The position numbers and the translations under genes are program-made. Below, in pieces: positions 1-64,000 of a DNA stretch of 64,000 nucleotides. The stretch lies in assembly GCA_051531975.1 (NCBI GenBank), contig JAOPTT010000008.1:64001-128000 (forward strand), read 5' to 3'. The stretch comes from Spirochaetaceae bacterium (GTDB lineage: Bacteria > Spirochaetota > Spirochaetia > DSM-2461). The notes under the pieces were generated by a model. That model saw only the letters and a list, made by a program, of their open reading frames with translations. It made no database searches and was not told the origin of the DNA. Position 1 is the first letter of the stretch. Each line of letters starts with the position of its first letter.

Positions 1-1
1 A

Positions 2-160
2 TATTATAGTGAAGTTCCAAATGATAAAGTTAGTTTAGATGAATTAATTTCTAGAGCTGATGAATCACTATATATAGCAAAAAAGAATGGTCGAAATAGA
101 ATTGAATATTATTGTGATCATAAAAAATGTTCTGATTGTACTGGTTGTTCTAAATATTAA
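2..160 (+). CDS. 3' end of a GGDEF diguanylate cyclase with a Cys-rich tail (partial, runs off the window start)
   Basis: Manual translation YYSEVPNDKVSLDELISRADESLYIAKKNGRNRIEYYCDHKKCSDCTGCSKY*. It matches the GGDEF C-terminal signature AD-x-ALY-x-AK-x-x-GRN. Confidence 0.85.
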   Translation, partial: YYSEVPNDKVSLDELISRADESLYIAKKNGRNRIEYYCDHKKCSDCTGCSKY

Positions 161-255
161 TACGTCAATCTACAATGATTCAGTTATTGTTATTTAAATT
201 TTTTGATAGAGTATTAATCATTTTTCATGATATGATAAGTATAGGAGATTTAATA

Positions 256-354
256 ATGGGTGAAAAAGATAAAGGCAAAAAAGATGTTAAAACTAAACCA
301 ACTTTAACTGCTAAAGAGAAAAAAGCAAAAAAATTAGAGAAGAAGAATAAATAA
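256..354 (+). CDS. 32-aa lysine-rich small protein (not in ORF track)
   Basis: AGGAG at 243-247, ATG at 256, MGEKDKGKKDVKTKPTLTAKEKKAKKLEKKNK*, followed by a stem-loop. Confidence 0.75.
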   Translation: MGEKDKGKKDVKTKPTLTAKEKKAKKLEKKNK

Positions 355-368
355 AAAACTTCTAGTTT

Positions 369-397
369 TACTCTCTGCACAATAGATGCAGAGAGTA
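369..397 (+). terminator. Stem-loop downstream of the small Lys-rich ORF
   Basis: TACTCTCTGCA-N7-TGCAGAGAGTA, a perfect 11-bp inverted repeat. The U-tract is poor. Confidence 0.55.
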
Positions 398-486
398 TCC
401 TCCTCACAATTTAATATGATATCCAGAACAATTCAATAAATTAGAATAAATTATATTTATTAGTATATTGAAAAATCAAACATAGC

Positions 487-505
487 GTTATTGATAATAA
501 TTATT
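487..505. promoter_or_regulatory. Possible Fur/PerR-type box
   Basis: GTTATTGATAATAATTATT matches the classical GATAATGATAATCATTATC at 15/19 positions. The AT-rich background weakens this. Confidence 0.3.
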
Positions 506-523
506 TATACTGAAGTGTAGGAT

Positions 524-1087
524 ATGAAAATGAATAGATATAAAAAGACTTGTAGTTTATCTTTGGATATAGAAATTAGGTTAATGCGGCTAATTCTGTG
601 TATCATGTTATTATTTCACATTGCAATATCTCCACTATTTTCAAACAACAATTCTGAGATCTCAGAAATTGATAAAAAAATAGATACTCTATATAGTTAT
701 ACAGTTAATCTAATTTATCCTGAAGAGTTAAATGAAATGTTAGACTCAGATATCTTTATTCTTGATACAAGATCAGAGAAAGAATTTACCCTTAGTCATA
801 TAAAAGATGCAATTTTTATAGATTATAAATCATTCTCCTTAGATAAGTTACCAAAGATTAACAAAAATTCAAAAATTATTATTTATTGCACAATTGGTTA
901 TAGAAGTGAAAAAATTGGAGAGGCTTTACTTGATGACGGTTACATCGATGTATCTAATTTATATGGAGGTTTAATAAACTGGGTTAACCTTAAATTCGAT
1001 GTATATAATAAAAATGGAATTGTAAAAAAGATACATCTATACTCAATTCTTTGGAGAAAGTATCTTTTAAATAAGGATTACAAATGA
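524..1087 (+). CDS. Exported rhodanese-like domain protein
   Basis: ILDTRSEKEF..SHI and active loop YCTIGYRS, NLYGG; N-terminal hydrophobic segment. The true start may be downstream. Confidence 0.85.
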   Translation: MKMNRYKKTCSLSLDIEIRLMRLILCIMLLFHIAISPLFSNNNSEISEIDKKIDTLYSYTVNLIYPEELNEMLDSDIFILDTRSEKEFTLSHIKDAIFIDYKSFSLDKLPKINKNSKIIIYCTIGYRSEKIGEALLDDGYIDVSNLYGGLINWVNLKFDVYNKNGIVKKIHLYSILWRKYLLNKDYK

Positions 1088-1869
1088 AAAAGTTATTATT
1101 CATATGTTTTTTAATATCAGTTATTTCAAATTTATATGCCGCTCCCACACCAGAAGTTTGGGAGAAATGGAATGAATATAATTTAAACAGTACGCTGGTG
1201 ATAAACCACGAATTATGGACAACGTTTTTAAAAAGAAATCTAGTTAGTAAAAATGGAATGAATCTAGTTAAATATTCAGAAGTAAACAGAGAAAGTTATA
1301 ATAACTTAAGCAGTTATATAGAATATTTAACTAGTCAAAAAATTACTAATCTGAATAGAGAAGAGCAGAAATCAGTCTGGATTAATTTATACAACGCTTT
1401 AACTATTAAAGTGGTTCTTGATCACTATCCTGTTAAATCAATTAAAAATATAAATATTTCAGGCCTATTTAAAATTGGACCCTGGGATAAAAAACTTGTA
1501 AGTATTGAATCAGAAGAAATATCCTTAAATGATATAGAACATAAAATATTGCGACCTATTTGGAATGACCATAGAATTCACTACTCTTTAAACTGTGCCA
1601 GCATGAGCTGCCCAGAACTACAGAAAGAGGCATTTACACCTAATAATATTGAAGGTTTGTTAAATATAGCTGAAGGAACATATTTAAAAAGTTCTTATGG
1701 CCATAAATTTTTAAATAATACATTAATTTTATCCTCAATTTATAACTGGTTTTATATTGATTTTGGTAAAGATGAAGAAGAAGTAATAAATTACATAGAA
1801 AGTATAATAAATATTCGTGATTATAAAAAAATCAAATATAGTTACGATTGGTCACTAAATGCTTATTAG
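1084..1869 (+). CDS. DUF547 family exported protein
   Basis: WINLYNALTI, SLNDIEHKILR, DHRIHYSLNCASMSCP and YDWSLN motifs; signal peptide; ATGA-type overlap region with the upstream gene. Confidence 0.9.
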   Translation: MKKLLFICFLISVISNLYAAPTPEVWEKWNEYNLNSTLVINHELWTTFLKRNLVSKNGMNLVKYSEVNRESYNNLSSYIEYLTSQKITNLNREEQKSVWINLYNALTIKVVLDHYPVKSIKNINISGLFKIGPWDKKLVSIESEEISLNDIEHKILRPIWNDHRIHYSLNCASMSCPELQKEAFTPNNIEGLLNIAEGTYLKSSYGHKFLNNTLILSSIYNWFYIDFGKDEEEVINYIESIINIRDYKKIKYSYDWSLNAY

Positions 1870-2106
1870 TTTTTGTATAAATTAGTTACTAATCAAGAAA
1901 ACTATATTGTCCATAAGAATTCCTTTTGATAGGCATACTTAATAAATTGAGAACAGTCTAAGAAAAAATGCTAATATTTTTTTAATTATGTCCTAAAACT
2001 AATTAAAGTTAGATTCGAAAAGTTATCGTGTTAATATTTTATCAGGTCAATAAATTTGATCTAAATTGAATAAAAATATTTTAGAATAAAAAGATATAAA
2101 TAATTT

Positions 2107-2133
2107 CCAACTTTTTATTATTATATGTGTCTA
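2107..2133 (+). promoter_or_regulatory. ECF-sigma-type promoter, probably autoregulatory
   Basis: CCAAC (AAC 2109-2111), 17-nt spacer, GTCTA (2129-2133), just upstream of the GAGG RBS of the ECF gene. Confidence 0.6.
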
Positions 2134-2151
2134 TTAGTGTAGAGAGGATTT

Positions 2152-3315
2152 ATGGATAAAAAGATTTTAATAGATGCAATACATGGCAATAGTAAATCAC
2201 TAGAAAAAATTATATCCCAAAACCAAACACGTATTTATGCTTTTGTTAAAAGTAAAGTTAATAATTCTATGGATGTAGATGAAATAGTGCAAGAAACTTT
2301 TATAAATTGCTTAATAAATATTGGGAAACTTCAAAAAATTGAAACCTTTGATTCTTGGTTATTTAAACTTTGCCATAACAAAATTAAAAACTATTATAGG
2401 GATAAAAGAGAAGATGTTGAGTTTAATGAAAATGTAAATATAACTAATGAAATTAAAAATGAGTGGAATAATTATACAGACTTATTAAAAGTTTCAATTT
2501 CCACTTTATCTAGAAATCAAAGAGATGTTTTGCAACTATATTACTTTTCAGGACATAGTTATCTAGAAATATCTAAAATTTGCAATATAAGTTTAATAAA
2601 AGTTAAAAGCAGACTCTATGAAGCAAAACAGATCCTAAAATCTAAAATACCTCATCTTTATCACGGAGTTGAGCTAACAAAAAGCTTAATGAATACAGAA
2701 AAGGAGTTAATTATGAAAGAGTTAGAATTAATAAAGATAGCATCAAGTGTAATAAGATCACTTTCTTTAAAAGATCAGATGGAACTATGTTTAAATATTT
2801 CCAATAGTGAAAAAATCTCAGGGAAACTATTAGAAAATATAAGTGAAATTGAATTTGGTAAAGATTTTTTAAAAGGATATAATTCAAGACTGACTGTACG
2901 CGATCTATCTAAAATTATAACTTACGATAAAGTATTGGATAAGTGGTTAATAAATAATCTTGAAAAAATAGAACCACAAATTACAGAAGAATTCAAAAAA
3001 AATATATTTGTATTTGAGGATATAGTATTATTGCCTCCAAGTTCTGTTGAGTTAGTACTAAAAAACATAAAATATGAGACTATAATTACCGCTATATCAT
3101 CTACCGAAAAAGTCGTAAAACAATATATACTTAGTTTCTTTGATAATGAAGAAAAAGAGCAAATACTTAATTTATTTTTAGATATTAGTAGTCTAGATAC
3201 AGATATAAATAGAGCTCAATTTAGTATCGTTGAAAGGATACGGGAACTACATGACGATAGAATAATCTCATTCTCATTTGATGTTAAAGAAAACTTACGA
3301 AAACAAGGTTTATAA
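2152..3315 (+). CDS. ECF sigma-70 factor fused to a FliG middle/C-terminal-like domain
   Basis: Sigma region 2 (DVDEIVQETF..FDSWLFKLCHN) and region 4 (LSRNQRDVLQL..SYLEIS..VKSRLYEAK). The C-terminal half has EEFKKNIFVFEDIVLL and DINRAQFSIVERIREL, resembling FliG_C. Confidence 0.85.
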   Translation: MDKKILIDAIHGNSKSLEKIISQNQTRIYAFVKSKVNNSMDVDEIVQETFINCLINIGKLQKIETFDSWLFKLCHNKIKNYYRDKREDVEFNENVNITNEIKNEWNNYTDLLKVSISTLSRNQRDVLQLYYFSGHSYLEISKICNISLIKVKSRLYEAKQILKSKIPHLYHGVELTKSLMNTEKELIMKELELIKIASSVIRSLSLKDQMELCLNISNSEKISGKLLENISEIEFGKDFLKGYNSRLTVRDLSKIITYDKVLDKWLINNLEKIEPQITEEFKKNIFVFEDIVLLPPSSVELVLKNIKYETIITAISSTEKVVKQYILSFFDNEEKEQILNLFLDISSLDTDINRAQFSIVERIRELHDDRIISFSFDVKENLRKQGL

Positions 3316-3499
3316 CAGAAGTTTGTTATTAAAAATCAGTCAGATCAATCGACATTTTCTAAGTATCCTGATTATTAGCAGCATAAACACTAATTTTTAA
3401 AAGTCAGATAGTAGATCTATTTTTTATATGGTAATAAATAGTTAAATATTTGATTTACATAAGTTAATGACATAAAATTTATTAAATAACAGATTAACT

Positions 3500-4753
3500 A
3501 TGAGGATGCAAATAATTATGAATAAGAGCAATATGAAAAAAATCATTGATGAATTATTACTATATTCTGGTCAATTTGGGTTATTTTATATCATTATGCA
3601 AATTATAAAATCAAAATCAATTTTTATAAATGATATTGGACATTTAGGATTATTGTTATCATTGATTTTACAAGTTTTTTTATTGGCTTACTTTGGTCAC
3701 AAAGTTAAATATCGTCTATTATTTTCTTTTATAGTTCCAGTTATTTATAGCTTATTAGAAGTGAGAGAGGGAATTGATTATTTACTAAATACTGCACATA
3801 TTGGATTCTGGATATATGCTGTAATTTCTGCAAGTTTAATGTCAATAAAAATTCATAGTAATACAATTTTTAATAAATCAATTGAAGTCATTTTTGTAGT
3901 TCTCAACGTATTTATATTTTTGTTTATCTACTTTTACTTTGATACCTGGAAAGAAGTAATTACACCTGAAAAATTAATAATAACAGAAATTTTTAAATAC
4001 TTAGATACATTTTTACAAGACCCAACCCACTGGTTTATCATTTTTGGTGGAACATTACTCGCTTTTACTATTGCTTTAGGTCGATATGAAATTGAAAAAC
4101 TTAAAGAAAGAATTACTTCCCTATTTGGACAATATGTAGATAAAAATATAAGGGATACAATTATTAATAAAGGTGAATATATCGCAAAAAAAGACAAGTT
4201 ATGTATCATGTTCGCTGATATCAAAGATTTTACAAAGTTATGTGAAGAAAATGATGCTGAAAGTATAAGTAAAATGTTAAATATATACTTTGATTACTGG
4301 AATAGTATAGTTAAGAGACATAATGGAACTATTGATAAATATATAGGAGATGCTATCATGGTTATTTTTGGACTTCAGAGTGTAAAGGATCCATGTAATT
4401 CTGCAGCAGAATGTTCATTAGAAATAATTAAAAACAAGATGATCCTTGAGGATGAATTAAATAGAAAATCATTACCACTGCCTACAGACTTTGGTATTGG
4501 TTGCCATTTTGGAGAATTAATAATTGGAGATTTAGGAAGTAGTGATAGAAAGAATTTTACAGTTATTGGAGACACTGTAAATATTGCATCTAGACTTGAG
4601 TCTATTACAAGAAATGTACATAGCGATTTGATACTATCAAATACTATGTACACCCACTTAAAAGATTCTCTAAAATCTAAATTTTATAATCTTGGAGAAT
4701 TCGAACTTAAAGGTAAGAGTTCTCTAGTAAAAGTTTGGGGTAATAAAGTCTAA
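3500..4753 (+). CDS. Membrane-bound class III adenylate/guanylate cyclase
   Basis: About 6 hydrophobic helices, then MFADIKDFT, DKYIGDA and TVIGDTVNIASRLES. Confidence 0.9.
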   Translation: MRMQIIMNKSNMKKIIDELLLYSGQFGLFYIIMQIIKSKSIFINDIGHLGLLLSLILQVFLLAYFGHKVKYRLLFSFIVPVIYSLLEVREGIDYLLNTAHIGFWIYAVISASLMSIKIHSNTIFNKSIEVIFVVLNVFIFLFIYFYFDTWKEVITPEKLIITEIFKYLDTFLQDPTHWFIIFGGTLLAFTIALGRYEIEKLKERITSLFGQYVDKNIRDTIINKGEYIAKKDKLCIMFADIKDFTKLCEENDAESISKMLNIYFDYWNSIVKRHNGTIDKYIGDAIMVIFGLQSVKDPCNSAAECSLEIIKNKMILEDELNRKSLPLPTDFGIGCHFGELIIGDLGSSDRKNFTVIGDTVNIASRLESITRNVHSDLILSNTMYTHLKDSLKSKFYNLGEFELKGKSSLVKVWGNKV

Positions 4754-4761
4754 TAATATTA

Positions 4762-5634
4762 CTAAATAACTTTAAAATGATTATTCACTTTAAATCCTAT
4801 AATAATACCCCATAATAGATTTGCATACATGATCTCAGGAAGATGAGCCATTCTAACAAATCCAGGCATTAGAAAGTTTGGAACAAGAAGGCTTGATGAC
4901 ATTAAACACCCAAAAACAATCCCTGTAATTAAACTTTTTTCCCAAACGGACCCCTTCTGATTCTTCTGAAGTGCTATTGCAATAAGTATCCAAATAGAAG
5001 CTCTAGGTATCTGCATAATATATCCAATTGGAACTAGTGACATATCCATTGCAGAACTTTCTCCTGAGAAATAGAAGTCTTTAACACCTTCAACATTCAT
5101 AGGAATTAAAAATCCAGCGATAAAGTAGATAACAAACCAGATAATAATCCATGAAACCCAATGTAGAATAAGCTTTTTACTCCATAAAAATTCTGAAATT
5201 TTATCCTCACTTGGTATTTTAGAACCAAAGAGATAAGCGATTATATAACCAAGAATAAAAGACATAATAAGTCCATTTAATAAGTTAACCATCTGTAGCG
5301 GTACAGGATAAATATACCTCATGAAAATTAAGCTTTCCACTGTATTAAGAACATGATTAATAGCAAAATAAATTAGAGATAACATCAGTCCTAGACTTTT
5401 TCTTTTCAGTTTAGACCGATGTGCTATTAACGCTATAACTAAAATTTGTATTACTGCAACAGTAAATAGACCAGTAATTGTTTCAGTTTGTCCTGGCATT
5501 TTTATGTTACTCAGATCAATACCAAATAGTGGGGTAATTAATGCTCCAGTTAACATGATTGTTACAATATATGCTAAAGTAGCAATAAGACATTTAGTAA
5601 ATAATAATATAGATTTTTTCATATCATCCTCCAC
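4762..5634 (-). CDS. Multi-pass membrane protein of unknown function
   Basis: About 8 hydrophobic segments; lies directly downstream of the membrane LuxR gene. Confidence 0.75.
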   Translation of the reverse strand: MEDDMKKSILLFTKCLIATLAYIVTIMLTGALITPLFGIDLSNIKMPGQTETITGLFTVAVIQILVIALIAHRSKLKRKSLGLMLSLIYFAINHVLNTVESLIFMRYIYPVPLQMVNLLNGLIMSFILGYIIAYLFGSKIPSEDKISEFLWSKKLILHWVSWIIIWFVIYFIAGFLIPMNVEGVKDFYFSGESSAMDMSLVPIGYIMQIPRASIWILIAIALQKNQKGSVWEKSLITGIVFGCLMSSSLLVPNFLMPGFVRMAHLPEIMYANLLWGIIIGFKVNNHFKVI

Positions 5635-5681
5635 CTATTAAACTACAACCAGTATCAGTGAAAAGATATGGGAAATTATAC

Positions 5682-6554
5682 CTAGTTTAATAAATTAACC
5701 AGATCAACACGGCTATTTACCTCTGTTTTTTTATAGATGTTATATATATGATTTTTTACAGTACTAGTGGAAATTTTAAGGTCAAAAGCTATCTCTTTAT
5801 TACTGTGACCCCTAAGAATCGCTGTACTTATCTCTACTTCCCTAGTTGTAAGATTCCACTTTGAAATATATTCATCTAATATAATTGTGTTATTTTGAGG
5901 TCTCTTTATTTTAGCTTTTATTTGGGACATATTCAGTAAATTCCAGCAAATAAATATAATTGGAATATTAACTGTATAATCTCCAAGAAATCCAAAATAA
6001 TATTTTAAAGACATTTCTAATGCTATTATAGCCAGTGTAAAAAGTAGAAAGAAATACCAGAGTCTATTTTCATTACTGCTTTTATTCTCTTCTGATTTAG
6101 AATTCCTATGAGCAAACCAGATAGATATTAAAATAAAAGATGGAACAGCAATAATAATAGGGTAAAAAGAAAATGTAGTTTGCCACAATATTAGTTGCAA
6201 CATTGCTATAACAACAAATAATAGGGGTATAACAGACCATAAAATCTTAGTACTTTTAGTAATACCTTTTTTATCTACTATAAAACTAAGTCGTGATATT
6301 GACCTTGCTAATATACCTTGCCCTAAAATAATAACTGCAATAAAAACTGAAGAAACAAAGGTAGACTTAATAACATTAACCTTTAAATATAATACAATTA
6401 ATGCTGATAACATTAAAAAAGTATAAGAGAGATGAACTCCAATGTAACCCTTCATAAAATCAGAATTATTACCATATTTCATAATAAGATAGATAGCTGA
6501 CACTATGCCACTAATTCCAGATAAAAGATAAAGTAATAATATAATATGAGTCAT
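5682..6554 (-). CDS. Membrane-embedded LuxR-family transcriptional regulator
   Basis: About 7 TM helices, then LTTREVEI..GHSNKEIA..TVKNHIYNIYKK (GerE/LuxR HTH). Start moved to ATG 6554 to avoid overlap with the divergent gene. Confidence 0.85.
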   Translation of the reverse strand: MTHIILLLYLLSGISGIVSAIYLIMKYGNNSDFMKGYIGVHLSYTFLMLSALIVLYLKVNVIKSTFVSSVFIAVIILGQGILARSISRLSFIVDKKGITKSTKILWSVIPLLFVVIAMLQLILWQTTFSFYPIIIAVPSFILISIWFAHRNSKSEENKSSNENRLWYFFLLFTLAIIALEMSLKYYFGFLGDYTVNIPIIFICWNLLNMSQIKAKIKRPQNNTIILDEYISKWNLTTREVEISTAILRGHSNKEIAFDLKISTSTVKNHIYNIYKKTEVNSRVDLVNLLN

Positions 6555-6615
6555 GTTTTGATTATAGCATTGGAATATAATTAGAACTATACTAATTGTA
6601 TTGGGGTTAAAAAAT

Positions 6616-7152
6616 ATGGTTAAAATCGAAATCAATTCAACCACACCTATTAATAATTTAAAAGATATAGACTCAGTTGAACACTCAGTAATAAATGCTG
6701 AAGGTATTACACTTATAACCTTTTTCAGATTTTCTACATGCCCTTTTTGTAATCTACGGCTACGTGCATTAAATAGCTTTATAGAACCCTATGGTTCAAA
6801 GATTAAAGTAATCGCTGTCTTTGGCTCTCCTGAAGCTGAAGTAAGGAAAGCTAAAGAACTTCACCATCCATCATTTCCGCTAGTAAGTAATGCTGATCGA
6901 TCACTATATAAAATATTTTCTGTAACTAAGTCATGGCTTGGTGTTATTAAAGGTATGATATTTAGATTTCCATCATTAATTAAAGGAATGGTACTACAGG
7001 GCAAAATCCCTTTAAATTTTGATGGTATGTTAAATACTATGCCGGCTAGTTTCATAATAGATAAAAACGGTATTATAATTGAAGTTTACTATGGAAAAGA
7101 TGAAGGTGATCATATTAGCTTTAAAAGGATTACAGAAATAATAAACAAATAA
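6616..7152 (+). CDS. Peroxiredoxin-like (AhpC/TSA, thioredoxin-fold) protein
   Basis: FFRFSTCPFCNLR (CxxC) and MPASFIIDKNG; ATG at 6616. Confidence 0.85.
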   Translation: MVKIEINSTTPINNLKDIDSVEHSVINAEGITLITFFRFSTCPFCNLRLRALNSFIEPYGSKIKVIAVFGSPEAEVRKAKELHHPSFPLVSNADRSLYKIFSVTKSWLGVIKGMIFRFPSLIKGMVLQGKIPLNFDGMLNTMPASFIIDKNGIIIEVYYGKDEGDHISFKRITEIINK

Positions 7153-7166
7153 CTAGAATATCCAAA

Positions 7167-8339
7167 CTAAAGCCCGTTTTGCTTCTTCTTATTTTTGTTT
7201 TTATACATATCAATATCAGCAATTTTAATTAAATCCTCGGCGTTTAAGATATTATGATCTTTAAGTTGTGCATAACCAAAACTAATTGAATGTTTTATTT
7301 GTCCATTATTTATAGAGGTAACATTTTCTGAGATTCTTTCCAGTATTAACTTTGCTACAGAAATATCGCCATTGATGATTAGTACAAATTCATCACCACC
7401 ATATCTAAAAGCTGCTTCACTATGTCGTAATCCACTTTTAATTGCTTGTGCTATTGATTTAATATACTCATCACCAATTTTGTGTCCAAGTTTATCATTG
7501 ATGTGTTTTAGTCCATCTGCATCAATAAAAGATATAGTTAGTGGATCATTTGTTCTTTTAGATTTTTCGAACTCTTTAGACAATAACAGTATCCCAACTC
7601 TTTTATTGTAAAGGCCTGTCATCTCATCATATGAAGCTAACATATCCAAATAATGCTCATTATCTTTTATTTCCTGAAATGTTTTTTTCATCTCTTTCTC
7701 AACGGGAACAAAAATGAAAAGTGCTTCAAATAAAAGCAGGCAAAATGTTATTAAAAGAAGAATTATTTCAAGTTGTTTAATTTTTTTGAGTTTGTTTGTA
7801 GCTTCAAAATCATATTGAAATACTATGTCATTCATCCCTTGTAAGAAGATCGATTCCTGTTCTAAAATATTAGTTAAGAATTCATTAATATTTGTATCGT
7901 TATTATGATAGGATTCAATAATTAAATTAGTATTAATTATTATTATATTATATGGGTCTTTGATTTCCGAAAACATTTGAATAACTATTGGACTATTATT
8001 AGCTTCTATGCCTAATAGAACTGATCCTTCTTTTAAAGCTTTGTCCGAGGTTCTCCACAATTCTAATGTATTAGTAAGTTCAATAATATATTTTGCCTTG
8101 ATAAAGTTATCAGAATTGTTAGATAATGCTAATGCTGACTTCGTAATTTTTTGGCTTAACATTCTTTGCCTACCTGCTATATTTATAACTCTAGCAGAAT
8201 CTGTATTTTCATCCAGAGCGACCTGGATTAAAACTTGGCTTATTATAATTAATAATGCAATTAGACCTAAAGCTGTGGCATATCTTTTTCTTAATAGAGA
8301 TGGAGTAAACTTATAATTACTATTAATTATTTTCATCAA
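7167..8339 (-). CDS. Diguanylate cyclase with a NarX/PilJ-type periplasmic sensor
   Basis: TM, INIAGRQRMLSQK (NarX P-box-like), TM, DADGLKHINDKLGH, RYGGDEF. Confidence 0.9.
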   Translation of the reverse strand: MMKIINSNYKFTPSLLRKRYATALGLIALLIIISQVLIQVALDENTDSARVINIAGRQRMLSQKITKSALALSNNSDNFIKAKYIIELTNTLELWRTSDKALKEGSVLLGIEANNSPIVIQMFSEIKDPYNIIIINTNLIIESYHNNDTNINEFLTNILEQESIFLQGMNDIVFQYDFEATNKLKKIKQLEIILLLITFCLLLFEALFIFVPVEKEMKKTFQEIKDNEHYLDMLASYDEMTGLYNKRVGILLLSKEFEKSKRTNDPLTISFIDADGLKHINDKLGHKIGDEYIKSIAQAIKSGLRHSEAAFRYGGDEFVLIINGDISVAKLILERISENVTSINNGQIKHSISFGYAQLKDHNILNAEDLIKIADIDMYKNKNKKKQNGL

Positions 8340-8386
8340 ACAAAATCCTTATAAACACATTTAAATACTATATAAACAACATTGTA

Positions 8387-9784
8387 TTAAAACAATTTTA
8401 TTAGATATACATTCAGTTTGTTATCTTTACCTTTAACACTAATCTCTATTGGTTCATTAAAAGATATTTTATCTTTTAATTCATCATATATATTATCTTT
8501 TACTAAAACTTCACCTTTGCCAGCTGCACTGCAAATTCTAGCTGCGGTATTAACATTGTCACCAATAACTGTAAAATCAGCTCTATCTTGGGAACCTAAC
8601 ATTCCTAAAATAACATCTCCCCGATTTATACCTATACCAACCATTAAATTCCCATACTCTTTTTTAGATTTAAGTTTTAATTCTTTTTGGATTTTAATTG
8701 CAGCATTACAAGCTCTTTCTTCCTGATTTTCACCGGTGAATATTGCCATAATTTCATCTCCGACATATTTATCAATATCACCACCTTCACTTTTTATTAT
8801 TTGAGTCTGAAAATTTAATATTTTGTTTAAATCCCTAACAACTTCCCTTGGAGTATGTTTTTCAGAATATGAAGTAAAACCTCTTATATCACTAAAAAAG
8901 AGGGTTAAATTTACCTGTTCACCATCATCATTAGAACCAGATAGGGATTTAATTGTAGATTCCGAAACATATTTCGAAAGTTCAAATCTCTCCATAAGTC
9001 CCTCAGACATTTTATTAACAGTATTCCCTAAATCTCCAATTTCATCATTACTATTTATTTTTACTCTATTTGAAAAAACTCCTTTTGTTACAGAGTTACA
9101 AACTTCACCAATTCTTTTTATAGGATTTAATACACTTTTATGAATAAAGGTTGTTAATATTAATAACAGTGCCAAAACTATAATTGGAAATATAATTACC
9201 GATGTTATAATTCCAGTTTTTTTCTCATTTTCTGATTCTGTAATATTATTAGTAATTTCAATTACACCCCTAATAATATGATCTGAGCCGTGGCACTTTG
9301 CGCAACTAGCTAGGTTTCTAAGTGGTCTATATACTTTTACAAATGATTCATTTTCTACTTTAAAATCCATGAAACTTATATGGGTTGGTAGATCATCCCT
9401 CATAACTCCAGAGGTATAAATATCATCACGCTCCTTAAATACTTCTTTTTTGAGATTTTTATTAACCTGCATTATTGTTTTATTATCCGTAAAAGCATAG
9501 GTTCCATCACTTCGGTATAGTTTTATTGTAAAGTATGGGTTTGCTTCCTCTAGATCACTTAATAATTTCACAGCTAAAGGAGCTTGACCTGGTAACATAA
9601 AGTTTTTTATAGATGTATGCAGAATTTCAGACTGTTGCTCTATATTCTTTTTAGTGTCCATATCGATGGTAGTATATAAAGATCTAAAGAGTATAAATAT
9701 AACAATCCCTACGCCGAGGATAAGAGTTACTGAAATAATTGTATTAATTTTTTTTGATATAGGTTTATATTTTGATTTTTTCAA
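8387..9784 (-). CDS. Class III adenylate cyclase with a periplasmic CxxCH sensor and HAMP domain
   Basis: TM, periplasmic region with CAKCH, TM, HAMP (DEIGDLG), then FFSDIRGFT, DKYVGDE and TVIGDNVNTAAR. Confidence 0.9.
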   Translation of the reverse strand: MKKSKYKPISKKINTIISVTLILGVGIVIFILFRSLYTTIDMDTKKNIEQQSEILHTSIKNFMLPGQAPLAVKLLSDLEEANPYFTIKLYRSDGTYAFTDNKTIMQVNKNLKKEVFKERDDIYTSGVMRDDLPTHISFMDFKVENESFVKVYRPLRNLASCAKCHGSDHIIRGVIEITNNITESENEKKTGIITSVIIFPIIVLALLLILTTFIHKSVLNPIKRIGEVCNSVTKGVFSNRVKINSNDEIGDLGNTVNKMSEGLMERFELSKYVSESTIKSLSGSNDDGEQVNLTLFFSDIRGFTSYSEKHTPREVVRDLNKILNFQTQIIKSEGGDIDKYVGDEIMAIFTGENQEERACNAAIKIQKELKLKSKKEYGNLMVGIGINRGDVILGMLGSQDRADFTVIGDNVNTAARICSAAGKGEVLVKDNIYDELKDKISFNEPIEISVKGKDNKLNVYLIKLF

Positions 9785-9928
9785 GACATTACTCCATAAT
9801 CTATTATACTACTAAACTCAGTGAGCTCTCAATCTTATAAAATAATAATTTTATTCTTAGATAATTAAAAATTGATGAACCATTATTTAAAACGGTATAT
9901 AGTATAAAATATACAAAAAGGAGTACTC

Positions 9929-10372
9929 ATGGATACAAGATCAGACATTGCAAAAGAATCATTTGGTCCAAATTGTAACTGTTCACAAGCTGTTTTTACA
10001 TCATATTGTGAAGAATTTGGTATATCAAAAGAGTTTGGATTAAAACTTTCTATAGGTTTTGGAGGGGGTGTAGCACATAATGGGGAAATTTGTGGTGCTG
10101 TATCTGGGGCAATCTTAGCTATAGGATTAAAATTTGGAAATTCTAAGGATGAAACATATAAAATAATTAATAAATATACTAATAAGTTTAAATCAAAAAA
10201 CAAAACTTTAAATTGTTCAGAACTTCTTGGATATAATTTAAATAAAGAAGAAGAACTAATAAAAGCAAGAGAGTCTGGTATCTTTTCAAACTTATGTCCA
10301 AAATTAGTAAAAGATTCAGTTGAAATTTTAGATGAAATAATTATTAATTATGAAAGTCAAACCGATTTATAG
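9929..10372 (+). CDS. C-GCAxxG-C-C family putative redox protein
   Basis: NCSQAV, FGGG..GEICGAVSG, LNCSEL and LCPKLV motifs. Confidence 0.9.
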   Translation: MDTRSDIAKESFGPNCNCSQAVFTSYCEEFGISKEFGLKLSIGFGGGVAHNGEICGAVSGAILAIGLKFGNSKDETYKIINKYTNKFKSKNKTLNCSELLGYNLNKEEELIKARESGIFSNLCPKLVKDSVEILDEIIINYESQTDL

Positions 10373-10374
10373 AT

Positions 10375-10893
10375 ATGAATTTAAAACTATCAAACCGACA
10401 ATTAAGTATTAGACCTATATCGGTAGAGGATATCCAAGATGTTTATGAACTTTATTCTTCTAACAAGGTTTGTAAAGATTTTGATATAAAACCCTATACA
10501 ACTCTACTTGAATCAGAAAATCAGATTAATAACTGGATAAGATTATCAGAAAATAAAAAACAATATAGATATGCAATACTATTAAACAATAAGTTCATAG
10601 GAACATGTGGTATTTATTCAATATATTGGCATCAATCAAGAGTATCAATTGGTTATGATTTAAAACCAAAACATTGGGGACAAGGTATAATGACTAGTGT
10701 AATAAAAATATTTTTATTACACATAAAAAAAGAATTTAAATTAAATAGAATACAAGCTACTGTAAGACCAAATAATATCACTTCAAAAAAGTTATTATTA
10801 AATAATGGCTTCGAATATGAAGGATTATTAAAAGATTATGAGAAATGGAACGACCAATTTGTTGATCTAGAAATGTACTCTTTATTAACCTAG
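10375..10893 (+). CDS. GNAT (RimJ/RimL-type) acetyltransferase
   Basis: IGYDL..HWGQGIM, N..SKKLL..NGFEYEG. Confidence 0.9.
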   Translation: MNLKLSNRQLSIRPISVEDIQDVYELYSSNKVCKDFDIKPYTTLLESENQINNWIRLSENKKQYRYAILLNNKFIGTCGIYSIYWHQSRVSIGYDLKPKHWGQGIMTSVIKIFLLHIKKEFKLNRIQATVRPNNITSKKLLLNNGFEYEGLLKDYEKWNDQFVDLEMYSLLT

Positions 10894-12399
10894 GAAAAGC
10901 TTATAGGCATCATCATCTGTTTTTTCAACATAGTTATACCCAACCTTATCTAAAACAGAAATTAGTTTACTTTTTTCCCCTATATTATAATGTAAACCAA
11001 TTAGACCTTTACCAATGATACTCCCCTCATTTCTATAGTGAAACATTGAGATATTCCACCTATCCCCTAATAATTCAAGTAAGTCCATAAGTGCACCTGC
11101 TCTTTCAGGAAAATCTATAGTAAATACAGCTTCTTCTTTTATTGATGTTTTATGCCCACCAACCATATTTCTAACATGACGTTTAGCAATACTGTTTTCT
11201 GTTAGATTTTTTACAATGTAGGACTTTGATTCTAATCCAGCTATAAGATTATCCAACTCTCCGTCTTTTCTTTTAATTTGAACACCTGCTAGAATTGTTG
11301 CATCTTCATCTTTAGCAAAACGGTAGTTAAATTCAGTAATACTATGTTCACCTATAACTCTACAAAACTCTCTGAAGCTTCCCTTCTCTTCTGGAATTGT
11401 AACAGCTAATAAAGACTCTCTTCTCTCTCCAAACTCAGAGACTTCTGATATAAACCTTAATTTATCAAAGTTAACATTAGCACCACTTTCTATTGCTAAT
11501 AAAGTTTGATTAGATAATCTGTTTTCTTCTGCATATTTTTTTAAACCAGCTAAAGCTAATGCACCAGCAGGTTCAGATATGGATCTTGTATCTTCAAATA
11601 GATCTTTAACAGCTGCACAAATTTCATCGGTTGTAACTGTTACAATACCGTCTATACACTCTTTTAAAAGCTTAAAAGTCTCTTCACCAATCTGTTTAAC
11701 AGCGACACCATCTGCAAAAATACCAACTTTTTCTAATATTACTCGGCTATTGTTTTCAAAAGCAGCTTTTAAACATGCCGATTCATTAGATTCAACAGCA
11801 ATAACTTTTATTTCAGGTCTTAGGTATTTGATATAAGTTCCAACACCAGCGGCTAATCCTCCACCACCTACAGGAATAAAAATTGCATCTATATTCTCAG
11901 AATATTGTCTAAGAATCTCCATGCCGATTGTTCCCTGCCCTGCAATTACCTCTGGGTCATCATATGGGTGAATAAATATAAAACCATTTTCTACTTCTAA
12001 TTGTCTAGAGTATTCTAGTGCATCGTTAAAATCATCACCATATAGTATTACATTTGCCCCATGTTCTTTAACAGATATAACTTTTATCTTTGGTGTAGTT
12101 TTAGGCATGACTATAGTAGCTTCTATACCTAAATATTTAGCAGCAAGTGCTACACCTTGGGCGTGATTTCCCGCAGAGGCAGCAATGACTCCTTTGACTT
12201 TTTGAACCTCTGTAAGCTGATTCATTTTATTATATGCACCTCTAAGTTTAAATGAAAAAACCGGTTGTAGATCTTCTCGTTTAATTAGAACCTTATTATT
12301 TATACGTTTACTTAAAAAAACAGCACTGTCTATTGGGGTTTCAATTGCAATATCGTAAACCTTAGCTGCCAGTATTTTTTTTATATATATATCACTCAT
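10885..12399 (-). CDS. ilvA: Threonine ammonia-lyase, biosynthetic long form
   Basis: KREDLQPVFSFKLRGAYN, ASAGNHAQG, two C-terminal regulatory domains (FNYR; FHYRN). Confidence 0.95.
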   Translation of the reverse strand: MSDIYIKKILAAKVYDIAIETPIDSAVFLSKRINNKVLIKREDLQPVFSFKLRGAYNKMNQLTEVQKVKGVIAASAGNHAQGVALAAKYLGIEATIVMPKTTPKIKVISVKEHGANVILYGDDFNDALEYSRQLEVENGFIFIHPYDDPEVIAGQGTIGMEILRQYSENIDAIFIPVGGGGLAAGVGTYIKYLRPEIKVIAVESNESACLKAAFENNSRVILEKVGIFADGVAVKQIGEETFKLLKECIDGIVTVTTDEICAAVKDLFEDTRSISEPAGALALAGLKKYAEENRLSNQTLLAIESGANVNFDKLRFISEVSEFGERRESLLAVTIPEEKGSFREFCRVIGEHSITEFNYRFAKDEDATILAGVQIKRKDGELDNLIAGLESKSYIVKNLTENSIAKRHVRNMVGGHKTSIKEEAVFTIDFPERAGALMDLLELLGDRWNISMFHYRNEGSIIGKGLIGLHYNIGEKSKLISVLDKVGYNYVEKTDDDAYKLFLG

Positions 12400-12481
12400 G
12401 TGGTAATTCCTTTAGAATTGTTTAAATCATACTATCTCTCTTTAAAAAAAAAATAAAGAGAGATAAAATTGAGTAATATGT

Positions 12482-12518
12482 AACCTAGAAGTTAATTACA
12501 TATAAGAACTTCTAGGTT
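12482..12518 (-). terminator. Stem-loop after the AOR-ADH operon
   Basis: AACCTAGAAGTT-N13-AACTTCTAGGTT, just past the adh stop codon. Confidence 0.55.
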
Positions 12519-12540
12519 TAGTATAAATTTTCTTTTATTT

Positions 12541-14154
12541 CTAGAAAGCATCTTCTAAAATTTTTATTATATCATCAAATCTCAGTTCTCTAGGATTGTA
12601 TACTATAGATCCATCACCTAAAGCTGTCTTGGCAATAGCCTCAAATTGGTTTGGTTTTACTAAATGTTCACCATCTCTATTTTTTACTTCCGAAAATTTC
12701 AGAGGATGACGGCCATTTGTTAGATCATTTAGCTTAATATTCATACCTTTTATAATTTCAATTGCAGAAAATTCTGTAGAATCAGTTGATAGTGCATTTT
12801 TTAATTGTCTCAACTCGTCGGTAATAACTTTAGCATTATACTCTAGACCATAGGGTAGTAAAATAGACATGCATGTACCATGGGGAACATGACATACAGA
12901 GCCAATAGAGTGCCCGATTGTATGTACCATTCCAACCATAGAGTTAGAAAATGCCATTCCAGCTAAGTTTGAAGCATTTGCTAAAGCAGCTCTATGTTCT
13001 AAATTTTTTGGATCCTTCATCATAGGTATTAGATGATCCCTAATCAGAGTAATTGATCTCCAAGCTAGCTGATCACTTATTGGATTTTTTCCTAAACAAG
13101 TAAAAGCTTCCACAGCATGAGAAAGTGCATCCATAGTAGTCATTGAGCTTAAAAAAAGTGGTAGTGAAGCTGTTAAACGGCTATCTAAAATAGCATAATC
13201 AGGTTGAAGGTGATTTGAATTAAAAACATTTTTCCTCCCACTAATTTTATCCGCTATCACTGCAACTTTAGTTACCTCAGAGCCAGTTCCAGACGTTGTT
13301 GGTATGCAAACAAATGGAGTATTCAATTTGGGAATTATTCCAGAACCACTGTACTTTGAAAGGTTTTCTGTGCCCAAAGAGACATTTAAATATACACCTT
13401 TAGCTGTATCCAATACAGAGCCACCACCTAATGCAATTATTCCATCCCTATTTTCTTCATTAAAAATATGACTTATCTTATTAACAGTATCAGTATCTGA
13501 GTCCGGTGGGATATCTTTAAAAACTGTAATATCCTTCTTTTTTAATTCATCTTTTATTAGATCTAAAAGTCCAACAGATTCAATTCCCTTATCTGTTAAA
13601 AACAATGGTGATTTAACATTCAATTTATTGAGTAGAGGACCTAGCTCATGCAAAGAGTTATCTGCTTTAAGTACAGATGTACGGCAACTAAAAGTAAATG
13701 CTTTGGGTATAATAAAATTACATGGAAAATCTATGTCAGCATCCACTGTAGTTATATAGGCTTTAAAAAAGTTTTCCAAAATAGTTGATTTTCTACATGA
13801 AACAACTTTTGAATCGATAACTATATACTCAGAAAGAGGCTCTTTTATACTATCTATATCTGTTAATGAGAGTGGAATCAGAGCTTTTGGTCTAATATCC
13901 TGGGAATATTCTTTTACAAGTTCAGAATCACCCATAATAATCAAAAAATCATAATCATTAGATGGAGTATTTGCTTGAATATTAATACCTGAAGTATATC
14001 CAGGAATTAGAAGCTTCCCAGTTTTTATAGCTTTCTTTTTGTTTTTATCATTTGTTATAATTATAGGATTTTTAACTTTCAATAAAGCCATTTCTGAACT
14101 TAACTGAGCCATCATACCACGACCAAAAAGAATTGTACCTAAAGGTTTTGTCAT
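12541..14154 (-). CDS. Iron-containing alcohol dehydrogenase with a degenerate duplicated N-terminal domain
   Basis: GGGSVLD, PTTSGTGSE, DALSHAVE, HTIGH and HG metal ligands. ATG 14154 overlaps the upstream stop (ATGA) and has a GGGAGG RBS. Confidence 0.9.
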   Translation of the reverse strand: MTKPLGTILFGRGMMAQLSSEMALLKVKNPIIITNDKNKKKAIKTGKLLIPGYTSGINIQANTPSNDYDFLIIMGDSELVKEYSQDIRPKALIPLSLTDIDSIKEPLSEYIVIDSKVVSCRKSTILENFFKAYITTVDADIDFPCNFIIPKAFTFSCRTSVLKADNSLHELGPLLNKLNVKSPLFLTDKGIESVGLLDLIKDELKKKDITVFKDIPPDSDTDTVNKISHIFNEENRDGIIALGGGSVLDTAKGVYLNVSLGTENLSKYSGSGIIPKLNTPFVCIPTTSGTGSEVTKVAVIADKISGRKNVFNSNHLQPDYAILDSRLTASLPLFLSSMTTMDALSHAVEAFTCLGKNPISDQLAWRSITLIRDHLIPMMKDPKNLEHRAALANASNLAGMAFSNSMVGMVHTIGHSIGSVCHVPHGTCMSILLPYGLEYNAKVITDELRQLKNALSTDSTEFSAIEIIKGMNIKLNDLTNGRHPLKFSEVKNRDGEHLVKPNQFEAIAKTALGDGSIVYNPRELRFDDIIKILEDAF

Positions 14155-14606
14155 AAAACAGCCTCCCATTTTTTAACAGCTTTTTTAGCAATAAACCTGG
14201 GTAATAATAAGATTTCAACCTTATCCATAAGACGGATAAAGGTACAGGAATGTGGTAACTCACCTTTTACTGTAAGGCGACCATTTGCTTCACTTTGACA
14301 TGTACCTTCCTGAAATGATAACAGATACCATGCTGCTTCTATACTTTTTAGTGATACTTTCATATCCAAATCTAATGAATTCCTAGGAATCTGTTTTAAC
14401 CTGTTAGAAACACGTTTAAAAGCCACTGATGGCCCTGATGGCCATACCCCAAAAGAGAATGTAAAGTTTTCTGGAAAATCAGAAATCACTGTTCTAACAG
14501 TTTTTTTTCTACATGCAATTGCTGGAATAAACCAGCCTAAAACTGCAAAAACTATTCTACAATACAAAGTTTTAAATCTTCGTTTAGATGGTCTTATAGA
14601 AGTCAT
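14151..14606 (-). CDS. SCP2 (sterol carrier)-like lipid-binding protein
   Basis: DLDMKVSLKSIEAAWYLL..NGRLTVKGEL resembles the SCP2 fold C-terminus; sits inside the AOR operon. Confidence 0.55.
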   Translation of the reverse strand: MTSIRPSKRRFKTLYCRIVFAVLGWFIPAIACRKKTVRTVISDFPENFTFSFGVWPSGPSVAFKRVSNRLKQIPRNSLDLDMKVSLKSIEAAWYLLSFQEGTCQSEANGRLTVKGELPHSCTFIRLMDKVEILLLPRFIAKKAVKKWEAVL

Positions 14607-14607
14607 T

Positions 14608-16488
14608 TTATTCTCCTGTATTCATTAATTTAGCAAGTGCAATATCTGTAGGTCCACCATTAGCACCATACTTTCTTTTTTTATAATATTGTTTAACCAT
14701 TTTTTTAATTGGTACAACTGTATTTTTACCCTTAAAAGCAGTCTCTTTTTCAGTTGTAAAACGTTCAGGAAGAGTATCGTGCTCTGCTTTATGCCCCATT
14801 TGAACATTCATCCAACGCTCTAACTTGTTTACTCTCTCACCAACTTTAATAAATCCCCATTTACCCATTTTAATACCTGTTATAGACCAAAAGTATTTGC
14901 TTAAAATACTCCAATCCATTAGTGCCATAGCGATTTTAGGCATCGTAATTGTTGCGACTTTAAGAACAAATTTTGGTAGATATTTAGGAATTACTGGCTC
15001 TGTCATAATACCAAAAACAGAAAATAGACAAACTTGTAATGAGTTAACACCTGAGTATAGATCTTCCATAAAAATAACCCAATCTGCTTTTCCCATAGTA
15101 ACATGTGGTGGCATATAACCCATATGTTGCTCTAAGGCAATTAAATAAGAGCCTAAATGGCATCCACCTTTATTATGAACAGCATATCCTAAACCATGCC
15201 CCCAGCTTGAACGAGGGTCGTATGCTGCAACCTCTATACCTTTTACATGGATTGCAAAATTTGTTCCACCATACTTTTGACTTAAATTACGGGAACCTAG
15301 AGCTAAATCAATACCTTCTGCCCTAAGATAAGCAATATCATTCAAAATACCTTCAATATTATCAAACTTTCCAAACTGTAAAGAAGTTTTACGTAGTCCT
15401 TTTTCTCCAGCTTCCATAGCCCATGAAAGTGTTCCACCACAAGAAATAGTATCCATTCCCAGTTCATTCATTACATCATTCCACTTGCCAATAAGATCAG
15501 GATCATAGTTATCAATATTACTACCAAACATACCAACAGTTTCATATTCAGGTATTTGTCTTAATTTACCATCTGGATAATGCCCCTTATGACCACATAA
15601 AACTGAACAATGTCTGCATGATGAGTGTCTGGTTTTATATTTTTTAGCCATTAGTTCACCAGAATTATTAATTATATCTGGATGATAACGGTCTTTAAAA
15701 TTGTGTACTGGTGCAAAACCTCTTTCCATACCAAGTTTAACATTACTGTTTGTACCATATAGTCGATAATCCTTTGTCATTTTATTCCGTAAAATATATT
15801 TTTTTGCTTTTGTTACAGTTTTATTAAAAAATTCAGGATAAACAGGTTCATAACTTACTTCTTTACCTCTAGCAACAATAGCTTTTAACATTTTAGAACC
15901 CATAACAGCACCAACTCCACCACGACCAGCAAAACGGTGACCAGAGCAAATATTTGCATAAAGAACTCTGTTCTCTCCTGCAGGGCCTATTACAGCGACA
16001 CCCTCTTTTGGACTAAGTTTAAGTGATTCTTGAACCTCGTGTGTTCCTTGACCCCAAAGTTCTGTAGCAGATTCAAATGTAACACCATCTTTATCTATTC
16101 GCATTGTAGTTGGAGAACTACAACACCCAGAAATAATAACTCCATCCCAACCTGCAGTTTTACATGCTTCACCAAAATAACCACCACAAGATGAACCAAC
16201 CATAAGACCAGTTAAAGGAGAACGTGTTACAACTTCAAATCGTCCAGAACATGATGCTCCAGACGTTAACATGACTCCCATAGAAAATATAAGTAGATTA
16301 TCGGGACCTAAAGCATCAACAGTTCCTAATTCCTCTTTAGTAAAACGATCATAATATATTTTTAATGCTAAACCCTTACCACCAATATATGATTTCAGGT
16401 CGTTTTGACTTACCTGATAAACACTCCAGGTTTGATCTGTAAGATTTACATCTAAATATCTATTTGAAGTACCCTTAATTATTTCCAT
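14608..16488 (-). CDS. aor: Aldehyde:ferredoxin oxidoreductase (tungsten AOR family)
   Basis: YIGGKGLA, IGPAGEN, GRGGVGAVMGSKMLKAI, CRHCSVLC, EYET, DTISCG, YDPR, GGCH. Confidence 0.92.
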   Translation of the reverse strand: MEIIKGTSNRYLDVNLTDQTWSVYQVSQNDLKSYIGGKGLALKIYYDRFTKEELGTVDALGPDNLLIFSMGVMLTSGASCSGRFEVVTRSPLTGLMVGSSCGGYFGEACKTAGWDGVIISGCCSSPTTMRIDKDGVTFESATELWGQGTHEVQESLKLSPKEGVAVIGPAGENRVLYANICSGHRFAGRGGVGAVMGSKMLKAIVARGKEVSYEPVYPEFFNKTVTKAKKYILRNKMTKDYRLYGTNSNVKLGMERGFAPVHNFKDRYHPDIINNSGELMAKKYKTRHSSCRHCSVLCGHKGHYPDGKLRQIPEYETVGMFGSNIDNYDPDLIGKWNDVMNELGMDTISCGGTLSWAMEAGEKGLRKTSLQFGKFDNIEGILNDIAYLRAEGIDLALGSRNLSQKYGGTNFAIHVKGIEVAAYDPRSSWGHGLGYAVHNKGGCHLGSYLIALEQHMGYMPPHVTMGKADWVIFMEDLYSGVNSLQVCLFSVFGIMTEPVIPKYLPKFVLKVATITMPKIAMALMDWSILSKYFWSITGIKMGKWGFIKVGERVNKLERWMNVQMGHKAEHDTLPERFTTEKETAFKGKNTVVPIKKMVKQYYKKRKYGANGGPTDIALAKLMNTGE

Positions 16489-16900
16489 TTTGAACCTCCA
16501 TAATTATTGCATCAAACTGACAATTATCTAAACACCAGTTACATGAAACACATTTGTTTGGATAAGCTAAAACAGCATAATTATCATTAAGAGGTAGATC
16601 TTCAGCTTTCATAGTCAAGGCATCTACTGGGCAAGCAACAACACAATTTTCACAGGCGTAACATTTTTTAACAATTATAGTTGGTTTAAGCCACTCTGAC
16701 TTTTTTAACCGAGGTACCAGATCCCCTTGCTCAGTTTCTATAGAATCTTTTGGACATACTCTTCCACACGAACCACAATCGATACATAATTTATAATCAA
16801 TTACATGCAAAGATTTTTTATCTCCAGTTATAGCGGTTGTTGGACATACTTTTTTACAAGCACCACAACCAATACAAGTTGAAATGATATTATGAGCCAT
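16475..16900 (-). CDS. Polyferredoxin (four 4Fe-4S motifs)
   Basis: Four CxxCxxCxxxC motifs. Confidence 0.92.
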   Translation of the reverse strand: MAHNIISTCIGCGACKKVCPTTAITGDKKSLHVIDYKLCIDCGSCGRVCPKDSIETEQGDLVPRLKKSEWLKPTIIVKKCYACENCVVACPVDALTMKAEDLPLNDNYAVLAYPNKCVSCNWCLDNCQFDAIIMEVQNGNN

Positions 16901-16978
16901 TAGAACTCCCTTAATAATTTAGATATTTTAACTATAATATGGTTATGGCTAGGTGACAACAATCAATTATACGTCATA

Positions 16979-16994
16979 TGTCTACTAATAGACA
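16979..16994. promoter_or_regulatory. Palindromic operator, likely a TetR site
   Basis: TGTCTA-CTAA-TAGACA in the divergent interval between the ferredoxin and TetR genes. Confidence 0.5.
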
Positions 16995-17036
16995 CTATGT
17001 GGAGTTATGACTATTATTACAGTGAATTGAGGTAAA

Positions 17037-17627
17037 ATGAGAACAGAAAAACAGGATAGACGTATACGTAAAACAAAAAAACTATTACGAGATTCACTTG
17101 TAGAAACTCTACAAAGTAAAGAACTCACCAAAATAACAGTAAGAGAACTATGCCAACATGCTGATATTAATAGAAGTACATTCTATCTACACTACAGAGA
17201 TATATTTGATCTTTGGCGGCAATTAGAAAATAAAGTAGAACAGGACTTAAAAGAAATACTTAGTAGTTTTTCTCCCAATTCCATAATAACTAATCCCCTA
17301 CCTCTATTATTAGAGATTAGTAAGCTATTAGAAGAGGAAAAAGAATTTAACAAATTGTTATTTAGTAGCCGAGAATCAATAATTTTTCTTGATCAATTAA
17401 AAGAAGACTTCATTAAATATTTTATGGATGAAAACCAAGACTTAATAAAAAAATCAAAGGATAGGGATTTTGAATTTTATATCACATTTGCAATTTCTGG
17501 GATATTTTCTCTTTTTACAAAATGGTTTGTAGAAGAGAAAGACTTCCCCTTAGAAAAACTAGCCCATACGATAGAACAACTTATATTTCAGGGTGTCGGA
17601 GATTTTTTAAAAAATAGTCAATCTTAA
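17037..17627 (+). CDS. TetR/AcrR-family regulator
   Basis: DRRIRKTK..ITVRELCQHADINRSTFYLHY. Confidence 0.93.
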   Translation: MRTEKQDRRIRKTKKLLRDSLVETLQSKELTKITVRELCQHADINRSTFYLHYRDIFDLWRQLENKVEQDLKEILSSFSPNSIITNPLPLLLEISKLLEEEKEFNKLLFSSRESIIFLDQLKEDFIKYFMDENQDLIKKSKDRDFEFYITFAISGIFSLFTKWFVEEKDFPLEKLAHTIEQLIFQGVGDFLKNSQS

Positions 17628-17631
17628 AAAA

Positions 17632-18177
17632 TCACCACCAAATACTATATTCACAACCACAATATTTTTGTCTATATAGGCCTAACTCTTTTGATAGATC
17701 GGTACTAACTTTAAAACCATTTTCTTTACAAAAATCGATCATTAAAAACTCTACACCGTACTGTTTAGCCACATCTTGGCCAATCTCCATTATTGCTTTT
17801 GAGTTCTTATGTGGACTAATGGATAAAGTAGATGTAAAAAAGTCCATATTAAGCTCTTTTGCTTTTTTAGCAGCTGTAATAAAGCTAAATCTGAAACATT
17901 TTAAACATCTAGCACCTTTTTCAGGTTCAGCTTCTAAACCTTTTATGTAATCTGACCACTTTTTATGGTCGTACTTTTCTTTAATTATACTGTCTTTATA
18001 ATAATCTGAAACTGTAACTGCAGCCTCAAATCTTTTTTCAAACTCTTCTTCAGAGTTCATATTAGAATTAGAAAAATATAGAATTATATCATAATCATCA
18101 ATCCTTGGGATAGAACCTACAGCACAAGGGCCACAACATACATGTAATAATAATTTCTTTTTTTCACTTGTTATCAT
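17632..18177 (-). CDS. queH: Epoxyqueuosine reductase QueH
   Basis: LLLHVCCGPC, RCLKCF, SPHK, YRQKYCGC. Confidence 0.9.
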   Translation of the reverse strand: MITSEKKKLLLHVCCGPCAVGSIPRIDDYDIILYFSNSNMNSEEEFEKRFEAAVTVSDYYKDSIIKEKYDHKKWSDYIKGLEAEPEKGARCLKCFRFSFITAAKKAKELNMDFFTSTLSISPHKNSKAIMEIGQDVAKQYGVEFLMIDFCKENGFKVSTDLSKELGLYRQKYCGCEYSIWW

Positions 18178-18761
18178 TTTAATATTTTAATCCCTAATAT
18201 TGAGACATCATCACTATCTTTTGCATATTTATTTAAAATATTTTCAGCTACATCTTTTATAGGATCAAATTTAAGATTTGCTATCTCCGAAAAGTCAAAA
18301 CTTTCTTTTACCCCATCTGAATATGATATAATTAAGTCACCTTCTTTTATTTTATGTTCCCAGATTTTTATTGTTGGTAATCTACAACCTAAAACACCAT
18401 CTTTTGATATTAAAGTACTGTTTTTATCACTTATAATCCGGGTTGTGATATTACCCACTCCTGAATATGTTAATAGACCTGTTTCTTTATTTAAGATACA
18501 AATATCAATAACAATTCCCCTACTCTTTAATAGAACATTATGTAATGATTTTAGTACTCCTGTCAGATCTGTTAATTGGGCTTTATCCAAATAATCTGTT
18601 GCGATTATAGCTGCATCATACGCTTTTTCTCCATGGCCTAAACCATCAATAACGGCAAAAAACAGATGTGAATCCGTCTCTTTTAAAAATACTTGATCCC
18701 CACTTACCATGGAAGATTTCTCATATGGAATTATTCTATAATATGATTCTACTCTTAACAT
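18174..18761 (-). CDS. rsbX: RsbX-like PP2C/SpoIIE phosphatase
   Basis: SGD, AVIDGLGHG, GVGNI, YSDG, DDVS. Confidence 0.8.
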   Translation of the reverse strand: MLRVESYYRIIPYEKSSMVSGDQVFLKETDSHLFFAVIDGLGHGEKAYDAAIIATDYLDKAQLTDLTGVLKSLHNVLLKSRGIVIDICILNKETGLLTYSGVGNITTRIISDKNSTLISKDGVLGCRLPTIKIWEHKIKEGDLIISYSDGVKESFDFSEIANLKFDPIKDVAENILNKYAKDSDDVSILGIKILK

Positions 18762-18762
18762 T

Positions 18763-19161
18763 CTATAACCATTTCCCTACAATTATTGTGGTCCCTATTC
18801 CAACTTTAGATTCAATACTAAAATCGTCCATAATTCTCTTAACACTAGATAGACCAAGCCCTAAACTATTTTTAGTTGTACTATAACCATCTTCCATAAC
18901 TATATCTACATTTCTAATCCCTGGACCAGTATCTTTTGCAATTATTTTAATTCCACTAACTTTGTCTTTAAATGAATTACTTAAATTTATAGTTCCACTT
19001 TTTGTATATCGAATTATATTTGTTGCTAATTCGGATACAGCTGTTGCTATTAACACAGCTGTAACTCCACTAAATCCAAGCTTTTCAGCATAAATTCTAG
19101 TTTCTAAAATAATCTGATATACATTATCAGTTTTTTCAATATTGAAGACTATATCTGGCAT
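18763..19161 (-). CDS. rsbT: RsbT-like switch kinase / anti-sigma regulatory factor
   Basis: IATAVSELATNI, DTGPGI, DGYST..SLGLGL, GTTI. Confidence 0.9.
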   Translation of the reverse strand: MPDIVFNIEKTDNVYQIILETRIYAEKLGFSGVTAVLIATAVSELATNIIRYTKSGTINLSNSFKDKVSGIKIIAKDTGPGIRNVDIVMEDGYSTTKNSLGLGLSSVKRIMDDFSIESKVGIGTTIIVGKWL

Positions 19162-19176
19162 GTATATCTGTCCAAC

Positions 19177-19977
19177 TTACATATCAATTACTTTTAAGTT
19201 TACAAGACTAAAACCTTGAGCTAAAGCATCACTTAAAGTTGATTTAGTAATTATCCCATCCATTTCAACACCTAGTTGAACAATAGTTTGGGCTACCGCA
19301 GGGGAAATTCCTGATATAATACATGTACAACCCATTAATTGTGTAGCTTTAGTTATTTTAATCAGATGATTAGCAACCGCTGTATCTACAGCTAATACTC
19401 CAGAAATATCTAAAATTATTACTTTTGCCGAAGTAGTCACTATTTTTTCAAGCATTTTTTCCATCATGTGTTGTGCTCTATTAGAGTCAATTATTCCAAT
19501 GATAGGTAAGATAACAATACCATCCCATAATTTTATTGTTGGAGTTGATATTTCCTGAATAGTTTTTGATTGTTCTTTAAGTTTATCTTCATGTTTAATC
19601 TGATCTGTAATATCTAAAATATACTCTAAACCACCTATAATTTCACCACTGTCATCTTTTAATGGAACTGCAAAATATTCTATTGGAACCTTTTGACCAT
19701 CTAGAGTAATTTCATTTCTTGCAGTACATTTTTCACCTGTATTTATGGCCATTTTCATTCGGCAATCAGGAGTATTACAATGCCTTGAACAAAATAGATC
19801 TGCGCATATTTCTCCTGTTACTGTATCCATGTCTTTACCAAGCATAGTTAAAGCTGCTTGGTTCATGTAAAAAACTTCTAATTCCCTAGTTACTGCCATT
19901 ACAGGTGTAGGTATTTGATCTAATATTTGTGTCGATAATTTATCACTCATTGTTTTTAATTCTTTTTTAGTTTTCAT
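19177..19977 (-). CDS. rsbR: RsbR-like PAS-STAS stressosome sensor
   Basis: PAS with a Cys cluster (CADLFCSRHCNTPDC), then ISTPTIKLWDG, IDSNRA, VDTAVA, GISPAVAQTIV. Confidence 0.85.
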   Translation of the reverse strand: MKTKKELKTMSDKLSTQILDQIPTPVMAVTRELEVFYMNQAALTMLGKDMDTVTGEICADLFCSRHCNTPDCRMKMAINTGEKCTARNEITLDGQKVPIEYFAVPLKDDSGEIIGGLEYILDITDQIKHEDKLKEQSKTIQEISTPTIKLWDGIVILPIIGIIDSNRAQHMMEKMLEKIVTTSAKVIILDISGVLAVDTAVANHLIKITKATQLMGCTCIISGISPAVAQTIVQLGVEMDGIITKSTLSDALAQGFSLVNLKVIDM

Positions 19978-20051
19978 TGTAAAACTCCTAGATATTATTA
20001 TATATAATAACGGAAAATGTGGAAATTTACTAATTAATTTCGTTAATTTAC

Positions 20052-20081
20052 AAAAAAAAAGAGGATAATGAATATCCTCTT
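20052..20081 (-). terminator. Rho-independent terminator after tyrS
   Basis: AAGAGGATA-N5-TATCCTCTT, followed on the minus strand by a T-run. Confidence 0.75.
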
Positions 20082-20099
20082 CTGTAGATGAACTTTAAT

Positions 20100-21332
20100 T
20101 TATTTTAGTATAACTCTAAAAAATCTCTTTTTACCTGCTTTTAATATAATATCACTATCTTCAGTTTTATCAGAAACAGTTATTAAAGCCTTAGGATCAC
20201 TATTTTTTTCGCCATTAACAGCAGCTCCATTTTGAGTTACAAGACGTCTTGCATCACTTTTACTTCCACATAATCCAGTATCAGTAAAAAGATCAACAAT
20301 ATTAAAGCCCTCTTCAAACTGAGATTTAGAATATTCTTTTGAAGGCATTCCAGTTTTATCTGCTGTACCACCAGATGTAAAAGCTGCTTTTGCAGCATCT
20401 CTTGCTTTATTAGCTTCGACCTCACCGTGGATAATTTTTGTTAATTCATATGCTAAAACTTCTTTTGAAGCGTTTATCTCTGCTCCAGGAGCATTTCCTA
20501 ATCGATCACACTCTTCTACAGGTAAAAATGTATATATCTTTAGAAACTTACCAACATCGGAATCGGTAACATTTCTCCAATACTGGAAAAACTCGTAAAC
20601 TGGAGTTAATGCTGGATCTAGGAACACTGCACCTTTCTCTGTTTTACCCATTTTTTTACCATCGGATCTTGTAACTAAAGGAAACGTTAAACCAACTGTT
20701 TCATTTCCTTCAACACGTCTTATTAAATCCATACCTGCAACAATATTACCCCACTGATCATCTCCACCAATTTGAAGTGTACAACCATATGTTCTATTTA
20801 ATTCTAAAAAGTCGTAGGATTGCAATAACTGATAGTTAAATTCAATAAAACTAAGTCCTGTTTCTAGTCTCTTTTTATATGTTTCAAAAGTTAACATTCT
20901 GTTTACACTAAAATGTCGACCAATATCTCTTAAGAACTCAATATAGTTTAAACCGGTTAACCAGTCTGCATTATCAAGTAACAGAGCTTTATCATCATCA
21001 AACTCAACAAAGTTTGCAATCTGACGTTTTAGAGATTCAGCATTCTCTTTAATCTTATCAACAGTTAACATCTGTCTCATCTCTGACTTACCAGATGGAT
21101 CACCGATTCTTGCAGTTCCACCACCAACTAAGGCAACAGGTCTATGTCCAGCTTGCTGCATGTGGTACATAGCGTATAAAGGAACTAAATGCCCACAATG
21201 AAGTGATGGCCCAGTTGGGTCAAAACCACAGTAAAACCGTACACTTTCTTCTTCTAGCTTTTTAGATAAAAGTTCTTCGTTTGTACACTGTTTAAAAAAG
21301 CCTCTAGCTTTTAATAAATCTAGTATTGCCAT
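20100..21332 (-). CDS. tyrS: Tyrosine--tRNA ligase
   Basis: GFDPT..HCGH, QIGGDDQWGNI, KMGKT, C-terminal S4 domain. Confidence 0.97.
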   Translation of the reverse strand: MAILDLLKARGFFKQCTNEELLSKKLEEESVRFYCGFDPTGPSLHCGHLVPLYAMYHMQQAGHRPVALVGGGTARIGDPSGKSEMRQMLTVDKIKENAESLKRQIANFVEFDDDKALLLDNADWLTGLNYIEFLRDIGRHFSVNRMLTFETYKKRLETGLSFIEFNYQLLQSYDFLELNRTYGCTLQIGGDDQWGNIVAGMDLIRRVEGNETVGLTFPLVTRSDGKKMGKTEKGAVFLDPALTPVYEFFQYWRNVTDSDVGKFLKIYTFLPVEECDRLGNAPGAEINASKEVLAYELTKIIHGEVEANKARDAAKAAFTSGGTADKTGMPSKEYSKSQFEEGFNIVDLFTDTGLCGSKSDARRLVTQNGAAVNGEKNSDPKALITVSDKTEDSDIILKAGKKRFFRVILK

Positions 21333-22732
21333 TATTTCTTCTCTACCCTTTTGTAATTTTTCATTTCTAATTTAATTCTAGCAGCTAGTTCTGATCTTTT
21401 AACTCTAACTTGCTCCATAGTATCTCTAAATCTTAATGTAACTGAGTCATCCTCTTTAGAGTCATAATCAACAGTTATACAAAATGGAGTACCAACTTCA
21501 TCCATTCTTCGATATCTTTTACCAATAGCTCCAGATTGATCAAAAAATGTTACATAGTCTTCTCTAAGTTCTTTTTCGATATCTTTTGCTAGTTCAGCGA
21601 TTCCATCTTTTTTAACTAAAGGAAGAACAGCAACTTTGATTGGTGCAACATCTGGGTGAAAGTGAAGTACAGTTCTAACATCAGGTTTCCCTTTTTTGTC
21701 TTCACCTAATAATTCCTCATCGTAGGCATCAGTTAAAGCTATTAAAACAGACCGTGTTAAACCAGCTGAAGTTTCAATAACATATGGGATATACCACTCG
21801 TTAGTTTCCTGGTCTAAGTAGTTAATCTCTTTACCACAAAACTTTGAGTGTTGGGTTAAGTCGTAGTCAGTTCTTGAGTGGATGCCCTCAAGTTCTTCCC
21901 AACCAAATGGGAATTTATACTCTATATCAAATGCATCTTTTGCATAAAATGCTAATTCACCTTCGCCATGTCTATGAAATTGTAAATGGGATGGTCTAAC
22001 ACCTAATTTTTCTGTGTAGTAAGCTTTTCTAGCTTCCATCCAATATTCAAACCACTTATCGTCTGTACCTGGTTTTACAAAAAATTGCATCTCCATCTGT
22101 TCAAACTCACAGGTTCTAAATATAAAGTTCTTAGTAGTAATCTCATTTCTAAATGCTTTTCCAACCTGGGCAATACCAAATGGTATTTTAACTCTAGAAG
22201 TATCAACAACATTTTTAAAGTTAACAAAAATACCCTGAGCTGTTTCAGGTCTTAAATATACCTTCATAGAAGAATCTTCTACAGCACCCATCTGAGTTGA
22301 GAACATTAAGTTAAAGTTTCTAGGATCTGTTAACTCTCCACCACACTCTGGACACTCTTTGCTATCAATATATTTTTGTTCAAGTTTATCTTCTCTAAAT
22401 CTTGTTTTACACTTTTTACAATCAACTAAAGGGTCAGAAAAGTTAGCTACATGACCTGAAGCTTCCCAAGTTTTAGGGTGCATCATAATTGCAGCATCTA
22501 AACCAACTATATTCTCTTGGCTTCTAGTCATCTCTTTCCACCAAATTTCCTGAATATTCTTTTTAAGTTCAACACCTAATGGACCATAATCCCAAGTTGC
22601 TGATAGTCCACCGTAAATCTCTGATGATGGGAAAACAAAACCCCGTCTTTTACATAGAGATACAAGTTTCTCCATTGATACTCCAGATTCATCTGTCATA
22701 TTATTTGCTGTAATTTTTTTACTCTTAGCCAT
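21332..22732 (-). CDS. glyQS: Glycine--tRNA ligase (alpha2 type)
   Basis: LRPETAQGIF, FRNEIT, EFEQME, IGKRYRR. Confidence 0.96.
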   Translation of the reverse strand: MAKSKKITANNMTDESGVSMEKLVSLCKRRGFVFPSSEIYGGLSATWDYGPLGVELKKNIQEIWWKEMTRSQENIVGLDAAIMMHPKTWEASGHVANFSDPLVDCKKCKTRFREDKLEQKYIDSKECPECGGELTDPRNFNLMFSTQMGAVEDSSMKVYLRPETAQGIFVNFKNVVDTSRVKIPFGIAQVGKAFRNEITTKNFIFRTCEFEQMEMQFFVKPGTDDKWFEYWMEARKAYYTEKLGVRPSHLQFHRHGEGELAFYAKDAFDIEYKFPFGWEELEGIHSRTDYDLTQHSKFCGKEINYLDQETNEWYIPYVIETSAGLTRSVLIALTDAYDEELLGEDKKGKPDVRTVLHFHPDVAPIKVAVLPLVKKDGIAELAKDIEKELREDYVTFFDQSGAIGKRYRRMDEVGTPFCITVDYDSKEDDSVTLRFRDTMEQVRVKRSELAARIKLEMKNYKRVEKK

Positions 22733-22788
22733 ATTTCTTCCTTTCTATTAGTTAGTGCTCTTAGAAAATCAACCATTCAGGTTAATTT

Positions 22789-24252
22789 TTAACTAAGAGC
22801 ATCTAGGGTATTTTTAACCCTTTCTATTGCTCTATCTTTACCAATTAGTCCAATGGACTCAAAAAGTGGTGGTGATGTTTTAGTTCCAGTTACTGCAACC
22901 CTTAAAGGCATAAATAGTTGCCCTACTTTAACTTCTAAGGTATTACATAGCTCTTTAAAAATAACTTCATTTTCTTCGTTTGTATGGTTATTATAATCTT
23001 CTAATAACGGAATTGTTGCTTCTAAAACTCTAGAAACATCATTTTTCTCCATTTTTTTAGGGATTAATATATCCATATCGTAGGATTCAACCTCGTTAAA
23101 CAGGAAGTTTATGCAATCTACAATATCTGTAGTTAAAGTTAATCTCTCTCTAAATATAGGCATCGCATTTATAAAGATCTTTTTTTCATCTACTGTTATT
23201 GGTTTTGATACAACTTTAGCATTTTCAAGAATAGGTATTAAAAGTGCCTCTAATTTTGTGTCTTCTAATTTTCTTAAATACTGGCCATTAAACCAATCTA
23301 ATTTTTTATAATCAAATGTTCCTGCAGATTTGTTAATCTTATCTAAAGTAAAAACTTCTTCAAATTCCTCTTTAGTAAAAAATTCTCTTTTGTCATCAAA
23401 TGCCCAACCAACCATTGTTACATAGTTAATCAGACCTTCAGGTATATAACCACCATCTCTAAACTGAATTAAAGAAGTTGCTCCATGTCTTTTAGAAAGT
23501 TTTTTACCATCTTTACCTATAACCATAGGTAAGTGGGCATATTGGGGAGGAGTCCAACCAAATGCTTCGTATAACATTTTATGAACCGGAGCAGATGGTA
23601 TCCACTCTTGAGCTCTTAATATATGTGTTATTTCCATAAAATGGTCATCTATAACATTAGCTAAATGGTATGTAGGAAATCCATCGGCTTTCATCAAAAT
23701 AGGATCAACCATTACATCTCTGTTTTTTCTTGTTATTTTACCCATTACAATGTCTTCAAAGCTGGTTTTACCCTCTATTGGAACTATTAACCTTAATACT
23801 GGTTTTACTCCACTATCGATTAGTCCTTGCTTCTCTTCTTCTGTTATACTTTGACACTTTCTATCATACCCTGGGTCAAGTTTATTAGCTTGTTGGTATT
23901 CTCTTAGATCGTTTAATCTCTGTTCAGTACAATAACAGTAATATGCTTTTCCACTATCTACTAACTTCCCAGCATACTCTCTGTAAAGTTCTGTTCTTTC
24001 TGACTGAACATATGGACCAAAATCTCCACCTTTAACAGGGCTTTCATCGAATTCAATGCCTAACCATCTGAATGTTTCATATAGGTCGTCTAGAGCCTCG
24101 TCTGAATATCTGTTTCTATCAGTGTCTTCTACCCTTAAGATAAAATCTCCACCATTAGCTTTTGCAAAAAAATAGTTGAATAATGCTGTTCTAACACCAC
24201 CTATATGTTGTAACCCTGTTGGGGATGGTGCGTAACGAACTCTTACTTTCAT
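22789..24252 (-). CDS. gltX: Glutamate--tRNA ligase
   Basis: RYAPSPTG..HIGG, KLSKRHG. Confidence 0.97.
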   Translation of the reverse strand: MKVRVRYAPSPTGLQHIGGVRTALFNYFFAKANGGDFILRVEDTDRNRYSDEALDDLYETFRWLGIEFDESPVKGGDFGPYVQSERTELYREYAGKLVDSGKAYYCYCTEQRLNDLREYQQANKLDPGYDRKCQSITEEEKQGLIDSGVKPVLRLIVPIEGKTSFEDIVMGKITRKNRDVMVDPILMKADGFPTYHLANVIDDHFMEITHILRAQEWIPSAPVHKMLYEAFGWTPPQYAHLPMVIGKDGKKLSKRHGATSLIQFRDGGYIPEGLINYVTMVGWAFDDKREFFTKEEFEEVFTLDKINKSAGTFDYKKLDWFNGQYLRKLEDTKLEALLIPILENAKVVSKPITVDEKKIFINAMPIFRERLTLTTDIVDCINFLFNEVESYDMDILIPKKMEKNDVSRVLEATIPLLEDYNNHTNEENEVIFKELCNTLEVKVGQLFMPLRVAVTGTKTSPPLFESIGLIGKDRAIERVKNTLDALS

Positions 24253-24322
24253 AGGATACCTCGTCCTTGTTTATTGTATTGAATGGTATTATATATAAAA
24301 ACCTCTGTCTCTAACAAGATGT

Positions 24323-25558
24323 TTATGCTTTTGACTGCTTTAAAACCATCTGTTTTCTTCTACTTAAATAACTCTCTATTCGATCTAGTGCTTCTTTTAA
24401 AAGTTTTGTATCAGCTAAAAATATAATTCTAAAGTGATCCGGTGTTTTCAAATTAAAACCAGAGCCTTGAACTAAAAGAACTTTTGTCTCTAATAACAGA
24501 TCTTTAATAAATTCACTATCATTAGTTATACCATACATCTTTATATCAATTTTAGGAAAACAATAGAGGGCTGCTTCTGGTTTAGTACAAGTTATACCAG
24601 GAATATTAATAAGTCTTTCGTAACAGTAGTTCATAGATTCATATAACCTACCACCCTTTTCTATAAGCTCATTTATTGATTGATAACCACCCAAGGCTGT
24701 CTGAATAGCCAATTGCCCTGGGACATTAGAACATAATCTCATATTAGATAACATTAAAATTCCCTCTATATAATCTTTAGCAATTTGTCTGTTACCTGAT
24801 AAAATCATCCACCCAGATCTATATCCAGCAGCTCTATAGGATTTTGATAAACCATTAAAAGTTACAAAAAAGATATCATCAGCTAAACTTGCTATAGAAG
24901 TATGTTTACCACCATATGTAATTTTATCATAAATTTCATCCGCATATATAATCAAAGAATGTTCCCGGGCAATTTTAATTATTCCCTCTAAGATCTCTAA
25001 TGGATACAAACTTCCTGTAGGATTATTAGGATTAATAACAACAATAGCTTTTGTTGTTTTAGTAATTTTAGATTCAATATCAGCTAAATTAGGGTTCCAG
25101 TTATTTTCTTCATCACATTTATAGTGAATTGCCTTACCACCTGATAAAGTTGCTGAAGCTGTCCATAATGGATAATCTGGCTCTGGAATTAGTATTTCAT
25201 CTCCATCATTTAATAAAGCTTGCATAGATATACCAATAAGTTCACTGACTCCGTTACCAATAAATATATCTTCTACATCAACATTTTTAATAAAATTTTT
25301 CTGACATTCATGCATTATTGCTTTTCTTGCAGCAAAAAGACCATTTGATGCACAATAACCATCAGCTTCTGAAAAGTTTCTAATTACATCCCTTGTTATC
25401 TCTTCTGGAGTTTCTAAACCAAAAGGTGCAGGATTACCAATATTTAGCTTAATTAGTCTATAACCCTCTTCTTCTAGACGTTTCGCTTCTTCGTATATTG
25501 GTCCTCTAATGTCATAACAGACATTTTTTAGCTTATTTGATTTAGTAATTTTATACAT
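24323..25558 (-). CDS. alaA: Glutamate-pyruvate (alanine) aminotransferase, class I
   Basis: YDIRGP, LNIGNPAPFG, NPNNPTG, DEIYD, GLSKSYR. Confidence 0.9.
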   Translation of the reverse strand: MYKITKSNKLKNVCYDIRGPIYEEAKRLEEEGYRLIKLNIGNPAPFGLETPEEITRDVIRNFSEADGYCASNGLFAARKAIMHECQKNFIKNVDVEDIFIGNGVSELIGISMQALLNDGDEILIPEPDYPLWTASATLSGGKAIHYKCDEENNWNPNLADIESKITKTTKAIVVINPNNPTGSLYPLEILEGIIKIAREHSLIIYADEIYDKITYGGKHTSIASLADDIFFVTFNGLSKSYRAAGYRSGWMILSGNRQIAKDYIEGILMLSNMRLCSNVPGQLAIQTALGGYQSINELIEKGGRLYESMNYCYERLINIPGITCTKPEAALYCFPKIDIKMYGITNDSEFIKDLLLETKVLLVQGSGFNLKTPDHFRIIFLADTKLLKEALDRIESYLSRRKQMVLKQSKA

Positions 25559-25681
25559 AATTTATCCCTTTCTTCACTAATTACAGAACAATACTATAAA
25601 ATGTTGCAATAATGTGCAAATATATATTAAAGTTATTATTATATAATTCCGTAAAATATAGTTAAGGAGAAGTGTAGAACT

Positions 25682-26845
25682 GTGATAAAAACGCCAATTG
25701 GCCAATTAAAAATAGATCATTATTATAATGTTGACCTATATCTAGATAAAAACTTTCTCCTTTTACCTGTAGATATTCAATATACAAAAGATATTGCAGA
25801 CAATCTAAAAAGATGGAGTATAACACATATATTATCTAACGATGAACTTCAAGAAATTGCAGAAGAGGATCGTGTAGCACCTTTATCATCAACATCATCT
25901 ATTACAGCAGGGGTTGAAGAACATCAAGGAAAACAACATGCAGAAGAGTTCTACATGAAATGTTTAGAATTTGTAAATGTTCTATTTAAAGATTTTAAAA
26001 ACAATGAAAAACTTAATCTTAATAATGTAAGTGACAAAATTAAAGAGATTATTAAAGAAGTAAAAGAACACCCTCTTTATATATTAAGATTTGCAAGTCT
26101 TCCAAGTTTTGAACATGATTATATGGTTACACACGCTACAAAAACTACAATGTTAAGTATTGCTATTGGTGATAAATTAAAACTCCCACAACATAAACTT
26201 GTAGAACTTGGAATATCATGTCTATTCCATGAGATAGGTTTATTAAAATTACCAGAAAGATTATATAATGGTGCGGGAAAAATTACAGATGAGGAAAAAC
26301 AAGCCTTATCAACACACACAATACTGAGTTTTAGAATTTTAAAACAATTAAATGTATCAAGAGATGTATTATTAGGTGTTTTAGAACACCATGAAAGAGA
26401 AAATGCCTCAGGTTATCCTCAGAAACTTCCAGGTGAAAAGATTTCTCTATTTGGTAAAATAATTTCTATAGCTTGTTCATTCGATGCACAAATATCTGAT
26501 AGACCATTTAGAAATGGAAAAGATGCACACTCAAGTTTATTAAACATGATGCAGCAGATTGGAACTTTATATAACGATAAACTGATAAAAGGCTTAGTTG
26601 GCCTTTTAACAATATACCCTCTTGGATGTTATATTCAGATGGAAAATGGCTCAATTGCTAGATCCATTGGTTATAACCCAGAAAATCCAACTTTTCCTAT
26701 TATGCAACAAATAACCACGACTTCGGATAGTATTCTTGCCGAAAGACCTATTATCAATCTTTCTGAAGAGAATAGTTCTCTAGTCAAAAAAGTACTTTCT
26801 ATAGCTGAAGCTAGGATGTTTGAGGAAAAACATAAAGTCAGTTGA
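25682..26845 (+). CDS. HD-GYP domain protein (PdeB-like c-di-GMP phosphodiesterase or effector)
   Basis: LFHEIG, HHERENASGYP, YPLG. The HD motif reads HE. Confidence 0.85.
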   Translation: MIKTPIGQLKIDHYYNVDLYLDKNFLLLPVDIQYTKDIADNLKRWSITHILSNDELQEIAEEDRVAPLSSTSSITAGVEEHQGKQHAEEFYMKCLEFVNVLFKDFKNNEKLNLNNVSDKIKEIIKEVKEHPLYILRFASLPSFEHDYMVTHATKTTMLSIAIGDKLKLPQHKLVELGISCLFHEIGLLKLPERLYNGAGKITDEEKQALSTHTILSFRILKQLNVSRDVLLGVLEHHERENASGYPQKLPGEKISLFGKIISIACSFDAQISDRPFRNGKDAHSSLLNMMQQIGTLYNDKLIKGLVGLLTIYPLGCYIQMENGSIARSIGYNPENPTFPIMQQITTTSDSILAERPIINLSEENSSLVKKVLSIAEARMFEEKHKVS

Positions 26846-27825
26846 ATAATTTTAATTTAGCAATTATCACATATTTAGAAGATAAGGATCCTATAACTTT
26901 GGATTCTTTTATATCTTCACCCTCTCAGGTATTGGAATCTCAATATATTTCGAAAGATCATTTTGTTTATTCTGAGGCCATAATAATATTAGATTCTCTA
27001 AATGCATATAATAAAGGTCTTTCAAATTCAGATAATGAAGAAAGATTACTGGAAATAAATGATCAATCTCCATTCTATTCATGGAGATGTGCAACACTGG
27101 CTATAAAAGAGTTTTATAATGGAAATCAATTTCTTGTAAAAGAGTATCTTAATGATATTAGAGTTGAATCTCCTGTTTTGAAGATAAGAGATTTTATACT
27201 ACTAGGCAGAAACCATAGCCTTATAATTCCAGATAAACATCTAAATAGCAGTGTTGATGCATTAAGAGAAGTAATAGATAACTCATTAATTGATATGTAT
27301 GAAGTTACTGTAAAGCTACTTTTGGATGACTTAAAAGGTCTAAATACTACGGATTTACACAATATTTTAATAACAATAATAGAAGAATCTCTAGATATTA
27401 TTCCTCTGACCATGATTCATAAATCTCTTATTAAATCAGTTGAAATGATGGAGACCCTAAGACTTATGGCTTTAGGAACAATATTTAAGCACCCTATTAT
27501 TAGCCTTCAGTATCTTTTTAGTTATATAAGTATTAATAACTTTTCTAGTAATCAGGACCCTAAATTAACTGCTCTACTAATAATTATATCAGATATTTCA
27601 AAAGCACTAAAAATAGAAAAATATAAATTTGTATCTACTAAGTCAAAAAAACAATTTAGCACTAATTCTACTCTTTTTATTCAGGGGTTATCTGAGCTTT
27701 TTATTTTGGATTTTAAAGAGTCAAAAGACCCGCTAACAAACCTAATTAGAGCAATGAAGATTCCAAGCCCTAAAGTGGAAAATATTGAATATTCTAATGA
27801 TATTTTTCAAGGAGAACTATTTTAA
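26842..27825 (+). CDS. Hypothetical helical protein
   Basis: 327-aa ORF overlapping the HD-GYP stop; no recognised motif. Confidence 0.7.
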   Translation: MNNFNLAIITYLEDKDPITLDSFISSPSQVLESQYISKDHFVYSEAIIILDSLNAYNKGLSNSDNEERLLEINDQSPFYSWRCATLAIKEFYNGNQFLVKEYLNDIRVESPVLKIRDFILLGRNHSLIIPDKHLNSSVDALREVIDNSLIDMYEVTVKLLLDDLKGLNTTDLHNILITIIEESLDIIPLTMIHKSLIKSVEMMETLRLMALGTIFKHPIISLQYLFSYISINNFSSNQDPKLTALLIIISDISKALKIEKYKFVSTKSKKQFSTNSTLFIQGLSELFILDFKESKDPLTNLIRAMKIPSPKVENIEYSNDIFQGELF

Positions 27826-28154
27826 TGAAAAATATAACTGATACAATTTTTGATGAACTAAATATATTATTAAATCCATATAATGAACTTAAAATTTTAG
27901 AAAATAGTGATGATCAGACAATAAAAGAGGCATACAAACTATTAAAACAGGGGCAGTCCCCAGAGAAAATTGAACTTTTAACAATCTGTTACAATTTAAT
28001 AAAAACAGAATCTCTTAGAGTTAGATATAGTTTATTAAATAATAGACCACTACAAAAATTAGATGACATTAAAAAAATCGGTTTTAAGCCTAAGCAGATG
28101 GAAACAACAGATTGGATATCAATTATTAATGATGATCCTCTACATGAACTCTAG
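27825..28154 (+). CDS. Small J-domain-like protein lacking HPD
   Basis: NPYNELKI...IKEAYKLL...SPEK...YNLIK..RVRY follows the J-domain pattern. Confidence 0.55.
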   Translation: MKNITDTIFDELNILLNPYNELKILENSDDQTIKEAYKLLKQGQSPEKIELLTICYNLIKTESLRVRYSLLNNRPLQKLDDIKKIGFKPKQMETTDWISIINDDPLHEL

Positions 28155-28437
28155 CGACCTCTAAAACCTGTATTAAACATGGATCTTCAAGTTTATAAAA
28201 TACATTTTTACCAACTTGTCTTCTAGTTACGATTTTTTTATCTTTTAATACTCTTAAATGATGGCTAATTGCAGGCATACTCATATTTAACAGTTCTGAT
28301 AACTCTAATACGCCAACTTCGGATTTTAATAAATAATACATAATTTTTAATCTAGTAGGATTACCCATAACTTCTAAATGTGAGGATACATTTTCTATAG
28401 TTTTATCTGATGGTATATCTAGATCATTTTCTACCAT
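28126..28437 (-). CDS. ArsR/SmtB-family regulator
   Basis: NPTRLKI, VLELS..MSMPAISHHLRVLK, GKNVFYKL, C-terminal HVEDHH. Confidence 0.9.
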   Translation of the reverse strand: MVENDLDIPSDKTIENVSSHLEVMGNPTRLKIMYYLLKSEVGVLELSELLNMSMPAISHHLRVLKDKKIVTRRQVGKNVFYKLEDPCLIQVLEVARVHVEDHH

Positions 28438-30344
28438 TTGCTTTTAATCCTTTCAACTACTTGTTTATGCCTTACTTCATCTGATTTTTCAATAACATAC
28501 TTAACAATAGAATCAGAGTCCAATTTACACATCTTTTTCAGTTCAGCTCTTGTTCCGTGGGTCAAAAAGTTATTATCAACACCTAAAACATAGATTGATT
28601 TTTGACTCTCTCCAGCTATGCATTTAATATCTTGCCCTACTCCACCAGTTATTACGCCATCTTCTAATATAACAATCATGTTGTATGACTTAATAGTGTT
28701 TAGTATTACTTTAGTATCTAATGGTGTTATAAATCTAAGGGAATATATATCGGCATCAAAACCCTTATCTTCTAGTTTACTAGATGCTTCTTTAGCTTCA
28801 GAAAGAAGTTCTCCATAACATATAATCAAAATATTAAATTTGTTTTTACTAAAAAGAACACCTCTATTTGGAACTAATGGGCTATCTAATACAGTATCTG
28901 ATTCTATAACATAATCTTTACTATATCGTATAACTGAAGGGCCTTTTAAGGTAAGTGCATGGTCAAACATCATAGACATTTCATTCGCTGTGGAAGGTGC
29001 CATTATTGTTATCCCTGGAATACTTTTTAATAAAGAGATATCAAATATACCCTGATGTGCTTCCCCATCGGCTGGAACTATCCCTGCCCGATCTAAAGCA
29101 AATATGACAGATAGTCCTGGTATAGAAATATCATGAATTATCTGATCTATACCTCTTTGGATAAAAGTAGAATAGATGGCTACTACAGGTTTTAACCCAG
29201 AAATTGCCATTCCTGAAGCCAGAGTTACAGCGTGTTCCTCTGTTATCCCAACGTCAAAACTTCTTTTAGGAAACTCTTTAAAAAATGCAGATAGACCTGT
29301 ACCACTCATCATTGCTGCAGTAATAGCAACAATTTTATTATTTTTTCTAGCATTAATCAGTATTGTATTTGCAAATGCATTTGTATAAGTTATTTTAGTC
29401 CCGGGAGTATTAACAACTCCAACTTTAGGATCAAAAGGTTTAACTCCATGATAATCACCTGGTCTTTTTTCAGCTAAAGGATAACCTTTCCCTTTTTTTG
29501 TAATTACATGTAATAAAACTGGTTCATCTAAAAGCTTAACTCTATTTAAAACTCTCTGAAGTTCCTGAATATTATGCCCATCAATAGGTCCAATATATTT
29601 TAAACCTAAATCTGTAAATATATCAGTTTTGTAAAATAATGTTTTAACAGATTTTTTCCATCTCATTACCGATGCATAAAAAGCTTTACCAACAAATGGG
29701 ATATGTAACATTGTCCAGTCTGCAACGTGTTTAAAAGCCTGATAACTTTTAGTTGTTGTCATTTTACTTAATTTTGAAGAGATAGCCCCTACACTACTGT
29801 CTATAGACATATTGTTATCATTTAATATTACTATCATCTTCTTTTTTATGTGTCCTAAATGGTTTAATGCTTCGTAGGCCATTCCACCAGTTAAAGAAGC
29901 ATCTCCTATTATAGGGATTATATAATTAAATTGACCTTGTAATTCTTCACCTAATAATATTCCCATTGCAGATGATATAGAGGTAGAAGCATGACCAGCA
30001 TCGATAAAATCGTGTTTACTCTCATATCTTCTAGTAAATCCACTCATACCACCTAATTGTCTATTAGTACTAAACATATCTTTTCGACCAGTTAATATTT
30101 TATGAGGATAACACTGATGTCCAACATCGAATATGAGCTTGTCTTTAGGGGAATCAAAAACCCTATGTAGAGCAATAGTTAATTCAACTATTCCCATATT
30201 TGATGAAAAGTGACCACCTGTTTTGCTTACATTGTCTATTAGAAATTCTCTGATCTCTTTTGCAAGAGTATTAAGTTCCTTTTGAGTCAGACTTTTAATA
30301 TCAGCCGGGCTCTCAACTTTTGATAATATCTGAAATTCAGACAA
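28431..30344 (-). CDS. dxs: 1-deoxy-D-xylulose-5-phosphate synthase
   Basis: GGHFSSN, DVGHQ, GDASLTGG..NDN, YSTFIQR, DRAG. Confidence 0.97.
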   Translation of the reverse strand: MSEFQILSKVESPADIKSLTQKELNTLAKEIREFLIDNVSKTGGHFSSNMGIVELTIALHRVFDSPKDKLIFDVGHQCYPHKILTGRKDMFSTNRQLGGMSGFTRRYESKHDFIDAGHASTSISSAMGILLGEELQGQFNYIIPIIGDASLTGGMAYEALNHLGHIKKKMIVILNDNNMSIDSSVGAISSKLSKMTTTKSYQAFKHVADWTMLHIPFVGKAFYASVMRWKKSVKTLFYKTDIFTDLGLKYIGPIDGHNIQELQRVLNRVKLLDEPVLLHVITKKGKGYPLAEKRPGDYHGVKPFDPKVGVVNTPGTKITYTNAFANTILINARKNNKIVAITAAMMSGTGLSAFFKEFPKRSFDVGITEEHAVTLASGMAISGLKPVVAIYSTFIQRGIDQIIHDISIPGLSVIFALDRAGIVPADGEAHQGIFDISLLKSIPGITIMAPSTANEMSMMFDHALTLKGPSVIRYSKDYVIESDTVLDSPLVPNRGVLFSKNKFNILIICYGELLSEAKEASSKLEDKGFDADIYSLRFITPLDTKVILNTIKSYNMIVILEDGVITGGVGQDIKCIAGESQKSIYVLGVDNNFLTHGTRAELKKMCKLDSDSIVKYVIEKSDEVRHKQVVERIKSKW

Positions 30345-30389
30345 GGAACTCTCCTTTTAACTTTTTATATATTTAATTTTTTATTAGAT

Positions 30390-30425
30390 AAAAAAATAGA
30401 CAGCCCTATTGAATAAGAGCTGCCT
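30390..30425 (-). terminator. Rho-independent terminator after bS22
   Basis: Minus strand GGCAGCTCT-loop-AGGGCTGTC followed by TATTTTTTT. Confidence 0.75.
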
Positions 30426-30446
30426 TAATGATGTTTAAGTCATAAA

Positions 30447-30536
30447 CTATTTATGCTTATGTCTATTCTTTCTTAGCTTCTTCTTTCTTTTATGAGTCGC
30501 TATTTTTTTTCGCTTTCGCTTTTTACCACAAGGCAC
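30447..30536 (-). CDS. Small ribosomal protein bS22 (AURKAIP1/COX24, mS38-like), not in ORF track
   Basis: AGGAG RBS, GTG start, MPCGKKRKRKKIATHKRKKKLRKNRHKHK*; lies downstream of miaA. Confidence 0.9.
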   Translation of the reverse strand: MPCGKKRKRKKIATHKRKKKLRKNRHKHK

Positions 30537-30575
30537 TGAAATACTCCTACTTTAAACTGTTATAAAACTTAAATC

Positions 30576-30604
30576 ATTATGCAAATGATTCAATGTATAG
30601 TCAA
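30576..30604 (-). promoter_or_regulatory. Sigma-70 promoter of bS22
   Basis: Minus strand TTGACT-N17-CATAAT. Confidence 0.65.
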
Positions 30605-30863
30605 GACTTAGTTCAATAAATAAACAATATTAAAATTGAACATTTTCTTAATTAAAACATAATATAAGTCATAAATGTTAAGAGTTAGTTTAGTAAAATA
30701 GTAATATATTCTATTGCTAAATCAAAATTTAACTCTTACTTGTTAAGAGTTTGTTTATTTATTTAAATAACAATATTAAAATCGAATACAACCTACTATT
30801 AAAACAACCTTTAACTCTTAATTTTCAAGACTTAGTATATTAAAATACAAAAATTAAGTCTTA
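30602..30863. repeat. Array of TAASTCTTA-N5-YAAGASTTA palindromes with interleaved direct repeats
   Basis: Full sites at 30665-30687, 30730-30752 and 30812-30834; half sites at 30602-30610 and 30855-30863; ACAATATTAAAAT occurs twice. Confidence 0.75.
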
Positions 30864-30892
30864 AGTTATTATATATTAAAATAGCATCAAAG

Positions 30893-31855
30893 TCATGATT
30901 CTAAAGAGTTCTTTTTAAGAAACTCATCAACTATTTTTATTAATTCTATCCTTTTTTGGGGATTTACCCAATGAACATCGACAAAAGAGTTAAAAAAAGT
31001 AATTTGACGTTTTGCATAACGCCTAGAATTACGTCTTATCTCCTCTTTTAATTCTTCGATACTCCAACATCCTGATGCCATCATTTGAAAAAATTCGCTA
31101 TAACCTATGCCTTTCATACCAGGATCTGTTGGATTTAAACCCATAGAATACAGATGTTTAAATTCTTCTAATAATCCATCTGAAAACATAATGTCTACAC
31201 GCTGATTGATTCTTTCATACAATTCTACTCTAGGTCTTTCTAGACCTATTATTAAAAAGTTATATCTATCTCTTGGAACAGTTGGTTGTTTACAATCTAA
31301 AATAGATTTACAACTTTGTATAAAGACCTCTAAAGCCCTAGTAACCCTATATGTATCACATGGATTTATCTCTTTTGCTGCTTTTGGGTCAATCTCTTTT
31401 AATTTGTTATACATATGTTCTAAGCTAGTTTTTTTTAATTCAAGTTGGATATTATCCCTAGTTTCTTTACTAATTTCAGGTAACTTTGGAAGTCCATATA
31501 TAAAGTTTTTAAAATAGAATGCTGTTCCACCAGATATTACAGGAATCAAATTTTTATTATAAATTTGCTCTGTTAATACATCTGCTTCTCTAACAAAATC
31601 TGCAACACTAAACTGAATCTGAGGTTGAATTATTGATATTAAATGGTGTGGAATTTCTTTTACATACTGGGGAGTTGGTTTTGCCGACCCAACATCAAGT
31701 CCTTTGTAGACCTGCATGGAATCGGCATTAATAACTTCACCTCTCCCTTTAAAAAGTTCGAGAAGTAACTCTGTTTTCCCAACGGCTGTTGGCCCAAATA
31801 ACAGAATTACAGGTATTTTATCTTTCGTAGTTATATTTAACCCGTCCAGTAACAA
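30893..31855 (-). CDS. miaA: tRNA dimethylallyltransferase
   Basis: GPTAVGKT, DSMQVY..VGSAKP, GGTAFY, YAKRQITF. Confidence 0.96.
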   Translation of the reverse strand: MLLDGLNITTKDKIPVILLFGPTAVGKTELLLELFKGRGEVINADSMQVYKGLDVGSAKPTPQYVKEIPHHLISIIQPQIQFSVADFVREADVLTEQIYNKNLIPVISGGTAFYFKNFIYGLPKLPEISKETRDNIQLELKKTSLEHMYNKLKEIDPKAAKEINPCDTYRVTRALEVFIQSCKSILDCKQPTVPRDRYNFLIIGLERPRVELYERINQRVDIMFSDGLLEEFKHLYSMGLNPTDPGMKGIGYSEFFQMMASGCWSIEELKEEIRRNSRRYAKRQITFFNSFVDVHWVNPQKRIELIKIVDEFLKKNSLES

Positions 31856-32024
31856 TTTCTTTTATAGAAACTGAAACTATTTTACCCATATTGTCGTCTA
31901 ATTCCTTAGAACCTGTTTTAGCTAGTTGTTTAGATCTTGAAATAGCTGCATTTGTTAACTCATAAATGTTATCAGTATTATTAACAAGATTCTCAATAGG
32001 TATGATCATTTTCGTTTCGTCCAT
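31818..32024 (-). CDS. rpoZ: RNA polymerase omega subunit
   Basis: NIYELTNAAISRSKQL..KIVSVSIKEI; lies between cmk and miaA. Start taken at ATG 32024. Confidence 0.8.
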   Translation of the reverse strand: MDETKMIIPIENLVNNTDNIYELTNAAISRSKQLAKTGSKELDDNMGKIVSVSIKEIVTGRVKYNYER

Positions 32025-32086
32025 TAAAGCCCTCTTTTGTACAAAAGTAATTTGCATAATACAGAATTTTTACTTAATTGTAAATG

Positions 32087-32611
32087 CTATTTACCAATAG
32101 CTGCTAAAATAATATTTACAATTTTATCAGGATCAAGGTTATTTACATTAATAACTAGATCGCAAAATCCATAATCGCTATTATCAATGTTATATAATTT
32201 TTTATATCTAGCACTATCTCTTTGATCTCTGACCTTAGTATACGACATAACTGAATCTAAGCTACCACCCTCTCTATTTTGTATTCTACTCGCTCTAACT
32301 TCTAAATCTGCGGTTAAAAAAACTCTTATTGTGGCCTCTTTTAACATCCAAACCGCTAGTCTTGAACCTAAAACACTAGAAGATTCCATAGCCATTTCGA
32401 CCTGTTTTTCATCTACCATATAGTCCCATTTAGAGTCTTTTTCTGCCATTAAACAGAATTCTTTAAAGTCTATACCCAACTCATCTGCTATATTATGGAA
32501 TGTATAATTAACCATTTTACAGTTTAACTTTTGGCTTATAATTTTTGAAACAGTGGTATTTCCACATCCACTCTGACCTGATATGGCTATTCTTATCTCG
32601 TTATTCGACAT
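32087..32611 (-). CDS. cmk: Cytidylate kinase (archaeal/type 2)
   Basis: IAISGQSGCGNTT, GSRLA, RDQRDSARYKKLYNID. Start taken at ATG 32611. Confidence 0.85.
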   Translation of the reverse strand: MSNNEIRIAISGQSGCGNTTVSKIISQKLNCKMVNYTFHNIADELGIDFKEFCLMAEKDSKWDYMVDEKQVEMAMESSSVLGSRLAVWMLKEATIRVFLTADLEVRASRIQNREGGSLDSVMSYTKVRDQRDSARYKKLYNIDNSDYGFCDLVINVNNLDPDKIVNIILAAIGK

Positions 32612-33467
32612 TTCGTGCTTGCTCCCTAATTTGCTCAAGGCTATTTTTCATATTTACAACTAGTTGGCTAATCTCAATTATTGGACTTTTTGAGCCAATT
32701 GTATTTATTTCTCTATTCATCTCTTGGCAGATAAAATCTAATTTTTTCCCACAAGGAATCTCTAAACTACTCTCTTTAAAGTTAATTATATGACTATTTA
32801 ATCTTACTAACTCTTCGTTTATATCGTACTTAACTAATAATACTCCAAGCTCAGATAAGATCCTATTTTCATCAATATCTTGCCCTAAAACTTCTTCAAA
32901 TCGTTCTTTAAAGTTTTGTTTTATTTTAGATTCAATTTTAGGAACAAATGTTTTTAACTGTTCAACATTTTTTGAAATAATGTCTAAAGAACTAAAAATA
33001 TCATCTTTTAATACTATACCTTCTTTGTCTTTTTCTATTTTAAATTGTTCTAAAACAGATATAATTTCTGGTTTAAGCAGATGCCATATTTCATCTATAT
33101 TTCTAGTTTTCTCAGTTTTGACTACACCATCAAAACTCATAATATCAGTAAGTTTTATCTGATCTGTAATATTTGCCTGTTTCATGACACCTTCTAGTCC
33201 AGAGACTACTTCCTTAACAAGTGTCTGGTCTATTATTATTTTAACATCTTCAACTAACTCTTTTATTCTGATATTAAGTTCTACTCGACCTCTAAAAATA
33301 CCCATTTGCTTAACAATATCTCTTATTCTACCTTCAACTTGACCTAACCATGAAGGCATATTTAGAGAAATATCTAGATATTTATTATTATATGCTTTTA
33401 AATCTACAGTAATTCTTGTTTTTTCATTTGAGAACTCGCTAGTTCCATAACCTGTCATACTCTTCAC
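32601..33467 (-). CDS. yicC: YicC/YloC endoribonuclease family protein
   Basis: MKSMTGYG, EELVRL..H, GKKLDF..QEMNREINTIGSK, EQIREQARNVE. Confidence 0.95.
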   Translation of the reverse strand: MKSMTGYGTSEFSNEKTRITVDLKAYNNKYLDISLNMPSWLGQVEGRIRDIVKQMGIFRGRVELNIRIKELVEDVKIIIDQTLVKEVVSGLEGVMKQANITDQIKLTDIMSFDGVVKTEKTRNIDEIWHLLKPEIISVLEQFKIEKDKEGIVLKDDIFSSLDIISKNVEQLKTFVPKIESKIKQNFKERFEEVLGQDIDENRILSELGVLLVKYDINEELVRLNSHIINFKESSLEIPCGKKLDFICQEMNREINTIGSKSPIIEISQLVVNMKNSLEQIREQARNVE

Positions 33468-34909
33468 TGTTTTAGCTCCTTAAATAAAGTTTCCCCTACT
33501 TGCCAGTTATTACCAGCTCCCATAGTTACAAATAGGTCTCCTGGTTTTAGAATCTCTTTTGCTTTTTTAATAGCATCGGAATATTCTGGGCAGAAATATA
33601 CATTTTTATGGTTTTCTTTAGTTTTATTATATAGAGTTTCTCCAGTTACATTACCACTATATCCTTCCCTTGCCGAAGAATATATTTTATTTAATATGAC
33701 AACATCTGCAGAACCAAAAGAAGAGGCAAACTCATCTAATAATTTTGCTGTTCGTGTATATGTATGTGACATAAAATCTACAATTATCCGTCTATTAGGA
33801 TAAAAATCTCTATAACCTTTAAGAGTAGTTTCGACTGCTGTTGGATGGTGTCCATAATCATCAATAAAAAGTATATCGTTTTTAATTCCAATAATTTCTG
33901 TACGTCTTTTTGTTCCACGAAACTTAAACAGTCCTGACTTAATTTCTGCAGATTTAGATTGTGGATTTATTCCTTCTTTCTTTAAAAGTGCCCCAGCAAC
34001 AGCAATTCCACCAGCAGCATCTAAGACTGTATGAAACCCTGGGACTTGTAGTTCAAACTTTTCAGTAAATCCCTCTAATTTAAAAGAGTTAATTCCTTCC
34101 CCACTATCAACTGATGATATCTTATAATCCCCTACTGCTTTTAATCCATAACCAGTATAATTTAGATCTTTACGAATATTCTTTGCCTTAGTTATTAAAT
34201 CTAAGTTTCCTGGGTCATCTGCACAATAAATAACTTCACCACCTAGAGGTAATCGATCTATGTATGATAAAAATGCATCCACAATATCGTTATAATCTTT
34301 AAAATAATCTGGGTGATCCATTTCTAGAGATGTAATTAAAATAATAGATGGATTAAATGTCAAAAAGTGTCTCTGATATTCACATGTCTCTGCAATAAAA
34401 TATCGATTTCCATCAACATTAATTGCGGAGTTATCAAAACTTGGTACTCCTGAACCAACTAAAGTAGAAGCAGGCAGTTTAAGTTCTTTAATTATAGTTC
34501 CTGTTAAAGCTGTGGTTGTAGTTTTACCATGTATACCAGCTATTCCAACTGAGAATGATAATTTTGAGATATAACCTAATGCTTCAGTATAAATAAGTGT
34601 AGGTATTCCAAGATCCTTGGCTTTTATTAGCTCAGGATTAGTCTCTGAACTGTATGCCGAAGAGTGTATGACCATTTTAATATCTGAATTAATATTTTCT
34701 GAATTAAAAAATTTAGGTATAATACCGACCTTATTAAGTATTTCATCAGTAAAAAATCTTTGTTTAACATCAGAACCTTCAATAACGGCTCCTTGTTTTT
34801 TTAATAGTTCTGCAAGGGCTGCCATTCCAGTCCCTTTTATACCTACCATAAATATGTTAAATCCATTTAAGGATCTTGGTAACTCTTTTTCCATACAAGA
34901 TAATATCAT
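33464..34909 (-). CDS. murC: UDP-N-acetylmuramate--L-alanine ligase
   Basis: GIKGTGM, GIHGKTTT, DHPDY, DDYGHHPT, MGAGN. Confidence 0.96.
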   Translation of the reverse strand: MILSCMEKELPRSLNGFNIFMVGIKGTGMAALAELLKKQGAVIEGSDVKQRFFTDEILNKVGIIPKFFNSENINSDIKMVIHSSAYSSETNPELIKAKDLGIPTLIYTEALGYISKLSFSVGIAGIHGKTTTTALTGTIIKELKLPASTLVGSGVPSFDNSAINVDGNRYFIAETCEYQRHFLTFNPSIILITSLEMDHPDYFKDYNDIVDAFLSYIDRLPLGGEVIYCADDPGNLDLITKAKNIRKDLNYTGYGLKAVGDYKISSVDSGEGINSFKLEGFTEKFELQVPGFHTVLDAAGGIAVAGALLKKEGINPQSKSAEIKSGLFKFRGTKRRTEIIGIKNDILFIDDYGHHPTAVETTLKGYRDFYPNRRIIVDFMSHTYTRTAKLLDEFASSFGSADVVILNKIYSSAREGYSGNVTGETLYNKTKENHKNVYFCPEYSDAIKKAKEILKPGDLFVTMGAGNNWQVGETLFKELKQ

Positions 34910-34958
34910 AGTTTTTTGTTCAGTGTAAATTATCTTTAAAGTAGTTTAATTAAATCTA

Positions 34959-36230
34959 TTACAACTTAGGAAACTTCCAATCTTTAACCTTATTAACAGG
35001 TTCATCAAATGGTGGTTTGCCAATTTCTATCGCATTAGTATTTTTAGTCAATATTCCAAGATATCTATCATAACACTCAACAGTAACAATTTTTAGTAGT
35101 TGATTAACTTTTAATATAATCTGATTACCTCCACATGCTGTAGCTATCTCTGAAAAGTCACTATATAATCCTTTTATCTTATTATCTAATTCTTCATCGT
35201 TAAGAATTATTTCTGACATATCTTTATTTACATTTGAAACTATATTATCTATAACTTCTGCATTTGAATCATTCCGGTATAAAACCTCAATTCTCTGCTC
35301 TTCTTTCATCTGAAAAATAATTTGTGTATAATCAATTTTATTCTTTTTAATAAGTTCAGACATCTTTAAAGCTTCTCCAAGATCAGATGGTAATCCATCA
35401 GTTAATAAAATTATTGAATTATGAATATCTCGATCTCTATGATGTAAAATCTTTTTCATGAAACTACTATAATTTGTATCTTTTCTTGGAATTTTAACAT
35501 TATCCATTGGATATTCAACCAAACGACATTTATCCGAAAACACATAGAGATTTATTTTTGTATTCTTAAAACATCTATCTACAAAATCGTATAATGAGTT
35601 CACAGCTGCTAAAGCTAAATCTAGTTTACCTAAATTATCCATACTTTTAGAAAAATCAACTACAATATGTAAATTAACTTCTTTATCATCTGGGATATTA
35701 AACTTATCTTTAACTCTGTTTGTAAGTAGATCGCCAATAGATAATCTAAGATCAGGTTTATGAAACATTGATGGAAGTTCTTCTAAGTCCGAGTCTAATC
35801 CATACATATATGTAAATGAATTATAATTATCTTTTATTAGAAATTCTTTCTCTACTTTATTACCTGAAATAATAGGTATATCTAGTTGCTCATCTAACCC
35901 AAGATTCCGTAGTACCATCTTTTTTTCTGCCTGAAAGTTATCTCTTATTTGATTAAACTTTGGTATAAATTTAGTATTACTTTTTAACTGATTTGCTAAA
36001 TCATATGGATTAAAATTAAAAACTGCATCAGCAATTAATACTTCATTTTGTTCTAAAAACTTATATTTATGTAATAATGTAGTTATCAATTCATCTGTTA
36101 ATACAGGGAAATTCATTAGTTCGGGTAGAGGGTGATCACCGACAGTAATGCCACCTAAAATAATTGCCCCTGGTCTAAGTTGTCGCCAACGAACTTTTCT
36201 TATTCCTGAAAGACCATCTAAAGTAAACAT
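34959..36230 (-). CDS. VWA-domain protein with an intact MIDAS
   Basis: VVDFSKSM (DxSxS), TNY, LLTDG; no signal peptide. Confidence 0.75.
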   Translation of the reverse strand: MFTLDGLSGIRKVRWRQLRPGAIILGGITVGDHPLPELMNFPVLTDELITTLLHKYKFLEQNEVLIADAVFNFNPYDLANQLKSNTKFIPKFNQIRDNFQAEKKMVLRNLGLDEQLDIPIISGNKVEKEFLIKDNYNSFTYMYGLDSDLEELPSMFHKPDLRLSIGDLLTNRVKDKFNIPDDKEVNLHIVVDFSKSMDNLGKLDLALAAVNSLYDFVDRCFKNTKINLYVFSDKCRLVEYPMDNVKIPRKDTNYSSFMKKILHHRDRDIHNSIILLTDGLPSDLGEALKMSELIKKNKIDYTQIIFQMKEEQRIEVLYRNDSNAEVIDNIVSNVNKDMSEIILNDEELDNKIKGLYSDFSEIATACGGNQIILKVNQLLKIVTVECYDRYLGILTKNTNAIEIGKPPFDEPVNKVKDWKFPKL

Positions 36231-36315
36231 AATTCCTCCACTTTTTTATACTTTTAATCTTAAGTATAGCACTTTATAATGTATATGTTTTATACTATCT
36301 GTAAGAGAGAAAAAA

Positions 36316-37776
36316 ATGATGAAAAAAATGATATTTATATTGGTCTTATTAGTAACTTTTAATCTTTTTAGTGAAACAAAATCCTTTGATGATCTATTCA
36401 AATCTAGAAATAGTCTGTTTAACAATATGTTTAATAATAAAATTGAAGCATATGAACATGAAGTTAGTAAAAGGGACCAGGAGTTTAATAAAAGACTTAA
36501 AGAGTCCTGGGATAATTTTAAAGTAGAAGTTAATAAAGACCTTATAGGTCCTAAACCTAAAGCACTGCCTAAAGATAAGGAAGAAGATATTGTATTCAAG
36601 GATGAGACACCAATAAAGGTTGCACCAATAGAACCTATCGATAAACCTGTAATTGTAGTTCCTATAAAAAAGTTTGAATATAAAAGTAGTACTACATCAA
36701 TAAAACTTGACTATTTTGGAGAGGACTTAACATATAAGATTCCAAAAGATCTAAATAAAATTAGTCTTTGGAAGGTAGATAACGATAATATTAGTGAGAA
36801 CTGGCAGAAGTTATCAAAAACTGAGTATGCCCCATTTATTACTCAAATCCAAAATGACATTGCAAAACTAAATCTTGAAATATGGGGAATATATAAACTT
36901 GTAGAAAATATAAGTAGTAAAATATATAAAAACAATAATGATATTGTGATGTCTACAGCTTTTATTATGACCCAGTTGCAAATAAATTGTAAAGTTGCTT
37001 ATTCAGGAAATAAAACATATACATTATTACCATTTAAAGGAACGATATATGGTAAAACTTACCTAACAATAAAAGGTACTAAATACTATATAATGTCATC
37101 TGTAAAAGGTAGGCTTAAAAACATATATACATACACTGCAGAGTTTCCTGGTGTAAACAAAGAACTTGATCTTCAGATCAAAAAGTTCCCACTTCTTAAA
37201 GAGGATATAGTTAAAAAGATATTAACTTTTAAGTATAAAGGAACTACTAATAAAGTGAATATTTCATACAATAAAACACTTGTTAGATATTTTGAAAATT
37301 ATCCACAAATTGATTATTTAAACTATTTCAATTCAGAACTATTTTATAGAAGTAAAAAGGATTTATTAACTTCCTTAAAACCATTTATTAGTGGAAAATC
37401 TGAATCTGAAGCTGTTAACATTTTGTTACATTTTGTTCAAAAGTCATTTGATTATAAAACAGATGGGGATCAGTTTAATAGAGAAAAACCTTTTTTCCCT
37501 GAAGAGACCTTGCATTATCGTTATTCTGACTGTGAAGATCGGGCAGTTCTATTTTCCTACTTAGTAAAAAAAATGTTAAAGCTAGAAGTTCTAGGTTTAA
37601 AATATCCAAATCATATGTCGACAGCTGTTTTATTAAAAGAACCAGTAGGAGACACGGTTATGTATAAAAATAAAAAATATACAATTACTGATCCTACATA
37701 TATTAATAGTAATATAGGTAGTGCTATGCCATCTTATAAAAATCTTAGACCTGAGATAATTGGAGTAAAACCTTGA
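36316..37776 (+). CDS. Exported protein with a transglutaminase-like Cys-His-Asp domain
   Basis: Signal peptide; SDCEDRAVLF, YPNHMSTAV, ITDPTY. Confidence 0.8.
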   Translation: MMKKMIFILVLLVTFNLFSETKSFDDLFKSRNSLFNNMFNNKIEAYEHEVSKRDQEFNKRLKESWDNFKVEVNKDLIGPKPKALPKDKEEDIVFKDETPIKVAPIEPIDKPVIVVPIKKFEYKSSTTSIKLDYFGEDLTYKIPKDLNKISLWKVDNDNISENWQKLSKTEYAPFITQIQNDIAKLNLEIWGIYKLVENISSKIYKNNNDIVMSTAFIMTQLQINCKVAYSGNKTYTLLPFKGTIYGKTYLTIKGTKYYIMSSVKGRLKNIYTYTAEFPGVNKELDLQIKKFPLLKEDIVKKILTFKYKGTTNKVNISYNKTLVRYFENYPQIDYLNYFNSELFYRSKKDLLTSLKPFISGKSESEAVNILLHFVQKSFDYKTDGDQFNREKPFFPEETLHYRYSDCEDRAVLFSYLVKKMLKLEVLGLKYPNHMSTAVLLKEPVGDTVMYKNKKYTITDPTYINSNIGSAMPSYKNLRPEIIGVKP

Positions 37777-40025
37777 AAAAATATATATTAATTTTACTTG
37801 TAATCTTTTTTGGATGTAAAAGTTCTGATACTAATTCAACGGAGCCATATAGTATTGAAACTAAGCATAGTAATGGACAGATAAAAACTAGACAATTTTT
37901 TATTCAAGAAATAGCAAATGGAAAGTTTGAAGAATTTGATAGTAGTGGTTCGTTATTAGAAGAGAGTGAATTTGTTAATGGTATACAAACCTCAGAAAAT
38001 TTATATTCTAATTCTAGTATTACTAGTAAAAAGTTATTTGATGAGAAATCTGGAACTCTAATTGCTGAATCTTATTACATTGATGAATTAATTCATGGTA
38101 ACGCTTTAAAATACACTCCGACTGGAAATATTATTGTTAATGTTAATTACAATAAGGGTAAAAAAGATGGTAAGCAACAATTTTATTTTGATACTGGCGA
38201 GCTCCAGAGAGAAGAAAATTATATAAATGCTATAGAAGATGGAACCTTTTATACATATGACATAAAAGGTTTACCACTAGAAATAACACCTTACATCAAA
38301 GGTCTATTATATGGAGATGTAGAAACTTTTTTTCCTACTGGTGAGTTAAAAAGTAAAATAGTTTATGTAAAAGGTATTAAACATGGAGATTCAATTTCAT
38401 ATTGGGCTCCAGAAACCTTAATGTTTTCCGGTAATTATCGTGACGGTAAAAAAGAAGGTATCCACTTAAATAATTTTGAAGATGGTTCTATTAGATCTGA
38501 AATAAATTATTTAAAAAATCATAAAAACGGATTCAACCAGATATATTCATCACCAGGAATAATGCAAGAGAAAGGATTCTATATTAATGATAAAAAAGAT
38601 AAAACTTATTATTCATATAGAAGTGATGGCATCTTAGAATCTGAAGTGGATTATATGAATGGTAAAAAAGATGGAATTGCAAAAAAATATTTTATGTCCG
38701 GAATATTAGAGAAAGAAGCAGATTTTAAAAATGATGCCCCATTCTCTTATATAAAAGAGTATAGTAGGAATTCCCTTCCATATAAATTTAGTTATTATTT
38801 AGATTCTGTATTAACTAAAACTGAAGAGTATAGAACTACAGGTGTTATAGATAGAAGAGAGATCTATATAAATGGCATAAAACAGAGGGTTTTAAGATAC
38901 ACAAGACACGGTAAATTAGAAAAAGACTCAATAAAAGAGGGATCTAAACTAACAGTTAAACGATATTATGCAACTGGAAGTATAGAATCAGTTATAGTTA
39001 CAGAAAATGATAAAACAATATCTAAAGAAAATTATGATAGAAAATTCTCTGATTCACTGGTTTTTAATGAAATAATTGGAACTACTAAATATGAAACTAC
39101 ATATAATACTAGAGATGAACTCTTAAAATACAATGAATATGAAAATGATATTCTTAAATTAGAAATATCATATAATAATAGTTATCCAACAATGTATACA
39201 AATATAATTGATGGTAAAAGCTCTGAGTTTTATGACAAAGGTGTTATAAAATCATATACTCTTAAAAAAAATGGTAGGCTAAATGGTAATAGTTTAGAGT
39301 ACTGGAAAACAGGTGAAATTAAATCTTTAAAATCATATTCAAATGGTTTACAAGATGGGCTGTTTACTGTTTACAGTAGCCCTAGAGTTTTAAAAGAGAG
39401 TACTTTTTATATAAAAGGTAAAAAAGATGGACTTTATAAATCATATTTTGATAATGGTAAAATTGAATCTGAAATAATCTACAAAAATGATCAAAAAATT
39501 GGTTTAGAAGTATATTATTATGACAATGGTATGATAAAAGACCAAATTAATTTTGCTGAAAACGGTAATTACATATATCAAAAAAACTTTCAAGAAAATG
39601 GGTTTTTACTCTCAAATAAAGAGTATAAAAACAATAAAATTATTAAAGACGAATCATTTTATTCTACAGGTATAATAAAAAAACAAATTACCAATAACGA
39701 TGGAAATAAAATATTAACAACTTATTTTTCAAATGGTAGAATTGATACCATGGAGAAATACCAGGGTGATAAAGTTATTTCTTCTGAAACATTTACAATG
39801 TTACCTACTGAGAAAACAGAAGAGACCATTCTTGAAAACAGAACAATTAAGATAAAATATGATGATTCTGGAAATCGATTAAAATATGAAGTACGAATAG
39901 ATGATAAAAAAGTAATTGAGGTATTTTATGAAAATGGATTACCAACTATTTTTAGGGATAAAATACAAGGATTTGTTAGAACATTTGATACAGATGGAAC
40001 ACTGTTAAAAAATAATAAACTCTAA
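37773..40025 (+). CDS. MORN-variant repeat (YwqK-like) lipoprotein
   Basis: Lipobox IFFGC; many Y-x-x-G-KK-x-G / YY-x-NG repeats. Confidence 0.85.
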   Translation: MKKYILILLVIFFGCKSSDTNSTEPYSIETKHSNGQIKTRQFFIQEIANGKFEEFDSSGSLLEESEFVNGIQTSENLYSNSSITSKKLFDEKSGTLIAESYYIDELIHGNALKYTPTGNIIVNVNYNKGKKDGKQQFYFDTGELQREENYINAIEDGTFYTYDIKGLPLEITPYIKGLLYGDVETFFPTGELKSKIVYVKGIKHGDSISYWAPETLMFSGNYRDGKKEGIHLNNFEDGSIRSEINYLKNHKNGFNQIYSSPGIMQEKGFYINDKKDKTYYSYRSDGILESEVDYMNGKKDGIAKKYFMSGILEKEADFKNDAPFSYIKEYSRNSLPYKFSYYLDSVLTKTEEYRTTGVIDRREIYINGIKQRVLRYTRHGKLEKDSIKEGSKLTVKRYYATGSIESVIVTENDKTISKENYDRKFSDSLVFNEIIGTTKYETTYNTRDELLKYNEYENDILKLEISYNNSYPTMYTNIIDGKSSEFYDKGVIKSYTLKKNGRLNGNSLEYWKTGEIKSLKSYSNGLQDGLFTVYSSPRVLKESTFYIKGKKDGLYKSYFDNGKIESEIIYKNDQKIGLEVYYYDNGMIKDQINFAENGNYIYQKNFQENGFLLSNKEYKNNKIIKDESFYSTGIIKKQITNNDGNKILTTYFSNGRIDTMEKYQGDKVISSETFTMLPTEKTEETILENRTIKIKYDDSGNRLKYEVRIDDKKVIEVFYENGLPTIFRDKIQGFVRTFDTDGTLLKNNKL

Positions 40026-41539
40026 ATCTGATCTCTAGTACGTTGGAGATGTACAATTTGAGTTAATACATCTTCAAAGTCTCTATCTATTTGTATCAAG
40101 TCTTTTTTCTGCTTTACAATATTTGCATTTATTATTTTTCTCTGCAGATCATACTTTTTTACTTTATCCGAGTTATTTTTTGAAAGACTTCCACTAATAA
40201 TACCAGAGATAGTGGCACCTCCAGTTGCTATAAGTAGTTTTCCAGCAAGATCACTAGAGTCTCCGGAATCTGTTGATAAATAATCTTGGTAATTATCATA
40301 TACATAATAACCAAATACTGCTGCGCCTAAATATGAGAAGAAACTAACCCACCCTGATTTTCTTGCGAACTCTTTTCTAGAATCTCTAGTATCAATACTG
40401 TTTAAGTGTTTCTCTAGTTTATCCTCTTCATTAACAATATCTTTTTTTAGGTTAATTCTTCTAATTTCTAATAGCTCTTTCTCATTTGTTAACGACTCTA
40501 TTTTTCTATCAATAACAGCAAACTCATTCTTACTTAAATTTTTAGCAGGAATTGTTAAAATAATTGGGATTAAACTTTCATCTATTATATCTACAAAAAT
40601 TTCTTCAGAATATTCTTCAGATATAAATTTTATAGTATAACGACCAGGTTCTAAGTCTGAAAAATATAGTTCCTCATCTTTTTGTAAATAAGCAATATAA
40701 TCTCCATCTAAATAGATTTTACCTTCTGTATTAGATATAAAAGTTATAGATCCCAACAATGAATCTGGAGTAGTTATTGTGGGAGAATACTCAGCATTAT
40801 AAAAATACACTTTTTCTTTAAATACGTTAATCATGGTAGGTTCTTGTTTACCACCACTATTTCTAAATACATCTTGTGTAACATTTGTCATAACATCTAG
40901 AATTGTTTCATTTTCTGATTTCATAAATTTTAAAAATGACTCGGTGAATGGACTGTTTCTACCATCACCATCATCCGCAGTGTTTCCGTCAGAAGTAGCG
41001 TATATGATAGCTGTATTACGAATCTCAGCACTATTTGATGAAGGAGTACTAACCACATTCAGCCCTCGACTCCCACCTCTAGTACTATCTTTATATGGAT
41101 TATCTCTACAGGAATCAAGAATAACTATATTTGTTCGAGATTGTGAAGATTTAAGCTCTCCTAAAATCCAGTCTAGATTTACACTCTTATATTTAAGATC
41201 ATTTTCAGAATTTATTATTTCGTTAACGGGAATAAGATAATTACTATTTTCGATTTGGGCAGCGTGGCCTGCATAATATAATATAACCATAGAGCCATCT
41301 GTAAGATTAAGACTTAAAGTGGATATTGCAACTTCCATATCCTGTTTATTACCATCGATAACTGTAGTTACATTATATCCTAACTCATTAAAACTATCTG
41401 AAACATCATATGCATCATTAATAGTATTTATTAAAGGGTTTTTATTATAGTTACCATTTCCTATTACAAGGACAAACTTATCCTCCGCAATTAATATAAA
41501 ACTTATACTTATATGTAAAAGCAGATAGATATATTTCAT
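40022..41539 (-). CDS. Exported caspase-family (peptidase C14) protein with a PEGA-like domain, coiled coil and C-terminal TM helices
   Basis: LVIGNGNY, YYAGHA (His), ILDSCRDNP (Cys), NSPFT; GSITFISNTEGKIYLDG..LEPGRYTI. Confidence 0.88.
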   Translation of the reverse strand: MKYIYLLLHISISFILIAEDKFVLVIGNGNYNKNPLINTINDAYDVSDSFNELGYNVTTVIDGNKQDMEVAISTLSLNLTDGSMVILYYAGHAAQIENSNYLIPVNEIINSENDLKYKSVNLDWILGELKSSQSRTNIVILDSCRDNPYKDSTRGGSRGLNVVSTPSSNSAEIRNTAIIYATSDGNTADDGDGRNSPFTESFLKFMKSENETILDVMTNVTQDVFRNSGGKQEPTMINVFKEKVYFYNAEYSPTITTPDSLLGSITFISNTEGKIYLDGDYIAYLQKDEELYFSDLEPGRYTIKFISEEYSEEIFVDIIDESLIPIILTIPAKNLSKNEFAVIDRKIESLTNEKELLEIRRINLKKDIVNEEDKLEKHLNSIDTRDSRKEFARKSGWVSFFSYLGAAVFGYYVYDNYQDYLSTDSGDSSDLAGKLLIATGGATISGIISGSLSKNNSDKVKKYDLQRKIINANIVKQKKDLIQIDRDFEDVLTQIVHLQRTRDQI

Positions 41540-41551
41540 TAAAACTCCAAT

Positions 41552-41580
41552 AAAACTGAGGTAACAAAATTACCTCAGTT
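41552..41580 (-). terminator. Stem-loop between the lipoprotein and caspase genes
   Basis: AACTGAGGTAA-N5-TTACCTCAGTT with a short T-run on the minus strand. Confidence 0.6.
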
Positions 41581-41594
41581 ACATTATTATATAA

Positions 41595-42278
41595 TTAAAA
41601 GTCTGATTTCTCAGTAATGTTTTCTTTGATACTCTTTGTCATAGCTGTATTGATATCAGCAATAACTTGCTTATATTCAGGATTTAATTCTAAAATATTA
41701 TTAAATGCAGCTTCTTGTAATTTTTGTGTTTGGTCTAAAATAGCATCAGTCATACTAACACAAACCCAACCCTTATATTTGTTACCTTCTTCAGCCTTTT
41801 CAGCATGTTTACCAATAATCTTCATAGTTGAAAATTGTGTAGTAGTAATAGAGGCAGTAAAGTTATTTGTTTGGTTTTTGATATCATTTACAAATTTTGT
41901 TGATTCTTCTGCATCTGCACCACTATCTGCTACAACTTGCTTAATATAATCATTAGTTTGTGAAGACTGAGATATATTAGTTACAACTTGAACTAAATAT
42001 CTTGAGATCTCAACAGAAACTTTTCTAGTTGCATCTTCAATTGCATCAGACTCTGTCGCATTAGTAGGTTCATCTGAAATACCAACAAAAAGTTTTACTT
42101 TCTGCTCAACACCTTCAGCAACATCTCTATACTGATTTTCTAAGGCATCAATATCTTTTGTCCACCAACTATTTGGTAATTCACCAGCTCTTCTAGGCGC
42201 CTCTTTTTCTGTGCTGGCACATCCAGTAAAAAATGCTAAAGCAACTAATACAACTAAAAACTTTGATATAATTTTCAT
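41595..42278 (-). CDS. Lipoprotein, LPP20-like
   Basis: Lipobox FFTGC; P-x-W near the N-terminus, FVGIS..AIEDA..EISRY pattern. Confidence 0.7.
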   Translation of the reverse strand: MKIISKFLVVLVALAFFTGCASTEKEAPRRAGELPNSWWTKDIDALENQYRDVAEGVEQKVKLFVGISDEPTNATESDAIEDATRKVSVEISRYLVQVVTNISQSSQTNDYIKQVVADSGADAEESTKFVNDIKNQTNNFTASITTTQFSTMKIIGKHAEKAEEGNKYKGWVCVSMTDAILDQTQKLQEAAFNNILELNPEYKQVIADINTAMTKSIKENITEKSDF

Positions 42279-42302
42279 TATATACTCCTCTTTTATATTT
42301 TT

Positions 42303-44555
42303 TTATTTAGTAATAGTGTAATAACTTGTTGCTACTGCACTATTCATATCCAAATCACTGTTTATTCTATTTTCTATATTTATCCCTCTGATACCAGAGT
42401 ATAAAAATCCATCTTTATAATTATCTGAAACTAAATCTGAAAACTGTTTTGCAGAAAAGACAGCTTTTAAACTCTCTGTTCCAAATGGTTTACCTAAAGA
42501 AAATTTAAAGGGATAACTGCCATCACCAATTGTATAATGAGTACCAGCTTGTAACTTATTGTTTTTATCGAACTTATTAGGAAATACTAAAGTTAGTTGA
42601 TTATCAGCTGAAATGTGATAAATTTTTACATATCCACTAACTGGAGTAAAAATATTTATTATCATATCTTCACCATTAGTATAAATTGAACCATTTCCCT
42701 TATCTGGCCATACATCAAAGCCCTTTTGATTCTTAACCCCTTGGAGTTTTTTATCTAAAGAGACAATATTGTTAAAATTAGGTGGTATGGTACCAATTCC
42801 AACTGGTATAGAGTTTTTGGGGAACTTTAATACTTCTGAATAAAGTACTCTACTGTTTTTTATGTTTTTTACACTAATATTTAATTCAATCTCATTGCCA
42901 TGAACCCAATAGTTACCATAGGCAATATTTTCGACTAATAAATTATCGGTTGATGTACCTTCATATATTGTTTTAGGATTTATATTTTTACTAGTTAAAA
43001 AATCTGTTACCGATTTATAATCAACGATATGAAAAGAACCTTTATTAGCTATTGAAGTAAATAGTTTACCTTTAACATAGTTAGAAAACTCAGAACTGAT
43101 ACTTGTATCTTCAATAGTAAACTCCCCTATAGTTAATTCAAGATCGGATTTAGTTTTGCTACTTAAGTTAGATGCAAAACTAGCTAATCTAACATCAATT
43201 AAACTATTAACACTAAGTGCTTGGGTAACTTTATTAGACTTATTTAGAATAATTTGTATCTTATCTTTGTAAATTATTATCCAAGAAACTGGTGAATCAA
43301 CACTGTCTTTTATGGATTTGATATCTTGTTTTTCTGTTTTTGTTATAAAGTGAGATTTAACAGCCTCTGAATAGTCTAATCCAATACTACTTTTTAAATC
43401 GTAAGAACTTGAAACATAACCCTGCGATAAAAGAAGATCATCTTCTAAATATCTTAATAATGTTGATAATTGCTTATTTTTCTCTGATTCTTCTAACGTT
43501 TTATTAATTGATAATTGATTTATCTGTCTTAAAGTATCTTCACTCTGCTTAAACAGAAGTTCAGAGTCATCTCTTAACTTAGTTATAGAGTTGGAATTAT
43601 AACTTAACCTACTAAGAATAGCATTAAGTCTAATTTTTTGTGACTCTTCATCTCCTAATACTTCAAGCTCTGCAGCTAAAAACTGTCTATTTAACTCCTC
43701 AGTTAAAACTGTAGTTTTCATATCAAAGTTTTCTAATTCAGCAGATTTAAATTCAGCTTTTGTAAAAAACTCTGATGATTCTTTTATAAAAAATTCTAAC
43801 TCTATCATTTCAATTGGGTTTTCTACTAATTGAGATTTAAGAAGTTCATTTTTTCTATATGTAATATTAAGATCGTTTGTTAATACTTTAATATTTTTAA
43901 CAATATCGTTACTTTTTTGACTTAAAGTTAAACCTTCTCTACTTGTATCCATTATTTCAGTATATATAGACATATTTTTAATTTTTTCAGTTACCTGATT
44001 CATTTTAATTTCAATTTTAGTTAATTCAGAAAATTCACTCAATATGGCGTCATATAACTCTCGTGATACTTTAGAATAATCTTCACCTTGTCTTAATACT
44101 TCGGCAGTTCTTTCATTCTCAATATCGAGTTCAACTTGCTTCTTTATTATTTCAACAGATTTTTTATCGATAGATGCCATAATACACCAACGGTTAGTAG
44201 ATTCATCACTCCATAATTCTCTAATTTCGATAGAATTTAGTCCTTTTTCTCTAGAAGAGACATCAACTTTACTACTAGTGGATTGTTTAATGTCTGTTTC
44301 CCCATTTTCGAAGCTAACATCTTTAACAAATTTATCAACAGAGGAGACTTTAACACCAAAATATTCAGATATTTCTTTATATAATCCCTTCTTTACTAAA
44401 TCTCTACTACTAGCAGGTCCAAAAACAAAAAAGATCTCATTTGCTGTGTTAGCTGGTTTAATTTCTGCCCACTGGGGAAGGTCTTTTTGTGTAGAAACAC
44501 AGGAGGTAAGGATAAACAACAGTATTATATTTACAGATATAACTTTTTTTTTCAT
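42303..44555 (-). CDS. Large lipoprotein: LPP20-like N-terminus, coiled coil, TolB-N/FlgO-like domain and DUF4384
   Basis: Start taken at ATG 44555 (MKKKV..ILTSC lipobox); LPQWA; C-terminal YTNGEDM..GYVKIYHI..LVFPN..PFGTESLKA. Confidence 0.75.
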   Translation of the reverse strand: MKKKVISVNIILLFILTSCVSTQKDLPQWAEIKPANTANEIFFVFGPASSRDLVKKGLYKEISEYFGVKVSSVDKFVKDVSFENGETDIKQSTSSKVDVSSREKGLNSIEIRELWSDESTNRWCIMASIDKKSVEIIKKQVELDIENERTAEVLRQGEDYSKVSRELYDAILSEFSELTKIEIKMNQVTEKIKNMSIYTEIMDTSREGLTLSQKSNDIVKNIKVLTNDLNITYRKNELLKSQLVENPIEMIELEFFIKESSEFFTKAEFKSAELENFDMKTTVLTEELNRQFLAAELEVLGDEESQKIRLNAILSRLSYNSNSITKLRDDSELLFKQSEDTLRQINQLSINKTLEESEKNKQLSTLLRYLEDDLLLSQGYVSSSYDLKSSIGLDYSEAVKSHFITKTEKQDIKSIKDSVDSPVSWIIIYKDKIQIILNKSNKVTQALSVNSLIDVRLASFASNLSSKTKSDLELTIGEFTIEDTSISSEFSNYVKGKLFTSIANKGSFHIVDYKSVTDFLTSKNINPKTIYEGTSTDNLLVENIAYGNYWVHGNEIELNISVKNIKNSRVLYSEVLKFPKNSIPVGIGTIPPNFNNIVSLDKKLQGVKNQKGFDVWPDKGNGSIYTNGEDMIINIFTPVSGYVKIYHISADNQLTLVFPNKFDKNNKLQAGTHYTIGDGSYPFKFSLGKPFGTESLKAVFSAKQFSDLVSDNYKDGFLYSGIRGINIENRINSDLDMNSAVATSYYTITK

Positions 44556-44623
44556 TTTTATTCCTATTGTAAATTTATTATTAATAACAATTATATAAAA
44601 AAGTGATACTTTATTAAACAATA

Positions 44624-45406
44624 TTAATCTAAATAAATAAATAAAAAACATGGGGAAAGGCAAATGTGCCAAATCTGTCCATAATCGATAAAACTTATAT
44701 GTCCTTTATCTTCTAATTGATTTAAGTGGTTTTTAATTTTTTTAAATAGCATATAATCATTTTTTTTATACCATTTTTGTTCAATATCAACAGTATAACC
44801 ATATAAATGGGACGATTCATTTGGTGTGATATGACCTCGATTAAGTAATATGTTTTGATATTCTAAACTTCTTAAAGTATTTGTAACAACAATAGGTGTA
44901 TCTAAATCTTTACATAATTTATTTAGAAAATTATACATTGGTACTGGAGCATAGGGTAAAAACATTCCTGAACTATTTTTTAATGGATTGTTGGTTAACT
45001 TTAAAAATAGTCTTTTAAGCTTTGAAATATTCTCTTTACCAGGCTCAACTTCTAAATATGTAAAAAGATGTTCTCTATCAGAAAAATGAATTAATGTCTC
45101 ATCGTTATATATTTCTATGTTTGTTTTATAACTTTTAAAGCCTGAATACCAGTAACTATCAAGCTGCTGTTGCAAAAGAACTTTAAACGTGAAAACGAGT
45201 TGTTCGTGGCTCATCATGTGTGTTAGTGGGAACTCATTAACAAAAGAATTAAAAACTATATCAAAATTGGATAGGACATCAACACCATCTGTTGATCTAA
45301 AAAAAGTATTAGGCAGACCATTAACTTTACATATCTCATGGTTTTCATTTAGTAATCTTGATACGAGCTCTTTATACTCTTTAGGTTTATATTTCAGTCT
45401 ATCCAC
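44624..45406 (-). CDS. DUF5715 / peptidase M15-like protein
   Basis: VTNTLRS..Q, SSHLYGYTVDI, WHI (SxHxxGxxxD...H zinc motif). Confidence 0.7.
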   Translation of the reverse strand: MDRLKYKPKEYKELVSRLLNENHEICKVNGLPNTFFRSTDGVDVLSNFDIVFNSFVNEFPLTHMMSHEQLVFTFKVLLQQQLDSYWYSGFKSYKTNIEIYNDETLIHFSDREHLFTYLEVEPGKENISKLKRLFLKLTNNPLKNSSGMFLPYAPVPMYNFLNKLCKDLDTPIVVTNTLRSLEYQNILLNRGHITPNESSHLYGYTVDIEQKWYKKNDYMLFKKIKNHLNQLEDKGHISFIDYGQIWHICLSPCFLFIYLD

Positions 45407-45438
45407 ACTTTCTATTTACACATTCTTGGAGTCAAAAG

Positions 45439-46089
45439 TCAATTAATTTTTTTTCGTCTCGGTTTTTTTTTAGGTTTTTTAACTGCATATCCAAATTCTC
45501 CAACCTTTTGACCAATTTTTCTATATTCTCTATGGGAGTAACATATTAATTCACTTTTATTAAGATCAAACTTTCCTGTGTCATCTAAATATTTATCATC
45601 TATTGTTGTAGAGACTACTTCTGCTAAAAACATATGATGAGAACCTAAATCTTTAATTTCAGTAACTTTACACTCTATACTTATAGGGGATTCATTAACT
45701 AAAGGAGCTTTTACAATTTCAGCTCGACCTTTAGTAAAACCACACTCTTTAAATTTATCGAAATCTCTACCAGATTTTACACCACACCAGTCAGTCCCTC
45801 TAGCCATCGGAGCTGTAGTTAAATTAATAACAAACTCCATACTCTCTTTTATAATATCAAATGAGTGTCTTTCAGGCCGAATTGAGATGTAACACATAGG
45901 AGGATTTGTACATATTGTTCCTGTCCATGCAATTGTTATTAAATTATCTCCATGTGTTTTAGACGAACAGCTGACAAGAGCTGCAGGTACAGGATAAACA
46001 AGATTACCCGCTTTCCACCGAACTTTACTCATGGGGAACAAATCCTTCACCAAAAACATCTCTTGCTTCTGATAAAAATACAAAGGCAT
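45439..46089 (-). CDS. Flavin reductase (DIM6/NTAB) family protein
   Basis: YPVPAALVS, NLITIAW, EFVINL, ECKV..LGSHHMF. The true start is probably near MSKVRW. Confidence 0.9.
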   Translation of the reverse strand: MPLYFYQKQEMFLVKDLFPMSKVRWKAGNLVYPVPAALVSCSSKTHGDNLITIAWTGTICTNPPMCYISIRPERHSFDIIKESMEFVINLTTAPMARGTDWCGVKSGRDFDKFKECGFTKGRAEIVKAPLVNESPISIECKVTEIKDLGSHHMFLAEVVSTTIDDKYLDDTGKFDLNKSELICYSHREYRKIGQKVGEFGYAVKKPKKKPRRKKIN

Positions 46090-46912
46090 TTTTATCTATA
46101 TTTTTTACAAGATTTCTTAATTTAGGGATCTCTCGTTTTCTTAAAACACATAGAAGTACAGTTTTTTCGGTCCCTGAATACATTCCTTTTCCATGTAATC
46201 CTGTAACACCTCTATCTAATGTGCTTAATATCTCTTGGGCGATTTCATCACTTTTGTTTGATACAATGTAAGCAGCTTTAGAGAAATTTATACCTAGAAG
46301 AACTGCATCAATAACTACAGTTGTAATATATAGAGAAATTGCAGCATATAAACCAAGTTCAATACTTTTAAATACAATTGCCGCGGACATTAATACTAAA
46401 ACATCTATAACTAATAAAATCTGACCAATACTAATAAATGGTATCAACCTATGCAAAATTTTTGCAAGGAGATCTGTACCACCAGTTGTAGCACTACACC
46501 TTATCACAAGTCCTAAACCAAGGCCTAATATCGCACCACCAAAAATAGCCGCTAATAGAACATCATATGTAGGAACTGGTATTACAGAAAATATATCTAT
46601 AAAAGAACCTAAAAAGATAGTTGCAAACAGAGATTTAACTCCAAAGGATGGTCCAAGTGTTAATAAACATAATAAAAAAATAGGTATATTTAATAAAATA
46701 CTAAGTTTACCTACTTGGATTATTGGTACAAAGCTATTAATAACCATTGCAGCTCCGGTTACTCCACCACTTGCAATATTATTTGGTACTAAAAAAATAC
46801 CAAGACCAATAGCTGCTAAAATACAACCTACAATAATCCCAATATATAGTTTCCAATCTTTGACTTCTTTAATTAGTCCGTTTATTAGAGTATTTGTTAA
46901 TTTTTTTGTCAC
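46025..46912 (-). CDS. YitT family membrane protein
   Basis: SGGVTG, TTGGTD, RGVT..GKGMYSG, DKNAFV. Confidence 0.9.
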   Translation of the reverse strand: MTKKLTNTLINGLIKEVKDWKLYIGIIVGCILAAIGLGIFLVPNNIASGGVTGAAMVINSFVPIIQVGKLSILLNIPIFLLCLLTLGPSFGVKSLFATIFLGSFIDIFSVIPVPTYDVLLAAIFGGAILGLGLGLVIRCSATTGGTDLLAKILHRLIPFISIGQILLVIDVLVLMSAAIVFKSIELGLYAAISLYITTVVIDAVLLGINFSKAAYIVSNKSDEIAQEILSTLDRGVTGLHGKGMYSGTEKTVLLCVLRKREIPKLRNLVKNIDKNAFVFLSEARDVFGEGFVPHE

Positions 46913-47376
46913 TAAATCCCTTTTTCTTTTTTAATATGGTTATATGATTCCTGCATAACTTTAAATCTGTTTTCAGCTGCTGCTTGGTCAGAATCAGATA
47001 ATCCTTTACTTGCTAATCTGTCAGGATGGTACTGTGAAACTAACTTTCTATAAGTTTTTTTAATATGATCATTACTATCTGCTCTATTACAACCTATATC
47101 AGAATAACACTTATCTGTAGCACCTGTTTGAAAGTTATTAAAATCACCAGAATATCCCGTATTATAACTTCTACTATTCTGATTAAACTGCTCATAAAAT
47201 CTTCTATATGCATCTTCAGTATTTTGGTTATTTCTACTTCTATTAGTTGTTCCAAATAGAAGAGAATCAACACTCCTACCAACATTAGAACCAACAACTG
47301 CTCCAATAATCATTCCAAAGAGTCCCAGAAAGGAACCCATAAAAAAACCTATAATTCCACCTACTATTTTAAACAC
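46912..47376 (-). CDS. Membrane-anchored DnaJ-domain protein (short DjlA-like)
   Basis: Gly-rich N-terminal TM; IKKTYRKLVSQYHPD. Confidence 0.85.
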   Translation of the reverse strand: MFKIVGGIIGFFMGSFLGLFGMIIGAVVGSNVGRSVDSLLFGTTNRSRNNQNTEDAYRRFYEQFNQNSRSYNTGYSGDFNNFQTGATDKCYSDIGCNRADSNDHIKKTYRKLVSQYHPDRLASKGLSDSDQAAAENRFKVMQESYNHIKKEKGI

Positions 47377-47637
47377 TATAAACTCCTAAGTTAAATATAG
47401 CTATTATCTACACAACAGTCTATTAAATATTTATTAACAATATGTAATCTTTATTGTCAAAGGATTTAACCAGTATATATGTTAATAACGAAGAAACAAA
47501 GAGTTAGGGCACGATATTAACAGTTACTATTAAAATTGATTTTTAATTGCATTCAAATAATAAATACTTTACAAATATATTAGGTTGTACTAAATTAATG
47601 AAATATTTGATTTCTGTATCACAAAAAAGGATGTTTT

Positions 47638-48117
47638 ATGAAAAAATTATTTACGATAATTGCTGTATTATTTATTGCATTACCAATATTTAGTAATAGT
47701 ACGATGTTAGAAGATACCATATGGGTAATTTCATATATGGATGGAGAAGAAGTAGTTGATAACCAAATTGAACAAAGTTTTGGAGATATCGATGGTGATG
47801 GTATTGAAGAAAAGATGCTAATGAAAATGTATATGACATTTAAAGAGCCAAAAGTCAGAATATATATTAAAATTGATACTTTAGGAACTCCTGGTGTATT
47901 AGAAGGTATGGGTTTAGAACCAACCTTTACATTCACTGAAGCTGACTATACTATTTCTGGTAATTTCATAACTGTTGAAGGTGAAGCTTCAGAATTTGAA
48001 ATAAATGATAATGTACTAACATTAGATCCTAATAAAGAAGATAAAATGTCATTAGTTCCAATTAGTTCTGTCGATTTATCTGAAGCTGTGTCTTCTGTAG
48101 AACTTCAAAATAATTAA
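47638..48117 (+). CDS. Exported acidic beta-rich protein (lipocalin-like?)
   Basis: Signal peptide, LEDTIW, and DIDGDGIEE Ca-binding-like loop. Confidence 0.65.
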   Translation: MKKLFTIIAVLFIALPIFSNSTMLEDTIWVISYMDGEEVVDNQIEQSFGDIDGDGIEEKMLMKMYMTFKEPKVRIYIKIDTLGTPGVLEGMGLEPTFTFTEADYTISGNFITVEGEASEFEINDNVLTLDPNKEDKMSLVPISSVDLSEAVSSVELQNN

Positions 48118-48131
48118 GTATATCGTTTATA

Positions 48132-48173
48132 TTATTGTACAACTAATTATATATATAGTTAGTTGCACAATAA
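48132..48173. terminator. Bidirectional terminator between convergent genes
   Basis: TTATTGTACAACTAATTAT / ATAGTTAGTTGCACAATAA, a long imperfect inverted repeat. Confidence 0.65.
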
Positions 48174-48195
48174 GTTACTATTCTACTTTCTTTTT

Positions 48196-50034
48196 TTAAC
48201 ATTTCGTAAAATTTTGCTTACCTCTGCTTCTTTGTTGTTTACCTTTTTTTGAAGGCTGAGGAATTAAAGCCTTATTTCCTGTACCAATCAGATCAGATCG
48301 TCCAGCTTCTTGTAGCGCCTTTAAAACTGTTAGATAATTCTCAGGTCTATTAAATTGTAATAATGCTCTTTGATACTGTTTATCTTTATGTTCTGTAGCT
48401 ACAAATACCTTTTTACCTGTTTCAGGATTAATTCCTGTGTAGAACATTGCAGTAGATAGAGTTCCTGGTGTTGGATAAAAGTCCTGAACCTGATCAGGTG
48501 TAAAACCTAATGTTTTAAGATATTCCGCAAGTTTTATACCATCTTGTAGTGTAGATCCTGGATGGCTTGATATAAAATAGGGTATGAAAAACTGTTTCTT
48601 ACCAAGTTTTTTATTAAAAGCCTGAAATTTCGAAATAAATCTTTCGAACACTTCGTGTTTAGGTTTACCCATAACTTTTAAAACACTGTTTGAGACATGC
48701 TCTGGTGCTATCTTTAACTGGCCACTAATATGATGCTCACATAGCTCCTTAAAAAATGAATCATCACTGTCCTTTAATAGATAATCAAATCTAAGACCTG
48801 ATCGGATAAATACTTTTTTAATACCAGGAATTTGTCTCATATTTCTTAACATCTTAAGATATTCACTATGGTCAACTTTAACATTGGAACACATCTCATG
48901 ACCTAAACAATCTTTTTCTGGACAAGAACCTTTAGCTTTTTGTTTGTCACAAGCAGCTTCAGTAAAATTTGCTGTTGGTCCTCCAACATCGTGAATATAA
49001 CCTTTGAAATTTTTATTTGAGGTTAGCTCTTTAGCCTCTTTTAAAACAGACTCTGAACTTCTAGAAGTTACAATTCGACCTTGGTGAAATGTTAAAGCAC
49101 AAAAACTACAGCTACCAAAACAACCTCTGTTATTAGTTATGGAAAACTCAACTTCTTTTAAAGCTGGAACACCACCATCTTTTTCATATATAGGATGGTA
49201 AGTTTTGGTATAAGGAAGGGTATAAACAGCATCAAAATCCTCTTTTTTTAGGGGGAAACTTGGCCTATTTTGAATAACATATCTACTACCATCTTTTTCT
49301 GCTAATACTTTCCCTGTGAAAGGGTCAGTATTTTTATGTTGTATATAAAAGCTATCTGAAAACTTCTGTTTATCTGTTTTAATATCTTCAAAGGTAGGTA
49401 GTTCTACAGCATCTTTTGGAAGTTTAGAAGTAGCATAAACTGTACCTCTAACATCTGTGATCTCCTTAATACCTTTACCTTTTTTTAATTTTTTTGCAAT
49501 TTCAACTATTGGATATTCACCCATACCATAAATTAGCAAGTCAGCTTTAGAATCTAATAATATCGAGTGTCTCACCTTATTAGACCAATAATCATAATGT
49601 CCTAAACGTCTTAAAGATGATTCAATTCCACCAACAATTACTGGAATTCCTTTATATGCTTGTTTAATTTTTGAAGTATAAACAATTGTGGCCCTATCTG
49701 GTCTATGTCCAGATTCTCCACCTGGAGAGTAACTATCTTGACGTCTAATTTTTTTATTTACAGTATAATGATTCACCATACTATCGATATTACCAGGAGA
49801 TACTAAGAACGCATATTTAGGTTGTCCTAATATTCTAAAATTTTCAACATTGGTCCAGTCCGGCTGTGGGATTATACCAACTTTAAAGCCTTCACGCTCT
49901 AAAACTCTTGAAATTATTGCGTGACCAAATGATGGATGATCGATATATGCATCTCCACTTACAAGGATAAAATCTAATTCGTCCCAACCTCTAGCTTCCA
50001 TATCTTGTTTATTTATAGGTAAAAAATCTGTCAT
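48196..50034 (-). CDS. ygiQ: YgiQ family radical SAM protein
   Basis: [38 protein letters not shown]. Confidence 0.93.
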
Positions 50035-50092
50035 GAGGCAACTCTAACACTTTTTATATACATATTTCTATACAGTTGGTGTACAATAAGGC

Positions 50093-50845
50093 ATGAAATA
50101 TGAATTAGAAACAATCCCTGTTTGGGATGCATTTAAAGCAGAATGTGAATGTCCAATATGCCTATTAAATAATAAGGCAGAAGCGACTTACCTTAAGTTC
50201 TATTTAGGAAACTCTGTAATGGTTCCTGAACAGAGAGTTGAAGTAAATAAAACTGGATTTTGCCCCGACCATTATCAGAAACTTTTAAAAAAAAGAAGTC
50301 CACATTATTTAGGATTAATGACACATACACATTTCAAGAAGTATAGAGAGGAATTAACTAGTCAGTTAAATAAGATCCAAAAGTGTGCTGTTACTGCTTC
50401 GAAAAAAATGAATACTCCACTAAAAGATAAAAAACTTAGTGAATCTTTAGAAATACTTAAAAACCTTATTGCTAAAAAAGAAGATGAATGTCTAATATGT
50501 AACAAAATAGAATACACCATGAAGAGATATGTATTTACAACAATTTATCTTTGGAAAAAAAATCCAGAGTTCAAAGATTATTTTAACAGGTCAAAAGGAT
50601 TTTGTCTGATTCATCAATCGTTAATTGCCCAAATGGCATCGGATTATCTAAATGGGAAAGAGTTAGGGGATTTTGCTTTGGATTTAGTGAAAATTCAACA
50701 GACAAATCTTCAAAGGTTAGAAGATGAGATTTTATATTTTACTCAGAAGTTTAGTCAGGAAAACGACGATAAACCTTGGAATGGGACAAAAGACGCCCAT
50801 TATAGGCTTGTTCAAAAAATAACAGGTAAAACTACAGATTATTAG
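50093..50845 (+). CDS. DUF6062 family protein
   Basis: TIPVWDAF..ECPIC, GFCPDH, ECLIC, GFCLIH: duplicated CxxC/CxxH pairs. Confidence 0.75.
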   Translation: MKYELETIPVWDAFKAECECPICLLNNKAEATYLKFYLGNSVMVPEQRVEVNKTGFCPDHYQKLLKKRSPHYLGLMTHTHFKKYREELTSQLNKIQKCAVTASKKMNTPLKDKKLSESLEILKNLIAKKEDECLICNKIEYTMKRYVFTTIYLWKKNPEFKDYFNRSKGFCLIHQSLIAQMASDYLNGKELGDFALDLVKIQQTNLQRLEDEILYFTQKFSQENDDKPWNGTKDAHYRLVQKITGKTTDY

Positions 50846-51185
50846 TTTTTTTTAGTATAACCAACCCTGACAAAAGGGTTGGTATTAATAAAACAAAATA
50901 AAACAGAGAGTATATATTAAAAATATATATTATATTAAAAAGATAAATAGCACTGGATATAAAAAATGCCACTGCTACAATTCTCAAAAATAGAACCCTT
51001 TTAAATCTTAAAATATCATTTAGTAAATATATACAAAAAATAAATAGGAGTCCTACAACAGCGAGCCATCTTAAACTAAGTTGTCCATCTATTTTTGGTA
51101 ATACTGCAAACAGTAAACCAAACTGAAACACCATATTAAAAAGCCACATTATAGCAAATAAAAATCTCAGTTTGGTTCGCATCAA
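50832..51185 (-). CDS. Small 4-TM membrane protein
   Basis: Four hydrophobic segments; immediately downstream of valS. Confidence 0.6.
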   Translation of the reverse strand: MMRTKLRFLFAIMWLFNMVFQFGLLFAVLPKIDGQLSLRWLAVVGLLFIFCIYLLNDILRFKRVLFLRIVAVAFFISSAIYLFNIIYIFNIYSLFYFVLLIPTLLSGLVILKKTNNL

Positions 51186-51187
51186 TA

Positions 51188-53836
51188 TTATCCTTCTAAT
51201 CCTTTTAAGTGAGCAGTCATCTTTTCTACAGCAAATGTAAACTCTTCTAATTTACTATTTTCCTTAGCAATAATTTCAGGTTTTGCTCTAGAAGTGAAGT
51301 TCTCGTTAGAAAGTTTCTTCTCTGTTTGCTCTTTCAATTTAAGGTTTTTTGCTAGATCTTTTTTTAGTTTTGCAATTTCAGCGACCACATCAATTACATC
51401 TTTAATATATACAAATGCTTCAAAACCATTACCTACAACTGCGATAGCACCATCTGTAGAGTCAGAACCAGACATCAATTCTAGGTCATTTGAACCTGAT
51501 AAAGATCCTAATAACTTAGTTTCATTACCAAAAAATTCTTCACCATGAAAACCTTTATCACACTTAACTCGGACTTTAATCTTTTTTCCAGGAGGTAAGT
51601 TAAACTCGCCTCTTAGTGTTCTAACAGATTGAACTAACTCTTTTAAGGACTCAAAAGCATTAGCTGTTTTAACATCTTCTCTTTCTACTTTTACTATAGG
51701 GTAATCAGCAATTATTAATGCACCATTATCTAGTGGTAGTTTCTGATATATTTCTTCCGTAATAAAAGATAAAAATGGATGAAGTAGCCTTAAAGACTCT
51801 TCTAAGATGTTTACAAGCATTGTAACAGCTTTATCTTTTGTTTTTTCATTATCACTATATAGTTCTAGTTTACTACTCTCTACATACCAATCACAGAAAT
51901 CATTCCAGAAAAAGTCGTAACAAGCATGGGTCATATCGTCAAATCTGTAAGCTTCAAATGCCTTTGTCACATCTTTTACAGTTTGATTCAGTCTATGATA
52001 TATCCACTTATCTGCACCGGTTAATTCAATCTCATCACTGCTTAAAAGTTCTCGACCTTCAAGGTTCATTAAAATGTATCTAGAGGCGTTCCAAATTTTA
52101 TTACAAAACTTACTACCAATTTTACAAGTATCACTTCCAAAAGGAATATCTTGACCTTGTGCAGACAAGTAAGCCAAAGTAAATTTAAGAGCATCGGCAC
52201 CAAATTCGTCTATAACAACAAGGGGATCAATACCATTACCTAAAGACTTACTCATTTTTCGACCTTTACTATCTCTAATAAGTGGGGTTAAGTAGATATC
52301 TTTAAATGGTGCTTTACCTGTAAATTCCTTACCAGCCATAACCATTCTTGCAACCCAGAAGAATATAATATCGTATCCAGTTACTAAAGTTGACGTAGGA
52401 TAAAATTTATCTACATCCGCTGTCTTCTCTGGCCACCCTAAAGTTGAAAATGGCCATAACCATGATGAAAACCATGTATCTAGAACATCATTATCTTGTC
52501 TTATTTTTTTAGAATTACATTTAGTACAATTTTCTGGAGAATCTTTTTCAACCATCATTTCGCCACAATCTTCACAGTAATACACTGGGATTCGATGTCC
52601 CCACCATAACTGTCTAGATATACACCAGTCTCTAATGTTATCCATCCAGTTTTTATATGTACTATCCCATTTTTTTGGAAAGAACTTAATTTCTTCATCT
52701 TCCCATGCTTGAATCGCTTGATCAGCCAACGGCTGCATTCGAACAAACCACTGCTCAGACATATATGGTTCAACTACAGTTTTACAACGGTAACAGTGTC
52801 CAACCTGATGAGGTTTCTCAACTTCACCAATAAAAAGACCAACTTCAGTTAAATCAAATATAACTAAACCCCTAGCGTCTTTACATGTTTTACCACGATA
52901 TTTTTCTGGTACATTACTATTAAGTGTTCCATCAGGGTTTAAAATGTTTAGTTTTTCTAAATTATGTCTCTCACCTATCTCCCAGTCATTAGGATCATGG
53001 GCTGGTGTTACTTTAAGAGCACCTGTTCCAAGTTCAATATCAACATAGCTGTCACCTATTATTTTAACAGTTCTATTAGATAAAGGTAGTTCTAACTCTT
53101 TACCAATAAAATCTGAATACCTTGGATCTTCAGGGTTTACGGCAACAGCAGTATCACCAAACAGTGTTTCTGGTCTAGTTGTAGCAATTGTTAAAAACTT
53201 ATCCTCACCAACAACTTTATATTTAATACTATATAATTTACCTTGCTTTTCTTCATGGTCTACTTCGTCGTCTGCTAAAGCTGTTCCACAAGATGGACAC
53301 CAGTTTACTAAATACTCACCTCTATAAATTAGATCTTTTTTATATAGATTAACAAAAACTTCTTTAACAGCTTCAGTTAAACCATCGTCCATAGTAAATC
53401 GTTCCCTAGACCAATCACAAGATGCACCTAACTTTCGTAATTGTTTTGTAATTACACTGTGGTGATCTTCCTTAACCTGCCAAACTCTTTCAAGAAATTT
53501 CTCTCTACCAAGATCATGTCGTCCAAGACCCTCTTTTTTTAGCTGACGCTCAACAACATTCTGAGTTGCTATACCTGCATGGTCTGTACCAGGAACCCAT
53601 AACGTAGGTCTTCCTAACATTCTATTATATCTAATTAAAATATCTTGTAGAGTATTGTTTAAACCGTGTCCCATATGTAGAACCCCAGTAACATTTGGAG
53701 GAGGAATGACGACGGTAAAAGGCTCTTTTTCACTGTTTTCGTTTGGTTTGAAGTAATTGTTTTCTTCCCAGAACTTGTATAACCTATCTTCGAAGTCTTT
53801 AGGATTATACGCCTTTTCCATTTCTATAGCTTTCAT
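51188..53836 (-). CDS. valS: Valine--tRNA ligase
   Basis: PPPNVTG..HMGH, DWCISRQLWWGH, KMSKS, C-terminal coiled coil. Confidence 0.98.
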   Translation of the reverse strand: MKAIEMEKAYNPKDFEDRLYKFWEENNYFKPNENSEKEPFTVVIPPPNVTGVLHMGHGLNNTLQDILIRYNRMLGRPTLWVPGTDHAGIATQNVVERQLKKEGLGRHDLGREKFLERVWQVKEDHHSVITKQLRKLGASCDWSRERFTMDDGLTEAVKEVFVNLYKKDLIYRGEYLVNWCPSCGTALADDEVDHEEKQGKLYSIKYKVVGEDKFLTIATTRPETLFGDTAVAVNPEDPRYSDFIGKELELPLSNRTVKIIGDSYVDIELGTGALKVTPAHDPNDWEIGERHNLEKLNILNPDGTLNSNVPEKYRGKTCKDARGLVIFDLTEVGLFIGEVEKPHQVGHCYRCKTVVEPYMSEQWFVRMQPLADQAIQAWEDEEIKFFPKKWDSTYKNWMDNIRDWCISRQLWWGHRIPVYYCEDCGEMMVEKDSPENCTKCNSKKIRQDNDVLDTWFSSWLWPFSTLGWPEKTADVDKFYPTSTLVTGYDIIFFWVARMVMAGKEFTGKAPFKDIYLTPLIRDSKGRKMSKSLGNGIDPLVVIDEFGADALKFTLAYLSAQGQDIPFGSDTCKIGSKFCNKIWNASRYILMNLEGRELLSSDEIELTGADKWIYHRLNQTVKDVTKAFEAYRFDDMTHACYDFFWNDFCDWYVESSKLELYSDNEKTKDKAVTMLVNILEESLRLLHPFLSFITEEIYQKLPLDNGALIIADYPIVKVEREDVKTANAFESLKELVQSVRTLRGEFNLPPGKKIKVRVKCDKGFHGEEFFGNETKLLGSLSGSNDLELMSGSDSTDGAIAVVGNGFEAFVYIKDVIDVVAEIAKLKKDLAKNLKLKEQTEKKLSNENFTSRAKPEIIAKENSKLEEFTFAVEKMTAHLKGLEG

Positions 53837-53890
53837 ATTAGCTCCTCTAAATCATTGTAAGAGCATAATAACAAAAGTAAGGGTTCTGGT

Positions 53891-55102
53891 CTATATTCGT
53901 TTTTTCTTTATTCTATCCATTTTTCTAAAATAGATACTTTGAGAATGGATTTCAGAAACATCTGAAGTTTGTAGTTTTCCTTCTTTCTCTGAAATACGAG
54001 GGTTTTTAAGAAATTCTTTTAATGGTTCATCTACTGATTCTCTTGGGATACCAACAATACTAACTAACTCTTTTATACCAAAATTAAACTTAAAAGTTTC
54101 TTTGGAATTATATTTAGCATTCATTTTTTCTAATTCTACTGATAACCAGTCGTATAAACGTCCTAAATGATCATCTATATTTGAATTCTCTATAAGTTTT
54201 GTTGTTCCCCATATTCGTTCTGCTAATAATATTGTAAGTTTAGTAACAATCTGAGGTTGCTCAGATACCATCTTTTTAAAATTACTTCTACTAATAACCA
54301 TAAGTTGGGAGTTTTCATTACTGATTGCTGCTGCAGATCTAGGTTTATCTTCTAATAGTGCCATCTCTCCAAACATATCACCAGGTTTTAAAATTGCCAA
54401 TATAATTTCTTTATCATCAACAATTTTAGTTATTTTAACAGTTCCTTTCTGAATGATATAAAGTTCTGATCCTTTTTGACCCTCACCAAAGATCATGCAA
54501 TCTTGGGGGTAAACTCTATTAAATGAGCTATCACCGTCAATAGCTACTTGAGTTTTAGCATACGGTGTAATTTTTGCTAATCTCTGTGTTGCTTTTGCAA
54601 CATTTGCACCGTTTGGAGCTTCTTCTAGATATTTTTTATATAAAAAGTAAGCTTCATTAAATCTATTTGTTCTAATATATAGTTCAGCTGAAGTAAAAAG
54701 TGTATGAGAACCTAGTTCATCCCCGGAATCATTAGTTTTTCTAACTAATTCTTTATTTAATATTCTAACACGCTGGGAGAAACCATTAATAATATTCATA
54801 GCAACTGCAGTATTGTTTTGTATTAAAAACTGGAATTGATCTTTTTTGACGGTTATTATTTTAACCTCTTCAAGGGCTAAAGCGGTATCAATATGAGGAT
54901 GATGACTCATAGTGGAAACAACACCAAAAAAGTCTCCAGGTTTTAATACAATTGCCTTAGATTCTCCTTTGATGTCAATTTCTTTGGTAACACGCACAGT
55001 TCCGGAACGAATAATATAAAAACATTCAGCTTTATGTTCCCCAATTGTTGTGATATAAGCGCCTTTACGACAAGACATTATTCCTAACTGTGCATTAGCC
55101 AT
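53891..55102 (-). CDS. Crp/Fnr-family protein with two cNMP-binding domains and a TPR-like linker
   Basis: PGDFFG and PGDMFGEMAL..PRSA; central helical repeat. Confidence 0.85.
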   Translation of the reverse strand: MANAQLGIMSCRKGAYITTIGEHKAECFYIIRSGTVRVTKEIDIKGESKAIVLKPGDFFGVVSTMSHHPHIDTALALEEVKIITVKKDQFQFLIQNNTAVAMNIINGFSQRVRILNKELVRKTNDSGDELGSHTLFTSAELYIRTNRFNEAYFLYKKYLEEAPNGANVAKATQRLAKITPYAKTQVAIDGDSSFNRVYPQDCMIFGEGQKGSELYIIQKGTVKITKIVDDKEIILAILKPGDMFGEMALLEDKPRSAAAISNENSQLMVISRSNFKKMVSEQPQIVTKLTILLAERIWGTTKLIENSNIDDHLGRLYDWLSVELEKMNAKYNSKETFKFNFGIKELVSIVGIPRESVDEPLKEFLKNPRISEKEGKLQTSDVSEIHSQSIYFRKMDRIKKKRI

Positions 55103-55142
55103 ATAACCCTCTACTCTTTTTAATTATATTTATATTATATAC

Positions 55143-56435
55143 TTAAAGTTCAGGATAAAGTGGGAATTTTTTACAAAGAGTTCCAACTTTTTCTTTTACT
55201 CCATTAATTATCGTTTTATCACCACCAGATTTTAGTACATCAACAATATACTGAGCGATTTCACCCATCTGATCTTCTTTCATTCCTCTAGTAGTAATAG
55301 CAGGTGTACCAATTCTAATACCAGAAGTTACAAATGGACTCCTAGTTTCAAATGGTATTGTATTTTTATTTACAGTAATTCCAGCTTCATCTAATAGTGC
55401 TTCAGCTACTTTACCAGTAACATCTAATGCTGTCAGATCTACAAGTGATAAATGGTTATCAGTTCCACCAGATACAATTCTAGCTCCTAAACTTGTTAAT
55501 GCATCACTTAATACTGATGAGTTCTTAACAACTTGTTCCTGATATAATTTAAAATCTGGAGTTAAAGCTTCTTGAAAAGCAGCAGCTTTAGCAGCAATTA
55601 TATGCATTAAAGGTCCACCCTGACATCCTGGGAAAATAGCACCATCGACAAGTTCAGAAAACATCTTAACTCTGCCAGATTTTGCTGCCACAGCTCCCAT
55701 GTCATTTTGACGGTCTTTACCCATAAGGATCATACCACCTCTAGGACCTCTAAGAGTTTTATGTGTAGTTGATGTAGTAAAGTCAGAATACATAACTGGA
55801 GATGGATGTACACCACCAGCAACTAAACCAGCGATATGTGCCATATCAGTCATTAAATAGGCTCCAACTTCATCTGCTATCTCTCTAAATTTCTTAAAAT
55901 CAATAATTCTAGAATATGCAGAAGCTCCAGCAACAATTAGTTTTGGTTTAACCTGTTTAGCTTGTGCCATTAAAGCATCATAATCAATTGTCTCAGTGTC
56001 TTTAGAAACACCGTAACTTGTAAAGTTATATAATTGTCCTGAAAAGTTAACTGGAGAACCATGGGTTAAATGTCCACCATGGGAAAGATCCATACCTAAA
56101 ACCGTATCACCTGGTTTTAAAATAGTTAAATAGACACCCATGTTAGCTTGGCTACCTGAGTGGGGCTGTACATTAACATATTCACAACCAAAAATCTCTT
56201 TTGCTCTATCTCTAGCAATATTTTCAGTTATATCAACTTTTTCACAACCACCATAATATCTTTTTGAAGGATAACCTTCAGCATATTTATTAGTCAATAC
56301 AGAACCAGCAGCCTCTAATACTGCCCGGGAGACAATATTTTCAGATGCAATTAATTCTAAATTACCTCGTTGTCTTACTAATTCCTTATTCATTGCTTCA
56401 AAAAGCTCTGGGTCTGTAGCCTTTAAGTTTTTCAT
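55143..56435 (-). CDS. glyA: Serine hydroxymethyltransferase
   Basis: [31 protein letters not shown]. Confidence 0.98.
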
Positions 56436-56450
56436 ATTTACTCCTGTTAA

Positions 56451-57989
56451 TTATTTTACTTCTATATTATGCCATATGGCTTCATAACTTTCTATATTAC
56501 CCTGAGAATTACTTATACAATTTTGCAGTGCATAAAAATCTTCTTCATATTTATCACTTTGATACTCAATTTTTGTTACACCCTTAGAAAATCCTATTCT
56601 ATTATTTTCTAAAAAGCCAATATTATAATCACTATTTTTATTTATTTCTAAGAGATCTAAAGGAATCCACCCACCATTTGGTAAATAAAACTCCAACCAT
56701 TGGTAATTTACTACCTCTTCAGAAACAGTAATACCTTTGATAATTCGAGTTGGAATTCCTATACTTCTTAACATCGAGCAAGCCAGGTTAACAAGTCCAA
56801 ACTCAGATACGGCTCTGTTTTTAAAACCAATCTTTGAATCACTAACACCATTATCCTGGGTTTTAATATATTTTAAAACCCAATTTATTATGGATTCGAC
56901 CTGAGTTAATCTGTTATTAGTGTTACGAACAATCCAAGATGCTGTGTTATATATGTCCTTATCAGATTTATCAACAAATGGGATAAACTTAAATCCCATT
57001 AAATAATCAGGAGATTTTTTATTATAAATTCTACCGATTAAATCTTTTCTGATTTTAACTTCTATTGAACTAATAGTGACTTCTGTTTCTAATTCTATAA
57101 TACTCTCATAACCACTTTCGTTAATTTCAATAAAATGGTCATAGGTATTTTTTTCTATATTAAATATACCCGATTCTGAATGTAATGAAATATCTTTTTG
57201 GTTATAATCCCCATATACACATGGTACAAAAAGATTTATAAAACTTTTATTTAATGCAACAACACTGTTCAGCTCAATTTTTTGTTTCAGATGATATATG
57301 ATGTTATCCTTCTGCATATATAATATTGCTGGTGTATTATTATTATGAAGTGTCCAATCGTTACTTATTCCAATATTATTAACAACACTTAGAATAATAT
57401 TATCAATCCCATATGGTAAGTTAAAAACAATCGAATCATCATTCCAACTTATAATTGAATTTATATTTATATCAATGACATCCCCGGTTAAACCAGTAAC
57501 AAGTAGAGAAGAGCTCTCTCTTTTAGTTCCAAACCCCCGCCCAGAAATTATTATTTTAAGATCAGAATCATCAGTATAATTTACTGATTCAATATATGGA
57601 TAACCAGCTCTAGATCCTTCTAATTTAATTTTAGGAACATCGTTTAAACTTGTTATTAAATATGAATTACTTTCTCCAAACATATTAATGACTGTAATCA
57701 TTCCAGATTTAAAATCATCAGTTAGAGTTAATTCTATTTCATTATCATCCCATGATTTGATGAATTTACTAAAAACCATTTTCTCATTTATAAAAACTCG
57801 ACCTCTAGAAATTTCACCACCAAAATAATTACCATACAAAGTAATTGTTTCTCCAGGATAAGCGGCACTTACTGATAAACTGTTTAGTTCTGGTGTTCTA
57901 CCAATGCTTTTTACATTTATTAATAAAATTAATAACAATACAAACAGTACTGAAAGAAGTGCCCCTATTATCTTTTTATTTAATCTCAA
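56451..57989 (-). CDS. Membrane-anchored IPT/TIG-domain protein with a degenerate transglutaminase-like domain
   Basis: N-terminal TM; PGETITLYGNYFG and IISWNDDSI Ig-like repeats; LRSIGIPTR..QWLEFYLP..GWIPLD. Confidence 0.8.
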   Translation of the reverse strand: MRLNKKIIGALLSVLFVLLLILLINVKSIGRTPELNSLSVSAAYPGETITLYGNYFGGEISRGRVFINEKMVFSKFIKSWDDNEIELTLTDDFKSGMITVINMFGESNSYLITSLNDVPKIKLEGSRAGYPYIESVNYTDDSDLKIIISGRGFGTKRESSSLLVTGLTGDVIDININSIISWNDDSIVFNLPYGIDNIILSVVNNIGISNDWTLHNNNTPAILYMQKDNIIYHLKQKIELNSVVALNKSFINLFVPCVYGDYNQKDISLHSESGIFNIEKNTYDHFIEINESGYESIIELETEVTISSIEVKIRKDLIGRIYNKKSPDYLMGFKFIPFVDKSDKDIYNTASWIVRNTNNRLTQVESIINWVLKYIKTQDNGVSDSKIGFKNRAVSEFGLVNLACSMLRSIGIPTRIIKGITVSEEVVNYQWLEFYLPNGGWIPLDLLEINKNSDYNIGFLENNRIGFSKGVTKIEYQSDKYEEDFYALQNCISNSQGNIESYEAIWHNIEVK

Positions 57990-58417
57990 ACATCGTCTCC
58001 GTTATGTTTAATCAACTTTAATTCCATTATAACCTTGGGATTAACGTCTGTATCTCCTAGAGGAAAAAATAAAATATCTTTATTAAAGCTTGTAACTATC
58101 TCTTTACTGCTCGATTGAATAATGTCTTCCGTTTCTAAACTTGTCACGATACATGATGTTTGTAAAAGTATGTTTTTTTTGTCCATAACAATAGGATTTA
58201 GGGTAGCAGTTAAATTACCATCATATCCATTTAAACTGATACTAATGCTACGATTACTTATGGTATATTTTGTTAAATCAACACTCCATAATTCATTAGC
58301 ATCTGAATCAACAATTTTAATTTTAACATCAATTTGTAAAAGCCCTGAAACGTCAAAATCTCCTGCCCAAATAATTGATGGGAAGATGAAAAGAAGTAAG
58401 TAAAAGGATTTAATCAT
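57986..58417 (-). CDS. Exported hypothetical protein in the ECF operon
   Basis: Signal peptide; FFPLG motif; overlaps its neighbours by 4 nt. Confidence 0.7.
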   Translation of the reverse strand: MIKSFYLLLFIFPSIIWAGDFDVSGLLQIDVKIKIVDSDANELWSVDLTKYTISNRSISISLNGYDGNLTATLNPIVMDKKNILLQTSCIVTSLETEDIIQSSSKEIVTSFNKDILFFPLGDTDVNPKVIMELKLIKHNGDDV

Positions 58418-58758
58418 AACTCTCCTTTAGTAAACTCAAAATTAGAAATTAGAGTTGAATCTCCAGCGGACATTATTGATAAAGATTGTGGAACTTCTAT
58501 AATTGTTTCACTATCTAATTGATCATTTCTAAGATATTTTTCTAAGCTATTATAATCGATATCTCCTTGGAGACCTGAATTGTTAAATATTAATATATTT
58601 TTTAGATATAATGCAGTGCAACATGTAGTAAAAATAAATAGGCAGAGGAACAATGAATATTGATAAATACTTGGCTTTCTCTTCTTCTCTCTTATTGCCC
58701 CTTCTATCCGATTTCTAATTTCTATTTTACTATTAGAAAAATTAGGTAGAGTATCCAT
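58414..58758 (-). CDS. Putative single-TM anti-sigma factor
   Basis: One TM helix; immediately downstream of the ECF sigma gene. Confidence 0.55.
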   Translation of the reverse strand: MDTLPNFSNSKIEIRNRIEGAIREKKRKPSIYQYSLFLCLFIFTTCCTALYLKNILIFNNSGLQGDIDYNSLEKYLRNDQLDSETIIEVPQSLSIMSAGDSTLISNFEFTKGEL

Positions 58759-58759
58759 G

Positions 58760-59254
58760 TTAAATCTCCTTAATCTTTTCTTTAAACATATTCTTAGCTC
58801 TATGTATCAAAACCTTTACATTTGATTCTGAAACTTTTAACAATTTTGAAATTTCTAAATAACTTAAAAATTCATATTCTTTTAAAATTAATGGAAGCCT
58901 ATATTTATAAGGTATCAACAGAAGTGCTTTTTGTATATCAGAAATTTCCTCTTTTTTTAATAAAGAAGTCAAACCTGTCTCATTTTCGTAAGATCGGTTC
59001 TCATTTTTGTAATCTCTGAATATTCTACGTTCAACTTTCCTTCTTTTTTCGTAGTTTATAGATAGGTTCTTTACAATCTTAATAAGATAAAAAGTTGCTT
59101 TATCATCTTCTTTTTTGTCTTTATATTTTTCAAAATACTTAATAAAAGCATCTTGACATAGGTCCTCTGCTGTCTCTTTATCTCCAGTAAATCTATATGC
59201 GATTCTTATAATTATATCAAAGTTATCATCATATATTGAGTTAAATGTAGACAC
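58760..59254 (-). CDS. ECF RNA polymerase sigma factor (RpoE-like)
   Basis: AEDLCQDAF; YRLPLILKEY..SYLEIS..SNVKVLIHRAK. Confidence 0.9.
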   Translation of the reverse strand: MSTFNSIYDDNFDIIIRIAYRFTGDKETAEDLCQDAFIKYFEKYKDKKEDDKATFYLIKIVKNLSINYEKRRKVERRIFRDYKNENRSYENETGLTSLLKKEEISDIQKALLLIPYKYRLPLILKEYEFLSYLEISKLLKVSESNVKVLIHRAKNMFKEKIKEI

Positions 59255-60654
59255 TATATTTTTTCAAGATGGGAACCTTTAGCTGTATCTCTAACTACCC
59301 ATCCATCCTCTAATAATTCATCTCGTATTTTGTCTGATAAAGCGTAATCTTTATCTAATCTTGCACTGTTTCTTTTTGCAAGCTTTTCTAATAATAAAGG
59401 GTCCGTACATACCACTTTATCCATAACTAAAAGGTCCAAAGACAGTATAGAATCCATCATGTCTATAACAGTTAGTTTATTAGATGATGAAATATTTTTA
59501 TCCTTTAACAGATCCCATAAATCAGCTAAACATCTAGGGGTATTTAAATCCTCATTTATATGTGCTATAAAATTGTTTTTTATCTTATTAGAACCGGCAC
59601 ATATTTCTTTTATATTTTGTACAGAACCATCTTTTAATAAAACACTAATTCTATTTTTTATTCCTTTAAGTGCAGCCTTTCCAGCATCCAAAGCTTCCCA
59701 TGAAAATGTTAACTGAGAACGATAATGTGCTCCCAATAAAAAATATCTATAATCAAGGGGTTTATACCCCTTATCTGTTAGTGTTTTAAGTGTTAAAAAA
59801 CCATCTTTACTTTTTGACATTTTACCAGTTTTATTAACTAAAAACTCACCATGTAACCAGCGGTTAACCCATTTTTTTCCTGTATATGCTTCTGTTTGTG
59901 CTATTTCATTTGTATGATGGATATCAACATGGTCTATACCACCACAGTGTATATCAAATTGTTCTCCTAGATATTTAATACTCATAGCTGAACACTCTAA
60001 ATGCCAACCAGGATAACCTTTACCCCATGGTGAGTTCCACTGCATAGCCTGATTTTCAAATTTACTATTTGTAAACCATAATACAAAATCACCAGGATTT
60101 TTTTTAGCACTATCTATACCTGTACTTGTTCCATAATTTAAGTCTTGATTTTCTAAACCTGCCATTAATCCATATTCAGAAAAGTTAGCTGTATTGAAAT
60201 ATACATTCCCATTACTAATATAGGTAAAACCTTTTTCTTCTAAACCTTTAACTAATTTTATCATATCACCAATATGCTTTGTTGCACGGCAAATAGTATT
60301 TGGTTTTTGTATATTTAATAATTTTGAATCCTCAAAAAAAGCTTCTTCAAAGAATTTGGCAATATCATATACATCCATACCTTTTTCTCTTGCAGCTTTG
60401 ATCATTTTATCTTCACCATCATCACCGTCATCGGTTAAGTGCCCAACATCGGTAACATTCATACAATGATTTACATCTAAACCATTAAAGGCTAGTGTTT
60501 TTACTAAAATATCTTCAAAGAAATAAGTTCTTAGATTACCTATATGAGCAAAATTATATACAGTTGGGCCACAGCAATAGATAGAAACAGCACCTTCTTT
60601 TATTGGTAAAAACTTAGAGACCTCTCTTCCTGATGTGTTATAAAGTTTTATCAT
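59254..60654 (-). CDS. cysS: Cysteine--tRNA ligase
   Basis: CGPTVY..HIGN, PGWHLEC, HHTNE, KMSKS. Confidence 0.97.
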   Translation of the reverse strand: MIKLYNTSGREVSKFLPIKEGAVSIYCCGPTVYNFAHIGNLRTYFFEDILVKTLAFNGLDVNHCMNVTDVGHLTDDGDDGEDKMIKAAREKGMDVYDIAKFFEEAFFEDSKLLNIQKPNTICRATKHIGDMIKLVKGLEEKGFTYISNGNVYFNTANFSEYGLMAGLENQDLNYGTSTGIDSAKKNPGDFVLWFTNSKFENQAMQWNSPWGKGYPGWHLECSAMSIKYLGEQFDIHCGGIDHVDIHHTNEIAQTEAYTGKKWVNRWLHGEFLVNKTGKMSKSKDGFLTLKTLTDKGYKPLDYRYFLLGAHYRSQLTFSWEALDAGKAALKGIKNRISVLLKDGSVQNIKEICAGSNKIKNNFIAHINEDLNTPRCLADLWDLLKDKNISSSNKLTVIDMMDSILSLDLLVMDKVVCTDPLLLEKLAKRNSARLDKDYALSDKIRDELLEDGWVVRDTAKGSHLEKI

Positions 60655-60688
60655 TTCTACAACTCCTGCTGTTGCCTCAATATGGCGC

Positions 60689-61624
60689 TTGTTATACTAT
60701 TATTATGTGAATAGAATATTGGAAATTTTAAATAAAATCAACATTGAAGGAACTATCACTCAACAAGTTGATATGAGTAAATATACTACATTTAAATGTG
60801 GTGGTTTAGCTCAATTTTTTATAGAGCCAGCTTTGGTCGATGATGTTATTAAAATAAAGAAAGCCGCATTAGAAAATGATTTTCCCCTTTTTATATTAGG
60901 AGGAGGTGCTAATTTATTGGTTTCAGATAATGGCATCGATGGAGTGACCTTATCATTAAATACATTAAAAAAAATAGACCTAGTAGATAATATAATTATT
61001 GCTGAAGCAGGTGTATCAGTTAATAAATTATCAGAATATGCTGAAAAACACTCTCTAAGTGGATTAGAATTTATATATGGAATGCCTGGTAGTCTAGGTG
61101 GTGCAACTTGGATGAATGCAAGATGTTATGGAGATGAAATATCTAATATCTTTTTATGGGCTGAGTATTTAGACCAAAATGGAAAACTAATACGTCAAGA
61201 GAAAGATAGTTCCCAGTGGGAGTATAAAATATCTCCATTTCAGAAACCCGGTATTACAATTATTAGAGTTGCATTAAAATTAAAACATCAAGAAAGAGCA
61301 TTAATAAAGCCAATTATGCTAAAAAATAGTGAAGATCGACGTAAAAAAGGTCACTTTAAGTATCCATGTGCCGGTTCAGTATTTAAAAACAATAGAGACT
61401 TTGGTGCACCTAGTGGTAAAATAATCGAAGATTGTGGACTCAAAGGCTGTGTTAAAGGTAATGCTGCAATTTCTGATTTCCATGCAAATATAATTGTTAA
61501 TTTAGGTGGTGCATCCTCTAACGATATAAACTTTTTAATTGAAAAAATAATTAAAACAGTTAAAGAAAAAAAAGGTTTTATTTTAGAACCAGAAGTACTA
61601 AAAGTTGGAAATTGGGAGAATTAA
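60689..61624 (+). CDS. murB: UDP-N-acetylenolpyruvoylglucosamine reductase
   Basis: GGGANLL, GLEF..GMPGSLGG..MNA, AGSVFKN, HAN, LEPEV. The start may be the GTG at about 60707. Confidence 0.96.
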   Translation: MLYYYYVNRILEILNKINIEGTITQQVDMSKYTTFKCGGLAQFFIEPALVDDVIKIKKAALENDFPLFILGGGANLLVSDNGIDGVTLSLNTLKKIDLVDNIIIAEAGVSVNKLSEYAEKHSLSGLEFIYGMPGSLGGATWMNARCYGDEISNIFLWAEYLDQNGKLIRQEKDSSQWEYKISPFQKPGITIIRVALKLKHQERALIKPIMLKNSEDRRKKGHFKYPCAGSVFKNNRDFGAPSGKIIEDCGLKGCVKGNAAISDFHANIIVNLGGASSNDINFLIEKIIKTVKEKKGFILEPEVLKVGNWEN

Positions 61625-62968
61625 ATGCATATATCTATAAAAAACATTAAAGAGTATCTGGATATATTTGATGAAAATGGTCTAAATAATGCAATAAAAG
61701 AGTTAACACTTTCAGAAATACTGGATCAATGGGATGAATTCTCCAAAGAAGAGATGATGAGACTTTTTACCCATGTTGACCAAGACTTTAAAGCAGCTTT
61801 AATATCTGAAATACCTACCCAAGATCAAGAAATAATAATACAGGAACTTTCAACTGCAGCAATAAATAACATTCTATCTAGTATGGAACCTGATGACTTA
61901 GTAGACCTTATTCAACAAGTATCCCCTACAGTTAGACAATCAGTCTGGAATTCTTTACCAGACGAAATAAAAGAAGAAACTGAGTTTTTATTAAGGTTTG
62001 ATGAAGATGATGCTGCTGGGTTAATGACACCAAGATATGCAGCAATTAGAAATAATATTTCAGTTGCACAAGCAATAACATTTATTCGTAAAAATGTAGA
62101 ACAAGTTGAAACTATCTATTATCTATATGTTGTTGATGATTTAAAGAAATTAACAGGTGTAGTTTCGTTAAAACAGATATTAACAGCTGATGATAGTGTT
62201 CATATTAATTCAATTATGGAAAAACAAGTTCTATCAGTAAGAGAAGAAACAGATCAGGAATTAGTAGTTAAAATAATGGAAGATCACGATCTTTTAGCTC
62301 TACCAGTTATAGATAGGTATAATAAACTTTTAGGAATTATTACAATTGATGATGCAATTGATGTAATTCGAGAAGAGCAAACTGAGGATGTTTATAAAAT
62401 GGGTGCGATGAGTGGAGATACTGATAGCTACCTAGAATCTAGTGTTTTTAAATTAATATGGAAAAGGATCCCTTGGCTTATAATATTATTAATTGCTGGA
62501 ACTGCATCTACAAATGTAATTGCCGCATATTCAGATGTTACAGCATTCGCATTTGTTATACTGTTTATGTCAGTGATAACTCAAACTGGGGGTAATTGTG
62601 GAACACAATCATCAACACTGATGATAAGAGGTATAGCAACTGGAGAAATACATTTTAGAGATTTTTTTACAATCATACGTAAGGAATTAGTAGTTGGAAC
62701 TTTAATTGGTATAATTACAGGTATTATTATAGTTTTAAGAAGTTATTTTCTCCCACCTGCAGGTGTAACTATCGAACAAGCTTTAACAATTGGATTATCA
62801 CTTAATCTAGTTGTAATATTTGCAACAATTTTAGGTGCAATAGTTCCTTTAACTATAAATAAACTAGGACTTGATCCTACAGTTGCTGCAGGACCATTAA
62901 TGTCTACAATTATAGATGTATGTGGATATGCCATATATTTTTCAACAATTAGATTTATACTTTTTTAA
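61625..62968 (+). CDS. mgtE: Magnesium transporter MgtE
   Basis: AAGLMT, CBS pair, GGNCGTQ, DPTVAAGPLMSTIID. Confidence 0.95.
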   Translation: MHISIKNIKEYLDIFDENGLNNAIKELTLSEILDQWDEFSKEEMMRLFTHVDQDFKAALISEIPTQDQEIIIQELSTAAINNILSSMEPDDLVDLIQQVSPTVRQSVWNSLPDEIKEETEFLLRFDEDDAAGLMTPRYAAIRNNISVAQAITFIRKNVEQVETIYYLYVVDDLKKLTGVVSLKQILTADDSVHINSIMEKQVLSVREETDQELVVKIMEDHDLLALPVIDRYNKLLGIITIDDAIDVIREEQTEDVYKMGAMSGDTDSYLESSVFKLIWKRIPWLIILLIAGTASTNVIAAYSDVTAFAFVILFMSVITQTGGNCGTQSSTLMIRGIATGEIHFRDFFTIIRKELVVGTLIGIITGIIIVLRSYFLPPAGVTIEQALTIGLSLNLVVIFATILGAIVPLTINKLGLDPTVAAGPLMSTIIDVCGYAIYFSTIRFILF

Positions 62969-63852
62969 AAGTTTATGCTTGCCATAATTCCAGTATATTG
63001 TGCATTAGTAATATCAGTGGCATAGATCCAGCCTAAATCTAAAAAGCCTAAAGTAACCCCAGCTTTAAATTCCAAACTATAATTATCAATAAAATCGCCA
63101 TCAAAATTATATAAACTACCTGAGCCACCTATCCATAAATTATTTAAGATACTTTTATTCCCTAATATTGTAAGAAAATATATTTCTGTATCAAAACCAA
63201 GAAATGGTACAACTTCATTGTCATTTTCTATAAAGTTTCTAGCTCCAATATTAATATCAAAATATCCACCATTTATTCCAAGATTTTTAAAAAGATTATA
63301 CCTCGCACCGATAGAAAGATTAAAAAAATAGTTATCAATATCAAAGATATCACTTGCTGCAGATATATCTAAATCAATTGAGGTTATATCTAATCCCAGA
63401 TCATATGAAGTAAGCTTTAATTCAATTACAGGTAGTCCAAGATTAACTTTTAAACCACTTTCAAGTATTAACTTCTCATTATCATCCTTACCAATAATTG
63501 TTGTTAAGGATATAAAGTCCAAATCATCTTTTACATTAATTTCTTCATCTGTTACATTTGGTAAAATTTCAGAATCAATTGTTTCACTAGAATTGTTATT
63601 TTCTAAATCAGATGTTTTAGATTCTTCATTATCTATAGAAATAACATCTTCTATAGTTTTTTTATACATTAAAGCAGTACTATTATCAGGTTCCATCACA
63701 AGAACTTCATCAATGATAATTAAAGCTTCTTGATAATTTTTTTTTGAGAATTCGTCTATAGACTGATCTAACATATTATCTGTATTATCACTAGAAAATA
63801 GAAAGACGGACAGTTTTAATGTAATTAATATTAAAAATAAATACTTTCTCAT
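62965..63852 (-). CDS. Exported protein with an N-terminal TPR and a beta-rich C-terminus
   Basis: Signal peptide; YQEAL..VLVMEPDN TPR-like segment; ends in aromatic F after amphipathic strands. Confidence 0.65.
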   Translation of the reverse strand: MRKYLFLILITLKLSVFLFSSDNTDNMLDQSIDEFSKKNYQEALIIIDEVLVMEPDNSTALMYKKTIEDVISIDNEESKTSDLENNNSSETIDSEILPNVTDEEINVKDDLDFISLTTIIGKDDNEKLILESGLKVNLGLPVIELKLTSYDLGLDITSIDLDISAASDIFDIDNYFFNLSIGARYNLFKNLGINGGYFDINIGARNFIENDNEVVPFLGFDTEIYFLTILGNKSILNNLWIGGSGSLYNFDGDFIDNYSLEFKAGVTLGFLDLGWIYATDITNAQYTGIMASINF

Positions 63853-63858
63853 ACTATA

Positions 63859-63999
63859 TTATACCTCATTTATCATATTTATTGGATTAAAACTATTAAA
63901 ATCTTCAAATAATTCTTTCCAATTTCCTTTATAAGTAGCTTCTTTTAAAGACTTATTCAATAAATTATAGAATTCTGATCTCTTAACTGTTTTTGCACC
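63859..63999 (-). CDS. 3' end of a probable leucyl/phenylalanyl-tRNA--protein transferase (partial)
   Basis: Manual translation GAKTVKRSEFYNLLNKSLKEATYKGNWKELF..., resembling the Aat C-terminus GA-x-x-I-x-R-x-x-F...T-x-x-G-x-W. Confidence 0.45.
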   Translation of the reverse strand, partial: GAKTVKRSEFYNLLNKSLKEATYKGNWKELFEDFNSFNPINMINEV

Positions 64000-64000
64000 T

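Follow-up and report, generated by a model that had tools for sequence, protein, structure and literature searches.

What is a piece of the flagellar rotor protein FliG doing at the end of a sigma factor, and could it regulate that sigma factor? The question is raised by one gene in a 64,000-nt stretch of DNA from a Spirochaetaceae bacterium (the window). Here an uninterrupted open reading frame of 387 aa (2152..3315, + strand) fuses an ECF sigma factor to a FliG-derived module. A ribosome-binding site, GAGAGGA, was read from the sequence just 5' of the start codon ATG at 2152 (2141..2154, +). A sequence-only reading had described a complete ECF sigma, with regions 2 and 4, followed by a FliG middle/C module, and Pfam and hhalign agree with that description.

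Architecture of the fusion protein

Sigma region 2 lies at residues 21–86 (2212..2409, +; Pfam Sigma70_r2, 42.7 bits, E 4.8e-11) and region 4 at residues 116–160 (2497..2631, +; Sigma70_r4_2, 41.8 bits, E 8.3e-11), with no other sigma region matched by Pfam in the window protein. The NCBIfam model TIGR02937 (sigma70-ECF) spans residues 16–165 with 82.8 bits against a cut-off of 42.9, and a profile of the family matched solved ECF sigmas with E values of 1e-32 to 1e-38. Whole-protein AlphaFold2 models were made from 12 sequences (pLDDT 83.8, pTM 0.66) and from 43 sequences (pLDDT 86.1, pTM 0.70). Modeled region 2 superimposed on σ2 of SigW and σE with Z scores of 12–12.6 and an rmsd of 1.7–3.2 Å over ~90 residues, and modeled region 4 on region 4 of σE (2h27) with Z scores of 10.8–11.2 and an rmsd of 2.0–2.1 Å. 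By profile match and predicted fold, residues 1–170 form a normal σ2/σ4 core. The best NCBIfam equivalog, SigZ, reached 79.9 bits, far under its cut-off of 168.65; SigY and SigM family equivalogs were likewise far under theirs, and a search of the ESM Atlas returned ordinary ECF clusters and nothing else. In both models the σ2/σ4 pair differs by 10.4–13.1 Å rmsd, over 146–160 residues, from compact anti-sigma-bound ECFs and is farther still, at 24–25 Å, from RNA-polymerase-bound ECFs. Because even the distance to the anti-sigma-bound forms is 10–13 Å, the models give no classical anti-sigma sandwich. At the junction between σ4 and the module, pLDDT falls to 72 in the 43-sequence model.

The module consists of a 115-residue adapter (residues 177–293; 2680..3030, +), placed by hhalign on host FliG 147–250, and a six-helix C-terminal head (residues 294–372; 3031..3267, +) that falls within a Pfam FliG_C match to residues 269–372. 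In order, the adapter comprises a long helix, the C-terminal half of FliG_M, helix MC without its Gly-Gly linker, ArmC and the MFVFED hinge. The profile comparisons proposed with the sequence-only reading had divided outcomes. FliG_C matched significantly (E 8.2e-12, 45.8 bits, cut-off 23.3), while Pfam FliG_M matched none of 43 aligned family members at E ≤ 0.01. The earlier assignment of ArmM plus ArmC and hinge thus holds for ArmC and the MFVFED hinge but must be trimmed for ArmM; as FliG_M is represented by its C-terminal half alone, the "ArmM" is half an ArmM.

Direct comparison with FliG from the same host led to the same alignment. Its canonical FliG (P0022), encoded elsewhere in the genome in a fliF-fliG-fliH-fliI operon, matched residues 186–368 of the window protein in BLASTP (E 3e-12), and the family profile aligned residues 195–379 with FliG 147–336 at 99.5% probability (hhalign, E 3.8e-22). 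In the alignment IFVFED of the window protein pairs with MFVFED of host FliG, and DINRAQFSIVERIREL pairs with DVEDAQQKIVSIIRKL. The predicted fold concurs: with VIA-align, model residues 192–376 fit T. maritima FliG 138–327 with Z scores of 15.1–15.8, and FliG_MC crystal structures fit the module model with Z scores of 15–16. The head alone matches T. maritima FliG_C (1qc7; Z 14.9–15.0, rmsd 2.3 Å over 96 residues) and stator-bound FliG_C (8ucs_H; rmsd 1.7 Å over 87 residues). Pfam FliG_C is found in 43/43 family members, with ArmC, the MFXF hinge and the six-helix C-terminal domain present; F286, F288 and D290 are nearly invariant, and ArmC keeps many residues that are conserved in real FliG. 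In head orientation the first AlphaFold model fits 1lkv (rmsd 2.4 Å over 130 residues) and the second the CW-state structure 8wiw_3 (3.4 Å over 130 residues), a disagreement that permits no conclusion on a CW-like versus a CCW-like state.

What the module has lost is as consistent as what it has kept. The sequence-only reading had found neither a FliG N domain nor the EHPQ FliM-binding motif and had judged the stator-facing charges to be lost, and all three points are upheld. Neither FliG_N nor MgtE_N was matched in any of the 43 members (Pfam, E ≤ 0.01), and the sigma core occupies the N-terminal 170 residues. The 16 Pfam families listed for the 43 members do not include a MotA family. EHPQ, at residue 132 of host FliG, has no counterpart, as the alignment begins downstream of it, at host FliG residue 139–147. 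At the positions of the Gly-Gly linker (host G202 and G203), glycine occurs in 0/43 and 4/43 members, respectively, and R-L prevails. Using what we take to be the E. coli numbering of the torque charges (K264, R281, D288, D289 and R297), the window protein has S, E, N, L and L at the five positions. Nor are these positions conserved in the family: K264 is kept in 4/43 members, R281 is R or K in none (and E in 18), D288 and D289 are D or E in 8/43 and 10/43, and R297 is R or K in 3/43. Judged by alignment, then, nothing that connects FliG with the motor is left in the module: it lacks the N domain that binds FliF, the EHPQR motif that binds FliM, the Gly-Gly linker of the switch and the charges that face the stator.

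A family with a constant adapter and exchangeable heads

The architecture search across genomes, set beforehand as a test of the fusion, returned homologues, and the window gene is no one-off artefact. When 1.84 billion cluster representatives were searched with a profile, at least 37 full-length representatives (366–414 aa) stood among the best 150 matches, and Sigma70_r2, Sigma70_r4_2 and FliG_C occur together in 43/43 aligned members. Independent genomes and metagenomes carry the uninterrupted reading frame with its domain order kept, down to 18–23% identity. The extension after σ4 amounts to ~215 residues and is present in all 43 aligned members, against a definition of >50 aa conserved in the group. 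The fusion is rare and patchy, with 8 carriers among 401 genomes of the host's class; it was not found in the other 393 or in 37 other genomes of the host's family. A scan of genome contigs with the FVFED pattern yielded at least two fusion loci, most of its matches being true FliG genes. Two copies are damaged: one (L005) is missing parts of the ArmM half and of the head, and that of genome G172 (L102) is broken. The family is real and, by the pattern of its sequences, under selection.

No paper treating a FliG-like domain and a sigma factor together was found in the literature. "FliG" is not named in the accessible text of the ECF re-classification (PMC7826278) or its searchable supplement text, nor in the accessible text of the 2022 review of non-canonical ECFs (PMC8999054). 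Within these sources, the sequence-only reading's remark that no such architecture had been characterized stands. The family thus appears to be an undescribed, rare, spirochaetal ECF group with an extension probably recruited from FliG.

Conservation is unevenly spread along the extension. The adapter, at 2.24 bits per column, is as conserved as the sigma domains; within the extension conservation peaks at ArmC with MFVFED (2.51 bits), and the FliG head is the least conserved folded part of the protein (1.71 bits). Sigma core and adapter also recur in sister proteins that carry other heads. Among 20 aligned sister proteins, seven have STAS heads with or without SpoIIE (that is, with or without PP2C), eight have glyoxalase/bleomycin-type heads, one has a cNMP_binding head and four have heads without a Pfam match. 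Compared by hhalign, the FliG-head and sister alignments match at 100% probability (E 3e-77) over 294 columns, ending at FVFE. In the variants with other heads, the adapter has a weak match to FliG (probability 32%, E 4.8e-4), in the same register.

Promoter, neighborhood and regulon

An ECF-type promoter, conserved across species, precedes the gene (2107..2134, +): CCAAC at 2107–2111, a 17-nt spacer and GTCTAT at 2129–2134, ~18 nt 5' of the ATG. This fits the layout of autoregulated ECF promoters, with AAC in the −35 and CGT or GTC in the −10 element, 16–17 nt apart. An ECF-type motif stands 5' of the gene in nine species (the host and eight others) with G+C contents of 30–58%. The form CCAAC-N17-(G/A)TC occurs 40–50 nt 5' of the start codon at L004/L101, L100, L005, L096, L097 and L098 and likewise in the STAS-PP2C variant L103, while L099 differs in having CCGGAC-N17-TACTAT. 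In a position-weight-matrix scan of the whole 5.46-Mb host genome, the gene's own site was the top match at 22.0 bits; the next scored 18.4 bits, and the next 39 listed matches lie mostly or wholly within long reading frames. From this motif, the sigma factor would drive its own promoter (2107–2134).

Searches for further targets were negative. Neither a regular expression nor the matrix revealed a convincing intergenic site in the host genome other than the gene's own promoter, and in five other genomes TCCAACN17RTCKRY was no commoner than a reversed control. No site was found 5' of a flagellar gene, either in the host genome scan or in the pattern search of the five related genomes. Because the host has no target promoter besides the gene's own and the pattern stays at control level in the five genomes, the regulatory output of the sigma factor stays putative. 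A weaker site with a spacing of 18 was seen 123 nt 5' of a 337-aa lipoprotein-like reading frame on contig C9.

The gene's six neighbors in the window encode a rhodanese, a DUF547 protein, a class III cyclase, a protein without Pfam match, a membrane LuxR-type protein and an AhpC-like protein, which agrees with the earlier observation that no anti-sigma or flagellar gene is adjacent. No anti-sigma Pfam domain was found in these six or in eight neighbors of four other loci; such a factor may be encoded elsewhere. No neighbor is conserved across the loci compared, and the interval that separates the gene from the downstream cyclase showed no intrinsic terminator.

Role of the FliG-derived module

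We favor, at a probability of roughly 0.55, a one-component ECF sigma factor from a group not yet described, with the FliG-derived C-terminal extension as its regulator. The suggestion that the FliG module is a built-in regulatory domain is the reading best supported here, by the lone gene, the constant adapter and the swapped heads. The adapter would be the part coupled to the sigma core and, by analogy with the proximal part of the extension in ECF41 and ECF42, would hold the core closed or active. The head would serve as an exchangeable input domain: in this branch a protein-binding FliG_C fold, in sister branches a domain of the STAS (with or without PP2C), glyoxalase or cNMP-binding type. 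The sigma factor would then switch on its own promoter, and the same mRNA may yield a second product of adapter and head (200 aa), starting at Met188 and acting in trans.

Known extended ECFs offer a partial precedent. According to the accessible text of PMC8999054 and PMC7826278, ECFs that carry a C-terminal extension generally have no anti-sigma factor, and in ECF42 the proximal part alone is predicted to touch σ4. As described there, these ECFs also resemble the present family in having a ~200-residue extension after the core, no nearby cognate anti-sigma gene and an own-promoter motif (of AAC...CGTC type), and the extension of ECF42 likewise consists entirely of helical repeats, with its proximal part as the candidate contact to σ4. 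The present family differs in its FliG middle/C extension, in head swapping behind a constant adapter and in a conserved putative internal ribosome-binding site at the domain boundary. The module resembles FliG itself in sequence and fold over the latter half of FliG_M, helix MC and ArmC and onward through the MFXF hinge into the six-helix C domain, but it is fused to a sigma factor, outside flagellar operons, and lacks the motor ties listed above.

Among sigma factors, ECFs fused to regulatory domains are the counterpart of "one-component systems", and few of their extension types have been studied. This family would add a type recruited from a motor protein, and its modular plan of sigma core, constant FliG-like adapter and exchangeable head could explain the gain of new inputs. 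It can also be regarded as a natural experiment, in which ArmC and the MFXF hinge would be the FliG parts that survive once torque generation and contacts with FliF and FliM are dispensable.

A further layer, compatible with the built-in regulator, is tentatively suggested by an internal start. The SD-like motif AAGGAG (2701–2706) is followed after a 6-nt spacer by an in-frame ATG, Met188 (2713–2715; whole site 2701..2715, +), from which ribosomes could make a free FliG-like protein consisting of adapter and head. This form would act in trans on the full-length protein or a partner, as an anti-sigma-like factor or competitor. Duplex energies were calculated with an anti-SD sequence that we presume to be correct, although the host assembly offered no clear 16S 3' end against which to match it. 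On that assumption, the Met188 site is the strongest of nine in-frame start-type codons, at −8.4 kcal/mol against −6.4 kcal/mol for the annotated start at 2152, and such strength occurs in 0.71% of 16,511 internal in-frame ATGs of host reading frames. It ranked first to third among in-frame starts in the five loci scored. The K184 codon within the site is AAG, in a gene with 4 AAG and 38 AAA codons.

All ten species with available DNA have an SD-like motif 5–9 nt 5' of an in-frame ATG or GTG at the boundary of sigma core and module. The motif reads AAGGAG-6-ATG in the window, L096 and L103, AAGGAG-9-ATG in L097 and L098, GAGGAG-6-ATG in L005 and L102, GGGAGG-5-ATG in L099 and GGAGGA-8-GTG in L004/L101 and L100. 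L099 encodes W-E in place of K-E but retains the GGAGG core. Met188 itself is at least 90% conserved in both the FliG-head and sister alignments. The conserved K/E-E-x-I-M could instead be structural, however, at the start of a long helix, and in the glyoxalase-head variants the residues preceding the Met are mostly R-R or R-K, as read from protein sequences. Short database proteins that begin at the Met188 position come from contigs of 876–2,492 nt and are probably fragments. The sole exception is P0058 (208 aa), which comes from a long contig of 42 kb.

Nested short forms made from internal starts are familiar from Tn5 transposase and its inhibitor and from CheA-L and CheA-S, and the putative Met188 start would likewise give an N-terminally truncated product from a domain boundary. 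According to the accessible text of PMC8999054, fusion with an anti-sigma gene gave rise to some ECF extensions. The conserved putative internal ribosome-binding site makes it a testable proposition that a single frame supplies both a sigma factor and its regulator.

We regard as unlikely the proposal that the FliG module docks at the switch complex of the flagellum, with ArmC on the ArmM of real FliG or by self-association, and that the sigma factor thereby reports rotor assembly or state. ArmC and the MFVFED hinge keep the FliG consensus and are the best conserved part of the extension, a conservation that would also fit binding to real FliG ArmM. According to the accessible text of PMC10372836, contacts within and between FliG molecules are mediated by ARM motifs. 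The host has a FliG paralogue in addition to its canonical FliG operon, and all fusion-bearing genomes found are spirochaetes by designation or by kinship. Most flagellated relatives do without the fusion, however, as the counts in class and family indicate. At none of the loci examined does the gene adjoin flagellar genes, and its promoter motif was not found 5' of them. The N domain, EHPQR and stator charges are all gone, the head has no conserved surface, and the sister proteins carry small-molecule or partner-switching domains in its place. A head that is both swapped and poorly conserved makes docking on the C-ring less likely.

More doubtful still is a specific version in which the module, as full-length protein or as the 200-aa form, would enter or compete for the ArmM-ArmC chain of the C-ring, so that rotor assembly or turnover would determine how much free, self-amplifying sigma factor is present in several spirochaete lineages. 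If C-ring binding were true, it would be a new coupling of motor state to transcription. FlgM, a secreted anti-sigma factor that acts on a group 3 sigma, provides the σ28 flagellar checkpoint and would in that case be a parallel in tying a sigma factor to flagellar structure. Here, in contrast, an ECF sigma bears a rotor-protein fragment in cis, and no link to flagellar promoters was found. Entry into, or competition for, the C-ring chain would then amount to a second flagellum-to-transcription checkpoint, unrelated to FlgM/σ28.

Very improbable is a module that is an MgtE-N-like sensor of cations (Mg2+) and no derivative of FliG. FliG and the MgtE N domain have related folds, and the host's second FliG paralogue, a FliG1-like protein (P0023), has a weak Pfam match to MgtE_N, but the window protein has none even at E ≤ 1, matching the absence already noted across the family, and the MFVFED hinge and the alignment register are specific to FliG.

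An assembly or gene-calling artefact, or a decaying, functionless fusion, to which the two damaged copies might point, has a negligible chance and is ruled out for the family as a whole by intact homologues in independent genomes and metagenomes, the kept domain order and the conserved promoter.

The fusion protein and its FliG-like half

The ORF at 2152–3315 (+) encodes an uninterrupted protein of 387 amino acids in which Pfam placed Sigma70_r2 at residues 21–86, Sigma70_r4_2 at residues 116–160 and FliG_C at residues 269–372 (E 8.2e-12, 45.8 bits against a cut-off of 23.3). Residues 16–165 match the general NCBIfam ECF model (82.8 bits, cut-off 42.9), and the protein comes near no NCBIfam equivalog cut-off, the best being SigZ at 79.9 bits against 168.65. 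By BLASTP, the canonical FliG of the host (P0022) aligned with fusion residues 186–368 (E 3e-12), and a 12-member family profile placed fusion residues 195–379 on P0022 residues 147–336 with a probability of 99.5%. Both Pfam and profile alignment thus bear out the sequence-only reading, which had seen a FliG module behind an ECF sigma factor, and every motif it had named falls at the place proposed.

One account of FliG (PMC10372836) describes an N domain that binds FliF, an M domain that binds FliM via EHPQR, ARM motifs that make FliG–FliG contacts, flexibility residing in helix MC plus the Gly-Gly linker and in the MFXF motif, and stator-facing charges on C-alpha 1–6. The fusion module retains the second half of FliG_M, helix MC, ArmC, MFVFED and C-alpha 1–6. 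As noted from the sequence, the N domain and EHPQ are missing: FliG_N, FliG_M and MgtE_N matched 0/43 aligned family members (Pfam, E≤0.01), and EHPQ, which sits at residue 132 of host FliG, falls before the aligned part and has no counterpart in the module. The Gly-Gly linker is also absent, with Gly in 0/43 and 4/43 members at two positions that are mostly R-L. Five torque charges were placed by E. coli FliG residue numbers. The K264-equivalent is kept in 4/43 members; none has R or K at the R281-equivalent, where 18 carry E; acidic residues occupy the D288- and D289-equivalents in 8/43 and 10/43, and a basic residue the R297-equivalent in 3/43. The module had been called torque-dead from this copy; since the charges are poorly kept across all 43 members, that is a family trait and no quirk of one gene.

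The host genome (5.46 Mb, 29 contigs, 31.5% G+C) contains three FliG_C matches: the fusion, P0022 (341 aa, between fliF-like and fliH/fliI-like genes) and a paralogue, P0023 (373 aa), with FliG_N, FliG_M and FliG_C. The P0023 gene is solitary and adjoins an alaS-like gene (host genome G000, contig C6, L002 1477–2595 (-)); two of the five torque charges are missing from P0023 itself, which has G at the R281- and A at the D288-equivalent.

AlphaFold2 models of the fusion reached pLDDT 83.8 and pTM 0.66 with 12 sequences, and 86.1 and 0.70 with 43. Foldseek retrieved both ECF sigmas and FliG_MC structures. Using VIA-align, model residues 192–376 superposed on T. maritima FliG 138–327 (4fhr_B, Z 15.6–15.8; 3ajc, Z 15.1–15.3), and in both models the head matched 1qc7 (Z 14.9–15.0, rmsd 2.3 Å, 96 residues); 1lkv was matched by sequence with the family profile (E 2.1e-31, profile positions 204–385). 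Because the head is seated differently on ArmC in the two models, no CW- or CCW-likeness was read. The sigma-2/sigma-4 pair is compact in both, with an rmsd of 10.4–13.1 Å to anti-sigma-bound ECFs versus 24–25 Å to polymerase-bound ones, and neither model reproduces a known anti-sigma sandwich.

A constant adapter with different heads

A word-indexed search of 5.8 billion proteins gave 12 fusion proteins with identity down to 23%. When 1.84 billion cluster representatives were searched with a profile, 37 full-length representatives (366–414 aa) and about 18 shorter pieces were among the best 150 matches listed. All 43 sequences of the fusion alignment carry Sigma70_r2, Sigma70_r4_2 and FliG_C, and the 16 Pfam families listed for them include no MotA family. 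The architecture recurs in other spirochaetes and is therefore no one-off artefact; source names, where given, are all Spirochaetia, Spirochaetes or Spirochaetales. Few species-representative genomes carry the gene, and these are scattered: it was detected in 3/41 close relatives (0/3 same-genus and 0/21 same-family genomes), in 8/401 genomes of the class (0/37 other genomes of the host family) and in 2/401 genomes of an even phylum sample, host counted in. A scan of genome contigs gave at least two fusion loci, and the G+C content of genomes with the fusion runs from 30% to 58%. Two copies look damaged: the protein at L005 7992–9086 (364 aa) has lost segments of the ArmM half and head, and the ORF at L102 1136–1864 in genome G172 spans 243 aa, stops early and is scrambled at its N-terminus.

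Some matches in the search of 1.84 billion representatives stop at about position 270–300 and then diverge. Heads of these sister proteins were typed by Pfam on 22 proteins, yielding STAS, with or without SpoIIE/PP2C (P0012, P0046, P0052, P0061, P0063, P0085, P0087), glyoxalase/bleomycin-resistance-type (P0064, P0065, P0068, P0069, P0074, P0082, P0083, P0089) and cNMP-binding heads (P0073). Others have a head without a recognised domain (P0067, P0071, P0081, P0088), are short (P0078, P0079) or carry a truncated FliG_C (P0066). An alignment of 20 sister proteins matched that of the 43 fusions over 294 columns (probability 100%, E 3e-77), ending exactly at the FVFE hinge; the sister adapter fell on host FliG 150–256 in unchanged register, a weak match (32%, E 4.8e-4). 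Within the 43 fusions, adapter residues 177–290 average 2.24 bits per column, sigma-2 2.12 and sigma-4 2.18, while ArmC plus MFVFED is highest at 2.51 and the head lowest among folded parts at 1.71. Genome G221 has one copy with a FliG head (L098, 384 aa) and another with a STAS-PP2C head (L103, 685 aa), both with a CCAAC-N17-RTCTA promoter motif and an internal AAGGAG-ATG. On these alignments, the simplest reading is that sigma and adapter would form a constant unit and the head an exchangeable input; the original form was probably one contiguous FliG piece.

Promoter, neighbours and a putative internal start

An ECF-type promoter, CCAAC-N17-(G/A)TC(T/G)(A/G/T), lies at 2107–2134, upstream of the start codon. 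The same pattern precedes the genes at L004/L101, L100, L005, L096, L097 and L098 and the STAS-PP2C variant at L103. The exception is L099 (genome G312), with CCGGAC-N17-TACTAT upstream of 1480, which may reflect joint change of promoter and sigma specificity or another start codon; no clear site was found at the broken L102 copy. From this conserved own promoter we infer positive autoregulation. When the host genome was scanned with a PWM from five promoter sites, the gene's own promoter ranked first at 22.0 bits (runner-up, 18.4), and the next 39 sites listed are mostly or wholly within long ORFs. In five other genomes the strict pattern showed no excess over a reversed control. As neither scan gave further clear targets, the regulon may be small. 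Besides the gene's own promoter, a single intergenic site of promoter type is followed by an ORF, namely CCAAC-N18-ATCTAT at about 525,037 (-) on host contig C9, 123 nt before a 337-aa lipoprotein-like ORF; with a spacer one base longer, it is a weak candidate target.

Neighbours in the window encode a rhodanese, a DUF547 protein, a membrane class III cyclase, a membrane protein, a membrane LuxR-type protein and an AhpC-like protein. Those at four other loci all differ (amino-acid permease, FG-GAP, pentapeptide protein, FtsX permease, AraC/GyrI, AAA/DUF4143 ATPase, PEGA proteins). No anti-sigma factor is among them at any of the five loci, extending what had been remarked for the window. Second-messenger genes cluster densely within positions 1–9784. 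Pfam identifies a membrane class III adenylate/guanylate cyclase (3500–4753, same strand, downstream of the sigma gene), and motifs read by eye mark GGDEF-type ORFs (2–160 and 7167–8339) and a HAMP/cyclase-like ORF (8387–9784). No terminator was predicted between the sigma gene and the cyclase at 3500.

Just past sigma-4, a K/E-E-x-I-M motif is near-invariant. Here it is encoded by AAG GAG tta att ATG (2701–2715), a perfect Shine-Dalgarno core with a 6-nt spacer to the in-frame Met188; AAG accounts for only 4/42 Lys codons in the gene. Calculated with the anti-SD motif, the duplex energy is -8.4 kcal/mol, top of nine in-frame start-type codons (annotated start, -6.4), a value that 0.71% of the 16,511 in-frame ATGs inside host ORFs reach, versus 12.5% of naive ORF starts. 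An SD-like core occurs 5–9 nt before an in-frame ATG/GTG at the sigma/module boundary in 10/10 species with DNA, persists despite residue changes (W-E, E-E) or an inserted residue, and ranks first to third among in-frame starts in the five loci scored. This pattern suggests that adapter and head may in addition be translated on their own, as a 200-aa protein. Proteins in databases that start at the Met188 position are on contigs of 876–2,492 nt and are probably fragments; P0058, a 208-aa call, is on a 42-kb contig.

Putative mechanism and relation to known ECF sigmas

The fusion would be an ECF sigma that amplifies its own expression, with the adapter linking the sigma core to an input-receiving head. 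A protein partner is the probable input in the FliG-head branch, since the head there has the FliG_C fold and lacks conserved charges at its surface. The sequence-only reading had proposed docking on the C-ring, which is possible given the FliG consensus kept in ArmC; we rate it lower because the motor contacts are lost, the distribution is patchy, heads are swapped, and neither gene context nor promoter results favor it. A short form acting in trans would provide a further, anti-sigma-like level of control.

Two sources (PMC8999054, PMC7826278) describe ECF41, ECF42 and ECF238, in which an extension stands in for the anti-sigma factor; for ECF42, contact with sigma-4 is predicted for the proximal part of the extension only. 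The fusion resembles these groups in likewise having an extension and no anti-sigma neighbour. "FliG" is absent from the main text of the ECF re-classification (PMC7826278) and from a 2022 review (PMC8999054). Within the portion consulted of one supplementary text of the former (PMC7826278), "FliG", "PF01706" and "MgtE" do not appear, nor are STAS, glyoxalase or cNMP mentioned as fused extensions. Literature searches pairing ECF sigma or C-terminal extension with FliG or FliG-like gave no relevant description, and the ESM Atlas has no fusion cluster of at least 50 members. The protein thus appears to be an ECF sigma with a regulatory extension for which we found no earlier description in the literature searched.

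Other proteins share the FliG-like half. ORFs of 612–621 aa whose C-terminal part matches that half of the profile occur in five relatives (G005, G010, G014, G018, G031) and are absent from the host. Among the profile-search proteins P0098, P0108 and P0127, two are tandem FliG_C pairs (427 and 456 aa), and one, of 996 aa, combines FliM, six DUF4116 repeats, FliG_M and FliG_C.
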